NCBI GenBank assembly: GCA_965116475.1
Contig: OZ220691.1
Span: forward strand, 1,024,001-1,088,000
Direction of reading: 5' to 3'
DNA: 64,000 nt
Origin: Gemmatimonadota bacterium
Lineage (GTDB): Bacteria > Gemmatimonadota > Gemmatimonadetes > Palauibacterales > Palauibacteraceae
In this document: positions 1 to 64,000 of the stretch, one piece after another
Layout of the letters: each line of letters opens with the position of its first letter
How positions within the stretch are numbered: position 1 is the stretch's first letter
Notes under the pieces: model-generated
Seen by the model: the letters and a program-made list of their open reading frames with translations, nothing else
Told to the model about the DNA's origin: nothing
Database searches by the model: none
Position numbers and translations under genes: made by a program

Positions 1-152
1 TCCCCGATCTCGAACGGCCAGCTCTCGGAGAAGAGGTCATCGGCCGTTTCGTCCGCGTTCCTCTGCCCGGCGAGGTCGGATGCACCCGGAATCCACGGGG
101 CCAGAAGCGCCAGACACGCCACGGCGCCGCGGCGCAGGTTTCGTCTCCGCAT
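1..152 (-). CDS. 5' part of a secreted protein, possibly DUF3108-like (runs off the left edge)
   Basis: ATG at 152, 1 nt after the GT2 stop. My translation: MRRRNLRRGAVACLALLAPWIPGASDLAGQRNADETADDLFSESWPFEIG. This is a signal peptide followed by a PFxxG motif typical of DUF3108 N-termini. Confidence 0.5.
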   Translation of the reverse strand, partial: MRRRNLRRGAVACLALLAPWIPGASDLAGQRNADETADDLFSESWPFEIG

Positions 153-153
153 G

Positions 154-903
154 TCAGGCCGCTTCGGCCATCTGCCGGCCGATCTCCCGCAGCGCGCGGT
201 CGCGGCCGGCGGCAAACAGCTGCCGGAGCTGCTCGCCGGCCCGGAAGCGGGGGTCGCGGTATCGGCGGAGGGGGTGCGGATCATGCGGAATCTCCTCGAA
301 TCTTCGTACAAACGGCCACACCTGCAGGAGCAGCGCGGCGTTGGCGGCCCAGCCTTCGTACCGCAGCAGCGGCCCGTCGCCGGCGGCGACGGCGCGTTCC
401 AGAGCGAACAACCTATATAACCGAAGCGAAGCATAAGGGTCCGTCGCGGCTGGCGCCGACAGCAGGTGACGGGCGCAGAGCCGGCCCCCGGCCCGGGTCA
501 GACGCCGGGTGAAGGGTTCGGGTTCGCCGCAGGCGACCGTGACGAGATCGGCGCCGCCGTCGAAGCGGCGAAGCATCTCCGGCAGCCGTTCGGGCGGATC
601 GGAAAAATCGCCCTGCATGGAGACGAACGCATCGCGGCGAGGATAGCCCGAGCGGCGAAGCGTCGCCCGGATCAGACGGTCGAGGCTCGCGGCATAGCCC
701 CGCCGCTCCTCGTTGCGGAACACGGTCAGCGGGAGCACCCGCGGATACCGCTCGAGCGCTTCGCCCGTCCCGTCGTCCGAGGCATCGTCGCAGACGAGCA
801 CGTGAAACTGCCGCCGCTCGCCGTAGAGCAGTTCGCGGATGCGCCACAGCAGCGGACCGATGGTCTCGCGTTCGTTGTGAACCGGAATCCCGATGTGAAT
901 CAC
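154..903 (-). CDS. Glycosyltransferase family 2
   Basis: IGIPVHNE, VCDDASDDGT, MQGDFSDPP motifs. GTG start at 903 overlaps the upstream TGA (GTGA). Confidence 0.85.
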   Translation of the reverse strand: MIHIGIPVHNERETIGPLLWRIRELLYGERRQFHVLVCDDASDDGTGEALERYPRVLPLTVFRNEERRGYAASLDRLIRATLRRSGYPRRDAFVSMQGDFSDPPERLPEMLRRFDGGADLVTVACGEPEPFTRRLTRAGGRLCARHLLSAPAATDPYASLRLYRLFALERAVAAGDGPLLRYEGWAANAALLLQVWPFVRRFEEIPHDPHPLRRYRDPRFRAGEQLRQLFAAGRDRALREIGRQMAEAA

Positions 904-1847
904 GCGCCCTCTCCGTGTTGCGCGACCCTCTTCCAGCGCCGGTGGAACCAGAAGTACTGCTCCGGCCGCCGTTCGATCTCTCTCTCCAGCGCCCGAACCC
1001 ATCCCTTCGTGACGTCGACCGGATCGCCATCGGCGCCGGATCGACCGCCGTCGATCTCTTCATGGACGATTCTGTACCCCGATGGGTCTCGAACGAGAGC
1101 CGCGAAGAAGAGAGGGACATCGGCCGCGAGACACAAACGCGCGGGAGCGAGCGACGTCCAGGCGGGGCGGCCCAGGAAGTCGATCGGGGCGCTGCCGCGC
1201 CGGGTGTGCTGGTCGGCCACCAGGGCCAGAATCCGGCCGGAGCGCAGCGCGTCGAGCGCCGGCCGCGCCGCCGCGTCGCGGTCGAGCACGTCCAGTCCGA
1301 ACCGCGCGCGCAGGTCGCGCAGCCGACGGCCGAAGGCGCCTCGCTGGCGCTGCACGACCGCCGTCACGCGCACTCCGAGGGCTCGCACGGCGGCGCCGCC
1401 GAGCTCCCAGTTGCCGAGGTGCCCGGCGACGACCACGGCGCCGCCCCGCTCCGCGATCGCGCTGCGCAGGCGCGGGCCCAGGCCGGCCTCGTCGACAACG
1501 CGCGACAGGGTCCGCTCGACCCGGGGCGGCCCACCCATGAGGAGCGCGGCCTCCCGGCCGAAGTGGCGGTAGCAGGCGCGAGCCGTGTCGCGCACCCAGT
1601 GCGGCGTCGCGGCAGGGAAGCTCGCGGCGATCTGGGCGTCGACCACGCGGCGGCGCAGGCGGAGCGGGTCGCGGCACAGCGCCCCGAGCGCGCGTCCGGC
1701 CGCGAGCGCCACCGGTTCCGGCGCCGCCCGCAGCCCGAGATGCAGGCCGGTCACTCCACCGTCCACGAGCACATCCGCGAGCTGTCGACCGGCGCCCTGT
1801 CCGCCGGCCCGGCCGGCCCGGCCGGTCCGGCTCGCCTGGCCGTTCAC
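900..1847 (-). CDS. Lipid A late acyltransferase-like (LpxL/HtrB family) lysophospholipid acyltransferase
   Basis: GHLGNWE (HxxxxE), LVADQ, PEQYFWFHRRWK motifs. Confidence 0.9.
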   Translation of the reverse strand: MNGQASRTGRAGRAGGQGAGRQLADVLVDGGVTGLHLGLRAAPEPVALAAGRALGALCRDPLRLRRRVVDAQIAASFPAATPHWVRDTARACYRHFGREAALLMGGPPRVERTLSRVVDEAGLGPRLRSAIAERGGAVVVAGHLGNWELGGAAVRALGVRVTAVVQRQRGAFGRRLRDLRARFGLDVLDRDAAARPALDALRSGRILALVADQHTRRGSAPIDFLGRPAWTSLAPARLCLAADVPLFFAALVRDPSGYRIVHEEIDGGRSGADGDPVDVTKGWVRALEREIERRPEQYFWFHRRWKRVAQHGEGA

Positions 1848-3679
1848 GGTTGCGAGACGCGTTCGAGCTGGTGGCCGAAGAGCCGGCGGTACGGCCCGCC
1901 GCGAGAGACGAGCGCGTCATGGCGGCCGGCGTCCACAAGCCGCCCGCGCTCGAGGACGAAGATCCGGTCGGCCTCGCGCACCGTGGAGAGCCGGTGGGCG
2001 ACCACGATCACCGTGCGGCCGCGAAAGCCCTCCGCCGCCGCCCTAAGCGCCGTCTCCGTCTCCGCGTCCACGGCCGACGTGGCTTCGTCCAGGATGAGGA
2101 TCGGCGGATCGCGGAAGAGCGCGCGCGCAATCCCGATGCGCTGGCGCTGGCCCGTCGACAGGCGCACGCCGCGGTCGCCGAGTACCGTGTCGTAGCCGTC
2201 GGGCAGCGCCGCGATGAAGCCGTGCGCCCCGGCTGTCCGTGCCGCCGCTTCGACCGCCGCGCGGTCCGGCGCGTCCTCCCCGTAGGCGATGTTCGCCGCC
2301 GCCGTGTCGTGGAAGAGCACGGCCTCCTGCCCCACGAGACCGGTGAGCCGGCGGAGGGAGTCCACCGAGAACTCCCGGATGTCCGTCCCATCGATCGTGA
2401 CCCGCCCCGCCTGCGGGTCCGCAAACCTCGGCAGCAGGTCGACCAGGGTGGATTTCCCGCTCCCCGACGCCCCGACGATGGCGACGACCGACCCACGCGG
2501 GATGACGAGGTCGACGCCTCGCAGCGCCGCCCGGCCCCGCTCGTACGCGAAGCTGACACCCTCGTAGCGGATCTCCCGTTCCGGACCCGCCGCGATCCGC
2601 GACCCCCCGGCCGGCTCAGGCTCCTGATCGAGGATCTCGAAGAAACGATCGGCCGCGGCGAGTCCCTGCGCGGCGATGGCCGGATACTGCGCAAACCCCT
2701 TCACGGGCGAGATGGCGCGCAGTGCAATGGTCACGAAGGCGACGAACTGCTCGGGCGCGATCGACCCGTCGCTCCCCACGAACGACGCCCCGATCCAGAC
2801 GAGTCCGAGCGCCACGACGGACGCGAGCGTTTCGGACAGGGGCGAGGCGAGGTGCCGGGTCGTGGCCGCCGCGATCCGCCTGCGGCTGAAGGCATCCGAA
2901 CGGCGCCGAAAGCGCTTCTCCTCGAAGTCCTCGGCCACGTTCGACTTCACGAGCCGCACCGCGCCCAGCGATTCCTGCAGCGCCGCGACAAGTTCGCCGT
3001 GGTCGTCCCACGTGCGGCGGAACCTCTCACGCAGCCGCCCGAGCAGCGGCCGCAGGCCGAGCCACACGAGCGGCACCAGGATGACGGCGATCAGCGCCAG
3101 CCTCCACGAGAGCGCGAACAGCGCCACGGCGTAGGCCGCGAGGGTCGCCGCCTGGCGCACGGCCTGCGCGAGCGCGTCCGTCACGACGGGCTTCGCCTCC
3201 CCCGCGTCCGCGATCACGCGCGCGATCAACTGTCCCGCCTTCCCGCGCTCGAAGAAGGCGAGCGGCAGACGCTGCAGGTGCGCGTGCACGGCGTCGCGCA
3301 CGTCGCGGACGAGGAACTCCTGCGTGCGGATCGAGAGCGCCCGCCCCCCGACGACGCAGAGGTTCTTGAGGAGGAGGGCGGCCAGCACCAGCACGCACAC
3401 GGCCCGCAACCCGTCCAGCCCCGCCTCCGGGCCGAGCCACCCCCCCGCGACGGCGTCGATGAAGCGCTCCGCCGCGTTCCGTCCGCCCTCGGGCAGCGGA
3501 GATCCCATGCCGAAGAGCGAGCGGAGGAACGGGATGAGCAGGAGGAGGCTGAACGCCTCGAGTCCGGCCGCGAGCACGCCGAGCGTCAGGCTCGCGAGGA
3601 AGGTCCAGCGATAGGGACGCAGGAACCGGAGCAGCCGCCGATACGACGAGGCGCCCCCCCCGTTCCGCCCCGGGCTCAT
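1844..3679 (-). CDS. MsbA-like ABC exporter (fused TMD and NBD)
   Basis: N-terminal TM segments, Walker A GASGSGKST, LSTGQRQR signature, ILDEATSAVD, VAHRLST; LPS gene context. Confidence 0.88.
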   Translation of the reverse strand: MSPGRNGGGASSYRRLLRFLRPYRWTFLASLTLGVLAAGLEAFSLLLLIPFLRSLFGMGSPLPEGGRNAAERFIDAVAGGWLGPEAGLDGLRAVCVLVLAALLLKNLCVVGGRALSIRTQEFLVRDVRDAVHAHLQRLPLAFFERGKAGQLIARVIADAGEAKPVVTDALAQAVRQAATLAAYAVALFALSWRLALIAVILVPLVWLGLRPLLGRLRERFRRTWDDHGELVAALQESLGAVRLVKSNVAEDFEEKRFRRRSDAFSRRRIAAATTRHLASPLSETLASVVALGLVWIGASFVGSDGSIAPEQFVAFVTIALRAISPVKGFAQYPAIAAQGLAAADRFFEILDQEPEPAGGSRIAAGPEREIRYEGVSFAYERGRAALRGVDLVIPRGSVVAIVGASGSGKSTLVDLLPRFADPQAGRVTIDGTDIREFSVDSLRRLTGLVGQEAVLFHDTAAANIAYGEDAPDRAAVEAAARTAGAHGFIAALPDGYDTVLGDRGVRLSTGQRQRIGIARALFRDPPILILDEATSAVDAETETALRAAAEGFRGRTVIVVAHRLSTVREADRIFVLERGRLVDAGRHDALVSRGGPYRRLFGHQLERVSQP

Positions 3680-3683
3680 CGGG

Positions 3684-5258
3684 TCACCGCGGCGTCAGCA
3701 GCGCGGCCGGAAGTACCATCTCGTCGGGGCTCACGCCGCCGTGCAGGAAACTGTCCCGGTACCGATTCTGGTATTCCCGCAGCCTCGTCGGATAGACGAA
3801 GAAGTAGTCCTCGCGGCAGAGGGCGAAGGTCTTGTTCATCCCGCCGGGAGGGAGCCGCCATTCGTCCGCGTCCGACGTCGACATGACGGCGGCCGGGTTC
3901 TCCACCTTCATGTCGTTGCCGATCTTGTAGCGCAGGCTCGTGGACGCGTCGCGTCCGGCGTAGATCGTGGCGGGCCGCCGGCAGTGAATCGAACCGTGGT
4001 CCGTCGTGAGGAGGACCCGGACCCCCCGCTGCGCGGCCAGCCGCAGCGCCTTCAGCGCCGGCGAACGCTCGAACCAGGTCACCGTGAGCGAGCGCAGCGC
4101 GCTGCTGTCCTGCGCCATCTCCCAGATCAGGCGCGACCGTGCCCTCCCGTGCGTGAGCATGTCCACGAACCCGAACACGAGCGCCGTGGCCGAGGGAGAC
4201 GACAGGTAGCCGCCGAGCCGTGCCAGCATGGGCTCGCTCTCCTGGGCCGAGAAGATCTTCTCGTAGTGCACGGGGATCCGCGACGCGGTCAGTTGGTGGA
4301 TATGCCGCTCGAAGAGTTCATCCTCGAAGGAGTTGTAGCCGATCTCGCTCCCCCGCTCCCACCACTCCGGACGACGCTCGGCGAGTTCGTCCGCGAAGAT
4401 GCCTCCGAAGATGGCGTTGCGCGCGAACGGGGTCGCGGTGGGCAGCAGACCCGCGTAGAGCGCCTCCTCGATCTCGAAGTACTCGCTGACGATGGGGAGG
4501 ACGGCCCGCCACTGGTCCAGCCGCATGCAGTCCATCACGACGAGCAGCGCCGCCGGATCCTCGTCGAGGATCGGTCTGAAGAAGCGGGACAGCACGTCCA
4601 CCGAGAGGGTCGGCCCCCGCTCGCCGCCCTCGTGTACCCACTCTCCGTACCGGTCCGCCACGAGGTCGCAGAAACCGCGGCTCAGGTCGGTGTGCAGCCC
4701 GCCAAGGATCTCGCGCAGGCCCAATTCGCCGGCCTCCTCCAGCTTCAGGTCCCAGTCGACGAGTTCCGAGTACAGGTCGGCCCAGTCCCGCCACGAAGCC
4801 GCCGTGGAGACGCGTTCCCGCAACTCGCCGAAGCGGCGCGAGAAATCGCGCGTGATGTGCTCGTGGCGCAGGGCCGGGCCCGCGAGGAGCCGCGTCACGA
4901 CCGACAGCACTTGCCGGGGGCTCGTCGGCTTGACGATGTAGTCGTCCGCTCGCCGCCCGATCGCCTCGTGCATGGTCGATTCTTCTTCGCTCTTCGTGAC
5001 CATCACCACGGGGAGGCGCGGGGCGGAACTCCGGATGCGGTCGAGAACCTCGATCCCGCGCAGCCCCGGCATCCGCTCATCCAGCAGTACGAGATCGTAG
5101 GAAGCCGCGGTCAGGAGTTCCATCGCGTCCTGGCCGTTCATCACGGCATCGACGTGATATCCCGAGGACCGCAGCAGCATGAGGTGCGGACGCAGCAGGT
5201 CGACTTCGTCGTCCACCCACAGGATCCGGCCCGCCACGGTCTTCGTCCCTTCGGTCAT
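3684..5258 (-). CDS. PorX-like response regulator: receiver domain plus PglZ/alkaline-phosphatase-superfamily domain
   Basis: Receiver: ILWVDDE, LLDERMPG, YIVKP. PglZ: VMDCMR, PTATPFARNAIF, FVDMLTH, TTDHG, HGGVSPDEM. Confidence 0.88.
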   Translation of the reverse strand: MTEGTKTVAGRILWVDDEVDLLRPHLMLLRSSGYHVDAVMNGQDAMELLTAASYDLVLLDERMPGLRGIEVLDRIRSSAPRLPVVMVTKSEEESTMHEAIGRRADDYIVKPTSPRQVLSVVTRLLAGPALRHEHITRDFSRRFGELRERVSTAASWRDWADLYSELVDWDLKLEEAGELGLREILGGLHTDLSRGFCDLVADRYGEWVHEGGERGPTLSVDVLSRFFRPILDEDPAALLVVMDCMRLDQWRAVLPIVSEYFEIEEALYAGLLPTATPFARNAIFGGIFADELAERRPEWWERGSEIGYNSFEDELFERHIHQLTASRIPVHYEKIFSAQESEPMLARLGGYLSSPSATALVFGFVDMLTHGRARSRLIWEMAQDSSALRSLTVTWFERSPALKALRLAAQRGVRVLLTTDHGSIHCRRPATIYAGRDASTSLRYKIGNDMKVENPAAVMSTSDADEWRLPPGGMNKTFALCREDYFFVYPTRLREYQNRYRDSFLHGGVSPDEMVLPAALLTPR

Positions 5259-5268
5259 GTGCCGCCTT

Positions 5269-6330
5269 TCAGGTGTTCAGGTACGAGCGGATGGCCCGCT
5301 CCAGCTTAAGCACGACGTCCTCGGCGCGGATCCTCGACATGCGTCCCCGCCGGGTGGCCCGGGACGGCATCCGCTCGCCATCGGAGCCGGCCGGGCCGTG
5401 AAACCGGTCCACCGTGAGATCCGCGAACCGTCCGTAGGGACCGCTGCGCCCGGGGTCCGTGAACCCGTACAGTCCGATGGTCGGCGTCCCCAGCGCCACC
5501 GCCATGTGCAGAGGACCCGTGTCCGGCGCCAGCACGAGATCGCTCGCCGAGAGCCGGCCCGCCAACTCCCTCAGCGTCCCACCCAGCGCGATGCGCGGCG
5601 GGCTCCCGCACAATCTCCCGAGGCGGCGGGCATCCCGCAGTTCGGCCTCGGAGTCTCCTCCCAGGAGAACGGGCTGCAGGCCCAGATCGCCGGCCGCCAC
5701 ATCGATTACCCGCGCCGTCCCCTCGAGGGTCCAGTTTCTCCGGGGGTTGGAACTCCGCGGTACGACCGCAAGCACCGGGCGCGAGAACGTCTCCCGCCAC
5801 CGCGCCGCAACCCGCCGTTCGTCCCCGGTGAAATGAAACTGCCACTCCAGGCGCCGCGGGACGCCGAGATGATCGAGGAACTCGAACAGTTCGTCCTGAA
5901 TGTGGGCCACGGGAGCCGGCGGGATGCGGCGGTTGGTGGCCATCCAGCTCAGGTCGCGGGCGCGCGCGCGATCGTGGCCGAGGCGCTCCGGAGCGCGCAG
6001 CAGGCGCGTGACCATCCCTCCCTTGAAGTTCGGCTGCAGACAGATGACGAGATCGAACGTTTCGGCCGCCACCTCGCGCCGAAAGCGGGAATAGGCGCGC
6101 GCGCCGAGCCGCCGGTGAAAGAGCAGGATCCGGTCCACATCCGGCCGGCCGGCCATCAGCCCGGCCGGGCCCGGCTGCAGCACCCAGGTGATGTGGGCGC
6201 CGGGCCACGCCCGCCGGAGGGACGCGACGATGGGCATCCCCTGGACGGTGCTCCCCACCGCGCTCATGAGCACGATGGCGACCCGGCGCGGCGGAGCGCC
6301 CGCGCCCGGCGGGGATCTATCGGGCGGCAT
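5269..6330 (-). CDS. Glycosyltransferase family 9 (LPS heptosyltransferase-like)
   Basis: MSAVGS, DTGPLHMAVALGTPTIGLYG motifs. Confidence 0.9.
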   Translation of the reverse strand: MPPDRSPPGAGAPPRRVAIVLMSAVGSTVQGMPIVASLRRAWPGAHITWVLQPGPAGLMAGRPDVDRILLFHRRLGARAYSRFRREVAAETFDLVICLQPNFKGGMVTRLLRAPERLGHDRARARDLSWMATNRRIPPAPVAHIQDELFEFLDHLGVPRRLEWQFHFTGDERRVAARWRETFSRPVLAVVPRSSNPRRNWTLEGTARVIDVAAGDLGLQPVLLGGDSEAELRDARRLGRLCGSPPRIALGGTLRELAGRLSASDLVLAPDTGPLHMAVALGTPTIGLYGFTDPGRSGPYGRFADLTVDRFHGPAGSDGERMPSRATRRGRMSRIRAEDVVLKLERAIRSYLNT

Positions 6331-6400
6331 CCCGGTACAGAAGTTGGCGGACCGCGACGAACCCGCGGGGCAGAACCGGCCTCAAAAAGACCCGCCCGGG

Positions 6401-6429
6401 CTGACAACGGCCCCAAAACACAGTAATCT
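6401..6429 (+). promoter_or_regulatory. Putative sigma70 promoter of lptF (probably leaderless transcript)
   Basis: CTGACA-N17-TAATCT; the ATG at 6437 follows the -10 after 7 nt. Confidence 0.45.
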
Positions 6430-6436
6430 CGGGGCG

Positions 6437-7963
6437 ATGCGAACTCTCACCCGCTATATCCTGAGCCGTCACGCCGGGCCGTTCATCTTCGCCGTCATCG
6501 GCACCACGGTGCTGCTCCTCCTCGACCAGGTGAGCAAGCGCTTCAAGCATCTCATCGGCAAGGACCTCGAGTGGGCGGTGATCGCCGAGGTGTTCGTCTA
6601 TTCGATCCCCTTCATCCTCGCCCAGACCCTGCCGATGGCCGTGCTCATCGCGGTCCTGTACGTGTTCAGCCGGATGGAGGGCGACTTCGAGATCACCGCC
6701 GTCAAGGCGAGCGGCATCCCCCTGTCGCGCGTGATGGCTCCGCTCCTCGTCTGCGCCGTCATTCTGGCGGGCGGAATGACCTGGTTCAACAACACGATCC
6801 TGCCGCAGTCGAATCATCACCTGCAGGTGCTGCTCACGGGGATCGGCCGCAAGAAGCCGACCTTCAACCTTCGGGAACATACGATCAACGCGGTGCTCCC
6901 GTCGTACGTCTATGTGCACCCCGGCATGATCGACCGGGAGGAGAGCGTGGTGCACGACGTCGCGATCTACGATGAGCGGAACGGCCAGGAGAGCCGCTCC
7001 ATCTATGCGACCCGCGGGACGATGGGCTTCTCGGAGGAGGGCGAAGACCTCTACTTCGACCTCGAGGACGGCGTCGTCCAGGTGCGCATGAACGAGCGCC
7101 CGCACGCCTTCCGGCGCATCGCCTTCGAGCGGATGCTGCTCAAGATCCCGGATGTGGCGAACGGGCTCGAGCGCGATACCGCAGCCGATCGTGGCGACCG
7201 CGAGATGAACATCGCCGACATGCGCGTGGAGGCGGATCGCGGCGCGCAGATGGCGGACGCGGCGCGCTCGGAGAGCCTCGTGTACGCGCAGGCGATCACC
7301 CGCATGCTGCTCGACTTCGAGCAACCTCTCGCGGACGCGCCGGTTTCCAGGCCGGCCGACCGCGCCACCCCTCCGGGGGGCGACCCCCCCGACTGGCGGG
7401 ATGACATCGCCGACCCGAAACGCGACGTCTTCGGCCGCAGAGACGATCTCCGCGACCGGCAAGACGATCTCCGCGACCGGCAAGACGGCCTCTCCGCGAC
7501 ACCGGGCGGGCCCGCGCGAGGCGAGATCGAGCCGGGACCCGCGCAGGAGGCCGCCGCGCCGGACTCCACGACGCAGGTCGCCGAGAGCGCGGCCCGCCGC
7601 TTCTACTCCGCCTCCGATGCGGCGAACCAGTTCCAGTCCTACGCCGAGCGCGAGGTCAGGGGCCTTCGCCGAATCAACCAGTACTGGGTCGAGATTCACA
7701 AGAAGGGGACGATCCCGGCCGCGTGCATCGTCTTCGTCCTCCTCGGCGCTCCGATCGCCGTCCGGTTCCCGCGCGGCGGCGTGGCGCTCGTCGTCGGGGT
7801 CAGCCTGGGCATCTTCGGAGCGTACTACGTCTCGCTCATCGGGGGCGAGCGACTCGCCGACCGCCTCTGGATCTCGCCGCTCTGGGCCATGTGGGCCCCG
7901 AACGTCATCTTCGGCGCTGCCGGGCTCGTGGCCCTGGCGCGCTCCACCAAGGTGATGCGCTGA
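6437..7963 (+). CDS. lptF: LPS export ABC permease LptF, with a long low-complexity insertion
   Basis: MRTLTRYIL start, TLPMAVLIA, EITAVKASGI, VEIHKK...PAACIVFVLLGAP, WAPNVIF. Confidence 0.85.
   Translation: MRTLTRYILSRHAGPFIFAVIGTTVLLLLDQVSKRFKHLIGKDLEWAVIAEVFVYSIPFILAQTLPMAVLIAVLYVFSRMEGDFEITAVKASGIPLSRVMAPLLVCAVILAGGMTWFNNTILPQSNHHLQVLLTGIGRKKPTFNLREHTINAVLPSYVYVHPGMIDREESVVHDVAIYDERNGQESRSIYATRGTMGFSEEGEDLYFDLEDGVVQVRMNERPHAFRRIAFERMLLKIPDVANGLERDTAADRGDREMNIADMRVEADRGAQMADAARSESLVYAQAITRMLLDFEQPLADAPVSRPADRATPPGGDPPDWRDDIADPKRDVFGRRDDLRDRQDDLRDRQDGLSATPGGPARGEIEPGPAQEAAAPDSTTQVAESAARRFYSASDAANQFQSYAEREVRGLRRINQYWVEIHKKGTIPAACIVFVLLGAPIAVRFPRGGVALVVGVSLGIFGAYYVSLIGGERLADRLWISPLWAMWAPNVIFGAAGLVALARSTKVMR
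7441..7500 (+). repeat. 21-bp intragenic tandem repeat (2 exact copies plus 1 degenerate) encoding DDLRDRQ
   Basis: agacgatctccgcgaccggca at 7441 and 7462, then agacggcctctccgcgac. Confidence 0.9.
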
Positions 7964-7967
7964 CGCC

Positions 7968-9044
7968 GTGAAGCTGCTCGACCGGTACGTCCTTTCCCAG
8001 TTCCTGAGGATCTTCGCGGCCTGTGCGCTCGGCGTGCCTTTCCTCTTCATGGTCATCGACATCGCCGACAACCTCGACCGCTTCCTCGACCAGGGGTCGA
8101 CCTGGTCGCAGATCATCCTCCACTACATGTACGGGTTCCCATACCATTCGCTGCTCGGATTTCCGATCGCCGTCCTGCTCGGATCCGTGTTCACGGTGGC
8201 CTCCATGTCCCGGAACTTCGAGGTCGCGGCCGCCAAAGCGGGCGGCGTTTCCTTCTACCGGCTCGCCTTCCCGATTCTCTGCGGCGCCACGCTGCTCAGC
8301 TTCGTCGCGCTCGGTCTCACGGAACTCGTCGCCGTGACGACGCGGGAATCGGCGGAAGTCCTCGAGCAGGAGGAGGTCCGCAGCCAGACGATCCGGAACT
8401 CCTTCGTCTACCGGGGCGACGACGGCCTCGTGTACAAGGCGCGGCTGCTCGACACGCGCGAGGGCCGGATGGACGACGTGCAGATCGAGCGGAGGGGATC
8501 GGAACCCGACTTCCCCACCATCCACATCACGGCCAACGTCGCGCGGTACGACTCGGCGTCCGCTCGCTGGGTGCTCCAGCAGGGGTGGATGCGGGAGTTC
8601 CGTGGCCCGGAGGAGGAGACCGCCTTCGAGTTCGCCGAACTGTTCGTGCGGCAACTGGACGAAACGCCCGAGGAGTTGCAGGCCAGACCCAAGGAGCCGG
8701 ACGAGATGCGCTACGCGGAACTTGGGCGCCTCATCGAGTCCGTCGAACGGTCGGGCGGCACGACGAACGGGCTCAGGACCTCCCGCGCGCAGCGCATCGC
8801 CTTCCCCTTCGCGTGCCTCGTGATCGCCGTGTTCGGGATACCGCTCGCGCAGAGCAACAAACGGGGTGGCGCGCCGACCTCGATCGGAATCGCGCTCGGG
8901 ACGACGATCCTCTTCCTGACCCTGATCCGTATCGCCGAAGCGATGGGCGCCGGAGGGGCGCTGTCGCCGGTGGCGGCGGCCGGGCTGCCCAACGGCATCT
9001 TCTTCGGTGCCGGCCTCCTGCTCTTCGCGAAACTGCGTACGTAG
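7968..9044 (+). CDS. lptG: LPS export ABC permease LptG
   Basis: KLLDRYVL, EVAAAKAGGVS, RIAFPFACLV, GLPN; follows lptF directly. Confidence 0.85.
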   Translation: MKLLDRYVLSQFLRIFAACALGVPFLFMVIDIADNLDRFLDQGSTWSQIILHYMYGFPYHSLLGFPIAVLLGSVFTVASMSRNFEVAAAKAGGVSFYRLAFPILCGATLLSFVALGLTELVAVTTRESAEVLEQEEVRSQTIRNSFVYRGDDGLVYKARLLDTREGRMDDVQIERRGSEPDFPTIHITANVARYDSASARWVLQQGWMREFRGPEEETAFEFAELFVRQLDETPEELQARPKEPDEMRYAELGRLIESVERSGGTTNGLRTSRAQRIAFPFACLVIAVFGIPLAQSNKRGGAPTSIGIALGTTILFLTLIRIAEAMGAGGALSPVAAAGLPNGIFFGAGLLLFAKLRT

Positions 9045-9060
9045 CCTGCCGGCGCGGACC

Positions 9061-9122
9061 GGCAGTGGCTAGCGGGGCAGTGGCTAGCGGGGCAGTGGCT
9101 AGCGGGGCAGTGGCTAGCGGGG
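9061..9122. repeat. 15-bp tandem repeat x4 spanning the gmd stop codon
   Basis: (ggcagtggctagcgg)x4; on the minus strand there is a TAG at 9116, 9101, 9086 and 9071. Confidence 0.95.
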
Positions 9123-10079
9123 CGCGGCGTCGATCCGCTCGATGTCGCTTCGCACCATGAGGCGGATCATCTCCTCGAACGACATGCGGGGCTCCCAGCC
9201 CAGCTGCCGTTTCGCCTTCGATGGGTCGGCGCACAGCCGCTCGACCTCGGCCGGCCTCAGGAGCGCCGGGTCCTGCTCCACGTGCTCGCGCCAGTCGCGC
9301 CCGATCTCATCGAAGGCGATCTCGATCAGCCGTTGCACGGAGTGCGTCGCGCCGGTCCCGATCACGTAGTCGTCCGGCGTCTCCGCGCGCAGCATGAGCC
9401 ACATCGCTTCTACGTAGTCGCCCGCGAATCCCCAGTCGCGCTCCGCCTCGAGGTTCCCGATCGACAGACGGTCGGCAAGCCCGCGGTGGATGCGGGCCGC
9501 CTCCCGGCTCACCTTGCGCGTGACGAACTCCCGGCCCCGCCGGGGACTCTCGTGGTTGAAGAGGATCCCGCTCGTCGCGAACAGGTCGTAGCTCTCCCGG
9601 TAGTTCACCGTGATGAAGTGGCCGTACACCTTCGCGACGCCGTACGGGCTGCGCGGATAGAAGGGGGTGTCCTCGTTCTGCGGGGTCTCGCGCACCTTCC
9701 CGAACATCTCCGAGGAGGAGGCCTGGTAGAAGCGGATCGCGGGGTCGACCGCGCGGATCGCCTCGAGCATGCGCGTAACGCCCAGCGCCGTGAACTCACC
9801 CGTCAGCAGCGGCTGATCCCAGGAGGTGGGGACGAAGGACTGCGCCGCGAGGTTGTACACTTCCCGGGGCTCCACGCGTTCGAGGACGCGAATGAGCGAC
9901 AACTGGTCGAGCAGGTCCGCCTGGTGGAGCACGATCCTGTCCCGGAGATGCGAAATGCGGTCGTACTTCTCCACGGAGGAACGGCGCACGACGCCGTGCA
10001 CCTCGTACCCCTTGTCGAGCAGGAACTCGGCCAGGTAGGAGCCATCCTGTCCGGTAATACCGGTGATGAGCGCGATCAT
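9114..10079 (-). CDS. gmd: GDP-mannose 4,6-dehydratase
   Basis: [50 protein letters not shown]. Confidence 0.97.
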
Positions 10080-10155
10080 GGCGGCCGAATATGCGCGGCC
10101 GGCGCGCTGCGGCCAAACGGCCGCGGTCCGCCCGAGGCCGGCGGCGCATCGCCGC

Positions 10156-10184
10156 TTGACCGAACATAACCCGAAGCCGACATT
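10156..10184 (+). promoter_or_regulatory. Putative promoter of the UvrC-like gene, with a GAAC-N7-GAAG motif in the spacer
   Basis: TTGACC-N17-GACATT; the spacer contains GAACataacccGAAG. Confidence 0.35.
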
Positions 10185-10223
10185 CCCCGTCCCGCCGCCG
10201 GCCGGGCCGCGGGAAACCGGAGG

Positions 10224-11351
10224 TTGACGGCTGTTCCGTTAGAGACAAGAGACAGAGGAGGTCTCCCGATTCCGCGCGCGACGCCGGTTCCGAAATGGGT
10301 GCCCGACCTTCCCGCGAGCCCGGGGGTCTATGTCTTCGTGGACGCGCACGGGCACCCCCTCTATGTGGGGAAGAGCGTGAACCTGCGGCGGCGCGTGCGG
10401 GGCTACTTCTACTCGGGGGGGCCATCGAACGAGCGCCTGGCCGAGATGCTGCGGATCGCCCGGGGCGTCGAGGCACACCCGACCGGGAGCGACCTCGAGG
10501 CGCGTCTCGTGGAAGCGGAGCGCATCCTCGGCCAGCGTCCGCCGTACAACAGGGCGCTCAAGCGGCGCGACGCCGGCTGGTATCTGGAACTGCGCCGGAA
10601 CGAACCCTTCCCGCGGCTGCGCGTCGTGCGCCGGCCGCGCCGGGCCGAAGCCCGCTATATCGGCCCCTTCTGGAGTCGCCGGTCGCCCGAGCGCATCCGT
10701 CGCCTCGTCGAGAAGGTCGTCCGGTTGCGGAGTTGCGCCGAAGCCGTGCGCCCGGACCCGGCGCGGAGCCCGTGCATGCAGTTCGACATGGACCTCTGCA
10801 CCGCGCCCTGCGCGCGCCGGGTGGGACTCAACGCCTATCGGCGGCAGGCGGAAGCGGCCGGGCGCCTGCTCGCCGACCCGGGCTATGCGTGGGAACTCCT
10901 GGACCGGTTCACCGAGGCGCGCGACGCCGCCTCCGGGCGGCTGGAGTTCGAGCGGGCCGCGGCGGCGCAACTTCGTCTCGACTGGATCGAGGAACTCGAG
11001 GAACTTCGCTTCCTCCTGGAGCCGGAAGCGGAACCGCACTCGTGGCTGATCGTGCTCCCCGCGCTGGACGAGGCGCACCGGACGCTTCAGCCCGTGGCGC
11101 GCGGGCAGGTGCTCCGGCGGCGGCGCGTGGCGTGGATCGAGGGCGCGTGGGAGGAGGCCGTGGAAAACGCCTGCTACGCCGTGCGGGTGGCGGAGTTGCG
11201 GGCGCCCACCGTGCTTTCTCCGCGGGAATCGGTGCCGAGCGCGATGGTCGGCCGCTGGCTCGAGGAGGGGGGCGACGGCGGACACGCGATCAACCTGACG
11301 GGCCTCGACGCCGCCGGCGCCATCGACCAGCTTCGGCGCCTCGCGTCCTGA
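10224..11351 (+). CDS. GIY-YIG excinuclease, UvrC N-terminal/Cho-like (start uncertain)
   Basis: [31 protein letters not shown], Cys cluster RSC..PC..LCTAPC, UVR motif LEFERAA. No RNase H or HhH C-terminal half. Confidence 0.85.
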
Positions 11352-11387
11352 CGCCCGTCACGGAACCCGGTCAGGGCCAATGGGGTC

Positions 11388-12608
11388 ATGCTTGCCATGC
11401 TCAGGAACTCAGATGTCGTCGCGGCGCGCGATCGGATCCGGTCGGGGGTGGCGCGGACCACCTGCCCCCAGTCCTTCGCCCTCGAGGCGCGGGCCGGTGG
11501 CCGCTTCCATCTCAAGACCGAGTTCCGGCAGCGCACCGGGTCATTCAAGGACCGGGGATCGCTCCACAAGCTCCTGCGCCTCGGCCCGGCCGCTCGCGAG
11601 GGGGGCGTCATCGCGGCCAGCGCCGGCAATCACGCCCAGGCTCTCGCGTATCACGCCGCGCGGCTGCAGATCGCGTGCACGATCGTGATGCCCACGCACG
11701 CGCCCCTCATCAAGGTCGTCCACACGCGCGGCTACGGGGCCCGCGTGATTCAGACCGGGGAGACGCTCTCCGACGGGATGGCGCTCGTCGACCGCCTGAC
11801 CCGCGAGGAGGGGCTCGCGCCCGTCCACGCCTTCGACGACCTCGATGTGATGGCGGGCCAGGGGACGATCGGGCTGGAGGTTCTCGAACAGGTGCCGGAC
11901 CTGACGACGGTCATCGTCCCCATCGGAGGGGGCGGGATGATCTCCGGCATCGCGACCGTGGTGAAGGCGCAGCGCCCGAATGTGCGTGTGATCGGCGTGG
12001 AGGCCGCGGCCTCGCCGGGGGCCCGGGAGTCGCTGGCCGCCGGAAAGCCGGTACACCTCGAGAACTCCGACACACTCGCGGACGGCATCGCCGTGAAGCG
12101 AATCGGCGACCTCGCCTTCCCTCACCTGGCGACGCTCGTGGACGATATCGTCCTCATCGACGAGGAACAGATCACGCGCGCGATCTTCTTCCTCCTCGAA
12201 TCCGAAAAGTTCGTCGTGGAGGGCGGTGGCGCGGTGTCCGTGGCCGCCGTCCTCGAGGGAAAGGTCGACCTCGGCCCGACCGACGTCACCGTCTGCATCC
12301 TCTCCGGCGGCAACATCGACATGAACCTCGTGTCGCGGGTCATCGACCGCGCGCTGTGGGCCGATGGCCGGCTCGCGCGTCTCGCGGTCGTCGTTCGCGA
12401 CCGCCCCGGCTACCTGAACGAAGTGACGGCGCTCGTCGCGATCGAGGGCGCGAACGTCCTCCACATCGAACACACGCGCGCCTTCGGCGACATCTCCGTC
12501 GGAAAGGTGGGAATCGAACTCACGATCGAGACGCGCGGCCGCGACCACATCGCAACGATCGTGGCCAGGCTCCGCGAACTCGGCCACCGCGTCCAAGAAC
12601 TTTCCTGA
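11388..12608 (+). CDS. ilvA: Threonine ammonia-lyase with C-terminal ACT domain
   Basis: TGSFKDRG (PLP Lys), ASAGNHAQ, PIGGGG, LSGGNID, DRPG ACT. Confidence 0.92.
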   Translation: MLAMLRNSDVVAARDRIRSGVARTTCPQSFALEARAGGRFHLKTEFRQRTGSFKDRGSLHKLLRLGPAAREGGVIAASAGNHAQALAYHAARLQIACTIVMPTHAPLIKVVHTRGYGARVIQTGETLSDGMALVDRLTREEGLAPVHAFDDLDVMAGQGTIGLEVLEQVPDLTTVIVPIGGGGMISGIATVVKAQRPNVRVIGVEAAASPGARESLAAGKPVHLENSDTLADGIAVKRIGDLAFPHLATLVDDIVLIDEEQITRAIFFLLESEKFVVEGGGAVSVAAVLEGKVDLGPTDVTVCILSGGNIDMNLVSRVIDRALWADGRLARLAVVVRDRPGYLNEVTALVAIEGANVLHIEHTRAFGDISVGKVGIELTIETRGRDHIATIVARLRELGHRVQELS

Positions 12609-12650
12609 CGCCCTCGGCGGAGCGAGCTACCCGCCCCGACCGACGGAGCC

Positions 12651-13481
12651 TCAGGGGGCGGGTGTGTCTTCGACCTCGGCCAGCGCCTTCTGCAGTTCGC
12701 GCCGCGCCACGCGCGTCACGAGGACGACGACGGCGGCCGTGGCGGCGAGGCCCGCCACGAGCAGCGCGGTCTGTCCCCAGCTCGCCGCGCCGCCGGACGC
12801 CTCGGCCACCTCCGCCCCGGCCGCGCCGATGTACACGTACAGGAGCGTGCCCGGGAACATCCCCACGAGCGAGGCCGCGACGTACTGCGTGAAGGTCACG
12901 CCGGTGAGGCCGTAGAAGTAGTTCTGCGCGCTGAACGGAAACACCGGCGAGAGTCGGGTGAGGAAGACGATGCGCCAGCCCTGCGTTTCGACCGCCCGGT
13001 CGATCGCGCGCAGCGCCGGGCGGTTGGCGAGCAGTTTCTCGACGCGATCGCGCAGCACGTAGCGGGCGATGAGGAAGGCGAGCGCGGCCCCGATGTTCGC
13101 GCCCACGAACACGGTGAGGGTGCCGAGCGCGAGGCCGAACGTCACGCCTCCGGCGATGGTCAGCGCCGAACCCGGCACGAAGAGCACCACCGCGAGCGCG
13201 TAAAAGAGCCCAAAGAAGAAGGGACCCAGCCACCCCAGTTCCGCGGTGGTCTCGCGCAGCCAGGTGACGAGTCGCGCCAGGAAGCCCAGCTCCCCATCCG
13301 CCGCGGACTCCGAAGCTGCGGACTCGGAGGCCGGGGCGGACTGGACGGGGACCGGCGACGCGGCCACGAGGGCGGGGGGGCCGCCGAACTCGGGACCCGC
13401 CCGTGCCGACAGGGCATCGACCGCGCACTCGGCCGACCCCGGCACGAGCACGCCCAGGAGGAGAACGGCCCGGGCGACCAC
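12651..13481 (-). CDS. TVP38/TMEM64 (DedA/SNARE-associated) membrane protein
   Basis: PGSALTIAGG, RLSPVFPFS, GMFPGTLLYVYIG. Confidence 0.88.
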   Translation of the reverse strand: MVARAVLLLGVLVPGSAECAVDALSARAGPEFGGPPALVAASPVPVQSAPASESAASESAADGELGFLARLVTWLRETTAELGWLGPFFFGLFYALAVVLFVPGSALTIAGGVTFGLALGTLTVFVGANIGAALAFLIARYVLRDRVEKLLANRPALRAIDRAVETQGWRIVFLTRLSPVFPFSAQNYFYGLTGVTFTQYVAASLVGMFPGTLLYVYIGAAGAEVAEASGGAASWGQTALLVAGLAATAAVVVLVTRVARRELQKALAEVEDTPAP

Positions 13482-14707
13482 TACGGGCTCTCCAGTCGGT
13501 TATGCGCCGCGAGGATGCGCCGCACTTCGTCGTGCGGGAGTCCGGGCACCATGTTCCCGTCGCGCCCCACCATCGTCCGGCCCGCGACCATCGCGTTCGT
13601 GATCGCCTCCTCCGTTGCCTGGGCCGTCGCGAGCAGCAGCGGATCGATCTCGTTGTTCGATACCATCTCCACGGTCGTGTTCCCGCCCCGGCTCCACGCC
13701 CCGCCGTTCCCCGTCGAGAAGGCGATGAAAATGTCGCCGGAACTGTTGGTCCCGTAGCCGCCCATGCGTCCGATCCCGATCGGCACGCGGCGCGCGAGCC
13801 GCTTCAACTGGTGCGGGAGCAGCGGAGCGTCCGTCGCGACGACGACGATGATCGAACCGAGGCCATCGAACGCGCCCCCGTCCGCCGCACCGCCGGCGCC
13901 GCCGGGCGGCGTCCAGTCGAGAAGCTCCTGCCCGACCGGCACGCCCGCGATCAGCAACTGCGGCCGGCGCCCGTAGTTACACTGCACCAGCACGCCCACG
14001 GTGTAGTCCCCGGCGAGCCGGGACGAGGTCCCGATCCCGCCCTTGAACGAGTTGCAGACCATGCCCGTCCCGCCGCCGACCGATCCCTCGGTGACGGGGC
14101 CCGAGACGGCGCTCTCGATCGCGTGGAACACGTGCTCCTTCCGGACATGGAACCCGTTGATGTCGTTGAGCCGCCCGTCCCAGGTCTCCGCGACCAGCGG
14201 CAGGCTCCACCAGACCCCCGGGGCGACGGGATGGTTTGCGCCCGCGTCGCGCGACCACTCGATGACGGCCTGGTGGACGTCTCCCACGCTGTGCGTGTTG
14301 GTGATCATCACCGGACCCTCGAGGAAACCCGATTCCTCGACCCAGGTCGTCCCGGTCATCTCGCCGTTCCCGTTCAGCGAGTACCACCCGGCGAAGACGG
14401 GTTCGTAGCTCTCGGTACGCGGGAGCACGGCGGTCACGCCCGTGCGCACGGGGCCCTCGCCGACGACGAGCGCCCCCTCCCCTTCGATGATCGTCGCGTG
14501 CCCGACGCGGACGCCGGCCACATCGGTGATCGCGTTCCAGGCTCCGGGCTCCCCCGGGAAGGGGATCCCGAGGTCCCGCGCCCGCGGCGGGGTCTGGGCG
14601 CTGAGGGCGCCGGCGGCCAGCGCCGCGGCGGTGAGCACTCCGGCGGCGGCCCGCGTCGGCGCCACCGGGCACCGGCGGGCCGATCCCGTTCGTGGCAAGA
14701 AGAACAT
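13481..14707 (-). CDS. P1/S58 family peptidase (DmpA-like aminopeptidase), secreted
   Basis: NAITDVAGVRVGH, TNTHSVG, GSVGGGTG, GSIIVVVATDAP, SSGD; signal peptide; GGAGG before the ATG at 14707. Confidence 0.9.
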   Translation of the reverse strand: MFFLPRTGSARRCPVAPTRAAAGVLTAAALAAGALSAQTPPRARDLGIPFPGEPGAWNAITDVAGVRVGHATIIEGEGALVVGEGPVRTGVTAVLPRTESYEPVFAGWYSLNGNGEMTGTTWVEESGFLEGPVMITNTHSVGDVHQAVIEWSRDAGANHPVAPGVWWSLPLVAETWDGRLNDINGFHVRKEHVFHAIESAVSGPVTEGSVGGGTGMVCNSFKGGIGTSSRLAGDYTVGVLVQCNYGRRPQLLIAGVPVGQELLDWTPPGGAGGAADGGAFDGLGSIIVVVATDAPLLPHQLKRLARRVPIGIGRMGGYGTNSSGDIFIAFSTGNGGAWSRGGNTTVEMVSNNEIDPLLLATAQATEEAITNAMVAGRTMVGRDGNMVPGLPHDEVRRILAAHNRLESP

Positions 14708-14766
14708 CGACACCTCCACGCGAGGGACTGTGTGGTTCCGTCTATTCTACCGTTATCTGAACGCCG

Positions 14767-16128
14767 TCATCTGAACGTGCCCTGGATTCCCAGCGTCCAC
14801 AGGACGTCCGGCCGCAGACCGGCGGCCTGGATCGGGAGCAAGGCGTTCGTGGCGAGGATCATGTCGCGGCCGAGCACGTACTTGAGTCCCACCGCGAGGT
14901 CGATGAAGTGGCGACCGACATCCGGGAGCGATGACGACTCGACCGTGAGAGGCGGGGTGCCGACGAAGGTGACGGGGCCGGGCAGCGGATGCTCCGGATC
15001 TGCCAGTTCCCAGCGGGTGATGACGTCCGCGGCCACCGTGAGGACATCGGACGCGAGGGCATCGAAACCCACCGTCGCGAGCACCGCGTCCCGATCGAAG
15101 TTCCGGTCGCGCAGGTTGCCTTCGCGCAGGAGATACCCGGCGTTCACGTGGGGCGAGAATCTCCCGCGATTGAGGGAGAGAATCGCCACGGCGCGGCCCC
15201 GGCCCTCGCCCAGTCCGAGAAGATCTTCCTCCTGGCCCGTGGGGAAGGTCACGTCCGCCAGCAGCGCCATGCCCACGGGCGGCGGCGCGCGGCCCGCGGT
15301 CGTCCCGCTCGTGAGGTTGACCTTGATCCGGGCGGAGACATCGCCGATTCCCGTCGCCGACCCTCTCACGGAGTTGGTCGCCTCGAGGACCGGCGCGGCG
15401 GGCGTGCCGCCGAAACGGTGCGCGAGCGAGTTGCCGAGCGACAGGATCTGGGCGTGTGCCGTCCCCCTCAGGTTCGCCCGCACGACCGGCACCGCGAATC
15501 CCACATCGAGGAAGGACGCCAGGCCCGCGCTCAGGACCGCCGTAGCCACCGTGTAGTCGAGGTCGAGATTCGTGCGCACCCGGAGCACGTCGCGTTCGAA
15601 GAAGGGGAGACCGAGCCCGGGGTCCGGACCCAGGGCCACGTCCGAATCCTCGTGGAAGAAGTTCAGGACGAGGTTGTCCGCGGGCACGCCGCTGAAGTTC
15701 GTGACCTGGAAGGCGGTCGCTTCGAGCCCGAGGAAGAACCTCCCCATCCCGAGGGTTTCCGCCCGTTCCGCGAAGATCGGCCCGAACGACGCGCTCCGCT
15801 CTTCGGCCGACCAGATGCGGCCCCCGGACATCGCGGTCGGGGGAAGACTGCCGACCACCTCGGCGATCCCTCCCTGGAAGGAGAGGATGAGCGCGTCGTT
15901 CCGCGGGACCCGTTCGCGCAGGTAGTGCCGGCCGTGCTCCGTACCGAAAACCCCGGTCTCGTCGAAATCCGGATCGAGGCACAGAGGCACGCCGCACTGC
16001 CCGAACACGAACAGTTCCGACACGAGGTCCGTGAGCGACTGGGCCGCGGCCGGCCTGCCGGTCGCCGCCGCCAGCGCCACCATGACCATGAGCCCCGCGA
16101 CGGCTCGTCCGTGCATCTCGCCTCCCAT
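14767..16128 (-). CDS. Hypothetical exported, probably outer-membrane beta-barrel protein
   Basis: Signal peptide ending AAAQ, alternating beta-strand patterns, GIGDVS and FPTG motifs, near-terminal Phe. Confidence 0.6.
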   Translation of the reverse strand: MGGEMHGRAVAGLMVMVALAAATGRPAAAQSLTDLVSELFVFGQCGVPLCLDPDFDETGVFGTEHGRHYLRERVPRNDALILSFQGGIAEVVGSLPPTAMSGGRIWSAEERSASFGPIFAERAETLGMGRFFLGLEATAFQVTNFSGVPADNLVLNFFHEDSDVALGPDPGLGLPFFERDVLRVRTNLDLDYTVATAVLSAGLASFLDVGFAVPVVRANLRGTAHAQILSLGNSLAHRFGGTPAAPVLEATNSVRGSATGIGDVSARIKVNLTSGTTAGRAPPPVGMALLADVTFPTGQEEDLLGLGEGRGRAVAILSLNRGRFSPHVNAGYLLREGNLRDRNFDRDAVLATVGFDALASDVLTVAADVITRWELADPEHPLPGPVTFVGTPPLTVESSSLPDVGRHFIDLAVGLKYVLGRDMILATNALLPIQAAGLRPDVLWTLGIQGTFR

Positions 16129-16226
16129 CGAGTTTCCGCTCCGGTGGCGCTGAAGGTTCGCACGCCGGTCGGACGCGGCAAGATGACCCGTTGACCTCCG
16201 ACGCCCTCCGCGCTCATCGTCGGGCC

Positions 16227-18056
16227 ATGCCTACATCACACCCGCGTCTGACAACAGCCGGCTCGGCGCCCGCGTTACGCCGGCGCCGCCAGGACGCCCA
16301 CGACGTCATCATCGTCGGCTCCGGCGCGGGAGGCGGGATGGCCGCCTACGTGCTCGCCTGCCACGGCGTCCGGGTCCTGCTCCTCGAGGCGGGGCGGGAC
16401 TACGATCCGGTGTCGGAGACGCCGATGTTCCAGCTCCCGGCCGACGCGCCGCTCCGGGCCGCGGGGACCGCCGACAAGCCGTTCGGCTTCTACGATGCGA
16501 CGGTGGACGGCGGCTGGCGCGTCCCCGGCGAACCCTACACGAGCGCCGAAGGGGTCAACTTCATGTGGTGGCGGGCGCGCATGCTCGGGGGGCGGACAAA
16601 CCACTGGGGCCGGATCTCGCTCCGCATGGGGCCCTACGACTTCAAGCCCTACAGCCGCGACGGGCTCGGCTTCGACTGGCCGATGACGTACGACGACCTC
16701 GCACCGTGGTACGACCGGACCGAGGCCTTCATCGGCGTCTACGGTTCGAGCGAAGGGCTCGAGAACACGCCCGATTCCTCCGCCGGGGTCCTCCAGCCGC
16801 CGCCCGCGCCGCGCGCCTATGAACTGCTCGCGAAGAAGGCGTGCGGGGGCCTGGGTATCCCGGTCGTGCCCGCGCACCTCGCGATCCTCACCGAAGCGCA
16901 GGACGCCGAAGGCCTGTCGCGGATGCTGTGGCCGGGCAACGCGCTGGCCCAGCGGGTGACGCGCGACGCCATGCGGGGCCGGGCCCCCTGCTACTGGGCG
17001 ACGCCGTGCGGGCGGGGCTGCTCGATCAAGGCCAACTTCCAGTCGACGACCGTCTGCCTGCCACCGGCGCAGGCGACCGGCAACCTCACCACGATCACCG
17101 ACGCCATGGTGCGCGAGGTGACGCTCGACGCGCGGGGGCGGGCGAACGGGGTCCGCTACATCGACAAGAGGGCGCGCGCCGACCGCCATGCCGCGGCCCC
17201 GGTCGTCATCCTCGCAGCCAGCGCCCTCGAATCGGCCCGCATCCTCCTCAACTCCCGCAGTTCGCTCTTCCCCGACGGCCTCGCCAACGGAAGCGGACTC
17301 GTCGGCAAGTACATCATGGACACGGTGGGCGCGGGCGTCTCCGGCCAGATTCCGGCGCTCGAGCACCTCCCCCGGCACGCGGAGGAGGGGGCCTCGGCGA
17401 TGCACATGTACATGCCGTGGTGGCTGTACGGGGAACAGGCCGCGGGACGCCTCGATTTCGCCCGCGGCTACCACATCGAGTTCGGCGGCGGGCAGCGGAT
17501 GCCCGGCTACGGCGCCTTCAGCGGCATCGAGCCGCTTACCGGGGGCGCCTACGGACAGCGCTTCAAGGAGGAATGCCGCCGCTACTACGGCTCGTTCATG
17601 TACTTCGACGGCCGCGGCGAGATGATCCCGAACGAGGACTGCTACTGCGAGATCGATCCCGAGGTCGTCGACCAGTGGGGCATCCCCGTGCTCCGGTTCC
17701 ACTGGAAGTGGTCCGACCACGAACTCAACCAGGCCCGGCACATGCAGCAGACGTTTGCCGGGATCATCGAGGAGATGGGGGGGCGCGTGCTCTCGACGGT
17801 GCAGACGGACGGCGCCCGCGCGATCCTGGCGCCCGGCCAGATCATCCACGAGGTCGGCGGCGTCCGGATGGGAGACAGGCCCGGGAACTCCGTGCTCAAC
17901 CAGTACTGCCAGTCGTGGGAGGTTCCGAACCTGTTCGTGATGGACGGCGGACCATTCGTGTCCAACGCGGACAAGAACCCGACGCTCTCCATCATGGCGA
18001 TCGCCTGGCGGTCGTCGGAGTACCTCGTGGACCAGCTTCGGCAGGGGGCGCTCTGA
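16227..18056 (+). CDS. GMC family oxidoreductase (glycoside/sugar 3-dehydrogenase large subunit-like)
   Basis: IVGSGAGG, LGGRTNHWGR, IHEVGG, KNPTLSIMA. Confidence 0.9.
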   Translation: MPTSHPRLTTAGSAPALRRRRQDAHDVIIVGSGAGGGMAAYVLACHGVRVLLLEAGRDYDPVSETPMFQLPADAPLRAAGTADKPFGFYDATVDGGWRVPGEPYTSAEGVNFMWWRARMLGGRTNHWGRISLRMGPYDFKPYSRDGLGFDWPMTYDDLAPWYDRTEAFIGVYGSSEGLENTPDSSAGVLQPPPAPRAYELLAKKACGGLGIPVVPAHLAILTEAQDAEGLSRMLWPGNALAQRVTRDAMRGRAPCYWATPCGRGCSIKANFQSTTVCLPPAQATGNLTTITDAMVREVTLDARGRANGVRYIDKRARADRHAAAPVVILAASALESARILLNSRSSLFPDGLANGSGLVGKYIMDTVGAGVSGQIPALEHLPRHAEEGASAMHMYMPWWLYGEQAAGRLDFARGYHIEFGGGQRMPGYGAFSGIEPLTGGAYGQRFKEECRRYYGSFMYFDGRGEMIPNEDCYCEIDPEVVDQWGIPVLRFHWKWSDHELNQARHMQQTFAGIIEEMGGRVLSTVQTDGARAILAPGQIIHEVGGVRMGDRPGNSVLNQYCQSWEVPNLFVMDGGPFVSNADKNPTLSIMAIAWRSSEYLVDQLRQGAL

Positions 18057-18805
18057 TGGCGGACCGCGAACGCGACCGGGCACCGACGCCGGAACGTGAA
18101 GGGGCGCGGGAGCGCGAACCGGGGGCGGCCGAGGGACTGACCCGCCGCCGGGCGCTCCAGGTGCTCGCGGCCGGGGCGGCGGGCGCGGCAGCGGTCTCGG
18201 CGGGGGCGTGCGCCGACGGCGGCGAATCCGGCCTCCCCGCCACCGAGGATGCGACCGCTCTCTCCGGCGCCACGAGCGGGGGCAATCCCCGGGCGGCGGG
18301 CACGCCGACGGACCCGGACCTCGTGTCGCCCGTCGTGTGGTGGGACCTGGTCCTGACCGAAGATGAACTCGCGACCCTCGCCCACCTGTGCGACGTCATC
18401 ATCCCCGAAGACGAACACTCCCCCGGCGCGGCGGCGCTCGGGGCGCACGCCTTCATCGACGAATGGGTGAGCGCGCCGTACGACGGAAACCGGGAGGATC
18501 TGACGCTCGTCCGCGGCGGGCTCGTATGGCTGGACATCGAATCGGCGGACCGTTTCGGGGGCCGCTTCACCGAGCTGACGCTCGAGCAGAAGCACGCGAT
18601 CTGCGACGACATCTGCTGGGCGGAGAACGCGGCGCCGGAGTACCGGGTCGCGGCCCGTTTCTTCGACCGCGTGCGGGATCTCACGTCGACCGCGTTCTGG
18701 ACGACGGCGGAGGGGATGGCCGACCTCGGTTTCGTGGGGAACCGACCCATGCCGCGCTTCGATGGCCCGCCCCCGGAGGTGCTCGAACGCCTGGGTCTTG
18801 CTTAG
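18056..18805 (+). CDS. Gluconate 2-dehydrogenase subunit 3 family protein (Tat small subunit)
   Basis: TGATG coupling with the GMC gene; LTRRRALQ Tat motif; DVIIP, FWTT.EG..DLGFVGN. Confidence 0.85.
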   Translation: MADRERDRAPTPEREGAREREPGAAEGLTRRRALQVLAAGAAGAAAVSAGACADGGESGLPATEDATALSGATSGGNPRAAGTPTDPDLVSPVVWWDLVLTEDELATLAHLCDVIIPEDEHSPGAAALGAHAFIDEWVSAPYDGNREDLTLVRGGLVWLDIESADRFGGRFTELTLEQKHAICDDICWAENAAPEYRVAARFFDRVRDLTSTAFWTTAEGMADLGFVGNRPMPRFDGPPPEVLERLGLA

Positions 18806-18893
18806 TGTAGGCTTGGTACAAAACCAGTGGCCGTCGGCGCGAGACCGCGCGGGCGGGCTTCGATTGGCGACCTGTCCCGGAGTGAGGCGCAGC

Positions 18894-20243
18894 ATGACGC
18901 TGAACAACAACTTCTCCCGGCGCGACTTCGTTCGGGCCTCGGGCGCGGCCGGCCTCGGCCTGAGCATCGTACCCGCGCATGTGCTGGGCGGGCCCCGGCA
19001 TCGCGCGCCCAGCGATACGCTGAACGTGGCGCACATCGGCGTCGGCGGCATGGGGGGCGGCGACGTGCGCGGCATGGCGGGCGTCGGCGAGAACATCTAC
19101 GCCCTCTGCGATGTGGACGAGCGCCAGGCGTCGGGCTCGTGGAGCGCCTTCCCGCGGGCCAAACGCTACCGCGACTTCCGCACGATGCTCTCGGAAGAGG
19201 CCGACAACATCGACGCGGTCGTGATCTCCACCCCGGACCACACGCACACCGCGGCCGGCATGATGTCGCTCTCGCTGGGCAAGCCCACCCGCATTCAGAA
19301 GCCGCTCGCGACCACGATCTGGGAGGTGCGCCAACTCGTCGCCGCGGCGGAGAGGGCGGGCGTCGCCACGCAGATGGGGAACCAGGGCCACGCCCAGGAC
19401 GGGACGCGGGAGATCCGCGAGTGGTACGAGTCCGGGGCCATCGGCGAGATCCGGCGCGTGGAGTACTGGACGAACCGTCCCATCTGGCCGCAGGCGATCC
19501 TGCGACCGACGGAGGCGCACCACGCCCCGCCGTGGCTGGAGTGGGACCTGTGGCTCGGGCCTGCGGCCGACCGCCCCTACCACCCGGCCTACGCGCCGTT
19601 CAACTGGCGCGGCTGGTGGGACTTCGGGACCGGCGCGCTGGGCGACATCGGGTGCCACGCGATGGACGCCGCCTTCTGGACCTTCGACCTCGGCACGCCG
19701 GAACGGATTTCGGCGGAATCGACGACGCTCTTCCCGGAGACGGCGCCCGCGGCGTCGCGCATCGAGTACGACTTCCCCGCCCGGGGAGACCGGCCGGCCG
19801 TGAAGGTGGTGTGGCGCGACGGCAACCTCTCGCCGCCGCGGCCCGAGGAAGTGCGCGACGACGCGCGCTGGCCCTTCGAGTCGAGCGGGCAGCTGTGGAT
19901 CGGGACCGACGGCAAGATGTTCGCGGGGATCTACGGCGAGAACCCGCGGCTGCTCGACGCCGGGCGGGACGCAGAGATCCGGGCCGACCCGCCGCCGGAG
20001 AAGTACCCGCGCACGGACGGCGTGTACGCGGAGTTCGCCGCCGCCTGCAAGGACGGGCCGCCCGCGGGTTCCAACTTCGTCGAACACGCGGGACCGCTGA
20101 CGGAGATGGTGCTCCTCGGGAACCTCTCGGTGCGAAGCGGCCGGGAGGTGCGGCTCGATCCGGCGACCGGAGAGATCCGGAACGGCGTCTCGATCCCCGA
20201 ACGCTACGTGAGGGCCGACTACCGTCCGGGCTGGGAGTGGTAG
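18894..20243 (+). CDS. Gfo/Idh/MocA oxidoreductase, Tat-exported
   Basis: SRRDFV Tat, IGVGGMG, ISTPDHTH, QKPLA, GALGDIGCH. Confidence 0.9.
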   Translation: MTLNNNFSRRDFVRASGAAGLGLSIVPAHVLGGPRHRAPSDTLNVAHIGVGGMGGGDVRGMAGVGENIYALCDVDERQASGSWSAFPRAKRYRDFRTMLSEEADNIDAVVISTPDHTHTAAGMMSLSLGKPTRIQKPLATTIWEVRQLVAAAERAGVATQMGNQGHAQDGTREIREWYESGAIGEIRRVEYWTNRPIWPQAILRPTEAHHAPPWLEWDLWLGPAADRPYHPAYAPFNWRGWWDFGTGALGDIGCHAMDAAFWTFDLGTPERISAESTTLFPETAPAASRIEYDFPARGDRPAVKVVWRDGNLSPPRPEEVRDDARWPFESSGQLWIGTDGKMFAGIYGENPRLLDAGRDAEIRADPPPEKYPRTDGVYAEFAAACKDGPPAGSNFVEHAGPLTEMVLLGNLSVRSGREVRLDPATGEIRNGVSIPERYVRADYRPGWEW

Positions 20244-20301
20244 CAGCCCGCTGCTCGACCGCGGCGACCTCTGACGCACGCCGGCGGCGGCGGGTGATGC
20301 C

Positions 20302-22065
20302 GTGCAACTGAACGGCCTCGACTGGATCGTCCTGGCCGCGTACGGGACCGTGGCCCTGGGCGTCGGGCTCTGGTTCGCCCGGCGCGCAGGCTCCGGCACG
20401 AACGAGTTCTTCCTCGCGGGCCGGAAGCTCCCCTGGTGGCTGCTGGGGACCTCGATGGTCGCCACGACCTTCTCCACCGACACCCCGAACCTCGTCACCG
20501 ACCTCGTCCGCAACGGCGGCGTGAGCCGGAACTGGGGCTGGTGGGCCTTCCTCGTCACGGCGATGTGCACGACGTTCTTCTACGCGAAGCTGTGGCGGCG
20601 ATCCGGCGTTTTTACGGACATCGGCTTCTACGAACTCCGCTATTCCGGGCGCGCGGCCACCTTCCTGCGCGGCTTCCGGGCCCTCTATCTGGGCGTCTTC
20701 TTCAACGTCGTCATCATGGCGACCGTCACCCTCGCCGCGATCAAGATCTCGGGCGTCCTGCTCGGGGCGGACAAGTTCACCACGGTGCTCGTAGCCGGCA
20801 CGGTGGCGGCGCTGTACTCCGCGACGTCCGGGCTGTGGGGCGTGGTCGTCACCGATCTCCTCCTGTTCGCGATCGCCATGATCGGGGCCGTCGCGGCGGC
20901 CTCCTACGCGCTCGCGCAGCCGGAGGTCGGGGGCCTGGCGGGGCTCGTCACGCACCCGGAGATCTCGCGGAATCTCTCGCTGCTGCCCGACTTCTCGGAC
21001 TGGCGGACGGCGGCGATGGTGTTCGTCATCCCGATCGCGGTGCAGTGGTGGGCGAGCTGGTATCCCGGAGCGGAGCCGGGCGGAGGCGGGTACGCGGCGC
21101 AGCGGATGCTCGCGGCGCGGAACGAGCGCGACTCCATGCGCGCCACCCTGTGGTTCAACATCGCGCACTACTCGCTGCGGCCGTGGCCCTGGATTCTCGT
21201 CGCCCTCGCCTCGATCGCCGTCTATCCCACGCTCGACTCCATCGGAGCGGCCTTCCCCGACCTCGATCCGAGCCTTCTGGGACACGACCTCGCCTACCCG
21301 GCGATGCTCGTCTTCCTGCCGCACGGACTCCTCGGGCTCGTCGTCGCCTCGCTCGCGGCCGCCTACATGTCGACCATCTCCACGCACCTGAACTGGGGGT
21401 CGTCCTACGTCGTCGACGACTTCTATCGCCGCTTCGTGGCCCGGGACCGGGACGAGGCCCACTACGTGCGCGTGGCGCGGGTTTCCACCGGGGTGCTGAT
21501 CGCCCTCTCCGCCGCGCTCGCGCTCTTCCTGGACAGCGCGAAACAGGCGTTCGAACTCATCCTGCTGCTGCACGCGGGAAGCGGTCTGATCTTCCTCCTG
21601 CGCTGGTTCTGGTGGCGGGTGAACGCGTGGTCGGAGATCTCGGGCATGGCGGCGTCCGCGACGGTGGCGCTGTGGTTCCCGCTCTTCCACGAGCGGGCGG
21701 GGTTCCCGGCGCTCGACCCGGCGGTCAGCCTGCTGCTGGGCGTCGGGCTGACGACGGCGGTGTGGCTCCTCGTGACGTTCCTCACCCGACCTACGGACAC
21801 GGAGACGCTGCAGGGCTTCTACGACCGCATCCGCCCCTTCGCCCGCGGCTGGCGGAGGGCCGTGAACACGCAGCCGGACGCGCCCGGGAGCCTGGCCGCG
21901 GGTCTCGCCGCGTGGGGCCTCGGCTGCGTGACCGTGTACGCCGTGCTCTTCGGCACGGGGATGGCCCTGTACGGGAGGCCGGCCGCCGCGGCCGGGTTCG
22001 GGGTCGTGGCCGTCGCTGCCGCCGTGGGGCTGTTCCGGGCGCTCCCCCGGGTGGGCTTCGACTGA
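20302..22065 (+). CDS. Sodium:solute symporter family protein
   Basis: FFLAGRKLPWW, SMVATTFSTD, AQRMLAA, AAYMST; many TM helices. Confidence 0.9.
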   Translation: MQLNGLDWIVLAAYGTVALGVGLWFARRAGSGTNEFFLAGRKLPWWLLGTSMVATTFSTDTPNLVTDLVRNGGVSRNWGWWAFLVTAMCTTFFYAKLWRRSGVFTDIGFYELRYSGRAATFLRGFRALYLGVFFNVVIMATVTLAAIKISGVLLGADKFTTVLVAGTVAALYSATSGLWGVVVTDLLLFAIAMIGAVAAASYALAQPEVGGLAGLVTHPEISRNLSLLPDFSDWRTAAMVFVIPIAVQWWASWYPGAEPGGGGYAAQRMLAARNERDSMRATLWFNIAHYSLRPWPWILVALASIAVYPTLDSIGAAFPDLDPSLLGHDLAYPAMLVFLPHGLLGLVVASLAAAYMSTISTHLNWGSSYVVDDFYRRFVARDRDEAHYVRVARVSTGVLIALSAALALFLDSAKQAFELILLLHAGSGLIFLLRWFWWRVNAWSEISGMAASATVALWFPLFHERAGFPALDPAVSLLLGVGLTTAVWLLVTFLTRPTDTETLQGFYDRIRPFARGWRRAVNTQPDAPGSLAAGLAAWGLGCVTVYAVLFGTGMALYGRPAAAAGFGVVAVAAAVGLFRALPRVGFD

Positions 22066-22075
22066 CCGGATCCGG

Positions 22076-22105
22076 CGGTCCCCCGCGCGTGGGGGTCGCG
22101 GACCG
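22076..22105. terminator. Possible hairpin between convergent genes
   Basis: cggtc-cccc...gggg..gaccg imperfect inverted repeat; no U-tract. Confidence 0.3.
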
Positions 22106-22888
22106 TCAGGGGTCGATCTCGAGGTGGTCCAGGATGAGCACGTGGCCCGGCGGACCCCAGCCGTCGAGCGAGACGCGATCGACGCCGAGCGGAGCCTCGA
22201 TGCGGACGCGTTCGACCCGGAAGGGCGAGCGCCCGCCCGGGCTGTAGGTCGCCGTGCCTGACGCCGGAGCTTCCTCGGAGGCGTAACGCATGTCCGGAGC
22301 ATGGGTCCGGGCCGAGGCGGGCAGGCGTTCGCCGCCGCTCCAGGCGATCACCTCGAAGTCCTCGATCAGGTCCGGACCGAAGAGCGTGAACGTCACGCTC
22401 CGCGGGCGTCCGGGGAAATCGAGGTGGATGACGCCGACTTCCAGACCCTGCTCGCCGGCGAGCGGGAAGCTCAGCGCGTGCCTCGACGCGTTCGGGGGCA
22501 GGTAGCCGCGGGCGTCGAGCACGTGCGGCCGGGTAGCGTCCGCCGTGTAGGACTCGAACGACACCACGAGGCCCTGCTCCCGCCATTCATCCGCCACCGC
22601 GGAGTTGGAGACGACGGGCCGGCCATCGGCGTAGGTCTCGAACTCGATCCGCTCGTACCGTCCACGCGCGAGAGGCGGAGTGTCCGCCTCTTCGCGGTTT
22701 CCCGGTGTGTCCGCAGTGACCGGCGGTATCCTGGGCGGTGGAGCCTCGCGGACCGCGGGTGTTTCCACCGCGGGCGGCGGCAAGGGCTCAAGGTCCCACC
22801 GGAAACGGAACCCGGCGGAGCGCAACCCGGACCAGGCGGCCGCGCCGACGAGTCCGAGCGCGGCGAGGACGGCCAGGCCCCGTAGCAC
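22106..22888 (-). CDS. Hypothetical membrane-anchored protein (start uncertain)
   Basis: N-terminal hydrophobic helix, Pro-rich linker, beta-rich domain; fills the gap between convergent genes. Confidence 0.6.
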   Translation of the reverse strand: MLRGLAVLAALGLVGAAAWSGLRSAGFRFRWDLEPLPPPAVETPAVREAPPPRIPPVTADTPGNREEADTPPLARGRYERIEFETYADGRPVVSNSAVADEWREQGLVVSFESYTADATRPHVLDARGYLPPNASRHALSFPLAGEQGLEVGVIHLDFPGRPRSVTFTLFGPDLIEDFEVIAWSGGERLPASARTHAPDMRYASEEAPASGTATYSPGGRSPFRVERVRIEAPLGVDRVSLDGWGPPGHVLILDHLEIDP

Positions 22889-22926
22889 CCGCAGCGCGAA
22901 GGGCGGACGGCGCGTCCGCGCCTTCG

Positions 22927-24336
22927 TCAGGCCCGTACGACGCCGAGCGGCGGCCACGTCTCCCACCGGCCACGGGTGAAATCCGGGAAGTCGATCGGCC
23001 GGCTGCGCTCCGCCACGGACGCCTCGCTCACCGCGCACACGGCGGACAGCGCCGCCGCGTCGTACACATTCATGTCCGTGGGCAGTCCCTCGCGCAGGCA
23101 CTTGATGAGCCGGTAGTCCTCGAGGTAGTCCATGCTGCCATGTCCGCGGCCCGCCCCGGCTCCGGCCATCTCGCGCCACAGCGGGTGCTCGAACTCCTCG
23201 AGGTAGTCCTCCGCCTCATCCCACCGGTGCCCCTCGCTGCGGCCCTCGACGTACACGCGCTCGGGATAGCCCTGGAAGAGGCCCCGCGTCCCCTGGACGA
23301 GGTGGATCCGCGAGTACGGGCGGGGGAGGTTGGTGTCGTGCGAGACGTAGATCGTGCGGCCGAGGGCGGTCTTGATGAGCGTGACGTTCACGTCGCCGAG
23401 CGCGAAGGTTTCGCGGCGTTCCGGCGCACCCTCCGGGAAGTGCTCGCGAGCGAAGTCCTGCAGCCCGCGCGACGGGCCGCTCATCGAGACCGCGTAGTCG
23501 AAGCGGTCACCGCGGTTGATTTCCATGCAGTTGGCGATCGGGCCCAACCCGTGCGTGGGATAGAGGTTGCCGTTTCTCGTCTTCGAGTGCTCGCGCCGCC
23601 ACAGCCCCTCGCCGGTGTCGGCGAACTTTATGGCGCGCAGGTCGTGCAGGTATCCGCCCTCGCCGTGCAGGATCTCGCCGAACAGCCCGAGACGCGCCAT
23701 GTGGAAGACGAGCATCTCCCAGCGGCCGTAGTTCACATTTTCCATCATCACGCAGTGCCGCCGCGTCGCCTCGGCCGTCTCCACGAGGCGCCAGCAGTCC
23801 TCCATCGTGTAGGCCGCCGGCACCTCCGTCGCCGCGTGCTTGCCGTGCTCCATGGCGGCCACGCAGACGGGCACGTGCCAGCGCCACGGCGTGGCCGTGT
23901 AGACGAGGTCGATATCCTCCGTCTCGCACATGCGGACGAAGTCCGTCTCGCCGCGCGTGTAGAGCGTCGGCTCCCGTCCCCCGGCTTCGAGCACCCAGTC
24001 GCGGGCACGCTCGGCGTGCTCGGGCCGGATGTCGCACAGCGCCGCGAGTTCCACGCCCTCCATGTCGAGGAGATTGCGGACGTGGACCGAACCCATGCCG
24101 CCGATCCCCACGAAACCGATCCGTACCGTCTCCAGCGGCGGGGCCGAGAAGAGCGCCTCGGGCGCCGGGTCGCCCCTCCGTGCCTCGGGGGCCGATCCGC
24201 CGGCCTCCGGCCCGCGGCAGCCGCCCAGGACGGCGGCTCCCGCCCCCATCGCCCCCAGCTTGAGCAGCGTCCGCCGGTCGACGCCCGCGGGAGTCATCTC
24301 GCCGGCTTCGTTCGATTCGCGCTTCGTCGGTTCCAT
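22927..24336 (-). CDS. GH109-like NAD-dependent glycosidase (alpha-N-acetylgalactosaminidase-like, Gfo/Idh/MocA fold), Tat-exported
   Basis: DRRTLLK Tat, ATPWRWH, HAATEVP, MMENVNY, YLHDLR, GNLYPTHGLGP, GHGSMDY. Confidence 0.88.
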   Translation of the reverse strand: MEPTKRESNEAGEMTPAGVDRRTLLKLGAMGAGAAVLGGCRGPEAGGSAPEARRGDPAPEALFSAPPLETVRIGFVGIGGMGSVHVRNLLDMEGVELAALCDIRPEHAERARDWVLEAGGREPTLYTRGETDFVRMCETEDIDLVYTATPWRWHVPVCVAAMEHGKHAATEVPAAYTMEDCWRLVETAEATRRHCVMMENVNYGRWEMLVFHMARLGLFGEILHGEGGYLHDLRAIKFADTGEGLWRREHSKTRNGNLYPTHGLGPIANCMEINRGDRFDYAVSMSGPSRGLQDFAREHFPEGAPERRETFALGDVNVTLIKTALGRTIYVSHDTNLPRPYSRIHLVQGTRGLFQGYPERVYVEGRSEGHRWDEAEDYLEEFEHPLWREMAGAGAGRGHGSMDYLEDYRLIKCLREGLPTDMNVYDAAALSAVCAVSEASVAERSRPIDFPDFTRGRWETWPPLGVVRA

Positions 24337-24432
24337 CTGCACCATCCATCTCAGTGGTCCGGAGTTTGCCCCGGGCTGCCGGACGTGACATATGGAGTCC
24401 AACTTCGGAGCGACGGGGAGCGGATCGCAAAC

Positions 24433-25647
24433 ATGAGGCCGTACGGGACGAATCGAGCATCACGCGCGGCGATGGTGGCCGGCATCGCGGCCGTCCTGTG
24501 CCTGTCGTGCGAATCGGCGCCGACGGGCCGGGACCGGCTCCTCGATGCCGCCGCCGCCATCCGGCAGCTTTCGAGCCTCGCCTACGAGTATGCGTACGAG
24601 GGCACCGGGAGCGCCGCCGGATCCTATGCCGGGCGGGTGCGGCTGCTCAGCGCCGAGGGCGAGCCCCGGATCTACTGGGCCGAGCTTCGGCCGTCGCCGT
24701 CATGGATCCCCGCTCGACAGCCGGGCCAACCGCCGCCCGGCGATGCACCGGCGCTCATCCTGTCGGGGGGGGGCGACTACGTCGCGGCCCGCGACGAGGC
24801 GCTGGGCGGGTTCCGCCACGGGACGATCTCGGGGGGCTCCGGCCATCTCGTGGCCAACGCCCCCTTCGCCGTCCTCCCGGCGTTCACGGATCCGCAACCG
24901 TTCCAGGCGGAGCTGGCGAACGACATGGAACTCGTGAGCCGGGAGACGATCGGCGGCGTCCTGTGCGATGTGCTGCGCGGCAGGACCGACGAGTTCGGCC
25001 CCGCGCAGGTGTGGTGGCACATCGGAGTCGAGGACGACCTGCCCCGCGCCTTCCGCTGGGAGGCGGACGACGGGAGCGGGACCCTGGCGTTCGAGATCGG
25101 GAGCATGCTCGTCGATCCGTCGATCACGGCCGACCAACTCGCGATCCGCGTGGACCTCGACGGTCCCGACGGCGGCGAGGTCATCGACGAGGACGCGCGG
25201 CGGATCGAACCCGGCGTTCCGGCGCCCGACTGGACGCTCGAAACCGAGTCGGGGTCGTCCCTCAACCTCTCGGACCTGCGCGGAGACGTCGTCGTGCTGA
25301 GTTTCGGGGCGAGCTGGTGCGCCCTCTGCCGGGACCTCGCGGCCGCGTATGCCGCCCTCCCGGAGGAGGGGGCGTCGGAGCGGGTCCGGTTCCTCAACCT
25401 CAACGCGTGGGAGAGCCCCGAGGTCGATCCCGGCCCGATCATGCGCGAATGGGGACTCGATGCGCCTCTCCTCCTGCGCGCGGAGCGCATCGCCTTCGAT
25501 TACAAGCTCGCCTCGGTTCCGGCACTCTTCGTGGTGGATGCCGCGGGAGATCTCGCACTGGTCCGGAACCCGACGCTCGCGGATCCCGTGGCTCAGGCCG
25601 GCGAACTCGAGCGGACGCTCCGGACGCTCCTCGACGCGGGCCCCTGA
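24433..25647 (+). CDS. Lipoprotein with C-terminal TlpA/redoxin domain
   Basis: Lipobox-like LSC; PAPDWTL, LSDLRG, FGASWCALC, YKLASVPALFVVD. Confidence 0.8.
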   Translation: MRPYGTNRASRAAMVAGIAAVLCLSCESAPTGRDRLLDAAAAIRQLSSLAYEYAYEGTGSAAGSYAGRVRLLSAEGEPRIYWAELRPSPSWIPARQPGQPPPGDAPALILSGGGDYVAARDEALGGFRHGTISGGSGHLVANAPFAVLPAFTDPQPFQAELANDMELVSRETIGGVLCDVLRGRTDEFGPAQVWWHIGVEDDLPRAFRWEADDGSGTLAFEIGSMLVDPSITADQLAIRVDLDGPDGGEVIDEDARRIEPGVPAPDWTLETESGSSLNLSDLRGDVVVLSFGASWCALCRDLAAAYAALPEEGASERVRFLNLNAWESPEVDPGPIMREWGLDAPLLLRAERIAFDYKLASVPALFVVDAAGDLALVRNPTLADPVAQAGELERTLRTLLDAGP

Positions 25648-25654
25648 CCGCCCC

Positions 25655-27097
25655 CTACTTGTCGATCGGCAGCCCGCTGGGCACCGTCGCCGGCGCCAGG
25701 TGCGACAGGTCGCGCGCCGCGTCGTCCGTCAACGACTCGAGGAAGGCGACGAGGTCGTCCGCCTCCGCGTCGTCGAAGGCGACCGGGATGAGAACCGTGT
25801 CCCGCGTGGCGAGGATCTCGTCGAAGTTGTTGAGCAGCGTGCCCCGCAGTTCCGGATCCACCTGAGACACGTCGTAGTCCCGGAGTCGGTTGTCGATGCT
25901 GTCGTAGTGGACGACGATCGCCTTCAGCGTGGCGAACTGGCCCGCGTGGCCGTACGGCCCCGTGAGTTCGACGTTCCGCATCGGCGGCGTCTTGAAGAGC
26001 CGGCGGTGCGCCGGGTCTCCCGTCACGCGCTCGCGGCCGAAGTCGTCGTTCCCGCCCGGCCCGTCGCCCAGTCCGGGTCCGATCTGCGGGATGGCCGCGT
26101 TGTGGTGCTCGTTGTTGCGATCGTCGAACTGGTCGGTTTCGTGGCACAGCATGCAGCGGATCGTCATGAAGCTCTTCGCGCCGCGTAGCGCCGCATCGCT
26201 GAGCTGGTCGTTGTCCCCCTTCAGGAACCGGTCCCACGGCGTGTCGATGAAGGTGAGTTCCGCCACGTAGAAGCCCGCGATCGCGTTCGCCGCGTGCGCG
26301 AACGACATCTCGTCGAAGGCCGTGCCGGGATACGCGGCCTCGAACATCGTCCGGTATGCCTCGATCTCCCCCAGCCGCGCCATGAGCGCCGCCCACACGC
26401 CGGTGAAGTCGTCATCCTCCAGCGCCGCCAGTTCGTTGTCGTCGTTGAAACCGCGCATCTCCTTGCGCCGCAGCACGGGGATCATGGGCTGCGCCGAGAG
26501 CGCCCCGAACTCGAACACCGCCTGCATCTCCGACGTCAGTTGATCTCCGGCCTCCGTCGAGATCGACCCGTCCTCCAGCTCCTCCACGAACCCGTCCCAG
26601 AAGAACTGCGTCGAGAGATGGAGGTTGAAGAGCGCGGGCGAGTTGCGCGGGATGAACTCGCCTTCCGGGTGCGTCCGGTTCGGGCCCAGCCCCCGTCCCC
26701 CGACGCCGATCGAGAGCGACCGGCCGTCCCCCATGGCGAAACTCGGGAGGTGGCAGGTCATGCAGGAGATATCCCGGTTCCCGCCCAGAATCCGGTCGAA
26801 AGCCAGCGCACGGCCCAACTCGACGAGTTCCGGCCGCACGGCGGGCGGCGGCTCGAGCGGGTCGAGGTTCCGGTGGTCCGCGAGCAGGCGCACCGTGTCG
26901 ATGAGCATCGCCCGCACGACCTCGGGAGGGGGCGGCGGCGGCGGGGGCGGGGGTTCCGGCGGAGGCGCGGGGGGCGGCGGGGGCGGTACCGGCGGCGTGA
27001 CGGACCCGTCCCCACAGGCGGCGAGGCCCAGGAAGAGTCCGGCGGCCACGAAGGCGAGCGCCTTCCGGGTGCGGTTCAACATGCGGGAGATATACAC
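25655..27097 (-). CDS. Diheme cytochrome c peroxidase family lipoprotein (MauG/BthA-like)
   Basis: LAAC lipobox, polyproline linker, SCMTCH and RCMLCH, RNSPAL, FWDG, FKTPPMRNVELTGPYGHAG. Confidence 0.9.
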   Translation of the reverse strand: MYISRMLNRTRKALAFVAAGLFLGLAACGDGSVTPPVPPPPPPAPPPEPPPPPPPPPPEVVRAMLIDTVRLLADHRNLDPLEPPPAVRPELVELGRALAFDRILGGNRDISCMTCHLPSFAMGDGRSLSIGVGGRGLGPNRTHPEGEFIPRNSPALFNLHLSTQFFWDGFVEELEDGSISTEAGDQLTSEMQAVFEFGALSAQPMIPVLRRKEMRGFNDDNELAALEDDDFTGVWAALMARLGEIEAYRTMFEAAYPGTAFDEMSFAHAANAIAGFYVAELTFIDTPWDRFLKGDNDQLSDAALRGAKSFMTIRCMLCHETDQFDDRNNEHHNAAIPQIGPGLGDGPGGNDDFGRERVTGDPAHRRLFKTPPMRNVELTGPYGHAGQFATLKAIVVHYDSIDNRLRDYDVSQVDPELRGTLLNNFDEILATRDTVLIPVAFDDAEADDLVAFLESLTDDAARDLSHLAPATVPSGLPIDK

Positions 27098-27120
27098 ACC
27101 GGGGTCGCGGAGCGCTCCCG

Positions 27121-27615
27121 TCAGGGGCTCTCGACGATAATTCGCACGTCCATCATGTACTCGTGGTAGCGGCAGAAGAACACGTACTCGCCCTCAACCC
27201 TTGGACGGTAATCCCACACCGTACCCGGCCGCAGATCGTCGCTGTCCACCGCCGCCGCGCCTTCGGGGACCTTGCTGAACTCCACGCGGTGGATGTTCGT
27301 GCCGTTCTGCGTCCACGTGATGGTCGCGTGCCGCTCCACCGTCACCTGGGCTTCCTGGTCGTGATTCCCGTCGGGATCGACGAACGTGTCGTCGAGGATG
27401 TCGAAGTTCGCGTCCGACCCGAAGGGCACCTCGACTCGCGGCGGCGGGGGAGGCGGAGGCGGCGGGGGAGGCGGTGGCCCCACGGGCGGGGGCGGCGGCG
27501 GTGCCGGCGGAGGCGGCTCGATGGGCGTATCGACCGGGCCCGCGCCCGCACCTCCGCCCCCGCAGTTGAGGGCGATGCCCATCGCGAACAGCAGGGCTGG
27601 CCAACGACCCTTCAT
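27121..27615 (-). CDS. Cupredoxin (plastocyanin/azurin-like) lipoprotein
   Basis: ALNC lipobox, polyproline, IHRV and FFCRYHEYMM type-1 Cu ligands; AGGAGG RBS. Confidence 0.8.
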   Translation of the reverse strand: MKGRWPALLFAMGIALNCGGGGAGAGPVDTPIEPPPPAPPPPPPVGPPPPPPPPPPPPPRVEVPFGSDANFDILDDTFVDPDGNHDQEAQVTVERHATITWTQNGTNIHRVEFSKVPEGAAAVDSDDLRPGTVWDYRPRVEGEYVFFCRYHEYMMDVRIIVESP

Positions 27616-27768
27616 TCAAGACCCTCCTGGGGTACCGCGCCTACGATCCGACCTGAAAAAATGAAACGGCCCGCGTGCCTCAGGCAAGCTCTCGCGGTCT
27701 GAGGGCCCCGGCCGCTCTCCGGCGGCACGGCGTTGCTGCGGGACCCGATCCGTTCAAGATTCGCCGGC

Positions 27769-28590
27769 ATGCGAACCTCACCCGATATCCGCCCGGTGAC
27801 ACCCGTCATCGGCGCCGAGGTCGGCGGCGTGGATCTCGCCGCCCTTGATGATGACAGTTTCGAGACCATCCGCGCTGCGCTGATGGCGCACTGCGTCCTC
27901 TTCTTCCGGGACCAGGACATCTCCATCGAGAGCCAGAAAGCGCTGGGCGCCCGGTTCGGGGAACTCGTCGTCCATCCGAACGACCCCGGGCTCGACGGAC
28001 ACCCGGAAGTCATGAGGATTCACGCGGACGAGCACTCGGTGCGGGCGACGGGTGAGCGCTGGCACTCGGACGTATCGTGCGACCCTGCGCCGCCGATGGG
28101 CTCGATCCTCCGCATGCACACGGTGCCGGCCGCCGGCGGCGACACGCTGTTCGCCAACATGTACGCCGCATACGAGGCGCTGTCCGTTCGGATGAAGGCG
28201 CTGCTGGACGGCCTCACCGCGATCCACGACGGGGGGCCGTACTACCGGGAAGTGAACCGGCTCATCGGACGCGACGACGGAGGCCGGTCGTACCCGTCGT
28301 CCGAGCACCCCGTCGTCCGCACGCACCCCGTGACGGGGCGGAAGGCGCTGTTCGTGAACGAGATGTTCACGGTTCGCATCGTGGACCTCCCGCGGGGCGA
28401 GAGCGCCGGGCTGCTCGACTTCCTCTTCCGGCACGTGCAGCGGCCGGATTTCCACTGCCGCTTCCGCTGGCGCCCGCATTCCGTCGCCTTCTGGGACAAC
28501 CGCTGCACGCAGCATCACGCGATCTGGGACTACTTCCCCGCCGTGCGCTCCGGCTACCGCGTCACCATCCGCGGCGAACGCCCCGCCTAG
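27769..28590 (+). CDS. TauD/TfdA family 2OG-Fe(II) dioxygenase
   Basis: WHSDVS (HxD), GGDTLFAN, HPVVRTHP, WDNRCTQH. Confidence 0.92.
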   Translation: MRTSPDIRPVTPVIGAEVGGVDLAALDDDSFETIRAALMAHCVLFFRDQDISIESQKALGARFGELVVHPNDPGLDGHPEVMRIHADEHSVRATGERWHSDVSCDPAPPMGSILRMHTVPAAGGDTLFANMYAAYEALSVRMKALLDGLTAIHDGGPYYREVNRLIGRDDGGRSYPSSEHPVVRTHPVTGRKALFVNEMFTVRIVDLPRGESAGLLDFLFRHVQRPDFHCRFRWRPHSVAFWDNRCTQHHAIWDYFPAVRSGYRVTIRGERPA

Positions 28591-28610
28591 TCGACCGTCG
28601 CGGATAGCGG

Positions 28611-28669
28611 CCAGTTGTCGGTTACGCTACCGTCCAATTGCTGGTTGGAGCGCCGTCCAATTGCTGTTC
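28611..28669. promoter_or_regulatory. Three CCA(A/G)TTG boxes at a 23-bp period upstream of the amidohydrolase
   Basis: ccagttg at 28611, ccaattg at 28634 and 28657; exact 14-bp repeat ccgtccaattgctg at 28630 and 28653. Confidence 0.5.
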
Positions 28670-28682
28670 AGGAGTCCGGACC

Positions 28683-30002
28683 ATGCTGAAACGCACCCCG
28701 ATTTCGTTCCTCGTGCTCGCTGCGGCGGCGATCATCGGGGCCTGCGGCGGCGCCGACTCCGAAGTCTCGTCGGCGGATGGGACGGAGGCGGCGGCGTTCG
28801 CGATCGTGGGCGCGACCGTCATCGACGGCTCGGGAGCCGAACCCGTGCCCGACGCGACGGTCGTGGTCCGCGACGGGCGCATCGAAGCCGTGGGACCGTC
28901 GGTGGAGGTCGAAGCTCCGGCGGACGCCGAGGTTCTGGACGCGGCCGGGCAATACCTCGTTCCCGGCCTCATCAACGCGCACGGTCACGTGGGCGCGACC
29001 CTCGGCCTCGAGGGCGGGCACTACTCGCGGGACAACGTCCTGCGCCAGCTTCGGCTGTACGCGAGCTACGGCGTCACCACCGTCGTGAGCCTCGGCGGCG
29101 ACGAACCCGCCGGCGTCGAGGTGCGCGACGAACAGGAGGTGCCGTCGCTCGAGCGGGCCCGGCTCTACGTGGCGGGTGCCGTGGTGGCGGGGATCACGCC
29201 GGGGGCCGCGCTCGAGATGGTGCACGGGAACGCGGTGATGGGGGTCGACTTCATAAAGATCCGGGTCGACGACAACCTCGGGAGCACGTACAAGATGACG
29301 CCGGACGTGTACGGGGCGGTGATCGAGGGGGCGCACGAACTCGGGCTTCCGGTCGCGGCGCACCTGTTCTACCTCGAGGACGCGCACGGGCTGCTCGACG
29401 CTGGAGCCGACTTCATCGTGCACAGCGTCCGCGACCGGGACGTGGACGACGCGCTCGCGACCCGGCTCATCGAAGCCGATGTCTGCTACTCGCCGACGCT
29501 GACGCGCGAGGTCTCGACCTTCGTGTACGAGAGCGAGCCGGAGTTCTTCTCGGATCCCTTCTTCCTCGCCTCCGCGGAGTCGGCGGTGCTCGAAGCCCTG
29601 CGCGCCCCGGAGAGCATGGCGCGCTACCGCGGCAGCGAGTCGGCCCAGCGCTACAAGGAGGCGCTCGCGCAGGCCCAGGAGAACCTCGGCGCGCTGTCCG
29701 ATGCCGGCGTGACCATCGCCATGGGCACCGACACCGGCCCGCCCGCCCGCTTCCAGGGCTACTTCGAGCACATGGAACTCGCGCTCATGGCGGAGTCGGG
29801 CATGTCGCCGATGGAGATCCTCGTTGCTTCCACGGGCGACGCCGCACGCTGCGCGGGGCTCGAAGGCGTCGGCACGATCGAGGCCGGCAACTGGGCCGAC
29901 CTCATCCTCCTCGACGCGGACCCGCTGGAGGGAGTCGAGAACCTGCGCGCCATCGAATCCGTCTGGATCGCCGGCAACGAAGTGCCGTCGGTGTCCGGCT
30001 AA
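28683..30002 (+). CDS. Amidohydrolase family lipoprotein
   Basis: IIGAC lipobox, PGLINAHGH, AAH, IVHS, MGTD, GTIEAGNWADLILLDADPL. Confidence 0.9.
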   Translation: MLKRTPISFLVLAAAAIIGACGGADSEVSSADGTEAAAFAIVGATVIDGSGAEPVPDATVVVRDGRIEAVGPSVEVEAPADAEVLDAAGQYLVPGLINAHGHVGATLGLEGGHYSRDNVLRQLRLYASYGVTTVVSLGGDEPAGVEVRDEQEVPSLERARLYVAGAVVAGITPGAALEMVHGNAVMGVDFIKIRVDDNLGSTYKMTPDVYGAVIEGAHELGLPVAAHLFYLEDAHGLLDAGADFIVHSVRDRDVDDALATRLIEADVCYSPTLTREVSTFVYESEPEFFSDPFFLASAESAVLEALRAPESMARYRGSESAQRYKEALAQAQENLGALSDAGVTIAMGTDTGPPARFQGYFEHMELALMAESGMSPMEILVASTGDAARCAGLEGVGTIEAGNWADLILLDADPLEGVENLRAIESVWIAGNEVPSVSG

Positions 30003-31252
30003 CCCGGGCTCCGTTCGCGCAGGTCGAGGATCGGGGGGGCGTCCTCGGGGATCGTGCCCGGTTCGACGGCGCGGACGTCCACGCGGAGGCGGGTCGTCTC
30101 CCGGAGGCGGGCGGCGAGTTCTTCCAGATCGGGCTGGCGGTGCCCCGTGGGTTCGACGGACACCGCCAACAGATCGCGATGCTCCTGCTCGGTGACCGCC
30201 GCCTGGTAGCGCCGCACGCCCGGAGCGCCGACGAGGGCCTCCGCCAGTTGCCGCGGATGGACGAACATGCCGCGCACCTTCACTCCCTCGCCGATCCGGC
30301 CCAGGAAGCCGGCCAGCCGGGGCGAGGTCCGTCCGCAGTCGCACCCGTCGGAACGGAACGCCGACAGGTCGCCCGTGCCGAAGCGGACGAGCGGGTAGAC
30401 CGGGTTGGCGCTCGTGACGACGACCTCGCCGGGTTCGCCGGGCGCGCACGGCTCGCGCGTGCCGGGGTCCAGCACTTCGACGACGATGCCGGGCGCCACA
30501 TGCCAGCCGTCCTTCGCTTCGCACTCGTAGCCGATGGCCCCGGCGTCGGCGGTCCCGTACGCCTGGAAGACCGAGACGCCGTGGCCCTCCTCCAGCAGCC
30601 TGCGGAGGTCGGGAGGCAGCGGCGCACCGCTGACGAGCGCGCGGCGCAGGGTCGCGGGGATTCCGTCTTCCCTCCCCCGCTCCAGCAGGGTCAGGAGAAA
30701 CTGCGGCGTGCCCACGTATGCGGCGGCTCCGACCTGTGACGCGAAGGCGGCCTGGGCCGACGTGTTCCCCACCCCGCCCGCCACGACCACGCACCCCACG
30801 GCGCGCAACCCCGCATCCATCATGTGACCGCCCGGGGTCAGGTGATACGAGAAGGTGTTGAGCACCACGTCGCCGCGCTCGAACCCCGCCGCGCGGAAGG
30901 CCGGGGCCATGCGCCAGTAGTCCGCCCGCTGGCCCTCGGGATCGTTGATCGGGCCGGGGGAGCGGTGGATGCGCCGCAGCGCCCCCACATCCACGCCCAG
31001 CATCCCGCCGAAGGGCGGCTGGGCCGCCTGCAGATCCGGCAGGTCATCCTTCGCCAGCACCGCCACGTCCCGCAGCCCCGCCACGCCGCGCGGCTCGGGG
31101 TGCGCGACCCCGGCTTCCCGCAGGCGGACTCCGGCTTCTCCGCTGCGCTCGAGCGCCAGGCGGACGGCCTCGTCCGCGAGCGCATCCTGCGCCGCGCCCC
31201 AGTCGGGCGGCGCTTCCGCCGCGTCCAGGGGACGACGCCCCACCGCCCTCAC
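29999..31252 (-). CDS. Phenylacetate-CoA ligase-like AMP-binding protein
   Basis: SPGPINDPEG, FSYHLTPGG, QAYGTAD, RFGTGDLS, VKVRGMFVHP. Confidence 0.85.
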   Translation of the reverse strand: MRAVGRRPLDAAEAPPDWGAAQDALADEAVRLALERSGEAGVRLREAGVAHPEPRGVAGLRDVAVLAKDDLPDLQAAQPPFGGMLGVDVGALRRIHRSPGPINDPEGQRADYWRMAPAFRAAGFERGDVVLNTFSYHLTPGGHMMDAGLRAVGCVVVAGGVGNTSAQAAFASQVGAAAYVGTPQFLLTLLERGREDGIPATLRRALVSGAPLPPDLRRLLEEGHGVSVFQAYGTADAGAIGYECEAKDGWHVAPGIVVEVLDPGTREPCAPGEPGEVVVTSANPVYPLVRFGTGDLSAFRSDGCDCGRTSPRLAGFLGRIGEGVKVRGMFVHPRQLAEALVGAPGVRRYQAAVTEQEHRDLLAVSVEPTGHRQPDLEELAARLRETTRLRVDVRAVEPGTIPEDAPPILDLRERSPG

Positions 31253-32058
31253 GACAGCCACCGCTTGCGGCGGCGATAGTGCTTCACGTCGCGATACGAG
31301 CGGCGCCCGATCTCGCTCAGACCCAGGTAGAACTCGCGCACGTCCTCGTTCTTCCCCAGTTCCTCCGCGGAACCCTCCAGCACCACGCGGCCCGATTCCA
31401 TGACGTAGCCGTAGTCCGCGATGGAGAGCGCGAGGCGCGCGTTCTGCTCGACGAGCAGGATGGTCGTCCCCTCCTCTTCTCTGATCCGCCGGATGATCTC
31501 GAAGATCTCCTGCACGAGGATCGGCGCGAGCCCCAGCGACGGCTCATCGAGCAGCATGAGCCGCGGGCGAGCCATGAGCGCGCGACCGAGGGCGAGCATC
31601 TGCTGCTCGCCGCCCGACAGGTAGCCCGCCCACTGGCGGCGGCGCTCGGCCAGCCGCGGAAAATACCCGTAGACCCGTTCGAGATCCGCCGGCACGCCTC
31701 CGCGGTCCCGGCGCGTGTGCGCCCCCGCGAGCAGGTTCTCGTGCACCGTGAGGTGCTCGAACACGTGCCGCCCCTCGACGACCTGGAAAACCCCCCGGCG
31801 CACGATGCGGTCGGCGGGCAGGCCGTGGATCTCGTGGCCGTCGAAGCGGATCGATCCGTCCGTGACCTCCCCGTCCTCGACCTTGAGCAGACCCGAGATC
31901 GCCTTGAGCGTCGTCGTCTTCCCGGCCCCGTTCGAGCCGAGGAGCGAGACGATGTGCCCCTCCGGCACCTCCAGCGACAGTCCACGCAGGACGAGGATCA
32001 CGTCGTCGTAGAGGACCTCGACGCTGTTGAGTTCGAGCAGCGGGTTCGACCGGCTCAC
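31249..32058 (-). CDS. Liv-type ABC ATP-binding protein (LivF-like)
   Basis: GSNGAGKTT, LSGGEQQM, LLDEPSLGLAP, VEQNA; GTGA overlap start. Confidence 0.92.
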   Translation of the reverse strand: MSRSNPLLELNSVEVLYDDVILVLRGLSLEVPEGHIVSLLGSNGAGKTTTLKAISGLLKVEDGEVTDGSIRFDGHEIHGLPADRIVRRGVFQVVEGRHVFEHLTVHENLLAGAHTRRDRGGVPADLERVYGYFPRLAERRRQWAGYLSGGEQQMLALGRALMARPRLMLLDEPSLGLAPILVQEIFEIIRRIREEEGTTILLVEQNARLALSIADYGYVMESGRVVLEGSAEELGKNEDVREFYLGLSEIGRRSYRDVKHYRRRKRWLS

Positions 32059-33275
32059 GGCGCCGTGAGGACTTCCGTCAGCGGGGTCCACCTTCCGTCT
32101 TCGGCGCGGAAGAGCCGGAGCCCCTTCGACCCCCGGTGGTCGCTCGGCGTGAAGGTGAGTGGCGGCCCGGCGCCGCCCGTGTCGAGCCCATCGATCGTCT
32201 CCAGCGCCCGCTTGATGTTCTCGCCGGTCACTTCCTGCCCCGCGTCGAGCACGCGCCGGATCCCCTCGACGAACACCCCCATCGTCCACCACCCCTGCGT
32301 GTACGCGTTCGTCTTCTCCGCGTAGTCGTCGCCCCGGGACTCGAGGTAGTCGCGGATGTCCCGAATCCCCGGCACATCGGCGGTGAGCGGCGCCCACGGG
32401 ATCGCCCCGACCACCCCTTCGGCCGCGTCCTCCGCCAGCCTCCACAGGAGCGCATTGGCGCACCAGTTCAGGCACACGAAGGTGGCGTCGATCCCCAGCC
32501 CGCGCGCGTTCCGCAGGGCGACGGCCGCCGGCGCGGACGTGTTCTGGAACACCACGTAGGTCGCGCCCGACTGGCCGATGCGGGAGAACTCCGCCGTGTA
32601 GTCGGTCGCGCCGCGCGGCATCTCGTAGGGCGTGACGTCGACGCCGATCTCCCGCGCGTAGTCCTCGCCCCCCTGCACCCACGGCGACAGGCCGAACGGA
32701 CTCGCGTTGTGCATGAACGCGACCCGCGCGTTCCCTTCTCCGCCGTTCGCCCGGTGGTCCTCCGCGATCCAGCGCAGCACGATCCGGAACTGGTCGCTGT
32801 AGCTCGTCGCCACGAGGAAGTTGTACGGCGACTCGTGCGCGTCTCCGAGCACGTGCGAGAGGGAGGCCGAGGAGAACGGGATGCGGTCCTCCGTGATCCG
32901 CAGCCGGAGCGCCTCCGTGTCGCCCGTCCCCCAGCCCATGAAGATGAGCGCGCCCTCCTGCACGAACTGCGTGTAGAGCTGTTCGGCCCGGTCAACCTGG
33001 TAGCCGTAGTCCTGGTAGATGAGCCGGATCGGCCGCCCCCCGACGCCGCCCCGCGCGTTGAGCCACTCGACGTGCCCCCTGACCGCCTCGGCGTAGTCGA
33101 CCCCCACATCGGCCGTCGGCCCCGTGAGGTCGAAGATGGCCGCGATCAGGATCTCGTTCTCCGCCCTCTCCCCCGAGCCCCCGCAACCGGCGAGCGCGAG
33201 GGACAGGCTGAGACCGCCCCCGGCGATGGCGACGAAAACGGATCGGCTGGAGCGCATTTCCGGAGACCTCTTCAT
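32055..33275 (-). CDS. Liv-type ABC substrate-binding lipoprotein
   Basis: LAGC lipobox, DLTGPTA, GWGTGDT, FTPSDHRG. Confidence 0.9.
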   Translation of the reverse strand: MKRSPEMRSSRSVFVAIAGGGLSLSLALAGCGGSGERAENEILIAAIFDLTGPTADVGVDYAEAVRGHVEWLNARGGVGGRPIRLIYQDYGYQVDRAEQLYTQFVQEGALIFMGWGTGDTEALRLRITEDRIPFSSASLSHVLGDAHESPYNFLVATSYSDQFRIVLRWIAEDHRANGGEGNARVAFMHNASPFGLSPWVQGGEDYAREIGVDVTPYEMPRGATDYTAEFSRIGQSGATYVVFQNTSAPAAVALRNARGLGIDATFVCLNWCANALLWRLAEDAAEGVVGAIPWAPLTADVPGIRDIRDYLESRGDDYAEKTNAYTQGWWTMGVFVEGIRRVLDAGQEVTGENIKRALETIDGLDTGGAGPPLTFTPSDHRGSKGLRLFRAEDGRWTPLTEVLTAP

Positions 33276-33305
33276 GTCGTGAAGCCTTACCGACTTCGGA
33301 GTCGA

Positions 33306-34367
33306 TCAGCGGCCCTCGCCGCGGCGGTACGCGAAGGGCCAGACGTAGAAGTAGTCTTTCACGTTGCGCCACAGTTTGGACAGGCCCTCGGGCTCGAACA
33401 CGAGGAAGAGGATGATGACGAGCCCGAACGCCGCCTGCTGCACGCTGGGCAGGAGGGCCGCGACCGCGGGCGCCGACCCCTGCAGTTCCCGCCCCACCGT
33501 CGCGATCATCGCGGGGAGCAGGGTGATGAGCGCCGCGCCGAACAGCGAGCCGCGGATCGTCCCCAGTCCTCCGACGATGATCATCGCCAGGTACAGGATG
33601 CTGGTCTCGAAGGTGAAGCGCTCCCACGAGATGATGTTGCGGTAGTACGCCGTGAGAGCGCCGGCCAGCCCCACGAAGAACGACGAGGTCGCGAAGGCGA
33701 GGAGCTTGGTCCCGAACACGTTCACGCCGATGACGCTGGCGGCGATGTCCTGGTCGCGCACGGCCACGAAGGAGCGGCCGATGCGCGAGCGGAAGAGGTT
33801 GGCGGTGAAGAGCGCCGTGGCGCCCGCCAGGGCGACGCCGAGCCAGTAGAAGCCGAAGTCCGTGTTCAGCCGCTGTCCGAAGAGCCGCGGGGCCGGGACG
33901 ACGACGGCTTCGACGCCTCCCGTGAGCGCGGGCCAGTGCGTGACGACCCACTCGACGATCTCCTGCGCGGCCAGCGTGGAAATCGCGAGGTAGAGCCCCT
34001 TGAGGCGCAGCGAGGGGAGACCGAAGAAGACGCCTACCGCCGCCGTCGCGAAGCAGGCGGCGACGATGCTCACGCCCCACGGCAGGCCCAGCCGCAGCGT
34101 GAGCAGCGCGGAGGTGTACGCCCCGACGGCCATGAAGGCGCCCTGCCCCAGCGAGATCTGCCCCGTGTAGCCGACGAGGATGTTGAGCCCCAGCGCGCCG
34201 ATGGTGGCGATCGCGATCTGGTTCGCGAGGTTGAGCCAGTACGGCGACGCGAGGAACGGGAAGACGAGGAGCGCGCACATGAACAGCCCGAGCCGCACGC
34301 GCTCCGCCGGCACGCGCCGGAGCCCCATGTCGGTCCGATAGTTCGTGTGAAAGACGCCGCTCTCCAC
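33306..34367 (-). CDS. Liv-type ABC permease (LivM-like)
   Basis: GLNILVGYTGQISLG, RLKGLYLA, MIIVGGLG. Confidence 0.92.
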   Translation of the reverse strand: MESGVFHTNYRTDMGLRRVPAERVRLGLFMCALLVFPFLASPYWLNLANQIAIATIGALGLNILVGYTGQISLGQGAFMAVGAYTSALLTLRLGLPWGVSIVAACFATAAVGVFFGLPSLRLKGLYLAISTLAAQEIVEWVVTHWPALTGGVEAVVVPAPRLFGQRLNTDFGFYWLGVALAGATALFTANLFRSRIGRSFVAVRDQDIAASVIGVNVFGTKLLAFATSSFFVGLAGALTAYYRNIISWERFTFETSILYLAMIIVGGLGTIRGSLFGAALITLLPAMIATVGRELQGSAPAVAALLPSVQQAAFGLVIILFLVFEPEGLSKLWRNVKDYFYVWPFAYRRGEGR

Positions 34368-34396
34368 GCGATGCTCCTGTTCGCCGGTCCGCGCGC

Positions 34397-35269
34397 CTAC
34401 ACGCGCTCGATGATTTCTCTGCCGAAGAGTCCGTACGGGCGGACCATGAGGACGATAATCAGCACGACGTACGGGACGATGAGGTTGAGCCCGTGGCCGA
34501 TGTAACCGCCCGCATAGAATTCAAGCAGTCCGATGATCGCGCCTCCGACGACCGCCCCGCGGATCGAGTCGAGTCCCCCCAGGATCACGACCGGGAAGAC
34601 GCGCAGGCCGATCTGCGCCACGTTCGGGGTCACGCCCACGATGTTGCCGAGCATGATTCCGCCGATGGCGGCCGTCACCGCCGCCAGCGCCCACGCGGTC
34701 GCGAACACGCGCGGGATGCTGATCCCCATGCTGAGCGCCGCCTGCTGGTCGTCGGCGATGGCCCGCATGGCGATCCCGCTTCGCGTGCGCCGGAAGAAGA
34801 GCGCCAGTCCCGCGAGCAGCGCGAGCGCGAGCGGGATCGCCACCAGCCGGTCCGCGCTCACCACGGCCGATCCCAGCATCACCTCGCCCTCGGGCAGGAA
34901 GGACGGGAAGGTGCGCGGCTGCGGCCCCCAGATCGCGTGCACGACCGCGCGCAGCACGCTCGAGAGGCCGATCGTGACCATGATCATCGAAACGATGGGC
35001 TCGCCGATCAGCGGCCGGAGCACGGCGCGCTCGATGGCGACGCCGATCCCCGCCGCCACGAGCATCGTCAGCAGGACGCCGGCCGTCCAAGGGAGCCCGA
35101 TCTGGACGAGGGAGAAGAAGATGAGATAGGTCCCGAACAGGAGGAGGTCCCCCTGCGCGAAGTTGATGACGTCGCTCGCCTTGTAGATGACGACGAAGCC
35201 CACCGCGGCGAGCGCGTAGATCATGCCCGTGCCCAGGCCCGCCACCGTCAGTTGCAGGAACTGGTCCAC
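34397..35269 (-). CDS. Liv-type ABC permease (LivH-like)
   Basis: YALAAVGFVVIYK, INFAQG, ILGGLDS, VRPYGLFG. Confidence 0.92.
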   Translation of the reverse strand: MDQFLQLTVAGLGTGMIYALAAVGFVVIYKASDVINFAQGDLLLFGTYLIFFSLVQIGLPWTAGVLLTMLVAAGIGVAIERAVLRPLIGEPIVSMIMVTIGLSSVLRAVVHAIWGPQPRTFPSFLPEGEVMLGSAVVSADRLVAIPLALALLAGLALFFRRTRSGIAMRAIADDQQAALSMGISIPRVFATAWALAAVTAAIGGIMLGNIVGVTPNVAQIGLRVFPVVILGGLDSIRGAVVGGAIIGLLEFYAGGYIGHGLNLIVPYVVLIIVLMVRPYGLFGREIIERV

Positions 35270-35271
35270 GG

Positions 35272-37194
35272 CTACGCCCCTCCGTCCTGCCCGTCCAGGC
35301 GCTCGATCCGCAGGTCGTGCTTCACGCTGGCGGTGCGGCCGTCCTGGTAGGCGATCTCCATCTCCACCGCCACGGTATCCTCCTCCCCGTACAGCGCCTC
35401 GATCAGCGACTCGAAGCGCTCGGCGACGAAGCGGCGGCGCACCTTCCGGGTGCGCGTGAGTTCGGCATCGTCCGCGTGCAGTTCCTTGTGCAGGAGGAGG
35501 AAACGCCGTACGCGGGCCGCCTCGGGCACGTCCCCGTTCACCGACTCGACGTGCGCCCGCACCAGGTCGTAGACCTCGGGCTTCTGCGACAGGTCGGTGA
35601 ACGTCGTGTAGGCGAGCTGCCGCCGCTCCGCCCACTGCCCCGCGTTCTCGAAGTCGATCGCGATGATCCCCGCCACGTAGGGGTGCTCGCCGCCGAACAC
35701 CACCGCTTCGCTCACGTAGGGGCTGAACTTGAGCAGGTTCTCGATGAACTGCGGCGAGAACGTCGTCCCGTCCGCGAGCGACATCACGTCCTTCAGGCGG
35801 TCGACGACCACGAGGTGGCCCTCATCGTCGAAGTATCCCGCGTCGCCCGAGTGCAGCCAGCCGTCCACGAGCGTCTCGCGCGTCGCCTCCGGGTTCTCGA
35901 AGTATCCCTGGAAGACGGCCGGACCCCGCGTCAGGATCTCCCCATCGCCCGCCACCCGGACCTCCATCCCGGGCAGCGGCTCCCCGACCGTCTGGTAGCG
36001 GATGTCGCCGTCCCGGTGCAGCACCGAGATGCCGGCGACCTCCGTCTGCCCGTAGATCTGCTTCAGGTTCACGCCCAGCGCGTGGAAGAAACGGAACACG
36101 TCCGGCCCGAGCGCGGCCCCGCCCGTGTAGGCGTCGCGCAGGTGCCTCAGGCCGAGCTGGTTCTTGATCGGGCGCATGGCGACGACTTCCGCGATCCGGC
36201 GGCGGAGGCGCCGCCGGCCGTCGGGCGTCCGGCCCTCGAACGCGTCGTCGGCCGCCTCCCCGCCGACCTTCATGGCCCACGCCTGGATGCGGCGCTTCAG
36301 CGGCGTCGTGTCCTCCACCATCACCTGCACCTCGGAGACGAGGTTCTCCCAGATGCGGGGCGGCGAGAACATCACGCGCGGCCCGATCTCGCGCAGGTCC
36401 TGCCGCACGGTACCCGGCTCCTCGGGAAAATTCACGGGGAAGCCGACCAGCACGTGACGGGAGACCGTCATCATCTGCTCGCCGATCCAGGCGAGGGGGA
36501 GAAACGAGACGAACTCGTCCTCCGCTTCCATCGGGTCCACAGCCTGCAACTGTCCGGCCATGCTGAGCAGGTTCGTGTGCGAGAGCACGGCGAGCTTGGG
36601 CTTGCTCGTCGTCCCGGAGGTGGTGCACAGGAGCGCGGGATGGCCGGGCCGGACGGCGTCCAGGGCGGCGGCGTACTCGTGCGGCAGCGCGTGGTCGCGC
36701 TCGGCCCCCCGGCGCTCGACATCCGGGAACGCGAGCAGCCCGCGCGCCTCGTAGCGGCCCAGTCCGCGCGGATCGTAGTAGATGATGTGCTCCAGGCGGG
36801 GCAGCGTCTCCCGGATCTCGAGCACCTTGTCGACCTGTTCCTGGTCTTCCGCGATGACGACCCGCGCCCGCGAGGCCGCGAGCAGGTATTCGAGTTCCGT
36901 GGCCACCGCGTCCTGGTAGAGGCCGAGGGGCAGCGCGCCGAGCGACTGGGCCGCCAACTCGCCGATGACCCACTCGGGACGGTTGTCGCCCACGATCGCG
37001 ATCCGGTCGCCGCGCTCGAGACCGAGTTCGCGGAGTCCCATCGCGAAATGGCGCACGCGCCGCGCGTATTCGGTCCACGTGAGACTCTGCCAGATCCCGA
37101 ACTCCTTCTCGCGCATGGCCACGCGCTCGCCATGGTGCGCTGCCTGCAGGCGAAGGAGTCCGGGCAGGCTGCCGTCCACGAACCCGCTGTTCAC
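35272..37194 (-). CDS. Long-chain fatty acid-CoA ligase-like AMP-dependent synthetase
   Basis: TSGTTSKPK, YGQTE, WLHSGDAG, DRLKD, ELTRTRKVRR. Confidence 0.92.
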   Translation of the reverse strand: MNSGFVDGSLPGLLRLQAAHHGERVAMREKEFGIWQSLTWTEYARRVRHFAMGLRELGLERGDRIAIVGDNRPEWVIGELAAQSLGALPLGLYQDAVATELEYLLAASRARVVIAEDQEQVDKVLEIRETLPRLEHIIYYDPRGLGRYEARGLLAFPDVERRGAERDHALPHEYAAALDAVRPGHPALLCTTSGTTSKPKLAVLSHTNLLSMAGQLQAVDPMEAEDEFVSFLPLAWIGEQMMTVSRHVLVGFPVNFPEEPGTVRQDLREIGPRVMFSPPRIWENLVSEVQVMVEDTTPLKRRIQAWAMKVGGEAADDAFEGRTPDGRRRLRRRIAEVVAMRPIKNQLGLRHLRDAYTGGAALGPDVFRFFHALGVNLKQIYGQTEVAGISVLHRDGDIRYQTVGEPLPGMEVRVAGDGEILTRGPAVFQGYFENPEATRETLVDGWLHSGDAGYFDDEGHLVVVDRLKDVMSLADGTTFSPQFIENLLKFSPYVSEAVVFGGEHPYVAGIIAIDFENAGQWAERRQLAYTTFTDLSQKPEVYDLVRAHVESVNGDVPEAARVRRFLLLHKELHADDAELTRTRKVRRRFVAERFESLIEALYGEEDTVAVEMEIAYQDGRTASVKHDLRIERLDGQDGGA

Positions 37195-37234
37195 GAGGTG
37201 CTCACCAAGCGTCCCCGAGGCGCGCGCGAAACGC

Positions 37235-38053
37235 TCACGAGACCGGTCCGGCGGCCGGTTCGCCGTGGCCGAGGTACGCCTCGATCACGCGGGGATTCGC
37301 GCGGACCTCGGCGGGTGTGCCTTCGGCGATGACCTGCCCGAACTCGAGCACGATCACGCGCTCGCAGATGTCCATGATGACGTCCATGTCGTGGTCGATG
37401 ACGACCGGGGTCGTCCCCCATTCCTCGTGTACGTCGAGGATGAAGCGCGCCATCGACTCCTTCTCCTCCGAGTTCATGCCGGCCAGCGGCTCGTCGAGGA
37501 GCAGGATCTCGGGGTCGAGCGCCAGGGCGCGGCCGAGTTCGACGAGCTTCTGCTGTCCGTAGGGGAGGTTGCCGACGACGGCGCGGCGAATCGGCTCCAG
37601 GTTGAGGAAGTCGATCACCTCTTCGACCCGCACCCGGTGCCGGATCTCGCGGCGGCGCTGGAGACCCCAGAAGATCCCGCCCGACAGGACCCCGCCGCGC
37701 ATGTGCACGTGGCGGCCCAGCATGATGTTGTCGAGCGCGGTCATGTGCTTGAAGAGTTCGATGCTCTGGAAGGTGCGAGCGACGCCGAGCCGGGCGATCC
37801 GGTGCGGCGGCAGGCGGTGGAGCGCGTGCGACTCGCCCACGGGGTCTCGCAGCGTGATGGTGCCCTCGGTCGGACGGTAGAGTCCCGAAATGCAGTTGAG
37901 GACGCTCGTCTTGCCCGCCCCGTTCGGGCCGATGAGCGCGAGGAGTTCGCCGCCGCGGATGTCGAGGCGCACGTTCTCGAGCGCCGTCACGCCCCCGAAG
38001 CGGAGGGTGACACCGTCCAGGTACACGCTGGCTCGGCCGTCGGGCTCGTTCAT
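37235..38053 (-). CDS. Liv-type ABC ATP-binding protein (LivG-like)
   Basis: GPNGAGKTS, LPYGQQK, LLDEPLAG, HDMD, VIEAYLG. Confidence 0.92.
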   Translation of the reverse strand: MNEPDGRASVYLDGVTLRFGGVTALENVRLDIRGGELLALIGPNGAGKTSVLNCISGLYRPTEGTITLRDPVGESHALHRLPPHRIARLGVARTFQSIELFKHMTALDNIMLGRHVHMRGGVLSGGIFWGLQRRREIRHRVRVEEVIDFLNLEPIRRAVVGNLPYGQQKLVELGRALALDPEILLLDEPLAGMNSEEKESMARFILDVHEEWGTTPVVIDHDMDVIMDICERVIVLEFGQVIAEGTPAEVRANPRVIEAYLGHGEPAAGPVS

Positions 38054-38146
38054 GTCTGCGCCTGCCGCGGCTCGGGACCGTTCGGGAAACCCCGGGGAAA
38101 ACGGGAAGTAGTTGACGGGCGGGCCTCCGGCAATCCTTATGAACAT

Positions 38147-39061
38147 ATGTTGCGTCTCCGGCCGCCCCCCGCCCCGATCCTCGCCACCGCGCTGGCCGCC
38201 GTGCTCGCCGCCGCCGCCGTGGCGGGCATGACGGCGCGATCCGACCGGCCGCCGGACGCGATCGCCGGGGAAACCGCCGGGGAGGCCGCCGCGGAGGCGA
38301 GCGCCGCGACCCTCCGCGAGCGCGCGGCCGCGCGGGACCGGCTCCTCGAGCGCGAACCCGGACTGGCCCAGGCGCGGGCGGAATGGGGCCGGGACTTCTA
38401 CTTCACGCGCGCCATCTACTCCGGTTCCCGCGGCTGGTGGGGGGGAGGACGGGGGCGCGGCACCTGGGCCACGGACTTCCCGAAGGCCGACCGCCAGTTT
38501 CTCTTCATCCTCCATCGCCTGCTCGCGATGCTGGACCTGCACGAGTGGGAGAACCCGGTCGCGCTCGACGACCCCGAACTGCGCCGCTTCCCCTTCCTCT
38601 ACATGCTGGAAGTCGGCTACATGAATCTCTCCGAGCCCGAAATCGAGGGGCTCCGGGGCTACCTCGAGGCGGGCGGGTTCCTCGTGGTGGACGACTTCTG
38701 GGGAGAGGAGGCGTGGTACAACCTCGAGTACCACATGTCGCGCATCCTGCCCGGCCGCCCGATCGAGCCGATCCCGCTGGACCATCCGATCTTCCACCAG
38801 TTCTACGACATCGACGAACTCCTGACGGTGCCGAGCATCAACAGGGCCATGCGCGGGCGCTACGAGGAGTGCTGGGGCCCGTGCACGCCCACGGTCAGCG
38901 GGATCTTCAACGACCGCGGCGAGCTGATGGTCGTCATCAACCACAACACGGATCTGGGCGACGCGTGGGAGTGGTCCGAGAACCCGTACTACCCGATCGA
39001 CCGGTCGACCTACGCCTACGAGCTGGCCATCAACTACATCATCTACGGCCTCAGCCACTGA
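38147..39061 (+). CDS. DUF4159 domain exported protein
   Basis: FTRAIY, WATDFPKAD, FPFLY, GGFLVVDDFWG, HPIFH, NTDLGDAWE. Confidence 0.8.
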   Translation: MLRLRPPPAPILATALAAVLAAAAVAGMTARSDRPPDAIAGETAGEAAAEASAATLRERAAARDRLLEREPGLAQARAEWGRDFYFTRAIYSGSRGWWGGGRGRGTWATDFPKADRQFLFILHRLLAMLDLHEWENPVALDDPELRRFPFLYMLEVGYMNLSEPEIEGLRGYLEAGGFLVVDDFWGEEAWYNLEYHMSRILPGRPIEPIPLDHPIFHQFYDIDELLTVPSINRAMRGRYEECWGPCTPTVSGIFNDRGELMVVINHNTDLGDAWEWSENPYYPIDRSTYAYELAINYIIYGLSH

Positions 39062-40380
39062 TGGGACCGATCTCCCGGCGGCGGTTCGGGGCGCTCGCCC
39101 TCGGCGCCGCGGGGGCGGTGGCCACCCCCTGGCCCCTCCGCTCGCTGCGGCGCCAGCGGCTGCTCGTGGACGGCGACCGGCTCAACCGCCGCCTCGGCGA
39201 ACTCGCGGGCTTCAGCAGTGCCGCCGAAGGCACGACACGGCTCGCCTACAGCGACGAGGACCGCGCGGCCCGCGCCTGGCTCTCCGACATCATGTCCGAT
39301 CTCGGCCTCGAGGTGCACGTGGACCGCGCCGCCAACCTGATCGGCCGCCGGCGCGGCACGGACCCCTCGCTCGCTCCGATCGTCCTCGGTTCCCACATCG
39401 ATTCCGTGCCGGCGGGCGGCAGCTACGACGGCCAGGTCGGCTCGATGGGCGCGCTCGAGGCGGTGGCCACGCTGGTGGACGCGAGCCGCGACACCCGCCA
39501 CCCGCTGGAACTCGTGATCTGGGCCAACGAGGAGGGCGGCAAGACGGGGAGCCGCGCGGTCGCGGGCGAGACGCTGCCCTGGGAAGTCGACATCGTCACC
39601 GCGAGCGGGTTCTCGATCGGCGAGGGCACGGAGCGCCTGGGCGGCGACCTCACGGACCTGGCCGCGGCCCGCCGGGAGGCCGGCAGCCTCGCGGCCTACC
39701 TCGAACTGCACATCGAGCAGGGGTTCGTGCTCGACCGGGGCGGGCTCGACATCGGCGTCGTGCAGGGGATCGTCGGCATCCGCCGCTGGTCCGTGACCGT
39801 CGACGGCTTCGCGAACCACGCCGGCACCACGCCCATGGACATGCGGCAGGACGCCATGGTGACCGCGGCGCGCATCATCGATGCCGTGCACGTGACCGCG
39901 CGGGAACTGCCCGGGCGGCACGTGGCCACGGTCGGCCGCCTCACCGCCGAACCCGGTGCGCCGAACGTCATTCCGGGCCGGGTCACCTTCAGCCTCGAGA
40001 TCCGCGACCTCGCGATGACGGGAATCGACGCCGTCTTCCGGGCAATCCGTGGGCGCGCGGAGGAAATCGCCGGGGCGGACGGCACGACGGTCACCATCGA
40101 GCAGTTCTACGAGAGCCGCGCGGCGCCGACCGACCCGCGCCTCCGGGACATCATCGAGGCGGAGGCGCTCGATCTCGGCCTCACGGCGCTCCGCATGCCG
40201 AGCGGGGCGGGCCACGACGCGCAGAGCGTCGCCCTGCTGGGGCCGGTGGGGATGATCTTCGTGCCCAGCCGCGACGGCATCAGCCACTCGCCGCTCGAGT
40301 TCACCGAGCCGGATCAAATCACGGCGGGGGCGAACGTGCTGCTCGGCGCCCTCCTCGCCATCGACGCGCGCGGCCTCTGA
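39061..40380 (+). CDS. M20 Zn-dependent amidohydrolase (allantoate/N-carbamoyl-amino acid hydrolase-like), Tat signal
   Basis: ISRRRFG Tat-like, GSHIDSV, NEEG, ELHIEQG, NHAGTTPM, SGAGHDAQ, SHSPLE. Confidence 0.92.
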   Translation: MGPISRRRFGALALGAAGAVATPWPLRSLRRQRLLVDGDRLNRRLGELAGFSSAAEGTTRLAYSDEDRAARAWLSDIMSDLGLEVHVDRAANLIGRRRGTDPSLAPIVLGSHIDSVPAGGSYDGQVGSMGALEAVATLVDASRDTRHPLELVIWANEEGGKTGSRAVAGETLPWEVDIVTASGFSIGEGTERLGGDLTDLAAARREAGSLAAYLELHIEQGFVLDRGGLDIGVVQGIVGIRRWSVTVDGFANHAGTTPMDMRQDAMVTAARIIDAVHVTARELPGRHVATVGRLTAEPGAPNVIPGRVTFSLEIRDLAMTGIDAVFRAIRGRAEEIAGADGTTVTIEQFYESRAAPTDPRLRDIIEAEALDLGLTALRMPSGAGHDAQSVALLGPVGMIFVPSRDGISHSPLEFTEPDQITAGANVLLGALLAIDARGL

Positions 40381-40425
40381 GTCCCGGACGCGTGCGCCGA
40401 CGCTCCGACGCTCCGCCGCCGGCCG

Positions 40426-41463
40426 TCAGTTGCCGATCACGTCCTTCGAGATGCGCATGGCGACGAGCATGTTCGGCACGTCCACGACCTCGGCGATCTT
40501 GAGGTCTCCCGCCATCGACGCCAGCTGGTAGGCCTCCTGGCGGGACAGGTCCCGCGCACGCACCAGGTAGTCGATCATCGCCTCGACGGCGTTCCGCGCC
40601 GCCTCGTCGATCGTCGGCGCGAAGCCGGTCACGGCGTAGAACTCGTCGGTCTCGTAGTGGGGCGACGGGATCGGTCCGATGCCCTTGACGACCTCCAGTT
40701 CGTAGACGACGCGCAGCGGCCCCTCGATCGCCGTGCCGCCGACCTCGCCGTCGCCCTGCGCGATGTGCGGGTCGCCCATCGAGAAGAGCGCGCCTTCCAC
40801 GAGCACCGGGAAGTACACCGTCGTGCCCTCGACCAGGTCGCGGTCGTCCATGTTGCCGCCGTTCTGGCGGGGCGGGATCGTGACGAGCATCGAATCCGTG
40901 TCCGGCGCCACGCCCATCACGCCGGGGAACGGCCGCAGCGGAATCCGGATCCCGGGCGCGAAGTCGACGCTGGTATCCCCCGGTTCGAACTCGAAGGTCC
41001 TCAGATACGGCTCGGGGAACCGGTCGGCGAGGAACCCGAACCCGGGGACGTTCGCGACCCAGCCCCAGTCGCCGAGTTCGATCTCGTGCAGCGTGACGGC
41101 GAGGAGGTCGCCCGGCTCGGCCCCCTCCACGTACACGGGCCCGGTCAGGGGGTGGATGGGATCGAAGCTCAGCCTCGCCAGATCCTCGAACGTGGACTCC
41201 GGCGTCAGTTGCCCATCCGACGCCTCCTCGAGATACGCCTCGATGACGGCGCCCGACGCCACGGTGAGGATCGGCGGAATCGTCCGGCTCCAGCGGTTGT
41301 GCGTCTGGTCCGCCGTCAGCGTGTGCTGCGGCTCCGGCGCGGGCGGTCCTCCTCCTTCACCGCCCGGAACCGCGGCCTCGGAGCCGGTCCCGCCGGGCGC
41401 GCAGCCCGACGCGAGGACGAGCGAGAGGAGCGGAACCCCGGCGGCGGCCCTCCCCGCCGCCAT
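40426..41463 (-). CDS. Acetamidase/formamidase family lipoprotein
   Basis: LASGC lipobox, HPLTGPVYVEGAEPGD, GGNMD, GDPHIAQGDGE. Confidence 0.9.
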   Translation of the reverse strand: MAAGRAAAGVPLLSLVLASGCAPGGTGSEAAVPGGEGGGPPAPEPQHTLTADQTHNRWSRTIPPILTVASGAVIEAYLEEASDGQLTPESTFEDLARLSFDPIHPLTGPVYVEGAEPGDLLAVTLHEIELGDWGWVANVPGFGFLADRFPEPYLRTFEFEPGDTSVDFAPGIRIPLRPFPGVMGVAPDTDSMLVTIPPRQNGGNMDDRDLVEGTTVYFPVLVEGALFSMGDPHIAQGDGEVGGTAIEGPLRVVYELEVVKGIGPIPSPHYETDEFYAVTGFAPTIDEAARNAVEAMIDYLVRARDLSRQEAYQLASMAGDLKIAEVVDVPNMLVAMRISKDVIGN

Positions 41464-41531
41464 CACTCTTCGCCGGCCAATCACTCGTCGTCGGCCAATC
41501 ACTCTTCGTCGGCCAATCACTCTTCGTTGGC
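41461..41531. repeat. 18-bp tandem repeat x4 spanning the DUF4399 stop and the acetamidase start
   Basis: Minus-strand TGA at 41519, 41501, 41483 and 41465; unit about TTGGCCGACGAAGAGTGA. Confidence 0.92.
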
Positions 41532-42017
41532 GACCGTGAAGTGGAGGGTGTCCACGACCGGCGGATCGAGCGGGATGTGCGCGGGGTTGGCCACGACGGC
41601 GATGAGGCGGTGCTCTCCGGGCGCGAGTCCCTCCAGCATGTACTCGGTGCTCCCATCCCCCATGTGGATGATCTGGGGGTCGTTCTGCGGGATCAGGTCG
41701 GTGAGCGGCGTGAGGTCCACGTCGACGTACAGGTGATGGTGGCCGGTGCCGACGACCGGTGGCGTGATGGAGACGATCTCGATCCCCTCCGTCTCCATGA
41801 CGACCATGACATCCGGGCCCACCGTCGCGCCTTCTTCCGGCTGCGTGATGCGTACGGTGACGGCCGGCTCGGCGGGCATCTCTTCAGCCGCTGCCTCGGC
41901 CATCGCGTCTTCGGCCATCGCGGCGTCGTCGGCTTCGTCCCCTCCCCCGCAGGCGATGGCGAGCGAGAGCGGGGCGATGAAGGCAACCGGGATCCATCTC
42001 GGACGGGGGAAACGCAT
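41517..42017 (-). CDS. DUF4399-like lipoprotein
   Basis: AIAC lipobox, VRITQPEEGATV, GHHHLYVD, IHMGDG, LAPGEHRL; AGGAGG RBS. Confidence 0.8.
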   Translation of the reverse strand: MRFPRPRWIPVAFIAPLSLAIACGGGDEADDAAMAEDAMAEAAAEEMPAEPAVTVRITQPEEGATVGPDVMVVMETEGIEIVSITPPVVGTGHHHLYVDVDLTPLTDLIPQNDPQIIHMGDGSTEYMLEGLAPGEHRLIAVVANPAHIPLDPPVVDTLHFTVANEE

Positions 42018-42230
42018 GAAACCTCCTGGACGAACGATCCGTCGATGCGACACGGCTTCGGGACTCGCAGATTAGGGAAACGGACCCGCCCGCGCGAGAC
42101 GCGGGGGGCGATGCCGCGCCGGAAACGCCGCATACAACGTTTCCGTCCATCGCATGTTCTCAAACACAGAACGGGAGTTCACGAGGCGACAAGGCACGCG
42201 CATGTCCTTCAGTTCACGCCCGGAGCGCTG

Positions 42231-43349
42231 ATGAATCCACTGACTCCACGCACGACCACTTTCCTTGCGCTGAGCACCTTTCTCCTTCTCGCGCCCGCGG
42301 GTCGGGCCGCGGCGCAGGAAACGCTGGCGCCGCCCGTTCCCGGCCCCCTTCCCATGGGGGCGGCGTGTGTCGTGCCGGATTCCATCGGGGAGGGACTCCG
42401 CCGGATCGCGCGACGGGTCGGCGACGCCGTCGGCGTCTCCGCACTGCACGTCGAGTCGGGCGCCCGGATCTCGCTGAACGGAGACCGGCCCTACCCGATG
42501 GCGAGCGTATCGAAGGTCCCCATGGCGCTCGAGTTCCTGCGGCGCGTCGACCTCGGGGAGATCGATCCCGCCGAGACGGTCGTCGTGACGGTGGAGGAGT
42601 TTCGCCCCGGGCACAGTCCGCTCGCCGCCTGGTCGGGGGCGCGGTCCGCGCGCCTCACCGTGGACAGCCTCTTCTCGCTCATGCTCGCCCAGTCGGACAA
42701 CACGGCGACCGACGTCATCCTCAACATGTCGGGCGGACCCGAGGCCGCCACGCGCCACCTGCACCGGCTGGGCGTCGAGGGCGTGCGCGTCGACCGCTCC
42801 GAGGCCCGCACCTTCGCGGACCTGGTCGGCCTCCCGGATACGATCCCCGAGAGCGAACTGTATCGCTACCAGTATTTCCGGCTGCGCGATGCCCTGCCCG
42901 ACGCGCACCGCCAGGCCGCGCGCGAGCGCTACGGCACGGACCCGCGGGACACGGCGACGCCGGACGGGATGACGGATCTCCTGCTTACGATCCACGAGGG
43001 CAGGGGACTCACGCCCGAATCGCGCGCCTGGATCCTCGACGTGCTGAACCGGTCGCGGTCAGGACGCGCGCGGATGCGGGGGCGGCTGCCGCAGTCCACC
43101 TTCGTCGCGCACAAGACGGGAACGATGGGCGGCGCGATCAACGACGTGGGGATCGTCAAGCTGCCGGATGGCGCGGGGCATCTCATCGTCTCGGTGTTCG
43201 TGAACACGCTGCGGCGGCCGACGTGGCGGCGGGAACGCACGATCGCGGAGATGACGCATCTGCTGTACGACTACTTTGGGGATGAATTCAGGGGGCGGGG
43301 CGCCGCGGTCGCGGTCGCGAGACGCTTCGGCGCCCCCTGCGTCGCCTGA
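42231..43349 (+). CDS. Class A beta-lactamase-like serine hydrolase
   Basis: Signal peptide; SVSK (SxxK), SDN, DRSE (E166-equivalent), DTATP, HKTG. Confidence 0.88.
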   Translation: MNPLTPRTTTFLALSTFLLLAPAGRAAAQETLAPPVPGPLPMGAACVVPDSIGEGLRRIARRVGDAVGVSALHVESGARISLNGDRPYPMASVSKVPMALEFLRRVDLGEIDPAETVVVTVEEFRPGHSPLAAWSGARSARLTVDSLFSLMLAQSDNTATDVILNMSGGPEAATRHLHRLGVEGVRVDRSEARTFADLVGLPDTIPESELYRYQYFRLRDALPDAHRQAARERYGTDPRDTATPDGMTDLLLTIHEGRGLTPESRAWILDVLNRSRSGRARMRGRLPQSTFVAHKTGTMGGAINDVGIVKLPDGAGHLIVSVFVNTLRRPTWRRERTIAEMTHLLYDYFGDEFRGRGAAVAVARRFGAPCVA

Positions 43350-43385
43350 GTGGCCTGAGTGGCGTGACCGGCCTGATCGGCCTGC
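43341..43385. repeat. 9-bp degenerate tandem repeat stacking four TGA stops after the beta-lactamase
   Basis: GCC TGA GTG GCC TGA GTG GCG TGA CCG GCC TGA TCG; TGA at 43347, 43356, 43365 and 43374. Confidence 0.85.
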
Positions 43386-43577
43386 TCAGGAACTCCGGTT
43401 TCCGTTGGCGAAGATGCGGTACAGCGCCGCCCAGCCCACGGCGATGTACACAAGCCGGGCGAGGGGGCCGAAGGCCGCGGCCACGAAGTTGAACCCGATG
43501 AGGCCGATCAATCCCCAGTTGAGGGCGCCGGCCAGCAGCAGCGCGTTCGCCACTCTGTTGCAACTCTTCCCGTTCAT
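43386..43577 (-). CDS. DUF378 family small membrane protein
   Basis: LLLAGALNWGLIGL..FNFV..LARLVYIAVGWAA; GGGAGA RBS. Confidence 0.85.
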   Translation of the reverse strand: MNGKSCNRVANALLLAGALNWGLIGLIGFNFVAAAFGPLARLVYIAVGWAALYRIFANGNRSS

Positions 43578-43660
43578 GTATCTCTCCCGACTGAACCTGG
43601 CTGCGGGGCCGGCTGCAGGTCCGGCTGCGGCGCGCGGAACCCCTCCCGGTGACCCGTCGC

Positions 43661-43705
43661 GGTACGACGACACGGTACGAAGACATGGTACGAAGACATA
43701 GTACG
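43661..43705. repeat. 13-bp tandem repeat (about 3.5 copies) in a divergent intergenic region
   Basis: ggtacgacgacac / ggtacgaagacat / ggtacgaagacat / agtacg. Confidence 0.85.
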
Positions 43706-43786
43706 CACGAAGATCGATCGGGTTTCGCAAGACCCGAATGCACTCGGACAGGGGCCTCAGCGCCGAGATGATGCGGAGATGATCAT

Positions 43787-44218
43787 TTGAGACGTCGCGA
43801 CTTCGTTGCCGCCCTTTCCGGCGCGCTCGCCGTGGCCGCCTGCGGAGACGGCGCCGGGCCCGGGACGCCCCCACCCGAGCCGCCGCCCGCGCCACCGCCC
43901 CCGCCGCCCGGTCCGGTGCCGGGAGCGAACGTGACGGTGAACATCGAGGACAACGCCTTCGTCGACCCGGCGGGGCGCCGCAACGGCGACGCGGAGGTGA
44001 CGATCCGGAGTGGCGAGACGGTGGGCTGGCGGCACGTCGGCGCGAACCCGCACACGGTGACGTCGACCGACGTTCCGTCCGGTGCGCAGGCCTTCGACAG
44101 CCGGACGATGAGCCACAACGACACCTTCACGGTCACGCCGAGCGTGGCGGGCACGTACGTGTACTACTGCGCCACGCACCCGAGCATCATGGTGGGAGCC
44201 CGCATCATCGTCACCTGA
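43787..44218 (+). CDS. Cupredoxin lipoprotein (Tat-lipoprotein signal)
   Basis: RRRDFV..VAAC, polyproline, PHTVT, YYCATHPSIM. Confidence 0.85.
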   Translation: MRRRDFVAALSGALAVAACGDGAGPGTPPPEPPPAPPPPPPGPVPGANVTVNIEDNAFVDPAGRRNGDAEVTIRSGETVGWRHVGANPHTVTSTDVPSGAQAFDSRTMSHNDTFTVTPSVAGTYVYYCATHPSIMVGARIIVT

Positions 44219-44370
44219 CCGCTGCCGGATTCAACCCTGCCCGAGGCGCGCGTGTCGTCTATCTGAACCTCCTTCGAGCTTCGGTCGAGAGCGGACACGA
44301 GCGGACGCCAATACTCGGCCGTGAGCAGATGACGATCACCCGGAATCGACGCGGATACGGCAGACACCGA

Positions 44371-46722
44371 ATGACACGCGCGCGACACGTGCGGCGGCTC
44401 CCGGGCCTTGCCCTTGCCCTGCTTCTTCTCCCCTGCGGAGTTCGCGCAGTCGGAGCCCAGGAAAGCGGGGGCTCGACCTCGACCATACAGGCCATGCGGC
44501 TGACCGCCGACGAGCGCATCGATCTGGACGGCCGCATCGAGGAATCGGTGTGGGGCCGCATCGAGGCGATCAGCGACTTCCGGCAGCGCGAGCCCGTCGA
44601 GGGCGGCACGCCGTCGCACCCCACCGAAGTCCGCGTCGCCTACGATCGCGACAATCTCTACATCGCGGCGATTCTGTTCGACGAGCCCGGCGAGATCCTC
44701 GCCCGCCAGCGCGCGCGAGACGCGTTTCTGTTCACGGACGACCGGTTCGCCTGGGTGCTCGACACGTTCGGGGACGGCCGCACCGGCTACCACTTCGAGA
44801 CCAACGCGGCCGGCGCCCTCAGCGACGGGCTCATCACGGGCACCGGCGGACGCGGCGGCGGTGGAGGGGGCGGCGGGTTCGGCGGCGTCAACCGCTCGTG
44901 GGACGGGATCTGGGAGGTGCGCACCGCGCGCCGTCCCGACGGGTGGTCCGCGGAGATCCGGATCCCCTTCCGCACGCTGAACTTCGTCCCGAACGGCGAG
45001 AACTGGGGCATCAACTTCCTGCGCTCGATCCGGCGCAACAACGAAGAGATCCTGTGGCGCGGCTACGGGCGGAACGAGGGCCTGAACCGCCTCGTGTTCG
45101 CGGGCGAACTGGAGGGACTCGAAGGTCTCTCGCAGGGGATCGGCCTGGAGGCGGTGGCTTCGGGCATCGGCAGTTGGCGCAACACCCCCGGCAACGCGGA
45201 CCCGACGACGTTCCCGCGCGACGTGAGCCTCGACCTCAACTACAGCGTGACGCCGAGTCTGCGCGCCTCCTTCAGCGTCAACACGGATTTCGCCGAGGTG
45301 GAGAGCGACCAGCGCCGCGTCAACCTCACGCGCTTCCCGCTCCGCTTCCCGGAGCGGCGCGACTTCTTTCTCGAGGGTTCGAGCGTGTTCACGTTCGCCC
45401 CCCGCAGCGGCCCGCAGCCCTTCTTCTCGCGGCGGATCGGGATCGAGGGCGGCCAGCAGGTCCCCATCGACTACGGGCTCCGCCTCACGGGCCAACTCAA
45501 CGGCGTCGACCTCGGCTTCTACCAGATGGGCACGGGCACCCACTCGTACGCCCCCGAGGATGAACTCGGGAACGCGGCCGGACCGGACCCCGCGGACTTC
45601 ATACGGTTCGAGCGGGAGGCGTTCACGGTGGCGCGCGCCCGGGTCCCCATCTTCGAGCAGTCGGCCATCGGCGCCATCTATACGCGCCGGAGCACGGCGG
45701 CCGACGCGGACGGCGTCCTGCCGGCGGACCGGCATACGCTCGGCGCGGACCTCGACTATCGGACCAACAGCCTGTTCGGGAACCAGAACTTCGAGGCCGA
45801 GGCGTTCATGGTCTGGAACTCGAATCCGGACCCGGCCGTGTCGCGGACCTTCCAGGATCTCTCCGCCTGGGGCGCCCGGATCAACTTCCCCAACGACCTG
45901 TGGTCGGGGCACGTCTCCTACCGGGAGTTCGGCGACGACTACAGTCCCGCGGTCGGGTTCGTGGCCCGGAACGACTTCCGCCGCGTGGAGCCGCGGATCG
46001 GGTTCTCCCCCCGCCCCGCCATCGACTGGATCCGGCAGGTGGAGGTCTCGGTCCAGTTGAGGAACCTGTGGGAAATGGGGTCCATGATCCTCGAGGAGCA
46101 GGAACTCCAGCTGAACTTCCTCGACATCGACTTCGAGAGCGGCGACAACCTGAGCTTCGAGGCGGTGCGGACGTACGAATTCCTCGACCGGCAGTTCGAG
46201 ATCAGCGACGGCATCGACATCATGCCGGGCGACTACACGACGTGGGACTATCAGATCCGGGGCCGGACGACGAGCCGCCGTCCCGTTTCGGTCCGGGGCG
46301 GGGCCAACATCGGCGGCTTCTGGAACGGCGACCGGGTGCGGGTCGACCTCAACGCGAACTTCCGGCCGAACCCCGGGATCAACCTGGAGACGGGCTACGA
46401 GCGCAACGCCGTGTACCTGCCGCAGGGCGATTTCGTCACGAACCTCTATCGCCTCGAGGGTTCATGGGACCCGACCCCGTGGATCGGCGTGACGAACCAG
46501 TTCCAGTACGACGATGTGAGCCGCGTGCTGGGGCTGTTCATGCGCTTCCGCTGGATCCTGAAGCCGGGCAACGACCTCTTCCTCGTCTACACCCACAACT
46601 GGCGGAACCTGGAGTCCGGGCTGCTCGATGAACCCGACGATTCCGACCTGATGGGGTGGATGGACCTGAGAACCCTCTCGCGCGGCGCCTCGGTCAAGCT
46701 GAACTACACGTACCGCTTCTAG
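44371..46722 (+). CDS. CBM9-like/DUF5916 outer-membrane protein
   Basis: Signal peptide, IDLDGRIEE..W, WSAEIRIPF, NTDFAEVESD, FPERRDFFLEG, FFSRRIG, terminal YTYRF. Confidence 0.85.
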   Translation: MTRARHVRRLPGLALALLLLPCGVRAVGAQESGGSTSTIQAMRLTADERIDLDGRIEESVWGRIEAISDFRQREPVEGGTPSHPTEVRVAYDRDNLYIAAILFDEPGEILARQRARDAFLFTDDRFAWVLDTFGDGRTGYHFETNAAGALSDGLITGTGGRGGGGGGGGFGGVNRSWDGIWEVRTARRPDGWSAEIRIPFRTLNFVPNGENWGINFLRSIRRNNEEILWRGYGRNEGLNRLVFAGELEGLEGLSQGIGLEAVASGIGSWRNTPGNADPTTFPRDVSLDLNYSVTPSLRASFSVNTDFAEVESDQRRVNLTRFPLRFPERRDFFLEGSSVFTFAPRSGPQPFFSRRIGIEGGQQVPIDYGLRLTGQLNGVDLGFYQMGTGTHSYAPEDELGNAAGPDPADFIRFEREAFTVARARVPIFEQSAIGAIYTRRSTAADADGVLPADRHTLGADLDYRTNSLFGNQNFEAEAFMVWNSNPDPAVSRTFQDLSAWGARINFPNDLWSGHVSYREFGDDYSPAVGFVARNDFRRVEPRIGFSPRPAIDWIRQVEVSVQLRNLWEMGSMILEEQELQLNFLDIDFESGDNLSFEAVRTYEFLDRQFEISDGIDIMPGDYTTWDYQIRGRTTSRRPVSVRGGANIGGFWNGDRVRVDLNANFRPNPGINLETGYERNAVYLPQGDFVTNLYRLEGSWDPTPWIGVTNQFQYDDVSRVLGLFMRFRWILKPGNDLFLVYTHNWRNLESGLLDEPDDSDLMGWMDLRTLSRGASVKLNYTYRF

Positions 46723-46765
46723 CTCGGCCGTCGCGCGGCCGGCGGTCCGCCCCTTCGCTTCCGGG

Positions 46766-47398
46766 CTACCGCCCGAACGCCTCGAAGAAGGCGAGTTCGT
46801 GGCGCATGGCCTCGGCGTAGACCTCCGCCGCCCGCTCCGGCATGTCGGCGGCCAGGTCGTCGAGCAACCCCTCGAGGTCCCGGGCGAGGCGTTCGAACTC
46901 CCGGGAGCCGTATGTGTCGATCCACTCCGCGTACGGGTTCTCCTCGTAGTCGGTCGCACGAAGCTGCTGCCCAAGCCAGGCGTACAACCGCATGCAAGGC
47001 GTCATCGCGGCCAGAGTCTCGCCCACATCCGCGTTCCAGGCCGTCTCCGCGAGGAAATCTGTGTAGTCCTTCGCGGCGGCGTTGGGCGTGACAGACTCGA
47101 GATCGATTCGGAGTTGCTCGGCGTAGACGCGATGAAGTTCGAGTTCCTTGAGGACCCCTGCCATCAGGAAGACCAGCCGGCGCGCGACGTTCATCCGGTC
47201 GGCGGTGCGCGCGGCGGCCAGCGCGTAGGCGCTGAAGAAGGCCCGCAGGAAGAAGGCGTCCTGGGCCACGTAGCGCCGGAACGCCTCCGGATCGAGCGTC
47301 CCGTCGGAGAGGCCGCGCACGAACTGGGAGCGGAGGCAGGCACCGGCGAGGCCGGCGTTCCGGGCCCAGAGCGCCTCGTGCAGCGGTCGATTCGTCAT
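46766..47398 (-). CDS. tenA: TenA family (thiaminase II-like) protein
   Basis: YVAQDAFFL, MTPCMRLY (catalytic Cys), YAEWIDTY, HELAFF. Confidence 0.88.
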   Translation of the reverse strand: MTNRPLHEALWARNAGLAGACLRSQFVRGLSDGTLDPEAFRRYVAQDAFFLRAFFSAYALAAARTADRMNVARRLVFLMAGVLKELELHRVYAEQLRIDLESVTPNAAAKDYTDFLAETAWNADVGETLAAMTPCMRLYAWLGQQLRATDYEENPYAEWIDTYGSREFERLARDLEGLLDDLAADMPERAAEVYAEAMRHELAFFEAFGR

Positions 47399-47417
47399 TC
47401 CGCCCCCGGCGCGTCCG

Positions 47418-47849
47418 TCAACTGAACAGCGTGCCCACGGCCTCGGGCGGGGCGGTGAAGTGGAAGCGCGGGACCGGGGCGCGGAAGACGGATCCGTCGC
47501 GGCGCCGGAAGTGGTAGAACCCCTCCATGTGACCCGTCGGACCCCGCAGGATGCAGAAACTGTTGTACCGGTGCGAATCCCCCGGTTCCAGCACCGGCGA
47601 CTGCCCGACCACGCCCTCCCCCTCGACCTCGTGTCCCCCCGCCACGAGATCGTGGATCAGCCAGTGGCGCCAGAAGAGTTGCGCCGTCTCCGTTCCCACA
47701 TTCTCGATCGTGATGTGGTAGACGAAGACGTAGCGCCAGGCCGCGGGATCCGAGTGTTCCGGCGCGTACTCCGGCCGCACGCGGATGGCCATCGCGTCCG
47801 GGACGATGGGGGGAACGCCGGCGTCGGGGGTCGTCTCATCAGGGGCCAT
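47418..47849 (-). CDS. apaG: ApaG protein
   Basis: FVYHITIEN, RHWLI, EVEGEGVVGQSP, GHMEGFY. Confidence 0.92.
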   Translation of the reverse strand: MAPDETTPDAGVPPIVPDAMAIRVRPEYAPEHSDPAAWRYVFVYHITIENVGTETAQLFWRHWLIHDLVAGGHEVEGEGVVGQSPVLEPGDSHRYNSFCILRGPTGHMEGFYHFRRRDGSVFRAPVPRFHFTAPPEAVGTLFS

Positions 47850-47979
47850 GCGGGCGCAGGATACGCCGTGACCGTTGCGCGGGCCACGTCTCGCGCCGCA
47901 GAGTATCAGTGCATCGTTTTGTTCGGGCCGCACGCCCGGTTCGCGGACGACGGCCGGGCGACAGGAACTTTGAGGGAGC

Positions 47980-49173
47980 ATGGAGGAAGCGATGGATTCC
48001 CAGCACACGTTCTCACGCCGGCACTTCGTGGGCGGCGCCGCCGCGGCCCTGGGCGTTGCGGGCCTGAACCCGTCGGCGGTCATCGGCGCCGGGCTCAAGC
48101 CTCCTCCGAAGGGCGTCGAGCCGCTCGACCCCTACGACGATCTCGCCAAGCTCTCCTCCAACGAGAACCCGTACGGGCCCTCGAAGAAGATGCTGGAGGC
48201 GATGAAAGGGGCCTGGAAGTACTCGAACCGGTACGGCTATCCGGATGGCGACATCCTCGAGAAGATCGCGGCGTCGCACGGGGTCCCCACCGATCACGTG
48301 ATGATCAACGCGGGCTCCGGCGAGACGCTGCGCGTGGCGGGCCTCGCCTTCCTGCGCCATGAGGAGAAGGTCGTCGGCGTGTCGCCCACGTACCTGACCG
48401 TCTACCGGACCGCCTCCGGGATCGACGCGGACGTGATCGAGCGCCCGCTCCTGCCCGACTACACGCAGGACATCGACGACCTCATCGAGGTCACGAACCG
48501 CAACTATCGCGATGTGGGCATGGTCTACATCTGCAATCCCAACAACCCCACGGGCGTCATCGTCCCATCGGACGACATCCGCCGCCTGCTGGATGGGATT
48601 CCGGAAGACGTCCCCGTGCTCATCGACGAGGCGTACCACCACTTCATCGAGGACCCGCGCTACGAGACGGCCCTCCCCTACATCAAGGAAGGCCGCAAGG
48701 TGCTCGTGACGCGCACCTTCTCGAAGATCTACGGGCTGGCGGGCATGCGCCTCGGCTACGGGATCGCTCCGCCCGAGATGATCGACCAGATGCGGGACTA
48801 CGCGACGGGGAGCGTGAATGCGCTCGTGAAGTGGGGCGGCGTCGCCGCGCTCGAGGACAAGGAGTACGAGGCCTGGATCAAGGAGACCTCGAACACGCTC
48901 CGTGACCAGACCGCCGACATCCTCAGGGGCCAGGGCTTCGACGTCCTCCCGTCGGAGACGAACTTCTTCATGGTCCGCACGGGCCGCCCGTCGTCCGAGG
49001 TCAGGGCCGAGTTCCGCAAGCACGACGTAGCCGTGGGCCGGGACTTCCCGCCCATGCTCGACTGGCTGCGCGTCTCCGTGGGGACGGAAGATGAGATGAA
49101 GCGCTTCATGACGGCGTGGAACGAGATCTTCCCCGACGGCATGACGGCCGCCGACAGCAACAGCCGCTCGTAG
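47980..49173 (+). CDS. Class I/II PLP aminotransferase (HisC-like) with Tat signal
   Basis: FSRRHFV Tat, LSSNENPYGP, CNPNNPTG, IDEAY, RTFSKIYGLAGMRLG. Confidence 0.9.
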   Translation: MEEAMDSQHTFSRRHFVGGAAAALGVAGLNPSAVIGAGLKPPPKGVEPLDPYDDLAKLSSNENPYGPSKKMLEAMKGAWKYSNRYGYPDGDILEKIAASHGVPTDHVMINAGSGETLRVAGLAFLRHEEKVVGVSPTYLTVYRTASGIDADVIERPLLPDYTQDIDDLIEVTNRNYRDVGMVYICNPNNPTGVIVPSDDIRRLLDGIPEDVPVLIDEAYHHFIEDPRYETALPYIKEGRKVLVTRTFSKIYGLAGMRLGYGIAPPEMIDQMRDYATGSVNALVKWGGVAALEDKEYEAWIKETSNTLRDQTADILRGQGFDVLPSETNFFMVRTGRPSSEVRAEFRKHDVAVGRDFPPMLDWLRVSVGTEDEMKRFMTAWNEIFPDGMTAADSNSRS

Positions 49174-49192
49174 GGCGCCCGGCGCACTTCAC

Positions 49193-49996
49193 ATGCCAGG
49201 AACACGCCGGGGACTTCATGGGTCGCGCAGGCGCGGCATGGCGATGTGGCTCTCGCTTGCGGGCCTGATCCTGCATCTGGCCGTCGCGGCGCCGGCGCGG
49301 GCCCAGGTGGACCCGGACGCCATCATCGACCGGGTGGACCGGATGCTGCGGGGTGATTCCAGTCGGGGCGTCGCGACGATGGAGGTCGTGACCGAGCACT
49401 GGGAGCGGCGGATGACGATGGAGATCTGGTCGCTCGGCACGGATTATTCGCTCGTCCGCCTGCGGGAGCCGCGGAGGGAAGCCGGAACGGCGACCCTGAA
49501 GGCAGCCGAGGACATCTGGAACTACCTCCCCAAGGTCGACCGGACGATCAAGGTTCCCGCCTCGATGATGGGCGGATCGTGGATGGGGTCGCACTTCACG
49601 AACGACGACCTGGTCAAGGACAGCAGGCTCGTCGAGGACTACGACATCGAACTCGTGTTCGACGGACAGGATGCGGACGGCGTGGCGGTCTGGGACTTTC
49701 GCCTGACCCCGAAGCCGGAGGTGCCCGTCGTCTGGGGGCACATCGAGTACCGGATCCGGCAGTCCGATGACATGCCGATCCGGGCGGAGTTCTTCGACGA
49801 GGACGGCGAGCTGGCCAGGACCGTCGAGCACGGCGACTACACCGAGTTCAGCGGGCGGATCGTTCCCCGGGTCATGAACATGCACCCGGCGGACAAGCCG
49901 GACGAACGCACGACGATCCGCTACGAGGAACTGGAGTTCGACATCGACATCGAGCCGTCCTTCTTCTCACTCCGGACCCTGCAGCGCGGGAGGTAG
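49193..49996 (+). CDS. LolA-like outer-membrane lipoprotein-sorting protein (start may be 49238)
   Basis: Signal peptide ARAQ, GTATLK, WNYLPKVDRTIK, SWMGSHFTNDD, FFSLRTL. Confidence 0.85.
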   Translation: MPGTRRGLHGSRRRGMAMWLSLAGLILHLAVAAPARAQVDPDAIIDRVDRMLRGDSSRGVATMEVVTEHWERRMTMEIWSLGTDYSLVRLREPRREAGTATLKAAEDIWNYLPKVDRTIKVPASMMGGSWMGSHFTNDDLVKDSRLVEDYDIELVFDGQDADGVAVWDFRLTPKPEVPVVWGHIEYRIRQSDDMPIRAEFFDEDGELARTVEHGDYTEFSGRIVPRVMNMHPADKPDERTTIRYEELEFDIDIEPSFFSLRTLQRGR

Positions 49997-50002
49997 CGGC
50001 GC

Positions 50003-51259
50003 GTGACGGGCCGATTGTGGCGAATCGGATGGCGCAACCTCGGCCGCAACCGGAAGCGAACAGTTCTTACCGCGCTCGGCCTCGGGGTCGGCTATTTCGC
50101 CGTGGTGTTCATGGTCGGATGGGCCGAGGGCGTCTCGACGGAACTCGTCGAGAACGCCACGTCGCTCGTCAGTGGACAGATCGAGATCCACGATGCCGAC
50201 TACCGGCCCGAGCGCAGCCTGTACGAGACCATCGGCGGCCGCGAGGGGGCCGACGTGGGGGAGATCCTGCGCACCATCGAGGCCGATCCCTCGGTCGTGG
50301 CCGTCGCCCCGCGCGTGTACGCGAGCGGGCTCGTGAGTTCCGGCGAAGCGACATCGGCCGGCGCTCTGCTCGGCGTCGACCCCGAGCGCGAGGTGGCGCT
50401 GAGCCGTTTTCTGGATCCCCTCGTAGAGGGCCGCCTGCCTGCCACCGGCCGATACGAAGCGGTGGTGGGAGATGAGATGGCGCGGCAGCTCGAGCTGAGC
50501 GTCGGAGACGAACTCGTCGTCGTCGCCTCGGCGGCGGACGGCTCGATGGGCAACGACCTGTACACGGTCACCGGCATCTTCCGGACCGGCCTGCTCGAGT
50601 TCGATGCCGGCACCATGGTCCTGCCGGTCGCGGACCTGCAGACGCTCGTGGCCCTCGATCCGGGTCGGGTCCACGAAATCGCGGTCAGCACCGACGACCC
50701 GTCGCAAGCCGACCTGACCGCGACCCGCCTCGGCGCCGCCCTTGGAGCCCCCGAACGGGCGATGTCGGTCGCGCCATGGACGGAACTCAATCCGGTGCTT
50801 GCCCAGTATGTCGCTCTCGCCGATGCGACGTACTGGATCTTCATCGTCCTCATTTACTCGGTCGCCAGCTTCGGCATCGCCAACACGACGCTGATGGCCA
50901 CCTTCGAACGCCGCCGCGAGTTCGCCGTCATGCTGGCGCTGGGTGCATCGCCGCGGTCCGTGGTGGGCACAGTGCTGTCCGAGGCGGTCGCGACCGGCGC
51001 CATGGGGCTGGGACTCGGGACCGCCGTCACGGTGCCGCTGCTGGTCTGGTTCTCGACGGCGCCGCCCGACCTCGGATGGCTCTACGGAAGTCTCACCGTG
51101 GAGGGCGTCCTGCTGACCCCCAGTCTCCGCGTGGGGACCAACGTGCCGGCATGGATCTGGGCGACGATCGGCCTGATCGTCACGGCACTCGTCTCCGCCC
51201 TCTACCCGGCACTCCGCGCGGCGCGGGTGCCGCCCGCCGACACTCTGTCGGGCCTGTAG
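50003..51259 (+). CDS. FtsX/LolE/MacB-type ABC permease
   Basis: WRNLGRNRKRT, large periplasmic loop, ANTTLMATFERRREF, YPALRAAR. Confidence 0.9.
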   Translation: MTGRLWRIGWRNLGRNRKRTVLTALGLGVGYFAVVFMVGWAEGVSTELVENATSLVSGQIEIHDADYRPERSLYETIGGREGADVGEILRTIEADPSVVAVAPRVYASGLVSSGEATSAGALLGVDPEREVALSRFLDPLVEGRLPATGRYEAVVGDEMARQLELSVGDELVVVASAADGSMGNDLYTVTGIFRTGLLEFDAGTMVLPVADLQTLVALDPGRVHEIAVSTDDPSQADLTATRLGAALGAPERAMSVAPWTELNPVLAQYVALADATYWIFIVLIYSVASFGIANTTLMATFERRREFAVMLALGASPRSVVGTVLSEAVATGAMGLGLGTAVTVPLLVWFSTAPPDLGWLYGSLTVEGVLLTPSLRVGTNVPAWIWATIGLIVTALVSALYPALRAARVPPADTLSGL

Positions 51260-51261
51260 CC

Positions 51262-52539
51262 GTGCGTCTGCGCGTCCTGGTCCGGCTCGCCCTCAGGAAC
51301 CTGCGCCGTCATCTGCGGCGCACGGTGCTGACCGCTTCGGCGATGATCGTCGGCGGCGCCTTCCTGGTTTGGTCGATGACGGTCGACGACGGCAGCCACG
51401 AGCAGTGGGTCGATTCGGGTGTGCGCATGGGGAGCGGACACGTGACCGTCGAGCGGCCCGAGTACCGGCTGCGCCGTCAGATCGACAACCGCCTGACGAC
51501 GGACGTCAGCCGCGCCGCGGAGCAGGCGCTGGCCTCTCCGGAGATCGCGCCGCATGTCGTGGCCACGTCCGCCAAGCTCGGCATCAACGGGCTGGCGAGT
51601 TCGGCGGCCGGGGCGCGCCCGGCGCAGATCGTGGGGGTCGACCCCGTCGCCGAAGCGGGCTTCGGCATGATCGACGACGGAGTGGTCGAAGGGCGCTACC
51701 TCGAGCCCGATGATCGGCTGGCGGCCTATGTCGGCGCCGATCTGGCCCGCAGCCTGGGACTCGAGATCGGATCGCGCTTCGTCGTGCAGGCGCAGGGCGC
51801 CGATGGCGAGATTGCGGGGCAACTGCTCCGCGTGGTAGGGATCTTCCGCAGCCGCGTGCCCGCCATCGACCAGGCGACGATCCACATCACGCTCGCGACG
51901 GCCGGCGAGTGGCTCGGTTCCGGGAGCGACGTGACCCACGTCGCGGTCGTCCTGCAGAGCAGCGATCGGACCCGACGGGTCTCGGACCACCTGGCGGTGG
52001 CGCTGGCGGAGCCGGTGGAACGCGGCGAGGCACGCGTCGTGGGGTGGCGCGAGGCGAACCCTGTCCTGGCGGCGGGGATCGCGATCGACGAGTTCGGGAA
52101 TTACGTGATTCAGGGGTTCCTGTTCGTCATCATCGCGTTCGGGATCGTCAACACGGTGCTGATGTCGGTGATGCATCGCCAGCGCGAGTTCGGCGTGCTT
52201 CAGGCGCAGGGGCTGACGCCGGGCCAGACGGGCACCGTCGTGCTCATCGAGGGCCTCACGCTGTCCGCTGTCAGCGGGCTGGTCGGCGTCGTCCTGGGAC
52301 TCCTGGGCACGTGGTATTTCTTCGGCGACGGGCTCGACACGTCGGTCTTCATGCAGGACATCGACGAGTTGACATTCTCGGGGGCCGCCGTTGACCCTAT
52401 CATCGTCCCGATCTTCGGGGTACGACGCATCATCCAGATCGTCGGGTTCATCCTCGGCATTGGCATTGTCGCCTCGGTCTATCCGGCGCTGCGCGCTTCC
52501 CGGGTCGATGTTACCGAGGCGATGAAGTTCGATCGGTAG
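51262..52539 (+). CDS. FtsX/LolE/MacB-type ABC permease (second copy)
   Basis: ALRNLRRHLRRT, VNTVLMSVMHRQREFG, YPALRASR. Confidence 0.9.
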   Translation: MRLRVLVRLALRNLRRHLRRTVLTASAMIVGGAFLVWSMTVDDGSHEQWVDSGVRMGSGHVTVERPEYRLRRQIDNRLTTDVSRAAEQALASPEIAPHVVATSAKLGINGLASSAAGARPAQIVGVDPVAEAGFGMIDDGVVEGRYLEPDDRLAAYVGADLARSLGLEIGSRFVVQAQGADGEIAGQLLRVVGIFRSRVPAIDQATIHITLATAGEWLGSGSDVTHVAVVLQSSDRTRRVSDHLAVALAEPVERGEARVVGWREANPVLAAGIAIDEFGNYVIQGFLFVIIAFGIVNTVLMSVMHRQREFGVLQAQGLTPGQTGTVVLIEGLTLSAVSGLVGVVLGLLGTWYFFGDGLDTSVFMQDIDELTFSGAAVDPIIVPIFGVRRIIQIVGFILGIGIVASVYPALRASRVDVTEAMKFDR

Positions 52540-52585
52540 CCGCTCTCGTGCCGACCCCTTGCCGCGCAAGGAGAATCGAGGTGTG

Positions 52586-53287
52586 ATGGCAGTGCGCGAC
52601 ACGGCAGCCGCCCGGACCGACGGCGTCTGGAAGGTCTTCCAGCAGGAAGCCGAATCTGTGCAGGCGGTCCGCGACGTCAGCCTGACCGTAGAACGTGGCG
52701 AGTTCACCGCGCTGGCGGGGCCGTCGGGGTCCGGCAAGACGACGCTGCTGAATCTGATCGGTGGTCTCACCCGCCCCACGCAGGGACGGGTCTGGGTCGC
52801 CGGGCGGGAGGTGAGCCGCATGTCGAACCAGGAGCTCGCGCGGCTCCGGCTCGAGGAGGTGGGCTTCGTCTTCCAGGCCTATAACCTGCTCCCCGTGCTC
52901 TCCGCGCTGGAGAATGCGGAATTCCCGATGCTGCTCCAGGGCGTGCCCGCGGAGGAGCGTCAGGCGCGGGTCCGCGAACTCTTTGCGCGGACGGGAATGG
53001 AAGGGCTCGAAGACCGGCGCCCGGGCAAGCTGTCCGGCGGCCAGCAGCAGCGCGTCGCCGTCGTGCGCGCGGTGGCCAGCCGTCCGGCCCTGGTGCTCGC
53101 GGACGAGCCGACGGCGAACCTCGACTCGGTCACGAGCGAAGCGCTCCTCGATGTCATGGGCGAGTTGAATCGCGACCTCGGGGTGACCTTCGTCTTCGCC
53201 ACCCATGACGGCCGCGTCATGGAGCGGTCTCGGCGCCTGGTCCGCATGGTCGACGGCACCGTGCGTGACGACGAACGCCGATCCTAG
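52586..53287 (+). CDS. LolD-like ABC ATP-binding protein
   Basis: GPSGSGKTT, LSGGQQQRVA, LADEPTANLD, ATHD. Confidence 0.93.
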   Translation: MAVRDTAAARTDGVWKVFQQEAESVQAVRDVSLTVERGEFTALAGPSGSGKTTLLNLIGGLTRPTQGRVWVAGREVSRMSNQELARLRLEEVGFVFQAYNLLPVLSALENAEFPMLLQGVPAEERQARVRELFARTGMEGLEDRRPGKLSGGQQQRVAVVRAVASRPALVLADEPTANLDSVTSEALLDVMGELNRDLGVTFVFATHDGRVMERSRRLVRMVDGTVRDDERRS

Positions 53288-53360
53288 AACCTGTCCCGGT
53301 CGCCTGTACGGCGTGCCACCCGCCTGGACACCGCACCGGTCATCGCCTGAGGCGCGAGCA

Positions 53361-54476
53361 ATGGACATCCACGAAGCGATAGCGATCAGCCAGGAGCGAT
53401 TGGCGGGGGAAGGCGCCACCATGCATGACCTGCTCGGGCCCCTGCGAGACAGAATCGCTCCCGTACTGATCGGGGAGCAGGAGTGGGAACACGTGCTGGC
53501 GCGGGCGGGAACCCTGCCGATCACCATGGGTGCCCAGCCGTTCGGTTTCGAGCTGCCGCTGCACGACCGTCGGCCGCGGGCGGATTTCGGCGTCTCGCTG
53601 GCGAGCGGCAACCGGTCGGGGGCGTTTTTCGAAGAGAAGGCGCGACGCGATCCATCGGATCGCACGGCGGCGGCGGTCCGTCGCCTGTTTCGCAGCATGG
53701 AGGCCGCGGACTCGCCCCTCCGCGCCATTGTCGGCCGCAAGCTGATGCTGGAATACGACATCGGGTCGGGGGGCGACGGCGATCCGCTGCCGGGGATGTT
53801 CCTGCGGCCCAACGAACGCACGATCGCCGGCGGCGCCGGGCAGCAGCACGATGTCGGCGTCGTGGTCGACGGACTCGTGGCCTGTCACGACCTGGAACCG
53901 AGCGCGGCGGAGCGGAGCAACGCCGAGCGGGTGTATCTGGCGCAACCGGAAGATACCCGCCTCGACTCCTTCGGCCTGTTTCCGTCACGCGCACGCACGA
54001 TCCGCCTGGCGATCATGGGCTTTGCCGGGCAGCGGGATGTCTGTTCCTTTCTCGAGGAAATCGCCTGGCCCGGCAACATCGCGACCGTGGAGACGGTGCT
54101 TGCACGCTTCAGCGAGCGCGCGGACATCGTCAGGACCGGCGTGAACGTCGACGCGCAGGCGGATGGCATCGGTCCGGCGCTCGGCCTGACGCCCATAGTC
54201 AGGCAGAGATATGCGGCTGATTCCCGGGTCTGGATCGATGGTTTGACGGATTGGCAGCCGGTGCTGGAGGCCCTGCGCCACGAAGACCGTGTAGTGCCGG
54301 AGAAGGTCGCGGCGCTGGCCGGCTGGGTCTCGCAACCGACCCTTCTGTTTGGCAGAACCGGGCGGTTTGTACTGATGCGCGGAATTCACCATCTTAAGCT
54401 GGTCATCGCCGGAGACCGGGTTGAACAGATCAAGGCCTATGTCTACATGGTGCTTTCGGGTGCCCTCGCGCCCTGA
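53361..54476 (+). CDS. Hypothetical protein, putative ABBA-type (peptide) prenyltransferase
   Basis: 371-aa soluble ORF with FGFE..L..RADF, LMLEYD, IRLAI, GIGPALGL, RGIHHLKL..IKAY. The CDS is solid; the function is inferred from motif resemblance and context. Confidence 0.55.
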   Translation: MDIHEAIAISQERLAGEGATMHDLLGPLRDRIAPVLIGEQEWEHVLARAGTLPITMGAQPFGFELPLHDRRPRADFGVSLASGNRSGAFFEEKARRDPSDRTAAAVRRLFRSMEAADSPLRAIVGRKLMLEYDIGSGGDGDPLPGMFLRPNERTIAGGAGQQHDVGVVVDGLVACHDLEPSAAERSNAERVYLAQPEDTRLDSFGLFPSRARTIRLAIMGFAGQRDVCSFLEEIAWPGNIATVETVLARFSERADIVRTGVNVDAQADGIGPALGLTPIVRQRYAADSRVWIDGLTDWQPVLEALRHEDRVVPEKVAALAGWVSQPTLLFGRTGRFVLMRGIHHLKLVIAGDRVEQIKAYVYMVLSGALAP

Positions 54477-54512
54477 TGTCGGCCTCCCGGCGCGCCCGGG
54501 GAGGTCGCCACG

Positions 54513-55823
54513 GTGAAGGAACTCGGCAGCGGATCGTGCAGGAAGATTGCCGTCGTCGGACGCGGCACCGCGGGCGCGCTGGCCGCCGCCAGCGTATCGC
54601 GGTTGCAGCCGGAGCCCGAGCATGAGCTGCACCACATCTACGATTCACGCATTCCGATCATCGGCGTGGGCGAAGGAAGCTGGCCCGGCCTGGTCCGCGA
54701 GCTGCAGCACCTGCTGCAGTTGCCCCACGAGACGGTTCAGCAACGCCTGAACGGCACCCGCAAGTTCGGCAACCGCTTCGAGGGCTGGGGTCGACGCCGA
54801 CAGGACTTCACTCACTACTTCACGCCGCAACAGGTGGCCTACGCCTACCACCTGTCGGCGGACCTGATGGCGGAGCTGCTGTGCGCGAGTACGCAGGCCC
54901 GCCACATCGACGCGAAGGTGACCGCGATCCGGCGAGTGAACGGAGGCGCACAGGTAGAGTTCGAGGACCGTGAGTCCGAGCGCTACGACCTGGTCTTCGA
55001 TGCCCGCGGCTATCCACGGCAACTGGACCCGCAGAAGCACATCGACATTTCCTTCATCCCCACGAACTGCGCCGTCATTCGCCGCGCCCCCCCGGTCATC
55101 GAGGCGCCGCCGAACGCGCCGGTCCGGGAACCCACGTATACCCGTGCAGTGGCGCGTCCGCACGGATGGGTGTTCGTCATTCCGCTGACCGTGCACACAT
55201 CCTACGGCTATGTCTTCAACAAGGACGTGTCCGGGCTCGATGCGGTCGAGGCGGACTTCGACGAGCTGCTTGCGGAGGAGGGTGTGTCGGACTTCGAGCA
55301 GCGCGCCGTCATTCCGTTTCCGAATTTCGTCCACCGCCGGATCTATGACGGCGCCGTGGCCCGCGTCGGGAATGCCGCCGCCTTCATGGAGCCGCTCGAA
55401 GCGACCGCCATCAGGTTGGCGCAACTGCAGGTCGCGCTGATTCTGCGCATGCGGTTCCACCGGCCAGCCGAATATGTGCAGCGCGACGCGCCCGTCATCA
55501 ACCGCTTTCTGGTCACCGACGCGCTCCTGGCCGGCCTGTTCGTCGGTTGGCACTATTCCTGCGGTTCGAAGTACGACAGTGCGTTCTGGCGCAACGCCCG
55601 GGACCGCGTGTGGCCGAACCACCGCGACGCCGCCGATCCGCGGGCCGTGGACTGTTCCGCCTTGCGCAAATTCGACGAGATGATCGAACTGGTCGACGCG
55701 CAGGTCCCCGATCCGGCGGACTGGGAGCGGCAGTGCGCGTTCTTTCCCGTGAGCAGCTTCGCGCAGATAGCCCACGGCCTGGGCGTGCCATTGGAGTGGC
55801 AGCGCGACGCCCGGCCGACGTAG
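54513..55823 (+). CDS. Flavin-dependent tryptophan-halogenase family enzyme (probable peptide halogenase)
   Basis: IAVVGRGTAG, IGVGEGS, TRKFG (catalytic Lys position), GWVFVIPL, FMEPLEATAI; GGAGG RBS. Confidence 0.85.
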   Translation: MKELGSGSCRKIAVVGRGTAGALAAASVSRLQPEPEHELHHIYDSRIPIIGVGEGSWPGLVRELQHLLQLPHETVQQRLNGTRKFGNRFEGWGRRRQDFTHYFTPQQVAYAYHLSADLMAELLCASTQARHIDAKVTAIRRVNGGAQVEFEDRESERYDLVFDARGYPRQLDPQKHIDISFIPTNCAVIRRAPPVIEAPPNAPVREPTYTRAVARPHGWVFVIPLTVHTSYGYVFNKDVSGLDAVEADFDELLAEEGVSDFEQRAVIPFPNFVHRRIYDGAVARVGNAAAFMEPLEATAIRLAQLQVALILRMRFHRPAEYVQRDAPVINRFLVTDALLAGLFVGWHYSCGSKYDSAFWRNARDRVWPNHRDAADPRAVDCSALRKFDEMIELVDAQVPDPADWERQCAFFPVSSFAQIAHGLGVPLEWQRDARPT

Positions 55824-55871
55824 CCGGCCGGCGGCCGACGCCGCCGCCCCCGGGTCACCGCCGTGCCCCGG

Positions 55872-57044
55872 TCAGAAGTACCAGCTCAGGGAGAGATACA
55901 CGAACAGGCCCGCCAAGCCGTACTCCGAAGGCAGCGGACGGGCGGCCGTGGCGTCGTCGTCACCCAGACCGAGGAATGCGCCCGTGACCACCGCCACATC
56001 GTTACTGGCTGAGTAGGCGACGCTCGGGCCCATCGTTGCGCTCCGGTCGTTCAGGTTCCAGAGCACGAGACTGCTCAGGCTCCAGAGCGGATGCACCTGG
56101 TAGGACGCCCGGACGACCGCCTCGTCCCGTCCGAGCACCTGATGTTCGCCGCGCAGGAATGTGGCCGATCCCAGGGTGGCCAGGTACGCGTCCGGTCCGT
56201 CCGCGCCCAGGCCGTCGCGCTGGTACTCGGCCGCGAGCGTCAGGTCCCTCCCGCCGACCTGGAGCTGCCGGTCGAGACCGAGCGTGCCGCGGAGAACGAC
56301 CCGGTCCGGGAGTTTGCGCAGCACGGCCTCCCCTCGGACGGCCCAGCCTCCCAACGATCCGGCCGCGCCGAGGGCCCCCGCCGGATCCCCGTACACGATC
56401 CCGCCCCATGCCGAGACTTCCCAGTTCCGCACCGTCGTGAGACCGCGTATCAGCGCAGTCACCTCCTCCTCGCCGGCCAGCGACCGGGTCGGTCTCACGA
56501 CGAGGTCGATCTCGCTCAGCGCGCTCGGAAAGAAACGGAGCCGGGCCGCGTCGACCCCGGCGCGGAACTCCCGGAACGGGTCCACCGGGTTGAAGGGCGT
56601 GTACGGATCGCTCGGCGTGAGAAAGAGCGCGGTGCCCCACGACACCGCCTGCCGCCCCACGGTGATCTCGAAGCGCTCACTCCCCCACTCGACGTACAGG
56701 CGATCGAACCGGTGCCGCCAGACGACATGGTCCCGCTCCGCCGCCGTCCACTGGAGTCGGAGCCACTCGCCGCCGCCGGGCACCGCGCCGAGGTGGAACT
56801 CGGGCGCCTGGGCGAGGCTCCGGAACGTCAGCAGATGCTCGTAGGCGGCGCCGAATCCAAAGGCTCCCGCGCCCCACTCTCCGAAGAGTCGCACCCGGTT
56901 GAACTCGCCCAACTGGCCTTCACGGGTCCCGACGAGAGGAATGGCCTGGACGTAGCCGTTCAGCTGCATGGCCTGACCGGATGAAGTGTCGCAGAGAGCC
57001 GAGAGCAGCACGGCCGCGCAGGCGGCCCCGGCGCGAAGCCTCAC
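55872..57044 (-). CDS. Outer-membrane beta-barrel protein of the type accompanying LolA-like/ABC modules
   Basis: GGAGG then GTG at 57044, signal peptide, DRLYVEW, VGRQAVSWG, GVDAAR, terminal LSWYF. Confidence 0.75.
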   Translation of the reverse strand: MRLRAGAACAAVLLSALCDTSSGQAMQLNGYVQAIPLVGTREGQLGEFNRVRLFGEWGAGAFGFGAAYEHLLTFRSLAQAPEFHLGAVPGGGEWLRLQWTAAERDHVVWRHRFDRLYVEWGSERFEITVGRQAVSWGTALFLTPSDPYTPFNPVDPFREFRAGVDAARLRFFPSALSEIDLVVRPTRSLAGEEEVTALIRGLTTVRNWEVSAWGGIVYGDPAGALGAAGSLGGWAVRGEAVLRKLPDRVVLRGTLGLDRQLQVGGRDLTLAAEYQRDGLGADGPDAYLATLGSATFLRGEHQVLGRDEAVVRASYQVHPLWSLSSLVLWNLNDRSATMGPSVAYSASNDVAVVTGAFLGLGDDDATAARPLPSEYGLAGLFVYLSLSWYF

Positions 57045-57282
57045 CGTCCCTGGAACCTCCGCTCCCACGGTCCATCGGTGAGCCTCGGCATCATCCTCCC
57101 CCCGTTCGCGCCCACGGTCACGCCGACACCGGCAATCTACATTCTCAGCGTAGTACCGAACACTCGGCGGCGATTCCGACACCTGCACTGCGTACTCGGA
57201 CGTCCTATATTCCCCCGATTCTCCGCTCAATCCGAACGGGATTGTCCGTGCTCGATACCTGGTGGGGAGGCGAGGCAGGGTC

Positions 57283-57834
57283 GTGTTCAATAATCCGTTT
57301 GATTCGTTTCACGACACCGTTGCTGAAGCAAAGCAGGAACGGGAACAACTCGACCGGCTGCTGACGATTTCCACGCCCCGGGAGCGTCTGCTCGTCGCCG
57401 GCGTCGGGCTGTGGTTGTTGATCTTCGTGACGTGGCTCTTCTTCGGTAACGTAGCCCGCAGCCTCGCGGTGGACGGTGTGCTCGTCGACCCCGGCACAAA
57501 CCTGTCCGAAGCCGGCCGGTCCGTGCAGGCGCTGGTCTGGATCGAGAACGACGTCGCGCCGCAGATCAGGGCAGGGATGCCGGCGGTGATGGAGCTGGGT
57601 GCGGCGGCTGGAGAAGCGGGCGCGATGAGCGCAGAAGTCGCGGCGATTTCCGCCGTTCGCTCGTCCGAGGTTCCCGCCGCCTTCGAGTCTGCGGTGCCGA
57701 TGTCGTTGCACCGCCTCGATATCGCGCTGGACGAGAACCTCGACCTTGCCGCCATGGCGGGCAGGGAATGCCGGATCGTCATCGATATGGGCACGCAGTC
57801 TCCGGTCGCGTTCTTGCGGATGGGGCGGTCATGA
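57283..57834 (+). CDS. Short NHLM bacteriocin system secretion (HlyD-like) protein
   Basis: EQLDRLLTISTPRERL-TM-FG..DGVLV matches the NHLM membrane-fusion protein N-terminus; only about 183 aa. Confidence 0.7.
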   Translation: MFNNPFDSFHDTVAEAKQEREQLDRLLTISTPRERLLVAGVGLWLLIFVTWLFFGNVARSLAVDGVLVDPGTNLSEAGRSVQALVWIENDVAPQIRAGMPAVMELGAAAGEAGAMSAEVAAISAVRSSEVPAAFESAVPMSLHRLDIALDENLDLAAMAGRECRIVIDMGTQSPVAFLRMGRS

Positions 57835-57835
57835 T

Positions 57836-60046
57836 ATGGCGCTGACCGCCTTCGGGCGCGCTGGCGACAAGGCCGCACCGAGCGTCGAGACACGGCGGAT
57901 CACCACGCCGATCCTGTTGCAGATGCACGCGTCGGAATGTGGCGCCGCCTGCCTCGGCAGCATCCTCGCCTACTTCGGACGCTGGGTTCCGCTGACGGAA
58001 TTGCGGGAAAGATGCGAGGTGAGTCGGGACGGGAGCAGTGCGGCGAGCATCGCGCGCGCCGCCAGGCACTACGGCCTCGAATGCAGCGGACTCAGCCTGC
58101 GCGCCAGTCAGCTGAAGAAGTTGCAGTTGCCTCTGATCGTGTTCTGGCAGTTCAGCCATTTCGTTGTCCTCGAGGGGTTCGACAGTCGCCACTTCTATCT
58201 CAATGATCCGTCCACGGGGCGGCGCAGGCTTTCGGCGGAAGAGTTCGAAAAGGGCTACAGCGGGATTGCGCTGCGATTCAAGCGGGGCTCCGGTTTCAGA
58301 CCCGGCGGCGAACAGCCCGGATTGTTCACGCAGTTGGGCACCCTGCTCGCCGGATCGCGGAGCGTGCTTGCCTGGGTGATTGCCTGCGGTCTCATGTTGA
58401 CGCTGCTGGCCCTTGTCGTCCCCGCATCCCTCAGCGTGTTCGTGGACGATGTTCTGGAGAACCGGGGCCCCTGGGGCGGGCTCGTGGCTGCCCTGCTCGG
58501 CGGCGGCATCCTCGTGTACGTCCTGTCCCTGCTCAAGCATCGGTTCCTGAAGCGGTTCGCGGTTCGGATCTCGGTGATTGGCTACAGTCGAGGCCTGTCG
58601 CGGCTGCTGCGGCTGCCGGTGGAGTTTTTCGAACACCGTCTCGTAGGCGATCTGACGGATCGAGTCTCGTCCATCGACAGAATCGCCAGGAACCTGACGG
58701 AACAGTTCCTGGTGCTCGTTATCGACATGGGAATGAGCGCCGTGCTGCTCGTTGCCATGTTGGTCTACGATGTCCGGCTCACGCTGGTTGTGTTGCTTCT
58801 GGCCTTTCTGCACGGCGTGCTGGCGCACTTTCTCAACGGGCTCAGGGCGGTGCGAAGCCAGGCGATGAGGCGCGAACAGGGACTGTTGATCGGCGTCGGC
58901 ATGCAGATGCTGAATCACGCCGACAATCTGCGCATGACGGGATCGGACGACCGTCTGTTTTCGCGCTGGAGCGGCCATCAGGCGCGCGAACTGGAGGCCC
59001 GCCGGCACTATTCCGCGCTCGGCTCGGTCAACACCGCGCTCCCGGGCATGATCGCCGCACTTCGCAGCGCGGCGGTCCTGGCCATCGGGGGAAGCCTGAT
59101 CCTGGCCGGAGAGATGACCCTGGGCGCGCTGGTCGGGTTCTATATCCTGGCCGAGATGTTCCTGTCGCCGGTTGGGCGCTTCCTGGAGTTCGCCGGGCAG
59201 CGCCAGGCGCTCGAAACCGATCTGCAGCGACTCGAGGATATCTCGAAGGCCGCGGAAGACCCCGCCTTCAGCCGCCGGAGTCCGCAGTCGGAGTCGATTC
59301 CCACCTTCAAGGGCCGGTTCCAGCTCACCGGCCGGCTCGAGCTGCGAGACGTCAGCTTCGGCTTCAACAAGAGCCGGCCCGCTCTGATCAAGGACTTCAA
59401 TCTCGTAATCATGCCGGGGCAGCGGGTTGCCGTGGTCGGTCCCAGCGGATCCGGCAAGTCGACCCTCGCGCGTCTGATTGGCGGTCTCTATCAGCCCTGG
59501 TCCGGCGAAATCCTGTTCGATGGCCACCCCCGGGATGAGATTCCCGAGGAGGTGCTGCGGCGGTCCATCTCCATGGTGGATCAGGAGGTCGTGCTCTTTT
59601 CCGCGTCCGTGCGCGACAACATCACCCTGTGGAACCCCGCCGTTCCGGATGAGGCCATCTTCGCGGCGACACGCGATGCCCAGATCCACGACGAAATCCT
59701 GCTGCGGCCGAACGGGTACTCGACCCGGGTCGAGGAAGGCGGCGTGAATTTCAGCGGCGGCCAGCGCCAGCGGCTGGAGATCGCCCGGGGGCTGCTGGGC
59801 AATCCGACGCTGCTCATTCTGGATGAGGCGACCAGCGCCCTCGACGCCGCGACGGAGGAATACGTCGATGACGCCCTGAGACGTCGCGGAGTCACCTGCC
59901 TGATCGTGGCGCACCGGCTGAGCACCGTGCGGGACTGCGACGAGATCATCGTGCTCGACAAGGGCGTCGAGGTGCAGCGCGGGACGCATGACGAGCTGAT
60001 GGCGGACCAGGCCGGCACGTACTACAAGCTGGTCAGGTCCGGCTGA
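57836..60046 (+). CDS. NHLM bacteriocin system ABC transporter, C39 peptidase/permease/ATPase
   Basis: TPILLQMHASECGAACL (catalytic Cys), VSRDGS, HFVVLEG, NDP, GPSGSGKST, FSGGQRQRLEIAR. Confidence 0.93.
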   Translation: MALTAFGRAGDKAAPSVETRRITTPILLQMHASECGAACLGSILAYFGRWVPLTELRERCEVSRDGSSAASIARAARHYGLECSGLSLRASQLKKLQLPLIVFWQFSHFVVLEGFDSRHFYLNDPSTGRRRLSAEEFEKGYSGIALRFKRGSGFRPGGEQPGLFTQLGTLLAGSRSVLAWVIACGLMLTLLALVVPASLSVFVDDVLENRGPWGGLVAALLGGGILVYVLSLLKHRFLKRFAVRISVIGYSRGLSRLLRLPVEFFEHRLVGDLTDRVSSIDRIARNLTEQFLVLVIDMGMSAVLLVAMLVYDVRLTLVVLLLAFLHGVLAHFLNGLRAVRSQAMRREQGLLIGVGMQMLNHADNLRMTGSDDRLFSRWSGHQARELEARRHYSALGSVNTALPGMIAALRSAAVLAIGGSLILAGEMTLGALVGFYILAEMFLSPVGRFLEFAGQRQALETDLQRLEDISKAAEDPAFSRRSPQSESIPTFKGRFQLTGRLELRDVSFGFNKSRPALIKDFNLVIMPGQRVAVVGPSGSGKSTLARLIGGLYQPWSGEILFDGHPRDEIPEEVLRRSISMVDQEVVLFSASVRDNITLWNPAVPDEAIFAATRDAQIHDEILLRPNGYSTRVEEGGVNFSGGQRQRLEIARGLLGNPTLLILDEATSALDAATEEYVDDALRRRGVTCLIVAHRLSTVRDCDEIIVLDKGVEVQRGTHDELMADQAGTYYKLVRSG

Positions 60047-62982
60047 TGCGGGACACGAGGCCGGGGTACACGTCCATCGCGGAACTCGCCGCCCGCTCCG
60101 GCGAGTCCGTGCCCTGCGCCGGCAACCTGCCGGTGAAGCTCGACGATCCGGACACTGTCTGGTTCATCGATCAGGGCGCCGTCAATCTGTTCCTGGTCGA
60201 ATTCAAGGACGGGGTCGAGCAGGCGGCGCCGCAGCACCTGCTGCGCCGCGAATCGGGCTGGCTGCTGCCGGGCGTCGCGCCGGACGGACCAAACGATGAG
60301 GAAGACACCACGCTCAGCCTGATCGCCAAGGGATCGCCGGGCACCGTCCTGAAACGGCTGTCGGCCTCCGTGCTGTCCGAGGTCGATCCGGCGGAGATGG
60401 CGGAACAGACCGATACCTGGCTGACCGCGATCACGGACACACTCTCGCGTTTTGCGAGCCGCCTTCCGCGTCCGACGGTGCTGGCCAAGCCCGGTCCGAT
60501 GCGGACCCCGGCTCCCTGTACGCTGTCCGTACAGCGCGGCGTCGTATGGGTGTCCGAACCGCCGCGCGGCACCAGCCTCTTCATGGACCTGGTCGACCAG
60601 GCGGAAATCGTCGAGGCGGACGGCTCACACGAAGCGGTGATACCGCTGACGCGAACAAGCTGGATCATCCTGTCCGACGAGGTGACACTCTCGGGCTGGT
60701 CGACGGAGACGCTGGCACAGCGGGGCGTCCTGCTCCCGGCGCTCGCATCCTTCCACGCGGTTGCCTTCGCCCTGGAGCGCCTCAACCGCCGACTGGCCGT
60801 GGTCGATGATGCGAACCTGGAGCGCGCGCGGACCACGAGCCGCCGCACGGTCGAGAGGGCCGCGCGGCAGCGGCTCTTCAATATCTATGATCTGCCGATC
60901 GACCGGGAGACCAGTGTCGAGGACACGTCGCTGGCGGACGCCCTGCAGGCGATCGGACGCCGTGAAGGAATCGATTTCAAGATCCCGGTGCGCTCGGATC
61001 CTTCCGGTCCTCCGGTCAGCCTCGTTGACGTTCTCGATGCTTCGGGCGTGCGCGCCCGGCGCGTGCGGTTCGGGGCCGAGGGCGCCTGGTGGCGCGGCGA
61101 CAGCAACGCGATGCTGGCATTTCGCGCCGAAGACGGCCAACCCGTGGCGCTCCTGCCAGGATGGCTGGGCCGCTACCGGGAATTCGATCCGGTCAGCAAG
61201 CGCAGCGTTCGGATGACGGCGGATCGTGCCGCTGCGCTGGCGGATGGGGCCTGGGTGTTCTACCGGCCACTGCCGGTGGGGAACGTGCAACCGGCGGACC
61301 TGCTGAGGATCGCGCTGCATGGATCGGCGGCGGATCTGGCGCGGCTGGTGATGGCCGGGCTTCCGGGCGGCCTGATCAAGCTCGTGCCGGCGTTCGCGCT
61401 CGGGTTCGTTGCGAACCAGACGGCGGCGGGCGGAAGTGCCGGAGCGCTCTATGCCGTGGCCGTGGCGGTGGCGGGGTTCGGCCTGCTCGGCGCACTGCTG
61501 CACCTGTTTCAGGGCACGGTGATGATGCGGATCGAGGGTCGCTCTTCACGGGTCGAAGCGGCCTTCTGGGACCGTCTCATGCGCCTTCCGCCAAGCATGT
61601 TGCACGGCCGTCGGGCCGGCGATCTGGCCGTGTCGGGAATGACGTTCCAGAATCTTCGCGACGGGTTGCAGGGAGTCGCGGCCGACGGCCTGCTGTCGAT
61701 CATTTTTCTGCTCCCGGTGCTTGGCGTCATCTTCCTCTACGATGCCACGCTGGGGACCGTTGCCCTCGCCTTCAGCCTGGCTTCGCTCCTGATCACCGTC
61801 GTCCTCGGGCTGCGCCAGATTCCGCCCTATGGCCGGATGATCCGCGCGGCGCGGCGCGTCTCCGGCCGGCTATTCCAGATCGTGGGCAGCATCGGCAAGC
61901 TGCGTGTGGAAAACGCGGAAGCGTCGGCTTTCGCCATCTGGGCGCAGGACTACCGGGAGCAGAAACGCACGGAACTCGAGCTGGGCGCGCTCGAGGGACA
62001 TTCGCGGGCATTCGGTGCCGCGCTCCCCCTGCTTGCCGCCGGGGTCCTGCTGTTCGCGGCCGTAGCCGTGGACGGGCCCCTCCCGGTCGGCGATTTTCTC
62101 GTCGTCTACCTTGTCTTCATCGCCTTCCAGTCCGCCGTCGCCCGACTCGGCGAGTCCTTTGGCGCGGTCGCCGCCGTGCTCCCGGCGTTCGACCAGATGC
62201 GCCCGCTCCTGGCGGCGGTTCCCGAGGCCGAAGTCGAAGGAGCGCCGGTCGAGTATCTGGGCGGCGACATTTTCTTCGACCGCATTTCCTACCGGTACGA
62301 CCCCGACGGCCCGTTGATCCTCGACGACGTCACGATTCATGCCCGCCCCGGGGAATTCGTCGCGATCGCGGGCGAGTCCGGCGCCGGCAAGAGCACCCTC
62401 TTCCGGTTGGCGCTTGGATTCGACCGGCCCACGTCCGGCGCCGTGTACTACGACGGACGTGACCTGAGGAACCTGAACCTGAAACAGGTGCGCCGCAGGA
62501 TCGGCGTGGTGCCGCAATCCGTTGGACTCCATCCCCTGGATCTCTGGGACAACCTGGTCGGTCACCACGATGAGGTGGCGAGCGACGAGGTCTGGAGCGC
62601 GGCGCGCGTCGCCGATGTCGAAGCGGAGATCAAGGGCATGCCCATGGGCATGATGACCATGGTCGGCACGAGCGGGAATGTCCTGTCGGGCGGCGAGAGT
62701 CAGCGCGTTTCAATCGCCCGGTCGGTGATCGGCAGCCCGCGAATCATGCTCTTCGACGAGGCGACCAACTGGCTGGATAACGAGAGCCAGGCAAAGGTCA
62801 TGCAAAACCTCACCGCCCTGACCTCCACCCGCGTCGTCATCGCGCACCGCCTGTCCACGCTGGAGCAGGCCGATCGCATCTACGTGTTGAAGGCGGGAAG
62901 AGTCGTGCAGAGCGGCTCCTTCAACGAACTCATGGAGGTCGACGGGGTGTTCAGAGACCTGGTCAAGAGGCAGGTCGCCTGA
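60046..62982 (+). CDS. NHLM bacteriocin system ABC transporter, second (peptidase-less) ATP-binding subunit
   Basis: TGATG coupling; long N-terminal extension, ASGVRARRV..WWRGD, WDRLMRLP, GESGAGKST, LSGGESQR, FDEATN. Confidence 0.9.
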   Translation: MRDTRPGYTSIAELAARSGESVPCAGNLPVKLDDPDTVWFIDQGAVNLFLVEFKDGVEQAAPQHLLRRESGWLLPGVAPDGPNDEEDTTLSLIAKGSPGTVLKRLSASVLSEVDPAEMAEQTDTWLTAITDTLSRFASRLPRPTVLAKPGPMRTPAPCTLSVQRGVVWVSEPPRGTSLFMDLVDQAEIVEADGSHEAVIPLTRTSWIILSDEVTLSGWSTETLAQRGVLLPALASFHAVAFALERLNRRLAVVDDANLERARTTSRRTVERAARQRLFNIYDLPIDRETSVEDTSLADALQAIGRREGIDFKIPVRSDPSGPPVSLVDVLDASGVRARRVRFGAEGAWWRGDSNAMLAFRAEDGQPVALLPGWLGRYREFDPVSKRSVRMTADRAAALADGAWVFYRPLPVGNVQPADLLRIALHGSAADLARLVMAGLPGGLIKLVPAFALGFVANQTAAGGSAGALYAVAVAVAGFGLLGALLHLFQGTVMMRIEGRSSRVEAAFWDRLMRLPPSMLHGRRAGDLAVSGMTFQNLRDGLQGVAADGLLSIIFLLPVLGVIFLYDATLGTVALAFSLASLLITVVLGLRQIPPYGRMIRAARRVSGRLFQIVGSIGKLRVENAEASAFAIWAQDYREQKRTELELGALEGHSRAFGAALPLLAAGVLLFAAVAVDGPLPVGDFLVVYLVFIAFQSAVARLGESFGAVAAVLPAFDQMRPLLAAVPEAEVEGAPVEYLGGDIFFDRISYRYDPDGPLILDDVTIHARPGEFVAIAGESGAGKSTLFRLALGFDRPTSGAVYYDGRDLRNLNLKQVRRRIGVVPQSVGLHPLDLWDNLVGHHDEVASDEVWSAARVADVEAEIKGMPMGMMTMVGTSGNVLSGGESQRVSIARSVIGSPRIMLFDEATNWLDNESQAKVMQNLTALTSTRVVIAHRLSTLEQADRIYVLKAGRVVQSGSFNELMEVDGVFRDLVKRQVA

Positions 62983-63017
62983 ACCGAATCGGCAGACCGG
63001 AGCATTTCGAGACATCG

Positions 63018-64000
63018 ATGAACGGACCCATGGACGCGGACGATCTCCTCGTATCAAGAGCTCTCGTATCAAGAGCTGATGAAGACGGCGACTTTCGCGA
63101 ACGTCTTCTCCGAAAACCCAGGGAGACCATCGAGACGGAATTCGGCGTGACGCTGGCCGAGGACCATGAGATTCACGTGCACGAAGAGACGTATACCGCG
63201 ACGCACGTGGTGCTCCCGCCGCGGAGCAAGCTCAGCGAGGCCGAACGAGAGGCGGCGAGGACCGGTGCGGCATCGCTCGAGTTTCTTCGAAGGACACTCC
63301 ACGACCCCGCACCACCGCTCCGCCCTCCCGCAGGGCAGGAAGAGGGGGGCCGATGCAGCGGGGCCTCCCCGGAGGCGCTGGCCGGCGCGGCGAGGGAAGG
63401 GATCCGCCGCGGGCTCGCCTTCCTGGAATCCACGATCGACGAGAATGGGGCTTGGCACTGCATCCGGTTCAACGTGGCCGACCCGGAGATCCCCAGGCAT
63501 TTCGAGAGGCCCCCCTTCGTGTCGGCTCTCTGCGTGCTTGCCCTTGAGAGCTCCGATGAGCCGCGGGCCAAGGCGATTTGCACCGCTACGAAGGCATATC
63601 TCATCGACACCATCGAATATCCCGGATTCTGGCGGTACTACCGCCACCTCCCGCCGGATCTCGATAGTACTGCACTCTGTTCGCTCGTCATCGGGACGCA
63701 CCCCTGGATCTTGCTTGGAAGGAACGTTCCGGGGATGCTGGCGAATCGCGACGAGGAAGGCCGCTTCATGACCTGGGTGCTGGCGGAAGACGAACCCGAC
63801 GTCGTGTCGCGCTTTCGCATCGAGGCCGACCCGGTCGTCAATGCGAATGTCCTCGCCTGCCTCGGCGACCATCCGGAAACGAGGGATGCCCAGCTCTGGC
63901 TGGAAGCCCTGGTAACCGAAGGCAACCTCGAGGGCTCGTCGAAGTGGTATCCCGACACGGTCACGATCTACCATGCGATCACACGCGCGATGGTCTGTGC
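63018..64000 (+). CDS. NHLP leader-like domain fused to a class II terpene cyclase/prenyltransferase-squalene-oxidase-repeat-like domain (runs off the right edge; absent from the ORF track)
   Basis: Open for 327 codons from ATG 63018: ...LVSRADEDGDFRERLLRKPRETIETEFGVTLAEDHEIHVHEETYTATHVVLPPRSKLSEAEREAARTG..., then GIRRGLAFLESTIDENGAW, GFWRYY..LPPDLDSTA, DPVVNANVL, SKWYP. Confidence 0.8.
   Translation, partial: MNGPMDADDLLVSRALVSRADEDGDFRERLLRKPRETIETEFGVTLAEDHEIHVHEETYTATHVVLPPRSKLSEAEREAARTGAASLEFLRRTLHDPAPPLRPPAGQEEGGRCSGASPEALAGAAREGIRRGLAFLESTIDENGAWHCIRFNVADPEIPRHFERPPFVSALCVLALESSDEPRAKAICTATKAYLIDTIEYPGFWRYYRHLPPDLDSTALCSLVIGTHPWILLGRNVPGMLANRDEEGRFMTWVLAEDEPDVVSRFRIEADPVVNANVLACLGDHPETRDAQLWLEALVTEGNLEGSSKWYPDTVTIYHAITRAMVC
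63048..63077 (+). repeat. Exact 15-bp in-frame duplication (LVSRA x2)
   Basis: ctcgtatcaagagct at 63048 and 63063. Confidence 0.95.

Follow-up and report, generated by a model that had tools for sequence, protein, structure and literature searches.

A Gemmatimonadota copy of the srp proteusin gene cluster with conserved accessory genes that may point to a terpenoid-bearing peptide

Bacteria of marine sponges carry srp (sponge-derived RiPP proteusin) gene clusters, described by Nguyen et al. 2021 (as cited in PMC10858898, PMC10286304, and preprint 10.1101/2023.06.09.544420), in which an LCCCW core gives rise to a small brominated, thiazoline-containing peptide (PMC10858898, PMC10286304). Thiazoline formation and Trp-6 bromination are established for the published orthologues (PMC10286304, PMC10858898), and the halogenase SrpI has a catalytic Lys84, plus Tyr102 and Tyr110 (PMC10858898, PMC10286304). 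These clusters are reported to be among the most widespread and most strongly transcribed biosynthetic clusters in sponge microbiomes (preprint 10.1101/2023.06.09.544420). An L(X)4L motif in the leader is required for binding both YcaO RRE domains and SrpI (PMC12455567, PMC10858898). Other RiPPs acquire isoprenoids: with NctPC and ChrPC (Hubrich et al., Chem 2024), the peptide is prenylated on Trp and then cyclised by an MstE-like domain (PMC13290415). In class II terpene cyclases, the middle Asp of the acid motif is the general acid, and the drimenol synthase AsDMS is active with a DXDT variant (PMC12232559).

Here, we describe a gene block at the right end of a window of 64,000 nucleotides (the whole stretch of Gemmatimonadota DNA that was analysed), together with a locus, L001, that runs past the window end (window coordinate = L001 coordinate + 62000). 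The block is very probably a Gemmatimonadota copy of the published srp gene cluster, and the names borne by hits at 90% identity point to Candidatus Palauibacter as the probable genus. All genes listed by an initial annotation of the window are present, in the place and order it gave, and its prediction that the cluster extends rightward was correct, as YcaO, precursor, and AlkB-type hydroxylase genes lie within 5 kb beyond the window end. The precursor, an 85-aa SrpE orthologue (L001 4750-5007, minus strand), scores 66.9 bits against TIGR03793, which is over the cut-off; as first proposed, this is an NHLP/proteusin RiPP cluster. It ends in ...EAISAG-LCCCW and so provides the Trp-core precursor that had been predicted downstream. 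Precursors were found in 61 of 80 related loci, and 59 of these 61 have the core LCCCW. Its gene is 95 bases from that of a fused winged-helix/E1-like/YcaO cyclodehydratase, an SrpC orthologue (L001 2340-4655, plus strand), which is the sole YcaO protein of the genome (Pfam YcaO, E 3.6e-97; SagD model, 278 bits, and TIGR03882, 146 bits, both over their cut-offs). The initial annotation was right that YcaO and a free precursor are absent inside the window, but a YcaO does exist just outside it. We found no azoline oxidase of the SagB dehydrogenase type in the genome, which fits a thiazoline-bearing product.

The third core gene, inside the window, encodes a flavin-dependent peptidyl-tryptophan halogenase of 436 aa, an SrpI orthologue (54513..55823, plus strand; Pfam Trp_halogenase, E 4.9e-46; solved Trp halogenases, E 3.7e-27). 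Compared by position number, its K84, Y102, and Y110 are identical to the published SrpI residues, in agreement with the SrpI-type brominase first proposed. Following what the literature reports for the orthologues, the fused E1-like/YcaO enzyme would bind the SrpE-type precursor and convert its three cysteines to thiazolines, and the halogenase would then brominate the C-terminal tryptophan under guidance of the leader. These core types (SrpE, SrpC, and SrpI) are already known, and this copy adds nothing to the three.

With the srp clusters, as far as the sources describe them, the locus shares an LCCCW NHLP precursor, a fused YcaO, a leader-dependent C-terminal Trp halogenase with Lys84/Tyr102/Tyr110, the lack of an azoline oxidase, and a spread over many sponge-microbiome phyla. 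We see no difference in the core. What sets this lineage apart is a MacB/FtsX-type ABC transporter next to the LolA-like gene, together with a gene order unlike that of most other phyla. The methanotroph proteusin system MprE/MprC/MprD also has a fused YcaO cyclodehydratase whose RRE recognises NHLP leaders, but it differs in its FMN oxidase, which leads to thiazoles, its ten precursors, and its lack of a halogenase (PMC12455567); the present locus has a single precursor, and our search gave no oxidase. The 80 related loci carried the names of Gemmatimonadota, Gamma-, Alpha-, and Deltaproteobacteria, Nitrospirales, Bryobacterales, Binatia, and others, and look-alike contigs were found in a run labelled as a sponge metatranscriptome. 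The initial annotation was to fail if its genes did not co-occur in other genomes or if a precursor was missing; many genomes of many phyla carry the set and the precursor exists, so it does not fail on either count. Among 80 loci centred on the NHLP-cyclase fusion described below, 73 include the gene for a 371-aa protein, 70 include YcaO, and 67 include the AlkB-like gene.

Of the NHLM transport trio first proposed, the two ABC proteins stood, while the third gene encodes a mini-protein rather than a full HlyD. This HlyD-like membrane protein (190 aa; 57262..57834, plus strand) aligns only with positions 6-56 of the 421 in TIGR03794 (17 bits vs. a cut-off of 156), and it is kept full-length at 51-88% identity in 49/80 loci. 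ABC1 (57836..60046, plus strand) combines a C39 peptidase (Peptidase_C39, E 1.1e-34), permease, and ATPase; its ORF opens at 57746, and the ATG at 57836 comes after the mini-HlyD stop. It reaches 839.6 bits against TIGR03796, just below the curated cut-off of 853.3. ABC2 (60046..62982, plus strand) is a permease/ATPase with a 293-aa N-terminal extension; TIGR03797 covers residues 294-977 with 657.4 bits (cut-off 709.4). Residues 1-295 have no Pfam match and form a conserved extension without a known family, and full-length orthologues share 73-94% identity. None of the three proteins reaches its own curated NHLM cut-off (TIGR03794, TIGR03796, TIGR03797), the two ABC proteins falling only a little short, and the predicted exporter resembles the NHLM trio in function, with a reduced adaptor. 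Judging from family membership, the C39 domain of ABC1 would cleave the precursor after ...SAG, and ABC1, ABC2, and mini-HlyD would export the product.

The next gene encodes a 438-aa fusion (P0001) of an NHLP leader-like domain with a class II terpene-cyclase-like beta domain. Its window part is 63018..64000 (plus strand), and the gene overruns the window end by 334 bases, the whole being L001 1018-2334 (G000:C1:1087018-1088334). The NHLP domain scores 45.7-49.5 bits against TIGR03793 (E about 1e-12; 4.4e-12 at 45.7 bits, and 2.8e-12 for the ORF as cut by the window end), under the cut-off of 50.9, and shares 34% identity with the precursor leader; as judged from these sequences, it is a diverged leader copy, clearly homologous, and not a precursor. 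All 115 full-length orthologues in the alignment retain it. In its L(X)4L motif, the second Leu is replaced by Arg (LSEAER), which argues against the fusion docking exactly like the precursor. Orthologues occur in MAGs of many phyla at 72-91% identity, which fits the published wide spread of srp.

A profile of the cyclase domain (68 family members) matched the drimenol synthase structure PDB 9mhs over residues 239-524 (E 3.1e-29), squalene-hopene cyclase (5e-26), AstC (4e-20), and MstE (4.7e-5), as well as 8paj/8pak and 6ij1. The DxD general-acid motif of the fusion reads DLDS (D214-L-D216-S; family consensus PPDLDDTA). D216 is invariant in the 68 sequences, D214 is at least 90% conserved, and the third Asp of DxDD is replaced by Ser in every NHLP-fused member examined. 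The whole-domain homology and the catalytic Asp lend some support, at the level of sequence, to terpene cyclisation by a single beta-domain class II enzyme. Drimenol/drimenyl-diphosphate synthases (AsDMS, 9mhs; AstC) and MstE have the same single beta domain with an aligned general-acid Asp, and AsDMS also has a residue other than Asp at the third motif position (DXDT there, DLDS here; PMC12232559). In contrast, those enzymes act on free FPP or geranylgeranyl-benzoate substrates and either occur unfused or are joined to a HAD phosphatase, whereas the fusion partner of the srp domain is a homologue of a RiPP leader.

The 371-aa protein (53361..54476, plus strand), which lies directly upstream of the halogenase in the window, is conserved and belongs to no known family. 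The ORF spans 53205-54476, with the true start at Met53 (position 53361) based on stops in orthologues. None of its 788 homologues is named or has a Pfam domain, and searches of Pfam, NCBIfam, and PDB sequences, including a profile search, gave no match. In three proteins that end in the same cyclase domain, the N-terminal domain is homologous to the 371-aa protein; P0240, with the cyclase domain at its C-terminus, aligns over residues 4-332 (hhalign probability 91.5%, E 8.8e-7). Its language-model neighbours include Trp_DMAT-type prenyltransferases (score 0.91, low recognition), while hhalign against the Trp_DMAT-like P0206 was negative, and no ABBA or trans-IDS signature was detected. Together, the domain fusions and the language-model lead weakly suggest a candidate prenyltransferase. 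As in NctPC/ChrPC, an MstE-like single-domain class II cyclase would follow a prenyltransferase acting on a Trp peptide, and the three fusion proteins, distant relatives of the 371-aa protein, join it to the same cyclase family. The arrangement differs from NctPC/ChrPC as described in that there are two separate genes here, the cyclase is joined to an NHLP leader copy rather than to a prenyltransferase, and the putative prenyltransferase is the protein with no detectable ABBA or trans-IDS signature. Beyond the window, an AlkB-type hydroxylase of 695 aa with a GlnE-like C-terminus (L001 5125-7212, minus strand) matches 8f6t over residues 43-363 (E 7.3e-50) and aligns the His boxes HELxH, EHxxxHH, and HxDHH of the membrane di-iron domain of the AlkB alkane 1-monooxygenase family.

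The remaining genes are predicted to act at the envelope. A LolA-like periplasmic protein (267 aa; 49193..49996, plus strand; Pfam LolA_like, 163 bits, E 7.6e-48) is the sole one in the genome, and in other genomes, 26 of 63 loci with complete flanks have such a gene no more than 4 kb from the halogenase. It is followed by two MacB/FtsX-type ABC permeases, the first of 418 aa with MacB_PCD and FtsX domains (50003..51259, plus strand) and the second of ~427 aa from an inferred start (51256..52539, plus strand; FtsX, E 7.4e-18), with orthologues of the second in relatives at 89-96% identity, and by a LolD/MacB-like ABC ATPase (52559..53287, plus strand; ABC_tran, E 4e-36). The permeases score 149 and 86 bits against the lolCE model (cut-off 362) and the ATPase scores 210 bits against the LolD model, below the cut-off of 308, while a better lolCE match (324 bits) is found elsewhere in the genome. 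By sequence, the permease and ATPase genes appear as paralogues and not as the housekeeping Lol system. On the opposite strand, an ORF of 472 aa (55872..57290, minus strand) encodes an outer-membrane barrel-like protein with a weak DUF1302 match (E 5e-4) and a true start probably ~80 codons into the ORF. In the locus L113, a 410-aa protein between LolA_like and the halogenase gives the same weak DUF1302 match, and a custom HMM showed that relatives of the barrel adjoin the halogenase in 29/63 fully flanked loci. The order LolA_like, barrel, and halogenase was seen in Gamma- and Alphaproteobacteria, Binatia, and others.

The conserved, uncharacterised genes encode the leader-fused cyclase, its partner outside all known families, the AlkB-type hydroxylase, the LolA-like protein, and the barrel, and they point to a lipophilic product that probably bears a terpenoid. 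The 371-aa protein would prenylate the peptide; the class II cyclase domain, kept in the enzyme complex by its own NHLP leader copy, would cyclise the isoprenoid, with Asp216 as the proton donor; the AlkB-type enzyme may hydroxylate it; and the LolA-like protein and barrel, in this lineage with the MacB-type ABC transporter, would move the lipophilic product across the envelope. Taken together, we hold these putative prenylation, cyclisation, hydroxylation, and transport steps to be a credible possibility that still falls somewhat short of an even chance. Slightly more tentative is the complete product that they would give, a peptide-terpenoid hybrid in which the brominated tris-thiazoline pentapeptide is prenylated, cyclised, hydroxylated by AlkB, and passed to the LolA-like carrier and barrel. 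The portions of the srp literature searched for terpene and prenyl mention neither, and the searched portions of the LCCCW papers do not treat prenylation.

Several other explanations need to be weighed against the peptide-terpenoid hybrid. The fusion, the 371-aa protein, and the AlkB-like enzyme might make a separate, co-inherited terpenoid or lipid, with NHLP serving only in regulation or assembly. In its favor, we saw no gene for isoprenoid supply or a prenyl donor in the cluster, and our searches gave no prenyltransferase signature; drimenol synthase, the nearest relative with a solved structure, uses free farnesyl diphosphate (PMC12232559); and stand-alone cyclase-domain homologues carry P450, UbiA, or glycosyltransferase fusions, a pattern typical of small-molecule pathways. 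However, 115/115 aligned full-length orthologues keep the NHLP leader copy on the cyclase, which would be difficult to account for if the enzyme had nothing to do with the peptide machinery, and the genes remain beside precursor and YcaO across phyla. We consider a separate product rather unlikely. A less probable alternative, to which we give little credence, is that the fusion is itself a substrate: C39 would cut after ...ARTG, NHLM would export the remainder, and the cyclase-like domain would act outside the cytoplasm, or else the fusion would be modified by YcaO. Its NHLP domain does align with the precursor leader up to the cleavage-site Gly (EAARTG vs. EAISAG), and the cluster includes two ABC exporters plus periplasmic and outer-membrane parts. 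Yet strong conservation of the residues that would follow the cut (SLEFLRRTLHDPAPPLRP) suggests a structural linker, and the same cluster has a genuine 85-aa precursor. Moreover, an ABC exporter with a peptidase domain would hardly be expected to carry a folded toroid of 330 aa.

The envelope genes raise a further question, as the LolA-like protein, two permeases, ATPase, and barrel could form an unrelated system that adjoins srp by chance in this lineage. The permeases are confined to loci of the Gemmatimonadota type, 17 of the 80 centred on the halogenase; a LolA-like gene near the halogenase is missing from 37 of the 63 loci with complete flanks; and in one genome of the same genus (G030), the aminotransferase and LolA-like genes persist along with a permease that is truncated, while no srp gene was found there. 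Against chance, 22 of the 63 loci, from several phyla, have a LolA-like gene and then a barrel gene immediately upstream of the halogenase. Within the genus, the LolA-like gene is found in 6/6 srp genomes (G000, G002, G006, G018, G048, and G089), the 11 genomes examined in both searches lack srp and the LolA-like gene alike, and in two apparent exceptions (G016 and G086) the contig stops where the srp genes begin or end. The better lolCE match elsewhere in the genome also speaks against an unrelated system, and we regard chance adjacency as unlikely, though the least unlikely of the alternatives weighed here. Finally, the initial annotation proposed a new proteusin pathway. Unusual accessory genes, and nothing further, favor such an undescribed pathway, but the LCCCW core, YcaO, and C-terminal Trp brominase with the SrpI residues match what is published for srp, so the pathway is not new, and we consider this reading highly improbable.

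The peptide-terpenoid hybrid can be checked by mass spectrometry. If it is true, the 371-aa protein would represent a new prenyltransferase family, diverged beyond recognition, and the fusion would be a natural "leader-fused" tailoring enzyme, recruited via a built-in copy of its substrate's leader. Fusing a leader to a RiPP enzyme has so far been a trick of enzyme engineers, and a cyclase with a built-in leader would be a natural example of it.

The source genome (G000) is one 3.62-Mb contig whose G+C content is about 70%, and the window corresponds to G000:C1:1024001-1088000. Family scans of long plus-strand ORFs agree with the gene list that the initial annotation gave for 49193-64000. The first gene of the block, from 49193, encodes a LolA_like protein. 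Also on the plus strand, the block encodes two MacB/FtsX permeases, an ABC ATPase, a 371-aa protein of no known family, a Trp_halogenase-family enzyme with a GTG start at 54513, a 190-aa mini-HlyD protein that matches the NHLM HlyD model only over the first 50 positions, an NHLM peptidase/ABC protein (ABC1), a second NHLM ABC protein (ABC2) with a 293-aa N-terminal extension, and an ORF with an NHLP leader-like domain at its head that runs past the window end. A barrel-like protein with a weak DUF1302 match lies within the block on the minus strand. Based on stops in orthologues, the gene for the 371-aa protein starts at Met53 of its ORF (53361). The ABC2 extension (window 60046-60930) has no Pfam or NCBIfam match and is kept at full length in orthologues from other phyla. 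No tRNA genes were found in window 40000-64000, and scans for promoters (1 promoter-like site vs 1.4 expected) and terminators (11 terminator-like sites vs 6.0 ± 2.6 expected) were uninformative.

The cluster had been predicted to continue to the right, and the next 20 kb beyond the window, read as stretch L001, confirm this. The open ORF extends to a full length of 438 aa (P0001); its NHLP-like domain is joined by a conserved linker and by a domain that weakly matches squalene-hopene cyclase. Starting 6 bases past its stop is a fused winged-helix/E1-like/YcaO cyclodehydratase that scores above TOMM cut-offs. Beyond the YcaO gene by 95 bases, on the minus strand, lies the kind of downstream NHLP precursor with a Trp core that had been sought: it is 85 aa long, scores 66.9 bits (above cut-off), and ends in EAISAGLCCCW. 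The next gene, also on the minus strand, encodes a 695-aa AlkB-like protein that aligns over residues 43-363 with the alkane 1-monooxygenase AlkB (8f6t, E 7.3e-50) and has a GlnE-like C-terminus. The 810-aa plus-strand ORF at L001 4804-7236, Arg-rich and without a family, was rejected as an antisense shadow of the AlkB-like gene. Further right, L001 encodes a choice-of-anchor B/FG-GAP protein, an acyltransferase, and a PQQ dehydrogenase. The FG-GAP gene is shared by just 4/80 related loci, all near relatives, and the aminotransferase left of 49193 likewise by only 4/80; thus, the cluster covers window-type coordinates from about 49193 to 69212. Adding 62000 to a position in L001 converts it to this numbering.

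The same stretch, farther on, holds a Phd/YefM-type antitoxin gene (L001 13283-13639) and a C-5 cytosine DNA methylase in two overlapping ORFs (L001 16055-17886; G000:C1:1102055-1103886), the second of which joins the methylase C-terminus to a glycosylase domain of the HhH-GPD (endonuclease III-like) type. About 100 kb away, two weak NHLP-model matches fall in one 270-aa frame (G000:C1:1190578-1190973), which probably encodes the alpha subunit of a genuine nitrile hydratase or thiocyanate hydrolase rather than a precursor.

The block is a further copy of the known srp cluster, for which Nguyen et al. 2021 is reportedly the primary paper. The published precursor SrpE is described as a proteusin with the core LCCCW, whose three Cys are converted to thiazolines by the YcaO SrpC and whose C-terminal Trp is brominated in a leader-dependent manner by the flavin-dependent SrpI; in SrpI, Lys84 is reported as catalytic and Tyr102 and Tyr110 as self-brominated residues (PMC10858898, PMC10286304). 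Numbered from GTG 54513, the window halogenase has K84, Y102, and Y110 at the exact SrpI positions. A thiazoline product also agrees with the genome, in which a SagB-type dehydrogenase was not found and the YcaO count is 1. LCCCW precursors are reported to be highly transcribed across phyla in sponges (10.1101/2023.06.09.544420). The initial annotation was therefore right about the kind of cluster and wrong about its newness: core, YcaO, and halogenase residues all belong to a pathway already in print.

At E ≤ 0.001, 1108 relatives of the 438-aa fusion were found, the best 120 of which are 76-91% identical to it; the few with a name come from Gemmatimonadota (including Candidatus Palauibacter) and Gamma- and Deltaproteobacteria. 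A fusion relative is encoded on 175 contig stretches, the best 80 of which come from MAGs spanning eight or more phylum-level groups. Neighbors were counted within ±10 kb of the fusion gene in these best 80 of 175 loci, and all such counts are lower bounds, as some contigs end early. The genes co-occur in other genomes: the 371-aa gene is present in 73/80 loci, YcaO in 70/80, the AlkB-like gene in 67/80, ABC1 and ABC2 in 59/80 each, the halogenase in 54/80, and mini-HlyD in 49/80. A true precursor is found in 61/80, with the core LCCCW in 59, LCCSW in 1, and LSCCW in 1. One MAG contig (CBDBZU010000004.1; L059 and L060) carries the cluster twice, at sites separated by about 2 Mb, and one copy has the precursor core LSCCW.

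Within the taxonomic order of the source genome, the fusion was found in 6/81 genomes searched, the source genome included; the others are 5/21 same-genus genomes and 0/59 genomes of other genera. Such patchy presence and the high identity between phyla are consistent with the horizontal spread already published. The fusion orthologue at G089:C90:3175-4461 has one in-frame TGA, which may be a sequencing error or decay. In the sponge metatranscriptome run X1, contigs are 90-99% alike across all 30 bins of a 4.1-kb stretch; these contigs belong to relatives of this copy, and an RNA library can hold DNA.

The N-terminal 83 residues of the fusion share 34% identity with the precursor leader, through the position of the cleavage-site Gly, and in the L(X)4L motif Arg replaces the second Leu. 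Searched against 1.84 billion representative proteins, the C-terminal domain gave 820 matches. Many of these proteins stand alone at 300-340 aa, and others carry a fused P450, UbiA prenyltransferase, glycosyltransferase, sulfotransferase, acyltransferase, or DUF2332 domain. A 68-member alignment has the consensus PPDLDDTA, with D216 invariant and D214 at least 90% conserved, and the motif reads DLDS in the NHLP-fused members. In drimenol synthase (9mhs), the profile of these 68 covers the class II cyclase domain from end to end at E 3.1e-29, and the motifs align; further matches are squalene-hopene cyclase, AstC, a "prenylcyclase," and MstE. The DXDD motif is described as sometimes variable, with the middle Asp as general acid, and AsDMS as having a DXDT motif and a single beta domain, as in MstE (PMC12232559). 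Because the profile matches cyclase domains and the middle Asp is kept, the earlier label of cyclase is justified at the sequence-family level, that is, as a putative class II cyclase. The literature searched contained no paper linking NHLP or proteusins with terpene cyclases and none linking LCCCW with prenylation; either could still exist in print.

The 371-aa protein has 788 homologues, and 0 of these has a name or a Pfam domain. Against two profiles of its family, A2 and A3, PDB sequences gave 0 matches at E up to 10, and Pfam found nothing relevant at E up to 10 in all 27 A2 members. A profile search found no longer, fused forms of the protein, and such a blank is weak evidence. By hhalign, its profile aligns with residues 4-332 of the 670-aa protein P0240 (probability 91.5%, E 8.8e-7), in which residues 418-659 are the same cyclase domain as in the fusion; the profile likewise matches P0254 and P0198, two further fusions of this type. 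Such domain fusions link the 371-aa protein in function to the cyclase. One candidate role is prenyl transfer: language-model neighbors of the homologue P0312 include Trp_DMAT-type prenyltransferase clusters (score 0.91, 201/256 features shared, low recognition), which we take as a lead only, and hhalign did not match A2 to the Trp_DMAT-like protein P0206. NctPC and ChrPC are described as RiPP enzymes whose prenyltransferase domain attaches a C10-C20 chain to Trp, with an MstE-like domain cyclizing that chain (PMC13290415). By analogy, the srp genes could encode an enzyme of this kind in split form, a proposal that we place somewhat short of an even chance; NctPC and ChrPC hold prenyltransferase and cyclase in one enzyme, whereas the srp candidates are separate genes. 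By calculation, the neutral monoisotopic mass is 650.08 for the tris-thiazoline 79Br pentapeptide and would be 854.27 with a farnesyl and 922.33 with a geranylgeranyl group; a hydroxyl would add 15.99 to either, and cyclization would leave the mass as it is.

On the left-hand side of the cluster, the permeases were found by tblastn only in Gemmatimonadota-type loci (17/80 halogenase-centered loci). LolA-like genes with 23-31% identity adjoin the halogenase in other phyla; the gammaproteobacterial MAG locus L113 has the order precursor, LolA_like (E 2e-61), 410-aa protein, and halogenase, where the 410-aa protein has the same weak DUF1302 match as the window barrel. HMMs built from LolA-like/barrel pairs were scored in the 63 halogenase-centered loci flanked on each side by 4 kb or more, and within 4 kb of the halogenase a LolA-like gene occurs in 26/63, a barrel gene in 29/63, and both in 22/63. 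Within the genus, every genome that has srp genes (6/6) also carries the LolA-like gene, and 11 genomes covered by both searches have neither; two seeming exceptions are contigs ending at the srp border, and a third genome, G030, has a shortened remnant. The genome has a better lolCE match elsewhere and only 1 LolA_like gene. From the halogenase-adjacent pairs, the co-occurrence in the genus, and the better lolCE, we read the LolA-like protein and barrel as a probable frequent accessory module of srp clusters, to which this lineage appears to have added a MacB-type ABC transporter.

Two contigs from same-genus MAGs, G016:C61 and G086:C38 (L170, L171), stop within permease 2 or after about 120 bases of the 371-aa gene, and near-identical copies in other community members are probably the cause of these assembly breaks at the srp border. 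In G006:C1:2222951-2230834, about 6.6 kb of other DNA interrupts permease 1 near residue 119; in G030:C7 (L172 11099-11455), from a genome in which no srp genes were found, permease 1 stops at the same residue. This site may mark a mobile insertion or a hot spot of deletion. The LolA-like orthologue at G002:C1:3316602-3317402 has one in-frame TAA, which may reflect either an error in sequencing or decay.

With the srp cluster itself already published, the interest that remains lies in its conserved, uncharacterized lipid-type genes.

Follow-up and report, generated by a model that had tools for sequence, protein, structure and literature searches.

A core gene of the srp cluster of sponge symbionts joins an NHLP leader-like domain to a predicted class II terpene cyclase

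The locus analysed here is the srp cluster published from sponge microbiomes, and the gene that starts at 63018 is a core gene of that cluster. It encodes a protein whose N-terminus is, as judged from its sequence, an NHLP-type domain, and whose C-terminus is modelled as a class II terpene cyclase. The gene (63018..64000, plus strand; 519-1835 of locus L002) lies at the end of the window, i.e. of the whole stretch of 64,000 nucleotides that was analysed. With moderate confidence, we regard its product as a conserved srp tailoring enzyme, which would cyclise the prenylated core of the precursor SrpE and use its leader-like domain as a docking adaptor. This suggests an srp product that bears a cyclised terpene lipid. 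We infer the substrate and the chain length, and most of all that the leader-like domain serves in docking.

The frame opened by the ATG at 63018 runs without a stop to the end of the window (residues 1-327), in agreement with the preliminary description of this DNA. When the frame was extended past 64000 in the whole-genome sequence, it was found to run on to a stop 334 bases beyond the window, giving a full-length protein of 438 residues.

The srp cluster around the fusion gene

The srp cluster was described by Nguyen et al. (JACS 2021), and the excerpts available of later papers (PMC10286304, PMC10858898, PMC12455567, PMC12426817) describe it through SrpE, SrpC, SrpI and the core LCCCW. According to the same excerpts, sponge microbiomes contain the cluster in exceptional abundance, studies have dealt with only two of its enzymes, and its product is still cryptic. 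The fusion had initially been presented as an architecture with no known characterized example. The gene is no orphan: it belongs to the already published srp cluster, with the LCCCW precursor just beyond the window. That true precursor, SrpE, is encoded by a separate gene (85 amino acids, core LCCCW) immediately outside the window, and the LCCCW ending is found in 63 of the 64 SrpE genes of related loci. Since this separate SrpE gene scores above the NHLP cut-off, the fusion was ruled out as the precursor of the cluster.

With the published cluster the locus has in common the LCCCW core, a precursor of the NHLP type, the YcaO enzyme SrpC with its fused E1-like part, a flavin halogenase, NHLM exporters and an occurrence in many phyla of sponge symbionts. 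The three genes by which we recognized an srp cluster, namely an SrpE-type precursor with LCCCW, a YcaO enzyme and a tryptophan halogenase, are all present. Among the best 80 related loci, 71 encode YcaO, and the two exporter genes occur in 72 and 73 of them. The flavin-dependent tryptophan halogenase (54513..55823, plus strand; PF04820, E 4.9e-46; 52 of the 80 loci) stands in the place of SrpI, as judged from its place in the cluster and its family; SrpI is a Trp-6 brominase in the available parts of PMC10286304 and PMC10858898. A short HlyD-like protein follows on the same strand (57262..57834; 53/80 loci); its 190 residues compare with the 421 positions of the TIGR03794 model, which matches the N-terminal 50 residues (E 0.0018). 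Two NHLM exporter subunits come next on the plus strand, one with a C39 peptidase domain (57746..60046; TIGR03796, E 1.8e-252; PF03412, E 1e-34) and one without a peptidase domain (60046..62982; TIGR03797, E 2.8e-197). The exporter is indeed directly upstream of the fusion, as had been noticed, with a gap of 35 bases, and the fusion is encoded alongside both an NHLM exporter and a maturase. Within the genus the cluster is patchily distributed, being carried by 7 of 61 relatives.

The srp literature that followed the original 2021 description, in the parts available, deals with SrpE, SrpC and SrpI; it mentions neither the fusion ORF nor a prenyltransferase or a cyclase, and reports no prenylated or cyclised srp product. 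In the literature collection searched, no paper was found that pairs NHLP leaders with terpene cyclases or RiPPs with class II terpene cyclases, and none that names an SrpD.

An unannotated gene upstream of the halogenase (53361..54476, plus strand; 371 amino acids) encodes a protein with the predicted fold of an ABBA (indole-type) prenyltransferase. The protein has no Pfam or NCBIfam match. Its AF2 model (pLDDT 88.5) was searched against 48,161 chains, and the top 19 were all ABBA prenyltransferases (Z 10.6-16.8), the next structure scoring 6.2; Foldseek agreed with this fold. In hhalign comparisons the protein matched (95.7%, E 9e-9) the N-terminal domain of proteins of about 650-700 amino acids that end in the same cyclase domain as the fusion. 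BLASTP of the frame at 53205 gave nothing against one such fused protein (P0205) and E 0.002 against P0202, and the link between prenyltransferase and cyclase is therefore drawn from profile comparison and not from direct BLASTP. The gene is present in 71 of the best 80 loci, and its product, going by the modelled fold, is likely the partner that supplies the cyclase with its substrate.

Ribosomal peptides with cyclised isoprenoids had been named as a precedent, and they are on record, in the review PMC13290415, as the products of two enzymes of Hubrich et al. (Chem 2024), NctPC and ChrPC. As described there, the fused NctPC transfers a C20 chain onto Trp and then cyclises it, and the likeness to srp lies in the combination of an ABBA prenyltransferase and a class II cyclase of the MstE-like monodomain kind acting on a ribosomal peptide with Trp as acceptor. 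An MstE-like C domain and an ABBA-like P domain were found across the two srp proteins, in VIA fold searches on the srp side and by description for NctPC; the relatives of the srp prenyltransferase that are joined to this cyclase domain resemble the PC enzymes in this respect too. The two systems differ in that NctPC and ChrPC unite prenyltransferase and cyclase in one protein, whereas srp has them on separate genes (53361-54476, and 63018 onward); in addition, the srp cyclase carries the NHLP-like N-terminal domain and its peptide is thiazoline-bearing and brominated, unlike those of NctPC and ChrPC as far as the partial description goes.

By analogy with NctPC and ChrPC, the core is likely to be prenylated first and cyclised afterwards. 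The ABBA-type enzyme would attach a prenyl chain to the SrpE precursor, with the acceptor on the LCCCW core probably being the C-terminal Trp, the residue that SrpI also brominates. Asp216 (D216) of the fusion would then protonate the terminal double bond of this chain and so start the cyclisation. The NHLP-like domain may act as a built-in adaptor by which the cyclase joins the machinery that depends on the leader (SrpC as the cyclodehydratase, the prenyltransferase or the exporter), which would let it meet the leader-bound, prenylated peptide ahead of export. If read in this way, the prenyltransferase and the cyclase define a testable class of product, namely a brominated peptide that bears thiazoline and a cyclised terpene, and they provide genes to be added in srp co-expression, the published reconstitutions being incomplete.

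The leader-like domain and its possible roles

The NHLP leader-like domain (residues 8-83; 63039..63266, plus strand) comprises three helices and a beta hairpin, followed by a short helix that closes at the invariant G83. An NHLP leader had been proposed for about residues 1-83, and the proposal stood up well. The TIGR03793 model (leader_NHLP) matches residues 13-79 (E 4.4e-12, 45.7 bits), PF02979 (NHase_alpha) scores 28.0 bits, slightly above its cut-off of 27.2, and matches were also found to nitrile hydratase alpha (E 1.5e-6) and to the NMR structure of an NHLP, 8TB1 (E 8e-4). In BLASTP the domain shares 32% identity with the SrpE precursor over 77 amino acids (E 6e-14), an alignment that spans the whole leader and stops exactly at the Gly of the SrpE cleavage site. 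A reservation concerns the TIGR03793 score, which, at 45.7 to 49.5 bits, is under the NCBIfam curated cut-off of 50.9.

Like the NHLP (proteusin) precursors represented by TIGR03793 and 8TB1, the fusion covers the whole leader, with a helical nucleus, a Pro-rich stretch and a terminal Gly, and its gene likewise lies beside an NHLM exporter and a TOMM cyclodehydratase. Unlike them, it scores below the cut-off, has Arg for the second Leu of the L(X)4L motif and Ala at -4, and continues not into a short modifiable core but into an enzyme of 355 amino acids. The residue changes are general: in the best 80 loci, Arg at -7 and Ala at -4 are found in 80/80 fusions and Thr at -2 in 65/80, while SrpE has Leu or Met at -7 and Ile or Val at -4. 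Invariant in the same 80 fusions are Gly at -1 and Glu at -8, and 75 of them have Phe, Leu, Tyr or Ile at -12. What the fusion keeps of the L(X)4L motif and the Gly-Gly type cleavage site is thus the Gly at -1 and the residue at -12. According to the available part of PMC10858898, L(X)4L sits at -12 to -7 and both Leu residues matter for SrpI; its binding is likened there to that of the Nif11 leader on the LahT peptidase, with the Leu pair in hydrophobic pockets. We read the first 83 residues as a diverged, non-substrate copy of the NHLP leader of the precursor. The missing second Leu favours a docking role over that of a cleaved export tag. It should be noted that the same loss would weaken canonical leader-RRE binding, and therefore makes docking on SrpC in the usual manner doubtful.

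Borosin precursors of the OphMA type and engineered leader-enzyme fusions resemble the srp fusion in that a single chain holds both enzyme and precursor-derived sequence. Borosins have the enzyme at the N-terminus, where it acts on the core at the C-terminal end of the same chain; in engineered leader-enzyme fusions, a leader is joined to the enzyme that binds that leader. The srp fusion differs from both, its leader-like domain being attached to a tailoring enzyme for which no leader-binding site is known. When longer proteins were searched with SrpE as the query for other NHLP-enzyme fusions, 8 matches were obtained, mostly over-long SrpE gene calls and none informative. The leader-like domain on the cyclase offers a natural experiment in the use of structured NHLP leaders as protein-protein modules, a question currently studied for SrpI, MprC and DprM; should it prove to serve in docking, it could be a means of introducing foreign enzymes to pathways guided by a leader.

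A more specific form of docking can be put forward only tentatively. The leader-like domain may be a natural leader mimic that sits in an srp leader-binding site (for instance on the exporter, or in one RRE of SrpC if this is a dimer), in a complex that would keep the precursor through heterocyclisation, bromination, prenylation and cyclisation without releasing it. If true, this would be the first natural RiPP tailoring enzyme recruited by imitating the leader of its own substrate, and it would account for the poor activity of SrpC when expressed with SrpE alone. That activity is poor and partial in E. coli, according to the available parts of the srp literature, and points to a component missing from the reconstitutions. 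Prediction of a complex between SrpC (771 amino acids, alignment of 23) and the first 104 residues of the fusion protein (alignment of 39) scored 0.00 in both runs, which had no controls, and speaks neither way on binding.

Another reading, which we think unlikely, makes the domain an export tag. The upstream exporter would recognize the NHLP domain, C39 would cut after G83, and the cyclase, which as a class II enzyme is cofactor-free, would work in the periplasm or outside the cell on a peptide already freed of its own leader. The position of the gene, 35 bases after the two NHLM exporter genes, is consistent with this, as are the invariant residues at -1 and -8, the largely hydrophobic position -12, and the SrpE alignment reaching exactly to the cleavage-site Gly. 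However, three positions ahead of the putative cut have changed, with Arg, Ala and mostly Thr at -7, -4 and -2, where SrpE has hydrophobic residues and Ala, and a LahT-like peptidase would be expected to pocket both Leu residues, if the likeness drawn in the accessible text of PMC10858898 holds. Moreover, the 21 residues past G83 are conserved like the enzyme, which one would not expect if they became the N-terminus of a protein after its release. The cargo itself also counts against export, as transporters of the NHLM type usually carry small peptides and not a folded enzyme of 355 amino acids.

These 21 residues (84-104, AASLEFLRRTLHDPAPPLRPP; 63267..63329, plus strand) occupy the place expected of a core peptide, with a mean identity of 78% and invariant S86, L87, L90, T93, D96-P99 and R102 in 39 fusions. 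Their conservation brings in a further reading, to which we give a little less credence than to export: instead of binding another enzyme, the NHLP domain might capture the substrate leader-to-leader, by pairing with its counterpart in SrpE, or else it might fold back, along with segment 84-104, onto the cyclase of the same chain and serve as its lid or activator. Selection on the segment as strong as that on the enzyme (dN/dS 0.15) speaks for such a role, as do the modelling of residues 91-120 at pLDDT 74-84, within an AF2 model of whole-chain pTM 0.81, and the partial SrpC activity mentioned above; pairing between two NHLP domains, on the other hand, is undescribed in those parts of the NHLP literature that were consulted for it. 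A leader-like domain folded back in this way would be the natural counterpart of the engineered leader-enzyme fusions.

The cyclase domain

Residues 119-438 of the fusion (63372..64000 and onward past the window, plus strand) are predicted to form a class II terpene cyclase of the monodomain kind, an alpha/alpha toroid, with the general-acid Asp in place. The AF2 model has a pLDDT of 87. In the VIA comparison it superimposes on the cyclase domain of drimenol synthase (AsDMS) with Z 31.5 and an rmsd of 2.3 A over 282 residues; MstE scored Z 27.8 and squalene-hopene cyclase (SHC) Z 26.4, and unrelated alpha/alpha barrels reached at most 19.1. The terpene-cyclase-like character originally proposed from the letters is therefore upheld by comparison with both SHC and MstE, and the best Foldseek matches were at E 3e-12. 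A family profile built from 91 homologues and run against PDB sequences matched the class II domain of AsDMS over profile positions 28-315 of 325 (E 7e-29) and SHC with E 1e-25. Curated models gave a mixed answer: PF13243 found a single repeat of 23.4 bits, below its cut-off of 26.1, and TIGR01787 matched with E 1.7e-4. The proposed QW-like repeat of a helical enzyme domain, GLAFLESTIDENGAW, turned out to open the toroid and to align with the first repeat region of SHC.

The acidic motif described at 63657..63668 (plus strand) was correctly placed, and its Asp D216 is invariant, but it is DxDS and not DxDD. In 39 fusion proteins D214, L215, D216 and S217 are all invariant, so that the fusions have DLDS where the wider family has the consensus DLDD. 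D216 is the presumed general acid from its sequence position: it is invariant among 91 family members and aligns with the residue mutated in the D333N chain of AsDMS. N277, Q388 and G392 are invariant in the same 91 sequences. The DPVVNAN motif, which had also been pointed out, is present at 63828..63848 (plus strand); nowhere is the family more conserved than here, and the motif served as the pattern for the genome scan. MstE (6SBB-6SBG) and AsDMS (9M7D-F, 9MHS) match the fusion in fold and in the general-acid Asp, and AsDMS also in having a DLD[ST]T-type motif; its DLDT is the same kind of departure as DLDS, with catalytic D333 aligned to D216. They differ from it in sequence, with 16-20% identity, and in acting on small molecules and not on peptides; the N-terminus of AsDMS is a HAD phosphatase domain, that of the fusion an NHLP domain.

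Two other identities considered for the toroid were rejected, as a LanC-like cyclase had no LanC family match, and the beta subunit of a protein prenyltransferase gave E 0.21 for Prenyltrans and E 0.3-0.9 for geranylgeranyl transferase beta chains with the family profile.

It is improbable, in our opinion, that the toroid is a non-catalyst, i.e. a binding, self-protection or scaffold protein for a lipidated product whose likeness to cyclases reflects ancestry only. The Ser of DxDS, the single weak Pfam repeat match and the absence of a known product would all suit such a protein. Nevertheless, the invariance of D216, N277, Q388 and G392 and the similar motif of AsDMS, which is active, argue against it, and the domain is elsewhere joined to prenyltransferase-like, P450 and acyltransferase domains, typical company of tailoring enzymes.

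Conservation of the fusion and integrity of its frame

A relative of the fusion is encoded in 450 of the 599 candidate stretches of the genome collection, and all of the best 80 loci retain the fusion with 71-90% identity. The titles of the best 80 loci name Gemmatimonadota, Alpha- and Gammaproteobacteria, Binatia, Nitrospirales, Bryobacterales, Chloroflexota, Latescibacterota, Nitrospinota and others. Counting homologues of the same architecture, a check that the preliminary description had proposed, thus shows it to be kept across many phyla. Among the matches listed, at least 119 close homologues of 395-466 amino acids cover 90-100% of the fusion query. A fusion type of 58% identity (P0122) was traced by a metagenome scan to one contig of 1.9 kb without context. 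From 300 random pairs among 80 sequences, dN/dS came to 0.26 in the NHLP domain, 0.15 in segment 84-104, 0.96 in the spacer that follows it, and 0.15 in the cyclase. The NHLP and cyclase parts are both under purifying selection, and the fusion is natural and conserved and not a frameshift artefact.

The spacer (residues 105-118; 63330..63371, plus strand) is variable, with 28% mean identity, and the G-run falls inside these 14 neutrally evolving residues; the Pro-rich linker described earlier is present as DPAPPLRPPAG. That an indel in this homopolymer merged a stand-alone precursor with a separate enzyme gene can be dismissed, since the best 80 loci all have a single frame across the linker, full-length homologues abound, and the contigs of the DNA-type runs X1, X2 and X3 that span the G-run hold no frame-breaking indel, X1 and X2 being possibly the source sample and hence not independent. 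At the G-run, the RNA-library contig of one relative shows a one-base loss and a one-base gain two bases apart, with the frame preserved.

A feature of the source genome is a perfect tandem duplication of 15 bp (CTCGTATCAAGAGCT, twice; 63048..63077, plus strand), by which helix 1 of the NHLP domain gains LVSRA. The insertion is present in the source genome only, being absent from the fusion homologues displayed, and the duplication is unchanged in the contigs of runs X1 and X2.

The fusion gene

The frame starting at ATG 63018 is open up to the window end (327 aa within the window), and the genome sequence, in which the window spans G000:C1:1024001-1088000, places its stop 334 bases beyond that end. 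The whole protein, P0001, comprises 438 aa and joins an NHLP leader-like domain to a class II terpene cyclase domain. When 5.8 billion proteins were searched and 8000 scored, 1108 homologues reached E ≤ 0.001. P0001 itself is one of the best 120 of the 1108; the remaining 119 share 76-91% identity with it, measure 395-466 aa and show 90-100% query coverage. Those 119 that are named are called 'hypothetical protein' or 'nitrile hydratase subunit alpha', the latter label being wrong. In the genome collection, at least 599 stretches showed the search pattern and at least 450 encode a relative. The fusion is present in all of the best 80 of these loci (71-90% identity), whose record titles give at least ten phylum-level groups.

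The preliminary description proposed a natural fusion and set against it an indel artefact in the G homopolymer near 63344-63349, in the linker between the two domains. This G-run is crossed by contigs identical to the window from two public sequencing runs, X1 and X2, which may be the source sample, and without indel by a contig from a third run, X3. A contig of a relative from an RNA library shows a one-base loss and a one-base gain two bases apart at the G-run, which leave the frame intact. Across the 80 sequences the spacer varies freely and the frame is never broken. Since one frame is kept in 80 loci and the contigs pass the G-run without a frame break, the test for an artefact is negative, and the gene can be regarded as a natural fusion.

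A codon alignment of the 80 fusion sequences (300 random pairs) gave the NHLP domain a dN/dS of 0.26, residues 84-104 and the C-terminal domain 0.15 each, and residues 105-118 (the spacer with the G-run) 0.96; on these values, the NHLP domain, the segment 84-104 and the cyclase domain are kept by selection. Within window positions 62900-64000, contigs of close relatives from the sponge metatranscriptome X18 cover most of the fusion gene, e.g. 63285-63782; they agree with its transcription, DNA carry-over being possible.

The srp cluster and its precursor

Four matches to TIGR03793 were present in the whole genome, only one of them above the cut-off (66.9 bits). This is the SrpE precursor (L002:4251-4508, minus strand, about 2.7 kb beyond the window end), an 85-aa peptide ending in EAISAG/LCCCW. 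A fused E1-like/YcaO enzyme (TIGR03882, E 1e-42; TIGR03604, E 9e-83) is encoded directly downstream. A tryptophan halogenase is found at 54513-55823 (PF04820, E 5e-46), and two NHLM exporter subunits lie upstream of the fusion gene (TIGR03796, E 2e-252; TIGR03797, E 3e-197). The LCCCW core together with these enzymes and exporter subunits identifies the locus as the srp cluster known from sponge microbiomes. According to passages of two papers (PMC10858898, PMC10286304), SrpC forms thiazolines from all three Cys in the core of SrpE, and SrpI adds bromine, in a leader-dependent manner, to the C-terminal Trp. In the relevant part of a 2025 review (PMC12426817), the cluster is still called cryptic and its abundance in sponges exceptional.

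The make-up of the cluster was studied by tblastn with the proteins of the window's genome on the 80 loci, many of which end at contig ends. Besides the fusion (80 of 80), the search found the two exporter subunits, ABC2 and ABC1, in 73 and 72 respectively, the prenyltransferase-like gene and YcaO in 71 each, a membrane desaturase-like/GlnE-like fusion in 67, a short HlyD-like gene in 53 and the halogenase in 52. A true SrpE gene (at least 60% identity) is present in 64 loci, with the core end LCCCW in 63 and LCCSW in one; the remaining 16 'SrpE' matches are cross-matches to the NHLP domain of the fusion. The SrpE gene is convergent with the YcaO gene here, and its placement and strand vary among other genomes. 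Two further, sub-threshold TIGR03793 matches in the genome fall in a single true nitrile hydratase alpha gene, far off (L005:961-1752, G000:C1 about 1190257-1191048). Its product of 263 aa has a His-Asp repeat close to the N-terminus, and a beta-like gene follows downstream.

Only seven of 61 relatives of the window's genome, itself counted in, carry the fusion. All seven belong to one genus, where the fusion is found in 6 of 35 other species, and this patchy occurrence agrees with the horizontal spread reported for the srp cluster. The copy in one same-genus relative (G016:C90:3175-4461, 89% identical) has a TGA within the matched stretch and may be broken or contain a sequencing error.

The desaturase-like/GlnE-like gene (L002:4626-6713, minus strand) encodes 695 aa, in which a di-iron domain of the membrane fatty-acid desaturase type (PF00487, E 2.5e-21) is joined to a nucleotidyltransferase region resembling GlnE (PF03710, E 4e-8). 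In most related loci (e.g. L041:11415-13774) it is flanked by the cyclase gene and the YcaO gene. The srp literature examined assigns it no function; it may oxidize the terpene or the thiazolines. The exporter's HlyD-like gene (57262-57834) encodes only 190 aa, of which about 50 N-terminal residues match TIGR03794 (421 positions), and therefore its product is not a normal membrane fusion protein. A 472-aa frame inside the cluster (55872-57290, minus strand), with a weak DUF1302 match (E 5e-4), occurs in only seven of the 80 loci and seems to have been inserted in this lineage.

The cyclase domain and its probable partner prenyltransferase

By its fold and its conserved catalytic Asp, the C-terminal domain of P0001 belongs to the class II terpene cyclases. 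Only one repeat, below threshold, was detected by curated HMMs (PF13243, 23.4 bits). When 1.84 billion representatives were searched exhaustively, 1297 relatives reached E ≤ 0.001, most of them stand-alone proteins of about 300-340 aa aligned to residues ~117-433, and some pairing the domain with a P450, DUF2332, acyltransferase, sulfotransferase or weak Trp_DMAT-like domain. An alignment of 91 family members shows no variation at D216, N277, Q388 or G392, and its consensus about D216 reads LPPDLDDT. The motif of the 39 fusion proteins aligned is always DLDS, near the DLDT of the active drimenol synthase AsDMS. The family profile matches the cyclase domain of AsDMS over almost the full length (E 7e-29), and the Asn of the AsDMS D333N mutant chain aligns under D216. 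The AlphaFold model (pLDDT 87.0, pTM 0.81) gave AsDMS (E 3e-12) and MstE (2e-9) as best Foldseek matches, followed by two squalene-hopene-cyclase-like proteins of ~345 aa and by SsDMS and SHC. A second aligner superposed model residues 120-433 on drimenol synthase with Z 31.5 (rmsd 2.3 Å, 282 residues), with Z 27.8 for MstE, 26.4 for SHC and at most 19.1 for unrelated alpha/alpha barrels.

Neither Pfam nor NCBIfam gave a match to the frame at 53205-54476. Its 747 homologues indicate that the true protein has 371 aa and starts at 53361; none of them carries a Pfam domain, and those with a source name are called 'hypothetical'. When its model (pLDDT 88.5) was compared, without Foldseek, with 48,161 representative chains, the top 19 were ABBA prenyltransferases (Z 10.6-16.8, the next chain 6.2), among them MpnD, CymD, 6-DMATS, FgaPT2, NphB, PatF and PagF; Foldseek concurs in this fold. 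A prenyltransferase cluster also came up in a protein-atlas search, but no higher than rank 12 (score 0.90, low recognition), a weak lead.

Seven proteins of 650-700 aa whose C-terminus is this cyclase domain have an N-terminal domain that is matched by a profile of the srp 53361-type proteins (hhalign 95.7%, E 9e-9, 238 columns); therefore, the two srp proteins are a single protein elsewhere. The architecture of these two-domain proteins is that of NctPC, which passages of a 2026 review (PMC13290415) describe as combining an alpha-beta-beta-alpha prenyltransferase and an MstE-like cyclase in one protein, attaching a C20 chain to Trp of a ribosomal peptide and then cyclizing it.

The srp cluster, prenylation followed by class II cyclization of a ribosomal peptide, and monodomain class II cyclases are already known. 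The searchable literature, with Nguyen et al. (JACS 2021) and supplements outside its scope, contains no report of srp-encoded prenyltransferase and cyclase activities, of their separation into two proteins in srp, or of a cyclase with a diverged copy of the NHLP leader of its substrate.

The leader-like domain

Residues 13-79 of P0001 match TIGR03793, the NCBIfam NHLP leader family (E 4.4e-12), with 45.7 bits, below the curated 50.9, and Pfam NHase_alpha scores 28.0 bits on the N-terminus, slightly above its 27.2 cut-off. Compared with solved structures, residues 1-104 gave matches to nitrile hydratase alpha chains at E 1.5e-6 and, over residues 15-77, to 8TB1, an NMR structure of an NHLP, at E 8e-4. 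Residues 7-83 align with the whole SrpE leader (32% identity, E 6e-14), and the alignment stops exactly at the Gly preceding the SrpE core. The 21 residues that follow the domain (ASLEFLRKTLHDPAPPxRP) are as conserved as the enzyme domain.

Counting back from the cleavage site, the 25 SrpE genes compared, out of the 64, retain Ile or Leu at -12, Leu or Met at -7, Ile or Val at -4, and Ala-Gly at -2/-1. The 80 fusion proteins have Phe, Leu, Tyr or Ile at -12 (75), Glu at -8, Arg at -7 and Ala at -4 (all 80), Thr at -2 (65) and Gly at -1 (all 80). According to passages of PMC10858898, positions -12 to -7 form the L(X)4L motif; they show that SrpI needs both Leu, state that the motif also binds the LynD RRE, and compare the way it binds with a Nif11 leader on the LahT peptidase. 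The fusion leader looks like a retained folded module, altered at positions through which SrpE serves as a substrate of the halogenase and, by the LahT analogy, of the peptidase. Because the module is kept but the substrate-type positions are changed, an adaptor role is preferred, with modest confidence, over a cleaved export tag. The changed L(X)4L positions also weaken standard RRE binding, so that conventional docking of such an adaptor on SrpC is doubtful. As described in part of PMC10286304, SrpC and SrpE alone gave poor, partial activity, which shows that some component was missing from the reconstituted system and is not specific to the fusion protein.

It should be noted that helix 1 of the NHLP domain is five residues (LVSRA) longer through a perfect 15-bp tandem duplication (63048-63077, 2.0 copies), unchanged in the X1 and X2 contigs. 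This insertion is absent from the fusion homologues compared, and could matter, given the contact of helix 1 with the cyclodehydratase RRE described in the MprE/MprC paper.
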